Source: Octopus sinensis (Eukaryota). Taken from it: a DNA stretch of 11,578 nucleotides. The translations under genes and the position numbers were made by a program. The stretch lies in contig NW_021827056.1 in assembly GCF_006345805.1 (NCBI RefSeq), positions 1 through 11,578 of the forward strand, given 5' to 3'. Numbering within the stretch: the first letter of the stretch is position 1; each line of letters opens with the position of its first letter. A model generated the notes under the pieces. It worked only from the letters and a program-made list of their open reading frames with translations. It did not search any database and had not been told where the DNA came from. Of the stretch, positions 1 through 11,578 are shown one piece after another.

Positions 1-135
1 ATAATAATATTGCTGCACGGATTTTGTAAGTGAACAGGTCGCGGTTTCAAAACTACGAAAATATTTTGACAAATGTTGAAGTGAATCTAACGGTTTTTGT
101 GTGTTTTTAAATGGCTTCCACGCTGCAATTGTTTG

Positions 136-675
136 TAATAATATAATATAAGGAATGTGAATATTAGTGTGTCAGTGTGTCACATTATTTCAACTTTACT
201 CCTACAGGCCGTAGCCCAACATATCATACCACTTTGGAATCAGGCTGACTCCGTGAGTAAATTAAAAACATTCCGGGCCGAATCCGGACCCACAATCCTA
301 AAATTTTGGATTCTCAAGTTTTCCTTACTCTAATTGTTTTCGGCGTTTTTTTACGTGACTTTTAGCGACAAATCTTTTTGCGTGATAACAATTTTTATAA
401 CCTAAATGATAACTCCGTGAGTAAATTAAAAACATTCTGGGCCGAATCCGGACCTGTTATACGGAAATTTTAGATTCCTATGTTTTCGGCGATTCTTTTA
501 CATGATTTTTTTGCAATGAATATGATCCTCATTGGGATATGACTCTGGAGGAAGCAATTGCAACGAATTCAAGAAAATAAGTCAGAGATCTGTTTGCAGA
601 TCTTTTCCATTCGAGGCCAGTTGCTTAAAACCTATATACTTGCCCGATTGCCCGATTGGGTGGCTTTTAAGCTAG
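136..675 (+). mobile_element. Probable non-autonomous Helitron-like element (3' end recognisable, 5' boundary uncertain)
   Basis: Ends in CTAG (672-675) followed by T. A short GC hairpin CCC-GATT-GGG (651-660) lies 11 nt upstream of the CTAG, the usual Helitron 3' arrangement. It has an internal diverged direct repeat (248-290 / 412-454) and a hairpin AGATCTG-TTTG-CAGATCT (586-603). No clear 5' TC was found, and the terminal hairpin is short. Confidence 0.4.
248..454 (+). repeat. Direct repeat of 43 bp, two copies 164 bp apart
   Basis: ACTCCGTGAGTAAATTAAAAACATTCYGGGCCGAATCCGGACC at 248-290 and 412-454, 42/43 identical. Weaker similarity continues downstream of each copy (AAATTTTRGATTC...TGTTTTCGGCG). 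Confidence 0.95.
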
Positions 676-676
676 T

Positions 677-700
677 ACACACACACACACACACACACAC
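677..700. repeat. (AC)n microsatellite at the end of the adjacent SINE
   Basis: Perfect AC run directly abutting the SINE at 701. Confidence 0.95.
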
Positions 701-840
701 GACGGGCTTCTTTCAGTTTCCGTCTATCAAAGCCATTCACTAGGCTTTGGACTGCCCGAGGTGCCATGCAATGGGACTGAACCTGGAACCATGTTGTTGT
801 TGGGAAGAAAGCTTCTTACACACAGGCCACACCTGTGCCT
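701..840 (-). mobile_element. tRNA-derived SINE fragment, family A copy 1 (internally deleted)
   Basis: The minus strand has a Pol III B-box-like GGTTCAGTCCC (773-783) downstream of a degenerate A box. It aligns with a second copy at 2899-3044 (GGCTTCTTTCAGTTTC...GGACTGAACC...ACCATGT). The family resembles an abundant octopus SINE (recalled, not searched). Confidence 0.85.
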
Positions 841-893
841 ATATATATATATATATATAATATATATAATATATATACATATACTATATATAT
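841..893. repeat. (TA)n microsatellite
   Basis: Imperfect TA run. Confidence 0.9.
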
Positions 894-1147
894 GTTCGCA
901 TAAACTGTCCCGTTTGTTGTATTTTTGTATTTTTATTTTCTCTTATATTATTCGTTAGACTGCACGCATTTTTTTTCTCTCCTTCTTTCTGTGTTTTTCT
1001 CTCTCTGTGTATCTTTCTGTTGAAGAGCGTAGGCTCGAAACGTTAAAGACTTGTTTTATTTATATTTCCTGAGCGCCATACTAATACAATTGTTCGTTTG
1101 TTTTCCACCTGCCTTCGTCTTTTGTTTATTTTCATAAAGCTTCCCGT
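894..1147 (+). mobile_element. Probable Penelope-like element terminal (pLTR-type) fragment between two (TA)n tracts
   Basis: T-rich ~255-bp segment bounded by (TA)n on both sides. It contains the hammerhead-like motif at 1012-1049, whose layout is typical of Penelope-like element termini. Confidence 0.5.
1012..1049 (+). ncRNA. Minimal type I hammerhead-ribozyme-like motif with variant core (CUGUUGA)
   Basis: Stem I TCTTT(1012-1016)/AAAGA(1045-1049); core CTGTTGA (1017-1023) plus an extra A; stem II GAGC-GTAG-GCTC (1025-1036); GAAA (1037-1040); palindromic ACGT in place of stem III; predicted site after GUU (1044). One core position differs from CUGANGA. Confidence 0.6.
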
Positions 1148-1284
1148 TATATATATATATATGTTTTGTTAAAAAAAGGAATATATATATGTATATATAG
1201 TTACAGATTCAGTCAAGGACATTATATATTATTTATATTTGTTTGTGCATATACATCATACTGGTCTTATATAACGAACGTTGA

Positions 1285-1890
1285 CACACACACACAGAAA
1301 AACACACACACACACACACAGATACACAGATAGAAATACACACAAACACACAACCATATATGGAATGAAACATGTTTACACGTTTGTTTGAAGTCCGCAG
1401 ATTTCATTTTCTGACTTGGCTTTTTCCATTGTGAATATTTACTTGAGAAACATCGGAGACCCGACGGGAACTTTGTAAGAAAAATTCTTTTCCTTTCTTA
1501 CTTGAATAGAAACATCAAACACACAGAACAAACAAACAAACACACACACACACACGTACGCACGTACGCACACACACACGTACGCACGTACGCACACACA
1601 CACAGACACACACACACGTAGGCACGTACGCACACACTAATAGATACAGTGAATGAATGATATATATATATATCAATATACATGTAAGTGAATATATTAT
1701 ACATGCGCACACATGCATATATACATATATATATACATATATACATACATATATGCAACTATATGCATGAGAATACATACATAAAGCAAAACACACACAC
1801 ATACATACATACATACATACATACATACATACATACATACATAACATACATACATACATACATACATACATAGATAAATGCATACATACA
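1285..1890. repeat. Compound microsatellite region: (AC)n, CACGTACG-containing higher-order repeat, (TA)n, (ATAC)n
   Basis: (AC)n 1285-1350, CACACACGTACGCACGTACG units 1541-1637, TA/ATAC-rich 1660-1790, (ATAC)n 1797-1890. A short unique spacer lies at 1350-1510. Confidence 0.9.
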
Positions 1891-2815
1891 AAAAAAATAA
1901 CCTGTTGTTGACGTTGAAATTCCAGTGAAGGAGCCTTAAATCTAGGTTAGAAACCGGCTCTTTCTCTATTGGTAAGAAATCTTGAAATAAACCTGAACAA
2001 TGACTTAGGCACGTATGACCGACTTTATTCTTTAAGTACTTTCCGACAGGCTTCAGTAGGCTGAAGTTTAAAAACAAGCTTTTAATAAATCAGCGTGCAG
2101 TCTAGGCGTCACTGTTTAATGAACACCGAATATTTGACATTGACAACGCTTAATCATAGAAACATTTAAACCAATCAAAGACACCGATAGAAGATTTGGC
2201 TACAATCAGATGTTCAGGAACATCTGATATTACTGGTACCGCCATAAATATTTTAAAAATAAAATTAAGTGAAAATTCGGATTAATAACACTGTCAAAAT
2301 TACAACAGATTTTGAGTAAAATTATTATTGTTGTTGTTGTTATTGTTCATTCAAAACGGGTTTAAGCTTTCTCAATAAAGTTATTTTTCCTTTACTCTTC
2401 TTCCAAGTCCACTTGAATCGCAAAGTTTGTAAAATGGGAATATTAAAAACATTTTCTTACCACATTTTTCTAAACGATTGCTTAATGGGATCTGACAAAC
2501 ACCAGGGTGCCTTATTTGTTGGCGATGTACTTGTGTGCGTTCTGATCATGAGCTTCCCGTCTGGTCAATATATATATTTCTCCACAATGTGGGTGTTTCA
2601 TATAGTAGATTTTTGTTTTTGCAATTTATATTTGCATCTTTTTTTTTGTGTTGATATACTGACCGTGTTGCCAGGTAATAAAACAGTAGGTATTTAAAAT
2701 AAAAATTCTTTTTATTTGGTGAGAAGTAGGGGTATACTATCTCTAAATTAAAATATATTTCTTCATTGAGAATAATTTGAACCTCTGTTATGCCGGAATT
2801 TTATTCCCTAAAAAT

Positions 2816-2848
2816 AATATTTAAATATATATATATAATATATATATA

Positions 2849-2886
<38 letters not shown>

Positions 2887-2888
2887 TA
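2816..2888. repeat. (TA)n microsatellite
   Basis: Imperfect TA run next to SINE copy 2. Confidence 0.9.
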
Positions 2889-2898
2889 AAAACGAACC

Positions 2899-3044
2899 GG
2901 CTTCTTTCAGTTTCTGTCTACCAAATTCATTTACAAGGCTCTGGGTTGGCCCGAAGCTATAGAAGAAGACACTTGCCCAAGGTGTCACAACAATTGGACT
3001 GAACCCAAAACCATGTGGCTAGGAAGCAAGATTGTTACCACACA
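2899..3044 (-). mobile_element. tRNA-derived SINE fragment, family A copy 2
   Basis: Homologous to 701-840 along its length. It retains the CTATAGAAGAAGACACTTGCCCAAGG segment missing from copy 1 and has a B-box-like GGTTCAGTCC on the minus strand. Confidence 0.85.
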
Positions 3045-3149
3045 AGTTTTTTTTTTAAATTTTCGGCTTTAGAATTATAAGCAGCTCAGTGACCGGTGCC
3101 GTTGAGCTTTGAAAATCATTTATATTATTTTGCAGCTGAATATGTGTCC

Positions 3150-3212
3150 ATGTGTGTGTACGTGTGTGTGTGTGTGCGTGTGTGTGCGTGTGTGCGTGTG
3201 TGTGTGTGTGTG
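3150..3212. repeat. (TG)n microsatellite
   Basis: TG/CG dinucleotide run. Confidence 0.95.
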
Positions 3213-3313
3213 CATAATTTTGTTGTGTTCGCACATTTGTTTCTTCTCGTGAGTGAGAAGTGCTTTGAATGGTTGATCCTTCGCAGATCTAGAGTGGGCG
3301 AGCGACCACGATC

Positions 3314-3597
3314 GCAGCAACAGAAACAACATCTCCACCACAAACCACTGCCACAACCGCTGCTATCACCGCCATCAGCAATAATGCCAACAACTACCAC
3401 CACTACCACCACACTCATCACCACCACCACAACTATCATCATCCTCATCACCATGGTCATCATCACAATCATCGCTAGCAGCATCAGCAGCAGCACCACC
3501 ACCACCACTACCACCACAACCACCGCCACTACCACCACCACCACCACCACCACCACCACACCACTACCACTATCATCATTGTCGTCGTCGTCGCCGA

Positions 3598-3629
<32 letters not shown>

Positions 3630-3747
3630 AGAACACTAGCAGCAGCAGAAGCAGGCCCACCACCACCACCACCACCACCACCACCACCACAACTACCATC
3701 ACCACCACCATCACAACCACCGCCACCTCCTCTGACAACAATAACAA
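3314..3747. repeat. Compound trinucleotide microsatellite (CAC/CAT/CAG/CAA)n
   Basis: Successive ACC, ATC, AGC and GTC runs. These produce the low-complexity poly-T/S/P and poly-V ORFs in the track. Confidence 0.9.
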
Positions 3748-4142
3748 TGGTTTCCGATTCAAAATGTCGGCTGTCGAAATTTGCAGTTTTTTGTTATTAA
3801 AAGTTCTAACCGTTTTCAGCCTTAATTCGTGTCAGTGTGGGGAAGCAGCAATATATACACACACAACATCTGCCTCAGTCTTGTAAGCTTTAAGCTGTAG
3901 ACATTTCGGAAACAGCTACGTAAACTTGCGCAAGAATTATGGACTTACATAATTATTTACGGTACTTTCTGTTTGAAATATAAGGCCTTTCGAATGTTCG
4001 TAATGCAACGTCTGCATTTGATTGTTTTCAGATTCCAAACCTCGACCTTTCCATATAAATAAATAACGATTGAGTTCTTTATTACTTGATATAGGTAAAC
4101 GCAAAAGTCCTCTGGGTATCACTGTATCGAGTCTCATTAATC

Positions 4143-4377
4143 TTAGGGTCGCTTAACCGGTTTCCGTTGCATATAAATGATCGCGATCACAACATTCGCT
4201 CCCTCTGAACGGGACACCAGTTTGTTGCAGTGTTGCTTATTTACTGCTGAGAAAACTGCAGCAACGCGAAAAGAAATGTTTTTATCTAGAACATAACGCA
4301 TCATCCGGTCTGGGAATTGAAACCGCAATCTTGCGATTGGGAGTGCAACGGCCGAACCATTAGAAGGTGCATCTTCA
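4143..4377 (-). mobile_element. Degenerate tRNA-derived SINE, family B head with a central domain
   Basis: Minus-strand B-box region GGTTTCAATTCCCAGACCGG (4305-4324) matches 6270-6289 at 19/20. The downstream minus-strand text ACTGGTGTCCCGTTCAGAGGG...ATGCAACGGAAACCGG resembles the conserved central domain of metazoan SINEs (MetaSINE-like, recalled). Confidence 0.7.
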
Positions 4378-5005
4378 CCACTTGATACATGACCCAAGTG
4401 TTTTTGTGTATTTGTGTGTGGTAGGGAAGTGCCGATTTCATTATAAAAATCGTCTTTCGATTCGCTCTTCCTTTTCAGTAACTTACTAGTTGATTAGCGT
4501 TTTATTTTCATTGGCCAGGGTCCAACGAGGAACAGATGCTAAACTGACCTCAATCGTATCTGAATTTAGATCCCAAAGAGATGATGCGAGCTCATTCTCA
4601 TCCGATGTCCTTTCGGACAAATGAACGCCTGCTGTGTCCCTTCCTGCTTCCCGAGGCTTCGTAGTCTCCGTTGCAGCAGTCCATGTCACGACTTATAGTT
4701 TTTACGATGTTCACAGAGCATTGAGCAACAGTCGTGATGTCGGCATTTTGATACCTGGCGTAAATCATTCATGATACGAGTAACTCTTTACCAATATTCA
4801 GATGGCTTCCAGTCCTCCATGTCAGCTAACTGTTTCTCAACAACAACTTTAATATTTATGCTCTCCAACGCTGTTGACTGTTCACAAATATATTAAGGTG
4901 TTCCTGAAAAAAGGTGACGTAATAAGATGTCAAATTTAGCCCGAACATTCTGTATAACAACATTATCATTTATGCGAACGATAATAAAGCACAAATCGAT
5001 AATAT

Positions 5006-5280
5006 TGCTCTTATGATAGCAGGCACAAATGATAACCTGTTACCGAGATACAAGAGCTGTAAGCTTATCGTTGGTTCACCATAGATATTCTCTTTTCTCT
5101 AACTTTTGATGAGATATTCCCATCCACCACCGGTTGGCTGATCTCTACAACAGTGCAGGATTTTTGCTCCTTGTTCCATAGAGCAATATCTGGCTTGTTG
5201 TGTAAATACTGAATTCTTGATTTTATTGGAATTCTTCACCTGCTTCCTTTATTTTTGAAGTGTGTATATATCCTAGATTT
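5006..5280 (-). pseudogene. Decayed restriction-like endonuclease (PD-(D/E)xK type) domain of an early-branching non-LTR retrotransposon (R2/R4/NeSL group)
   Basis: Manual minus-strand translation from 5202 gives HNKPDIALWNKEQKSCTVVEISQPVVDGNISSKVREK, then after a frameshift ENIYGEPTISLQLLYLGNRLSFVPAIIRA. This fits the xKPDI...(D/E)...K...Y...P-I-I-G pattern of RLE LINEs. Not in the ORF track. Confidence 0.8.
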
Positions 5281-5444
5281 CGTGTATCTCTAATGTAGCT
5301 GTCACTTCAATTCTTCATGCTAACAGATAGTAAAAACGGTAAAGCGAAAATGTCATTCATGTCTAATAGAAAAAGTAGTCCTTTGCAGATATTTTTTGAA
5401 TTGCTACTAATGATGTTTCGCTTACGAGAAGTAAGCGAAACTCA

Positions 5445-6100
5445 CCAACTGTTATACTAAATCGAGTTGATGATTTTCTATATTTGGCCAGCTGGATAAG
5501 TTCATCAAAAAACGACATTGACATTACGATTACCAAAGCCTGGGCTGCTGCAATGAACAAACTGGAAAAGATATGGAAGTCAGATCCATACAGAAAGATC
5601 AAAATATCATTCTTCAGAACATCTGTTGAGTCTGTTGTTATATGGATCACGTACATTGGCCCTGACGACACAAACATTTGAGAAGAAACTAGATGGTGCA
5701 TACACTAAAGTGCTTAGCGTTCTACAAAGCACGACTTGGCGTCAACAAATAAAAGTTTATACGGAAACTTACTCAAGATAAGAAATACATTTGTTCAAAG
5801 ACGATTAAGATTTGCAGGACATTGCAGGAGAAAGAAGCAGGAAGTTACAGAAGCTATTATTGTAGGAACCAACTCACGGAAAACGCAGTAAAGGAAGACT
5901 TTCTCAAACATTAACTGGCAGACGATACGTATTAACTGGCAGACGATACGTATTAACTGGCAGACGATACGTATTAACTGGCAGACGATACAAAGCTCAG
6001 TAATGGGCAGCTATCACGAGCAATAGAAACTCGTGAATTGTGGAGAGAGACTTCGTGAGGAATGTTCGACTGTGGTCACAATGACGATTACTGCTGATGT
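5445..6100 (+). pseudogene. Decayed 3' end of an RTE-clade LINE ORF2 (end of RT and C-terminal domain)
   Basis: VDDFLYLASWISSSKNDIDITITKAW..MNKLEKIWKS..KIKISFFRTSVESV from 5466 (FxYLGS-like), EKKLDGAYTK (5680-5709), RRLRFAGHC (5799-5825) and KLLL*EPTHGKRSKGR (5851-5898). Frameshifts and an in-frame stop are present. Confidence 0.88.
5910..5991 (+). repeat. Perfect 21-bp minisatellite, 3.9 copies, inside the RTE fragment
   Basis: ATTAACTGGCAGACGATACGT at 5910, 5931 and 5952, plus a 19-bp partial copy at 5973, with no mismatches. Confidence 0.97.
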
Positions 6101-6230
6101 GAGCAATCTCTTCCTACCTGTTAAGGAGTAGTCGTAATTTTCTGTCACAATTTGGAAATATCAAGGTACCCTTGTCCTGTTGTTCCGGTACTTAGTTTGC
6201 TATCACCTGTTCTTGAACAGCAAAAGCGGT

Positions 6231-6778
6231 GGAGGCGAAATGGCCCAGTGGTTAGGGCAGCGGACTCACGGTTTCGATTCCCAGACCGGGCATTGTGTGT
6301 GTTTATTGAGCGAAAACACCTAAAGCTCCACGAAGCTCCGGCAGGGGGTGGGTGGCGACCCCTGTTGTACTCTTTCGCCCCAAATTTCTCTCACTCTTTC
6401 TTCCTGTTTCTTTGTCCCCGACTTCCTACGCAACCGCTGAGCCTGGATGCGCATTCATCCATCCGTCGATGCTCTTCTGCTTTCTCTTCTGCGGGTCTTA
6501 TGAATAGCAAAGGACCACGTTTCGGACTTCTCCCTTTGGGACGAAGACAGCTTCGCTCAACAGATCCAGGAGAGGTTACAATTCCTGTCAATGTTAAATG
6601 GTATTCTCTCGCTTGCGGCATATTAACGAATGCATAAACGTCTGGCGAGGCAACGAATATTGGCTGTTCAAGGTTCTCGTTAAGCAGGTTAGTGCAGCTA
6701 CCCTCAATTTCATGATGAGCGGCTGTACGTTCAGAACACCTATTCAAGAGGTCTTTATCTAATCTTATGATATTATTT
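6231..6778 (+). mobile_element. tRNA-derived SINE, family B head with a long body
   Basis: A box TGGCCCAGTGG (6241-6251) and B box GGTTTCGATTCCC (6270-6282). The GC-richer body ends in a TATTATT-type tail near 6771-6778. The head is homologous to 4305-4324 on the minus strand. The 3' boundary is approximate. Confidence 0.8.
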
Positions 6779-6864
6779 TCGCTATAGAGTACATATACAA
6801 TGCACCCATTTCTCTCTTTGCTGTTCGGTGGGGTGTCCTATCTATCTCTCTAACTATATAGATC

Positions 6865-7032
6865 TGTGTCTGTGTGTCTATGTGTATATGTATGCAAGTA
6901 TGTCTTTATTATCGTATGTATATGTATGTGTGTGTGTGTGTGTGTGTGTGTGCATGTGTACGTGTATACATAACCCCATATAAATATTTCTATGCGTGCA
7001 CGTATATATGATTTGTGGCTTGTACGTTTGTG

Positions 7033-7107
<75 letters not shown>

Positions 7108-7680
7108 CATATCTAATATACACATTCTATATATACACGTGAGTGGTGTGTTAAAAATAAATTGTCAGAAGTAAAAATCACACTTCCTGCGACATAATCT
7201 GGCGACACTTTACCACTAAGCTAACCGAAACAAAAACAATCACACACACACACACACACACACACACACCACACACACACACACGCACACGTTGTATATA
7301 TATATATATATATAATTAGATATCCACAGATATACATATATCTTATATCTATACACACTACACACACACACATACATATGCATTCATATATGTTTGTGTG
7401 CAGACACACATATGTACATACATTGTATGTATATATGTATATATATATATATATATATAGATATATATATATATATATAGATAATATATAGATATATACA
7501 TATATACATATAATGTATCTATATATACTTATATGTACATATAGATGTTATATATATATATATATATGCATATATATGTACATATATGTATGTATATGTA
7601 TGTGTGTATATATATATATATATGTATATTCACACACACACACACACACATATGTATACATACACACCTACATATACACA
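6865..7680. repeat. Compound (TG)n/(TA)n/(AC)n microsatellite field
   Basis: (TG)n 6926-6952, (TA)n 7033-7107, (AC)n 7241-7290, (TA)n-rich 7295-7630, (AC)n 7631-7680, with a short unique spacer at ~7140-7235. Confidence 0.9.
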
Positions 7681-7806
7681 TGAATGAAAAAAAGAACAAT
7701 AGATTTTACAAACGAACAACAACAAAACCAAAATAAAGAATCTTTTTCTTTTTTCTTTTCCTTCTCTCTATATTCTGCTTGTTGCTTATTCCATTCTTTG
7801 TTTTCT

Positions 7807-7890
7807 CGCTGTTGTTGTTGCAACTGCTGCTACTGCTGCTGCCGCTGCTGCTACCCCTGTTGTTGTCGTCGTTGTTGTTGTGTTGTTGTG
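7807..7890. repeat. (GTT/GCT)n trinucleotide microsatellite
   Basis: GTT, GCT and GTC runs, the source of the poly-C and poly-L ORFs. Confidence 0.9.
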
Positions 7891-7982
7891 CAGATATATA
7901 TATATTCTCAAGGAATTTTAAGCTTGAATTAATGATATGTAACTGGAGAGCTGAAGACTGTCACGAATTTGGTAACACTTAC

Positions 7983-8171
7983 TGCGAGACGACGGTTGCT
8001 TGACGGGAAATCACCAAAATAATTTGTGCAAGACAGCGACCATTGTAATGGCGTACGCTGTGTTAAGGTTGCGCTGGTGAGAGCTTAGGCGGTAATAACG
8101 TGTTTCTCTCGTGTTGATCGTGGAAACGTGGGAAGCGATCGGTGGAGGGTTCTCTTCCGCTGGTTGACGCA
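7983..8171 (-). other. Possible non-coding (UTR/lncRNA) exon
   Basis: A unique, CpG-retaining island bounded on the minus strand by an acceptor-like TTGTCCTGTTTTCAG (AG at 8173-8172) and a donor GTAAGT (7982-7977). All three frames contain a stop. Confidence 0.25.
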
Positions 8172-8422
8172 CTGAAAACAGGACAACATCCCTTCGAAGA
8201 ATGAGAATAACATGCCATTTTTTTTTGCGGGTTTGCTTGTTTGTATGCTTGTTCGTTGGTTTGTTTGCGTTTTGTTTTTGTTTTTGTTATTGTGTGTGTA
8301 GGTGGAGAGAGAATGGAGAATGATTTTTTTTTCTTGTGTTTATTTTTATCATTTTTTATCGTTGTTTTTATCGTTTTTTTCTCTCCAAATTTGAACAGTC
8401 ATCCGTGGCTAAAGATGGAAGT

Positions 8423-8899
8423 GGGGAGAGGAAGAGAGAGAGAGAGAGGAGAGAGAGAGGGGATGTAGATACATAGAAGAAAAGAGAGAGCCTGAGAGAG
8501 AGAGAGTGAGAGACTGAGAGGTAGAGTGAGAGAGGGAGAGTGAGAAAGAAAGAAGGATGCAAATACATAGAAGAAAAGAGAGAGATTGAGAGAGAGAGAG
8601 AGCGAGAGAGGGAGAGAGAATGTAACAAAGAGAGAAAGTGAGAGAGAGAGGGGGGAGGATGTATATACATAGTAAAAAGAAAAGAGAGAGAGACTCAGAG
8701 AGGGAAAGAGACTGAGAGAAAGAGAGAGGGAGAGAGAAAGCGAGAGAGAAAGAAAGAGAGAGAGGAGATAGAGAGAGGAAGAGAGAGAGAGAGGAAGAGA
8801 AAGAGAGAGAGAGAGAAAGACGTAGAGAGACAAAAAGATAAAAAGAAAGGAACAGCTACAGAGTGAAAAAGACGTAAATATTTAGGCAGAAAGTGAGAG

Positions 8900-8936
<37 letters not shown>

Positions 8937-8952
8937 AAGCGAAGGAGGGAGA
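8423..8952. repeat. (GA)n polypurine tract with an embedded ~100-bp higher-order repeat
   Basis: GA-rich throughout. The motif GGATGYANATACATAG recurs at 8461, 8555 and 8657. Confidence 0.9.
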
Positions 8953-9054
8953 TTAGCAGCGGAAAGGGTTTCTTATTGTCTGATATGGAAGAAGTTGAAT
9001 GGATGACAAAAAAACAAAAAAAAAGGGGAGGATAGAGTGGGTGGTGTGTCTGAA

Positions 9055-9166
9055 TATATGTGTAAGAGTGTGAGTGTTGTGTGTGTGAGAGAGAGAGAGA
9101 GAGAGGAAGACAGTATAAGTATAGAGTAATCGGAGGTGGTGGTGGTGGTCGTGTGTGTGTGTGTGT

Positions 9167-9208
<42 letters not shown>

Positions 9209-9299
9209 GTGTTAAATACAGTTGGCATATTTTTGGTATTTCGATGCCACAAAGTAAACTTCCTTTTGTTGCTTGCTCACTTTGACTTATTCTTATACC

Positions 9300-9386
<87 letters not shown>

Positions 9387-9745
9387 CGCGTATACACGTA
9401 CAAACATATACACACACAATCATAAATAAACACAAGCACACACATACTTGTAATAGACACACAGACGTTGACACACTCATAAATCTACGCTTTATACATC
9501 ATATACATACGCGTGCTTGCACAAACACATACACATATAACAAATCTACACCTACTCAACACGCACACATAGTATATATATATATAATATATATTATATA
9601 TATATATATATATATATCAATCAATCACAATATCTATCTATCTATCTATCTACATCCGTTCATCCATTCTTCCACCTATCCACCCATCCAGCCATCCACC
9701 CATCCATCCAAACATTCGTACGTACATACATACATACATATATAA
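9055..9745. repeat. Compound microsatellite field (TG, GA, GGT, TA, AC, ATCT, ATCC, ATAC)
   Basis: Successive simple repeats with short unique spacers. Confidence 0.9.
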
Positions 9746-9793
9746 AATGCAATATTATATATTCACATATTACTCACTTTACCTTTAGTGTCA

Positions 9794-9983
9794 GTTTCAT
9801 ACCAAGACTTGAGATAACACCAGCAATCATCAGAAAAAGCTGAAAGAAAAAGCATGGCGTGGATTCTTTGCCACCGGACGTCTGAAACGGTCACATCGGG
9901 TTGTGGAAAAGAACCCACGCTATACATTTCCTTTTATTTATATCTGATGATTGCTAGGATTATCTCAATTTCCGGTATGAAAC
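9794..9983. repeat. Imperfect long inverted repeat (foldback), 81-bp arms with a 28-bp spacer
   Basis: 9794-9874 matches the reverse complement of 9903-9983 without gaps at 63/81 (hand count). No target-site duplication was seen. Confidence 0.9.
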
Positions 9984-10010
9984 CAATTGGGAAGTGCTGA
10001 TACGAAAATA

Positions 10011-10219
10011 CAGGGTGTTCGTAAATTATCTTTACAACTTTCACAATTTAGTGCCTTTGTTAAAGTTGGGATCCCCCAATCAACTTCCTTGCAACCAATG
10101 GAGCCCACGTAAATGTGTTTCTGTTTGCCTATGTTTTCCAATAAACCCTGCAGAGTTATTCTTATTTTTCAGTGTTTTCTGAATTTTTCGAATAGTAAAG
10201 ATAATTTATGGACACCTTG
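10011..10219. mobile_element. Tc1/mariner-type MITE, 209 bp, TA target duplication
   Basis: TIRs CAGGGTGTTCGTAAATTATCTTTAC (10011-10035) and GTAAAGATAATTTATGGACACCTTG (10195-10219) are 22/25 complementary, flanked by TA at 10009-10010 and 10220-10221. No transposase ORF. Confidence 0.9.
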
Positions 10220-10249
10220 TATATTACTGCATTTTATTAATAATAAAAC

Positions 10250-10691
10250 CCGACAGGAGACGTCGATGTTTCCTAGGGCTAAATGGCGGTGGTGTAATTC
10301 CCTTACGGGACTGTCACATTGAGTTGACAGTATACGACCACTTTATCGCCCCACCACTGATATGTCTCTCTGAGACATTTAGAAATTCAATATTTCTAAT
10401 TTCGGTGATCAGTAAATAAATTTTACTGAAAATATGATATATTTGCGAAGAGGTTGCGGTCATCTCAGCGAGCGAGACTGGCTACCTTGAACTGACGACG
10501 AGCAATACACTCAGAAACATGTCTTCAGGTGCTTAGTCCCAGCTGGCGGGGGTGATTGCCTCCCCTTTGCAAATATAAGGACACAGAAAATGTGTCAAAG
10601 CCGACAGGAGACGTCGATGTTTCCTAGGGCTAAATGGCGGTGGTGTAATTCCCTTACGGGACTATCACATGGAGTTGACAGTATACGACCA

Positions 10692-10742
<51 letters not shown>

Positions 10743-10745
10743 ATA
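10250..10745 (+). mobile_element. Retrozyme-like non-autonomous retroelement: 351-bp unit x1.26, (TA)n tail, 14-bp TSD
   Basis: 93-bp direct repeats at 10250-10342 and 10601-10693 (91/93 identical, period 351). Internal hammerhead at 10486-10529, (TA)n at 10694-10745, and identical ATTAATAATAAAAC at 10236-10249 and 10746-10759. Confidence 0.8.
10486..10529 (+). ncRNA. Minimal type I hammerhead ribozyme
   Basis: Stem I CTTGAA(10486-10491)/TTCAGG(10524-10529), extendable with bulges to 10476/10538. Canonical core CTGACGA (10492-10498); stem II GAG-CAATACA-CTC (10500-10512) closed by a C/A mismatch; GAAA (10514-10517); palindromic ACATGT (10517-10522); cleavage triplet GUC with the site after 10523. 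Confidence 0.8.
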
Positions 10746-11114
10746 ATTAATAATAAAACATATGCTTATACATACATATATGTACGTACCTACCTCTACA
10801 TGTATATATACATGCATATATGGGTACAGGACACCAAAAACCGTCGAACACAATGAGAAACGAAAACATAAACACAAAACCAAGGAACTGGACATTTTTC
10901 TTAAACACCGAAAAAATAGAGTACAGGACATACAAAACAAGGAAAATTCCCCTTCTTCAGTCGCCATGGTTTCATCTACTCTGCGTTTCGAAGGTGAAGG
11001 CGATATGCATCTTCGATAGAAACTTTCCTTCCCGCGAAAAGCAAAATAAAATTTGAGATCTTTTTGTGGCGGGGCAAAAATGGTAACAAAAACAGGACAG
11101 TAACGACAGTACAA

Positions 11115-11500
11115 TGTATGCATGTATGTATGAGGGTATGTACATATATATGTGTGTGTGTGGTTATTGTTATCGGTATTGTAGTTGTCGTTGTTGATCT
11201 TGCTATTACTGGTTTTGTTGTTGTTGTTGTTGTTGTTGTAGCAGCGGGTTCACGAAGTCTGATGTAACCAGAGACATTCTATTGCCCAGTGAAATGATTC
11301 CAGTGCGTACGGAGTATGGCGGCGAATATGGCGGCGTACGATGCTTTGGTGCTTTTTACTAATAGACGACGACGACGATGATGATGGTGCTGTTGATGGT
11401 GTTGGTGGCGCTGGTGATGGTGAAGTGTAAGAAGGCGGCGAAAAACAACAACAACAACAACAACAACAACAAAATACAATAGAAAAGAGAGAGAGAGAGA
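11115..11500. repeat. Simple repeats (ATGT, TG, GTT, GAC/GAT/GGT, AAC, GA) around a short unique CpG-rich island
   Basis: (GTT)n ~11165-11240, GAC/GAT/GGT 11366-11422, (AAC)n 11445-11471, (GA)n 11486-11499. Unique sequence lies at ~11245-11365. Confidence 0.85.
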
Positions 11501-11578
11501 TCTGTTGTCAGAGTCACTTGTAGTCGTAACGTTTCCTGCGCATCGAGTGCAACTTGCTCGAATATTCCTCATTAAAAT

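Follow-up and report, generated by a model that had tools for sequence, protein, structure and literature searches.

A dispersed non-coding hammerhead family in octopus, probably inserted by Penelope-like enzymes, and ORF1-like cassettes in its relatives

The 11,578-nt stretch of Octopus sinensis DNA analysed here, hereafter the window (assembly GCF_006345805.1, contig NW_021827056.1), contains near one end a segment that repeats its own first 93 nucleotides, carries a hammerhead ribozyme motif and is bracketed by an exact 14-bp duplication. What is this segment, which enzyme put it there, and from what kind of RNA was it copied? Retrozymes of this size are described in passages on mussel, coral and axolotl (Cervera and de la Pena 2020, PMC7229834), and a recent preprint argues, in the parts that bear on this point, that retrozymes derive from Penelope-like elements (PLEs) and are non-autonomous (Li, Clavereau, Pollet 2026, bioRxiv 10.64898/2026.07.22.740005). 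We find that the segment is a 1.26-unit copy of a dispersed non-coding hammerhead family, very probably inserted in trans by a Penelope-like reverse transcriptase-endonuclease. The anatomy of the family and the covarying fold of its hammerhead are direct observations, from which we infer the steps of insertion.

Anatomy of the window copy

The copy consists of one complete unit followed by a partial second pass (Table 1). The repeat, duplication and hammerhead given in an earlier note on this DNA are confirmed. A 93-nt direct repeat recurs with a period of 351 (10250–10342 against 10601–10693, 91/93 identical, the mismatches falling at unit positions 64 and 71), the 14-bp duplication, ATTAATAATAAAAC, starts at 10236 and 10746 and occurs nowhere else in the window, and one type I hammerhead lies at 10485–10529, with a predicted cut after 10523 and a fold that covaries across families. 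The note's view that the region lacks coding capacity also holds, the five ATG open reading frames of at least 30 aa over it all being short or entering a microsatellite. No tRNA was found over the element region. The unit differs from the column majority of its family at 13 of 347 columns and folds better than shuffled versions of itself, both as a linear molecule (z −7.05) and as a circle (z −9.4); the minus strand also folds well (z −6.04). Because it has a single hammerhead and no site B downstream of that hammerhead, the window copy is probably a dead end, a product rather than a source of further copies, as had been proposed, and in itself it is likely an ordinary dead insertion.

Table 1. 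Features of the retrozyme-like copy and its borders in the window.
Feature	Position	Strand	Basis or remark
Left copy of 14-bp duplication	10236–10249	+	Exact match to 10746–10759; likely target-site duplication
One complete 351-nt unit	10250–10600	+	5′ edge is a random truncation point
Site A, internal copy	10342–10346	+	First fixed end of the family; putative start site of reverse transcription
Two hairpins up to site B (10400–10402)	10362–10402	+	Folding; site B is the second fixed end
A-to-B stretch in the window unit	between sites A and B		PLE-type 'tail'
Long predicted hairpin, hammerhead at its tip	10439–10576	+	Folding
Cassette position of relatives	10476–10494	+	Stretch duplicated around an ORF1-like cassette there; empty in the window copy
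Type I hammerhead	10485–10529	+	Sequence and covariation, 17 copies of four families; cleavage predicted
Hammerhead stem I	10485–10491/10524–10529	+	
Hammerhead core CUGACGA	10492–10498	+	
C·A mismatch	10499/10513	+	
Hammerhead stem II	10500–10502/10510–10512	+	
Hammerhead GAAA	10514–10517	+	
Hammerhead stem III		+	Palindromic
Predicted cut	10523/10524	+	
Second, partial pass (unit 1–93)	10601–10693	+	91/93 identical; ends at site A
(TA)n tract	10694–10745		Sequence; between the retrozyme-like element and the neighbouring repeat
Right copy of 14-bp duplication	10746–10759	+	Doubles as terminus of the neighbouring repeat

The right-hand 14-mer is at the same time the end of another high-copy repeat (10746–11114, minus strand; about 95% identity, 3,849 candidates), whose terminus is normally one A longer and usually abuts (TA)n. 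The terminus shortened by 1 nt, together with the bases that follow it, is found at a single place in the genome, and the same deletion is present in the left copy, so that the duplication arose at this locus. In other copies of the neighbouring repeat the motif is single, which provides a paralogous empty site; a search of the same assembly for an empty allele of the window insertion gave no match, an absence that proves nothing. The 10 nt before the right 14-mer resemble the longer terminus of the neighbouring repeat, which argues against a plain duplication. On balance we consider a true target-site duplication the probable origin of the 14-mers, templated filler rather unlikely and chance very unlikely. 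The (TA)n tail of the earlier note is present as a TA-rich tract; it is not obligatory in the family and may partly belong to the neighbouring repeat, since the terminus of that repeat usually abuts such tracts.

Several other repeats were seen in passing. Repeats of the 10746–11114 type (L328–L334; L numbers denote loci) have a fixed end at (TA)n, partial tandems with a period of roughly 750 bp and inverted pieces, and look like a second non-autonomous PLE-type family, of which the window holds a truncated copy; at L334 an older retrozyme stands tail-to-tail with a repeat of this type. In the window, a likely MITE of the Tc1/mariner type, about 210 bp long and present at high depth, occupies positions 10011–10219; its terminal inverted repeats are imperfect, and TA flanks it on each side. 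Positions 9794–9983 hold an inverted repeat with 81-nt arms, 78% complementary and 28 nt apart, probably another MITE-like element. Frames at 5363–5704 resemble a C-terminal fragment of a LINE reverse transcriptase, and at 5910–5991 a 21-bp sequence is repeated exactly, in tandem, 3.9 times.

A dispersed family with two fixed ends

A search of the 2.7-Gb genome with the unit gave 2,406 first-look candidates; among the 40 scored were full-length matches at 89–95% identity. Of two exact 34-nt patterns, the one taken from the hammerhead matched 73 times and the one from the stretch leading up to the first fixed end 108 times, controls giving no match, and the share of independent segments matching the second pattern exactly (19/67) corresponds to roughly 380 segments as a lower bound. 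The reading of the element as retrozyme-like and multi-copy is thus borne out by a dispersed family of a few hundred copies, which fall into mosaic subfamilies. Of four contig sets compared, the three guessed to be RNA had the same profile as the fourth, a large run of unspecified kind, and so do not speak for or against transcription or circles. The depth of reads over the start-site region suggests that older relatives number in the thousands, and no fewer than three additional retrozyme families with a hammerhead, their units measuring about 350 nt, were noticed (L183, L187, L189, L199, L204 and others).

We analysed the ends of 141 loci drawn from three selections (best BLAST hits, hammerhead pattern and end pattern) after dropping 16 duplicates and one hitless locus, a set that is biased to long, young copies and is not a census. 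Direct arms end at site A in 69 loci, at site B in 55 and elsewhere in 17, which places 124/141 at fixed sites. Site A corresponds to unit positions 91–101 (mode 97, counting a TATAT common to the target) and site B to 149–158, the two lying about 55 nt apart. The 5′ ends, by contrast with these fixed sites, are variable and scattered across the whole unit. The earlier note had expected varied permutation start points; instead, reverse transcription appears to start at two fixed sites and the variation is that of 5′ truncation only. Among the 141 loci, no accumulation of 5′ ends was seen where the ribozyme cuts, nor at the cassette position; the truncation points nearest the cut (after 277) are four at 269–272, inside the palindrome, and one at 283.

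Scarless direct arms longer than one unit are common (60/141), the longest measuring 601 nt, and none reaches two units, a count that possible collapse of arrays in the assembly may affect. Of the tandem or partial-tandem arrays that the earlier note proposed to look for, partial tandems are present and two full units are not (0/141), and two complete tandem hammerheads occur in just two loci (L014, L016). Duplications of at least 8 bp flank 32/141 loci, compared with 4.3 for shuffled pairs and at most 12 there; 7 of the 32 are microsatellite-like and the other 25 measure 8–15 bp, which agrees with the expectation that copies would have duplications of their own. The remaining 109 loci have no scored duplication, and many ends lie inside TA tracts. 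Flanks are AT-rich, and (TA)4 or longer follows 45/124 fixed ends, leaving 79/124 without a tail.

These ends bear on whether the element is a TRIM or a small LTR element with 93-bp terminal repeats. The window copy, taken alone, does look like repeat-interior-repeat with 2% divergence; across the 141 loci, however, 5′ ends are scattered over the whole unit and the overlap length varies, so that fixed terminal repeats at both ends are not found, and the duplications measure 8–15 bp rather than 4–6 bp. In agreement with the earlier note, we regard this reading as practically excluded.

An inverted arm is present in 52/141 copies. Where both ends of such a copy fall at A or B, 35/37 have one of each, with one A+A and one B+B (p 5e-9), and six further very short inverted arms are all one-A-one-B. 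This pairing largely refutes a SINE-like element moved from its 3′ end by an ordinary LINE, with (TA)n as its tail. L1 also yields fixed 3′ ends, 5′ truncation, duplications and inversions, and the tails after 45/124 ends would suit it. In L1 twin priming, the inverted and direct arms are not known to overlap in sequence. Here they do overlap, the ends lie inside the repeating unit at two positions, one per strand, most ends have no tail and there is no tRNA head, so that a LINE-moved SINE is very improbable.

The hammerhead ribozyme

The window hammerhead has the core CUGANGA/GAAA/UH, three stems and an open stem I, as in type I ribozymes. Conservation of the motif among copies, anticipated in the earlier note, is seen as a covarying fold across four related families: in 17 aligned copies, 8/12 named pairs change on both sides, the covariation sitting in stems I and II, and 87.7% of cells are paired against at most 46% in slid controls; relatedness inflates the shuffle test. 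Core columns are invariant in 17/17, in part by selection, the copies having been chosen by the core pattern. Stem III is a palindrome in each of the four families (ACATATGT, ACATGCATGT, ACTAGT and ACTGCAGT), a feature said in part of PMC4209133 to favour dimers. Three related hammerhead families turned up beside the cassettes described below. Other hammerhead-like motifs, of different sequence, lie near PLE loci (L156:84 and 6019; L161:6054; L163:1143, minus strand).

Activity of the ribozyme is not assured, because an Rfam scan at E up to 10 returned no hammerhead and no other relevant family, and because the base of stem II is unpaired in 15/17 aligned copies. Position 10.1–11.1, paired in the standard type I fold, is C·A in the window copy; over 143 hammerhead matches, C·A occurs in 92 and U-A in 45. 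A U·U mismatch at this position is known in active ribozymes from passages of PMC3088659 and PMC7229834, and C·A is absent from those passages. Folds of the hammerhead by itself were no better than shuffles (z 0.1 to −1.5). Loop III reads ACATGT in 4/143 matches, the window copy among them, and ACATATGT in 110/143; being 2 nt shorter there than most copies, with the shortest loop III, the window copy could probably hardly form stem III alone. We predict that the ribozyme is weak as a monomer and cuts as a dimer.

The RNA template

Diagnostic subfamily variants give a view of the RNA that was copied. Inverted and direct arms of one insertion were discordant in 6/118 comparisons (null 0.375, background about 0.05), so both arms came from the same RNA or RNA type. 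Same-strand passes within a copy were discordant in 16/86 (null 0.44; background 0.058, about 5 expected; p 3e-5, or p 0.01 with L016 and L020 counted once each), a comparison that leaves out L007 and L085, judged to be later duplications, and in which a few pairs are separate pieces in one locus. The partial tandems of L016 and L020 are clear hetero-tandems, with passes from different subfamilies. At L020 the switch of subfamily falls inside a 27-nt interval that contains the ribozyme cut site; a recombination hot spot at that site received no support from the linkage test. Linkage does not drop across the cut site (r2 0.51–0.54), and this, together with the lack of 5′ ends there, indicates that the template was continuous at the cut site.

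Might the template be a monomer circle of 351–353 nt, made by hammerhead cleavage and ligation and copied by an enzyme that overruns its start point? Such a circle would suit the 60 scarless arms beyond one unit, the sharing of subfamily variants by within-copy repeats (discordance 0.15–0.19 against a null of 0.37–0.44), the linkage and the lack of truncation points at the cut site, and the strong circular fold (z −9.4); circles of 220–390 nt are shown for coral, mussel and axolotl retrozymes in passages of PMC7229834. Copying one circle twice, however, would leave about 5 discordant tandem comparisons rather than 16/86, and would not join different subfamilies as in L016 and L020; nor do arms (at most 601 nt) ever reach two units, and two complete tandem hammerheads are confined to 2/141 loci. 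In the published passages on other systems, the anole PLE works on unprocessed RNA (PMC11167929) and Xenopus retrozyme dimers were cleaved in vitro in 1/9 (bioRxiv 10.64898/2026.07.22.740005). As the main route, the monomer circle is a sub-case of the Penelope explanation, and our estimate for it, a narrow range rather than a single value, falls somewhat short of even. The template may have been an uncut or multimeric transcript, an exact end-to-end jump or a circle, and the data do not single out the circle.

The mobilising enzyme

According to passages of PMC8557442, the PLE signature comprises partial tandems, 5′ copies in inverted orientation and a tail that is often confined to one end; in those of PMC11167929 an anole PLE protein in vitro initiates at two sites inside the RNA, cleaves DNA that is AT-rich and extends both strands. 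The octopus family has what is expected of a non-autonomous EN+ PLE, namely partial tandems, variable 5′ truncation with a fixed 3′ end, an inverted 5′ copy and, optionally, a tail at one end. For the window copy, the earlier note had suggested that a LINE or Penelope enzyme was borrowed for target-primed insertion; a borrowed enzyme still fits, and the evidence favours Penelope over LINE.

In the mechanism that we propose for this Penelope-type insertion, the GIY-YIG endonuclease would make a staggered cut in AT-rich DNA, here of 14 bp and within the end of another repeat, and the enzyme would begin copying inside the RNA, at site A or site B. Both cut DNA ends could prime, one per site, on the same or an identical RNA. 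For the window copy, priming would have taken place at A and copying would have run backwards for 444 nt, leaving no scar where it crossed the ribozyme cut site, and the template read through in this way may have been an uncut or multimeric transcript, two RNAs joined by an end-to-end jump, or a circle.

Intact reverse transcriptase plus GIY-YIG open reading frames of 775–781 aa are present in the octopus genome. An autonomous GIY-YIG element sharing the ends of the family was not found (150 of 5,029 candidates scored, 45 loci examined), nor was a partner in a second PLE group (150 of 10,993 candidates scored, 30 loci examined), the 75 PLE loci examined being a small part of those candidates. 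Retrozyme copies beside PLEs in L152, L162, L170 and L297 look like neighbouring insertions. A young Penelope-like family (L156–L160, L162, L163) has members 98–99% identical, with an intact 781-aa reverse transcriptase plus GIY-YIG frame and an upstream 479-aa frame; no canonical hammerhead was found near the ends of these frames.

ORF1-like cassettes in relatives

In three loci of the family the unit stops at position 245 and gives way to 1.6 kb of other sequence, which contains a zinc-knuckle gene of ORF1-like type as well as a polyadenylation signal. At L177 the unit resumes at 231 after this cassette and ends at site A with (TA)n; the sequence past 245, which we had considered as a full LINE, is thus an ORF1-only cassette followed by the rest of the unit. 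Among the best 30 of 130 candidate loci for the cassette 5′ end, found with a query taken from a composite, a retrozyme lies directly upstream in 23, a cassette plus linker in 4 and other DNA in 3. A junction pattern from a sister family gave 29 matches, with a hammerhead core immediately after in 24 and a protein match to the cassette in 21/29 (31–100% identity).

Cassettes can be stacked. L243 and L244 each hold three different cassettes, with short carrier-derived linkers between them, inside one split unit; among hammerhead elements with arrays (L243:3404–8871, L244:1659–5743, L292, L295), two to three diverged ORF1-like cassettes occur per element; all of these cassettes have a polyadenylation motif in common at their end, and behind it comes the same short linker of 10–25 nt. 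No reverse transcriptase was found inside the cassettes (0/17 extended loci), which therefore resemble HAL1 in having a single ORF1-like gene and no reverse transcriptase. The cassette protein has 519 relatives at E up to 0.001; of the 16 scanned, 7 have a zinc knuckle and none a reverse transcriptase. Its Pfam match to zf-CCHC (E 0.004) is below the cut-off, and its atlas neighbours, CCHC and ZCCHC3-like proteins, serve as a lead only; we take ZCCHC3 to be L1/Tx1 kin. The only near-length homologue of the protein carried by relatives is labelled Octopus bimaculoides. A single-sequence structure model of the cassette protein reached pLDDT 34 and was unusable.

Might the 351-nt unit be the solo pseudo-LTR of a longer non-autonomous PLE with an ORF1-like cassette as its body, the short copies being truncation products? 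Unit-cassette-unit composites with PLE-type ends do exist (L180, L185, L194, L208). Yet short copies, that of the window included, run seamlessly through the cassette site, the same cassette occurs in four carrier families and one carrier takes different cassettes, and the window family has one exact cassette junction against 73 exact hammerhead matches; we consider this reading improbable.

L201, where a cassette stands by itself with a duplication and a short leader of carrier sequence, shows independent mobility. Two models of cassette acquisition both match the data. In one, the Penelope enzyme, at the 5′ end of the carrier RNA, would jump onto a cassette RNA transcribed from the same promoter, landing at its 3′ end; in the other, HAL1-like elements would insert repeatedly at the cassette site with target duplication. 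More speculatively, and with doubt as to its correctness, the whole may be an RNA-based cassette system, in which a dimeric Penelope enzyme, priming one strand per fixed RNA site, would move a 350-nt module made up of ribozyme and promoter; the module would repeatedly take up ORF1-like genes at a single position beside its hammerhead and build them into integron-like arrays, which would move together and pass between carrier families.

Discussion

As described in the passages on metazoan non-LTR retrozymes, such elements share with the octopus family a non-coding unit of about 350 nt with GC below 50%, a type I hammerhead with a short palindromic stem III, a self-paired fold, duplications longer than 4 bp and PLEs in the same genome, and the family likewise has a multi-copy unit within 150–450 nt and no LTR pair. 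Unlike them it forms no dimers or multimers (0/141 loci reach two units), so that it would be missed by the two-hammerhead definition given in the 2026 preprint, and its two fixed start sites and cassette carriage are absent from the accounts of metazoan retrozymes in those parts of PMC7229834 and 10.64898/2026.07.22.740005. Because none of the 141 loci has two or more complete units and the element is known here from genomic DNA alone, we call it retrozyme-like and do not file it as a proven circular-RNA retrozyme.

With EN+ PLEs, as portrayed in passages on Poseidon of Anolis (PMC11167929) and on Naiad, Neptune, Hydra and non-autonomous Chlamys such as MRC1 (PMC8557442), the family shares partial tandems, an inverted 5′-truncated arm, an optional tail bounded by two start sites inside the RNA, targets that are AT-rich or (TA)n, and a hammerhead upstream of the start sites. 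It differs from them in having no open reading frame, a tail of about 55–58 nt against the published 30–40, a hammerhead of canonical size, containing a C·A mismatch, instead of the minimal PLE type described in part of PMC4209133, and no sequence link to an autonomous element among the 75 PLE loci.

ORF1-only HAL1 (half-L1) elements are known (passages of PMC5753468), as is the movement of captured genes by PLE terminal repeats in Terminons (passages of PMC6431247). The octopus cassettes are like HAL1 in encoding an ORF1-like zinc-knuckle protein only and ending at a polyadenylation signal; unlike HAL1 or Terminons as presented there, they are diverged paralogues at one position just upstream of a hammerhead, in several carrier families, stacked with linkers. 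Literature searches on octopus with hammerhead or Penelope, and on hammerhead with ORF1 or Tx1, gave no description of the family or of cassette arrays, most subscription papers, Repbase and Dfam lying outside their scope, and the main text of a 2026 Octopus vulgaris repeat annotation (PMC13282606) makes no mention of ribozyme, hammerhead or retrozyme. The distinguishing features of the octopus family are the one-site-per-strand rule and the cassette arrays, rather than the window copy.

Hammerhead elements of this kind escape searches that require two tandem units. The family is a natural record of how Penelope elements form partial tandems, inversions and tails and of how animal retrozymes integrate, with one start site per DNA strand in 35/37 scorable inverted copies and a single type of RNA behind both arms. 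Being 350 nt long and having known start sites, the RNA would be an easy test substrate for the intact octopus PLE proteins, and the cassette arrays, if built by the same machinery, would represent ordered gene-stacking in an animal retroelement.

Follow-up and report, generated by a model that had tools for sequence, protein, structure and literature searches.

The window analysed here is the whole stretch of 11,578 nucleotides. It contains, on the forward strand, an inserted element at positions 10250–10693 composed of 1.26 copies of a 351-nt unit. The element is followed by a (TA)n tract (10694–10745), and both lie inside a perfect 14-bp target-site duplication beginning with ATT (left copy 10236–10249, right copy 10746–10759, identical). 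The duplicated 14-mer occurs only twice in the window, and matches as long as 14 were found at none of 696 AT-rich and none of 9520 non-simple control positions. The full unit (10250–10600), delimited by the repeat spacing of 351, is circularly permuted and non-coding, and its GC content is 44.4%. Its first 93 nt (10250–10342) recur at 10601–10693 with two mismatches. Other copies read through this junction, so that the redundancy is a partial tandem and the LTR interpretation of the 93-nt repeat was rejected. Stop codons are present in all six circular frames of the unit, which rules out an endless open reading frame on the circle. No frame for a Penelope-like reverse transcriptase (RT) or a GIY-YIG endonuclease was found in the unit, its flanks or the window. 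The search for tRNA genes returned none, and no Pol III B box was seen in the element. The unit is predicted to pair strongly with itself: its fold has the energy of −130.4 kcal/mol (z −7.05, 0 of 100 shuffles), 68% of the nucleotides are paired, and five base pairs show candidate changes on both sides.

Several other repeats are present in the window. Just upstream of the target site of the element, a MITE-like repeat (10010–10222) has terminal inverted repeats of about 47 bp that start with CAGGGTG and are framed by TA; we take it to be a Tc1/mariner-like MITE. Further upstream, 9794–9874 and 9903–9995 form an inverted pair of an old repeat with arms 78% complementary. Each arm carries CUGAUGA, a U after it and a U before GAAA, and the plus copy has a palindrome after GAAA and lacks UH; the pair looks like inverted pLTRs of a decayed Penelope-like insertion. 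A hammerhead-like hairpin in a repeat end at 1015–1055 (UUGAAGA, a GAGC/GCUC stem, GAAA and CGUU; fold z −0.78, not significant) is a possible minimal Penelope hammerhead. A broken coding-like stretch at approximately 5000–6090 contains a threefold 20-bp tandem at about 5930–5990. Atlas assigned it to unnamed clusters at 0.95 with an RVT_1 lead at 0.88, the protein search gave no match for any of 59 candidates, and the stretch is presumably the 3' part of an RTE-type LINE. One SINE-like repeat, represented by two diverged copies that follow microsatellites, and a tRNA-like SINE head lie at about 700–835, 2895–3045 and 6225–6430. No tRNA was called in them, and they resemble octopus repeats. 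Finally, a local direct duplication of roughly 100 bp is located at about 232–350 and 405–500.

The second half of the unit contains a type I hammerhead motif at 10476–10538, identified by coordinates, pairing, descriptor scan and family variation, with the cut predicted after 10523. The original prediction placed the core boxes exactly: CUGACGA at 10492–10498 with G5 at 10494, GAAA at 10514–10517, and GUC at 10521–10523, along with the palindrome ACAUGU at 10517–10522. It identified the motif itself correctly and did not mention that it lies in a 351-nt unit, or that a target-site duplication and a tail are present. The boxes CUGANGA, GAAA and UH stand at a three-way junction open at helix I. 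The full descriptor (the core, helix II of at least 3 bp, helix I of at least 4 bp and a palindromic helix III) matched one site in the window and was matched in 1 of 2000 dinucleotide shuffles, a lenient estimate given that the descriptor was written post hoc. Less specific measures gave no signal: the bare core boxes had four matches in the window (13 of 200 shuffles reach four), and the folding energy of the 63-mer was not significant (z −0.61). The Rfam search that had been proposed as a check found no hammerhead at E≤1 for the window and E≤10 for 10200–10695. The hammerhead is present as described and is not a chance match; Rfam misses hammerheads of this sort.

A repeat of MITE or satellite type, propagated as DNA and carrying a dead or accidental hammerhead, would account for the lack of an Rfam match. 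Repeats rich in hairpins are common, and the element has two inverted-repeat elements immediately upstream. Nevertheless, such an origin is highly improbable, considering the rarity of the descriptor among shuffles (1 of 2000) and the lack of terminal inverted repeats at 10250 and 10693. Moreover, the terminal redundancy, the 14-bp duplication and the tail point to reverse transcription.

The hammerhead forms the tip of a long rod at 10438–10577, an inverted repeat of 140 nt with a significant fold (z −5.29, 0 of 200 shuffles). The long bulged helix I of the original prediction agrees with the modelled pairing: 10476–10491 pairs with 10524–10538 and runs into the rod. It starts with six proximal pairs (10486–10491 with 10524–10529, one of them U.G), beyond which come an irregular part and then a distal stem. 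Helix II (10499–10513) has at its base the opposition C.A (U-A in the less common copies), with G-C, A-U and G-C pairs and a 7-nt loop above it. Thus C10499/A10513 is a mismatch, as stated in the original prediction, and the G10500–C10512 pair is directly above it. The core is adjoined by C.A or U-A, with the G-C pair one step higher. One reading of the letters takes C.A as position 10.1/11.1 in a helix II of four steps; the other takes C10499 as an extra nucleotide after A9 which, together with an extra A, lies under a normal G-C pair. Helix III is formed by the palindrome, which has 6 nt here and 8 nt in part of the family. That stem III is palindromic was recognized correctly. The 2 bp with a 2-nt loop ascribed to it in the monomer are to be replaced by one pair closing the tetraloop CAUG, since a 2-nt loop is unrealistic. 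The view that helix III of this type I hammerhead, one of the retrozyme/Penelope world, is stable only between copies agrees with the folding models and with the axolotl analogue HHR_Amex1. The label "minimal", in contrast, is not supported. According to the sizes given by Cervera and de la Peña (2014), minimal Penelope hammerheads have helix II of 7–8 bp, helix I of 4–5 bp and no loop III, whereas here helix II has 3 bp plus C.A, helix I has 6 bp with an extension, and loop III is present. Helix I of 6 bp, helix II of four positions and a weak helix III correspond to the canonical metazoan type.

Parts of the stretch were found in 20 of the 24 listed sequencing runs, which come from 11 studies and four organism codes. 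Four of the 24 (X1, X2, X7 and X10) were compared over 10200–10600 at 80% likeness, with 1854, 2153, 1017 and 272 aligned contigs, respectively. None of the listed runs is recorded as RNA, which has no bearing on expression, and X10 being RNA is a guess. All these data are contigs, and so depth does not measure copy number, nor do shares measure allele frequency. Contig depth at the ribozyme relative to the flank is 96–120-fold in X1 and 203–236-fold in X2 (again, not copy number), and elsewhere in the unit it peaks above 10,000-fold. The left flank 10200–10241 is covered in X1 and X2 (depth 37 and 48) and has no coverage in X7 and X10. The head-to-tail junction from 10600 to 10250 is present in five contigs of X1 and eight contigs of X2, at approximately 12-fold flank depth. 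Diverged contigs bridge 10368–10507, 10469–10571 and 10491–10600. In the four runs, no single contig piece extended over the whole unit, and no array containing two full ribozymes turned up. Behind 10342/10346, 33 contigs of X1, 29 of X2 and 14 of X7 continue into AT-rich loose ends with the mutual agreement of about 0.5. As these ends disagree with each other, the position marks a 3' end shared by many copies, at which the second copy of the redundancy (10601–10693) also ends. The loose ends before 10246/10250 are the unit end in other copies, and hence 10250 is the private 5' truncation point of this copy. In all four runs, the ribozyme arm (10424–10535) is far shallower than 10256–10345, 10368–10400 and 10564–10591. 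This may reflect commoner relatives with a different arm, or short truncated copies sharing a second 3' end near 10405, or depth inflation, given that summed contig depth could inflate the variable parts of the unit. We do not take the drop as a mark of cut templates, since the depth falls near 10550 and not at 10524. Scans of collections gave no matches in metagenomes and none in viral contigs; a lone 19-nt match (L001) showed no further similarity and was discarded as chance.

The contigs also show how the motif varies within the family. The share of depth with T at position 10499 is 41, 15, 19 and 40% in the four runs, the remainder being C; among the 40 variant rows listed out of 55, there was no G at 10499 and no change at 10513. 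Since C is the majority letter, with U-A formed otherwise, and a G-C pair lies directly above, the C/A closure is a family trait. The closure had been ascribed to a family-specific variant or to decay; the former applies and the latter does not. Helix III occurs as ACAUGU or ACAUAUGU, both of them palindromes. The longer form results from an AT insertion at 10518 (36, 38, 42 and 77% of depth in the four runs), which leaves the sequence palindromic and, in the folding model, makes the duplex more stable (−7.0 instead of −4.6); slippage would equally produce it. Eight sites of the 63-nt motif are variable, none of them among the 12 core sites (P 0.16, not significant alone). No variable site breaks a hammerhead pair, provided that 10479 and 10535 change together. 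Position 10487 is C in all listed depth, so that U.G of this copy becomes C-G; it was scored as pair-breaking because the lowest-energy fold uses another register. In the 40 variant rows listed, five base pairs across the unit had changes on both sides that keep the pair, against a null mean of 0.78 (P 0.0005). These are candidates, as the structure was taken from this copy alone, the phase of the changes is not visible and 15 of the 55 rows are hidden; moreover, DNA-level repair of inverted repeats can mimic compensation. A looser test of compatibility with the structure gave 27 of 40 against 22.3 expected (P 0.049).

The original prediction held that the ribozyme needs dimerisation. In the modelled lone unit, 10494–10497 pairs with 10520–10523 (P 0.73), a 4-bp mispairing that locks the core; it takes 4.0 kcal/mol to open this lock and 4.5 kcal/mol to close the only pair of helix III. 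The double hammerhead in a tandem (−261.4 kcal/mol) is equal in energy to two independent units (2 × −130.4 kcal/mol). The unconstrained tandem fold is 16.9 kcal/mol lower than the double hammerhead because it includes a 20-bp pairing of 10255–10274 between units. Nested models cannot combine this inter-unit pairing with the double hammerhead, and all these energies ignore magnesium and tertiary contacts. The region 10255–10274 is itself a hairpin with a nearly self-complementary loop, and in the tandem model the pairing between units here extends over 20 bp. As a seed for a kissing-loop dimer it was set aside as a weak lead, since single contigs with other junction letters lose the self-complementary loop.

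Published cleavage data come from related elements. In the axolotl study (PMC7229834), Amex1 and Amex2 cut by 6% and 22%, respectively, as monomers and far better as dimers. Newt hammerheads whose helix I extension contains an internal loop are able to cut as monomers, and for Xenopus retrozymes eight of nine predicted dimers were silent in vitro. For a viroid hammerhead, a review states that an extra C after A9 is harmful and an extra U helpful, and hence the commoner (C) form here may be the slower one. Based on the folding models and the axolotl data, we favour a ribozyme that would work poorly alone and better in pairs; the newt and Xenopus findings are ambivalent. "Needs dimerisation" is too strong for the family, considering that 36–77% of contig depth has the longer palindrome, which allows 2 bp and a tetraloop, and that newt hammerheads can cut as monomers. 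This longer form also suits an efficient monomer ribozyme, in which the irregular extension of helix I would dock on loop II and offset the weak helix III, making dimers unnecessary. The six proximal pairs of helix I followed by an irregular stretch fit such docking, as do the newt hammerheads and the invertebrate retrozymes that cut as monomers. Still, we regard efficient monomer cleavage as improbable: the single helix III pair of this copy is costly to close, its core is predicted to be locked, helix II has a mismatch at the base, and the closest analogue cut 6% in 1 h in the axolotl study.

In size, GC content, large target-site duplication and structure, the element agrees with the published definition of non-LTR retrozymes: the unit is within 150–450 nt, has GC under 50%, is non-coding and multi-copy, and the duplication exceeds 4 bp. 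The element is probably a non-LTR retrozyme, a kind already known in animals, with no new chemistry or element class. According to Cervera and de la Peña (2020; PMC7229834), metazoan non-LTR retrozymes likewise have a type I hammerhead in a non-coding 150–450-nt unit (350–390 nt in mussel, 330 and 350 nt in axolotl, 351 nt here), GC under 50%, a long target-site duplication, strong self-pairing and a head-to-tail junction. What sets this locus apart from the retrozymes described there is its 1.26 units with a single ribozyme, the C.A or U-A at the foot of helix II, and the (TA)n tract behind its fixed 3' end. In the same paper, axolotl HHR_Amex1 has a 1-bp helix III with a palindromic tetraloop similarly to this copy. 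HHR_Amex2 resembles the ACAUAUGU form in closing its tetraloop with 2 bp and in being mismatched at the helix II base, the mismatch being U.U there and C.A here. Both forms of helix III align to one unit here, whereas in axolotl they belong to two repeat families. Minimal Penelope hammerheads share with this one, if C10499 is so read, an extra nucleotide after A9 (consensus CUGANGAH, with C in several rows), a G-C pair above it and a palindromic helix III. In the rows for Hydra and D. willistoni, as parsed here, helix II has an additional U on either side, which like the axolotl U.U is a precedent for a mismatch at this place; AGAAA occurs in 1 of 56 core entries (the row is not assignable). 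Unlike the element studied here, they mostly lack loop III and flank an RT-endonuclease frame.

The locus contains one ribozyme and not the two consecutive units, each with a full hammerhead, that define an active locus (Li 2026). With one ribozyme, its transcript would be cut at most once, and no circle would be released by the locus alone. In addition, the insertion crosses the cut site unbroken, and hence its template was either uncut or re-ligated. The study on retrozyme "monomer derivatives" (Li, Clavereau, Pollet 2026, 10.64898/2026.07.22.740005) regards similar dispersed single units as descending from active copies arranged in tandem. The fixed internal 3' end, the 5' truncation and the AT-rich target starting with ATT match the behaviour of a Penelope-like RT, which by analogy we infer to be the partner; this RT starts internally and its endonuclease prefers ATT. 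Copies of Poseidon of Anolis (Frangieh 2024, PMC11167929) likewise terminate at a constant internal position past the hammerhead, and the target is AT-rich with a preference for ATT. The likeness is one of behaviour. Poseidon is autonomous, and its copying starts 111–118 nt into the ORF with the cut at 26, as compared to about 170 nt past the cut here.

These features would also fit a Penelope-like element, either non-autonomous or internally deleted, whose copies derive from linear tandem RNA left uncut, with cutting rare or protein-dependent and no circles involved. We consider such an origin fairly unlikely. The fixed 3' end, the 5' truncation, the partial tandem and the AT-rich target suit it, and the tail inside the duplication suggests a linear template. 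The high depth flanking the ribozyme arm could reflect a commoner parent with another sequence there. According to PMC11167929, the anole element has a protein-assisted ribozyme and uses uncut RNA as its main template; published work on Penelope-like RT also shows insertion without the need for cutting, and Xenopus retrozymes resemble pLTRs. Against it, the helix sizes are canonical and differ from the minimal type of pLTRs, and the folding is strong throughout the unit. The whole order of the unit is common to copies diverged by about 9–13%, and thus the element is not a one-off deletion. In each of the four runs, only 0.01 of aligned contig sequence continues into unlike sequence, a weak argument given that contigs break at branches.

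The element is probably one dispersed daughter of a metazoan family of non-LTR retrozymes, mobilised by a Penelope-like RT and equipped with a ribozyme that would work better in pairs. Tandem source copies would be transcribed, and two hammerheads would swap strands, their palindromes forming a helix III of 6–8 bp, and cut after GUC. The unit-length RNA released could then be closed by a host ligase, and the core lock of the lone unit (10494–10497 with 10520–10523) would spare the circle from cutting. The Penelope-like RT-endonuclease would nick AT-rich DNA, start at a fixed internal site approximately 170 nt past the cut, copy more than one unit and stop early, which would give the 5' truncation at 10250. 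One point against this scheme is the (TA)n tract inside the duplication, which is not expected from a pure circle template; the tract may be a tail, a co-copied flank or a later expansion. Also against it are the failure to see a two-ribozyme array in the four runs, the shallow coverage of the ribozyme arm, the lower energy of the free tandem fold, the silent Xenopus dimers, the harmful extra C of the viroid hammerhead and the lack of a partner Penelope frame in the window. A more specific and tentative version, which we hold to be unlikely as a whole, is that the family has a throttled ribozyme gated by pairing. In this version, C.A/U-A and the 6- and 8-nt palindromes would represent slow and fast forms, and the end, ATT and the tail would record Penelope-like internal priming. 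The 6-nt and 8-nt palindromes should then each pair best with their own kind.

No description of an octopus or cephalopod retrozyme or hammerhead family was found in the literature searched, repeat libraries and Lunse 2017 being outside its scope, and the main text of the 2026 Octopus vulgaris repeat annotation contains none of the search words for such a family. The survey by Li, Clavereau and Pollet (2026) covers 35 genomes, with no mollusc among the four invertebrates it names by class. Animal retrozymes make abundant circular RNAs, and according to the discussion in PMC7229834 both the route by which they are copied to DNA and the way in which circles avoid cutting themselves are open questions. 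Owing to its clean ends (the duplication, the truncation and the shared 3' end) and natural ribozyme variants, the octopus family is handy material for both of them. If gating by pairing proves true, the family would provide a direct test of what moves animal retrozymes and whether cutting is needed.
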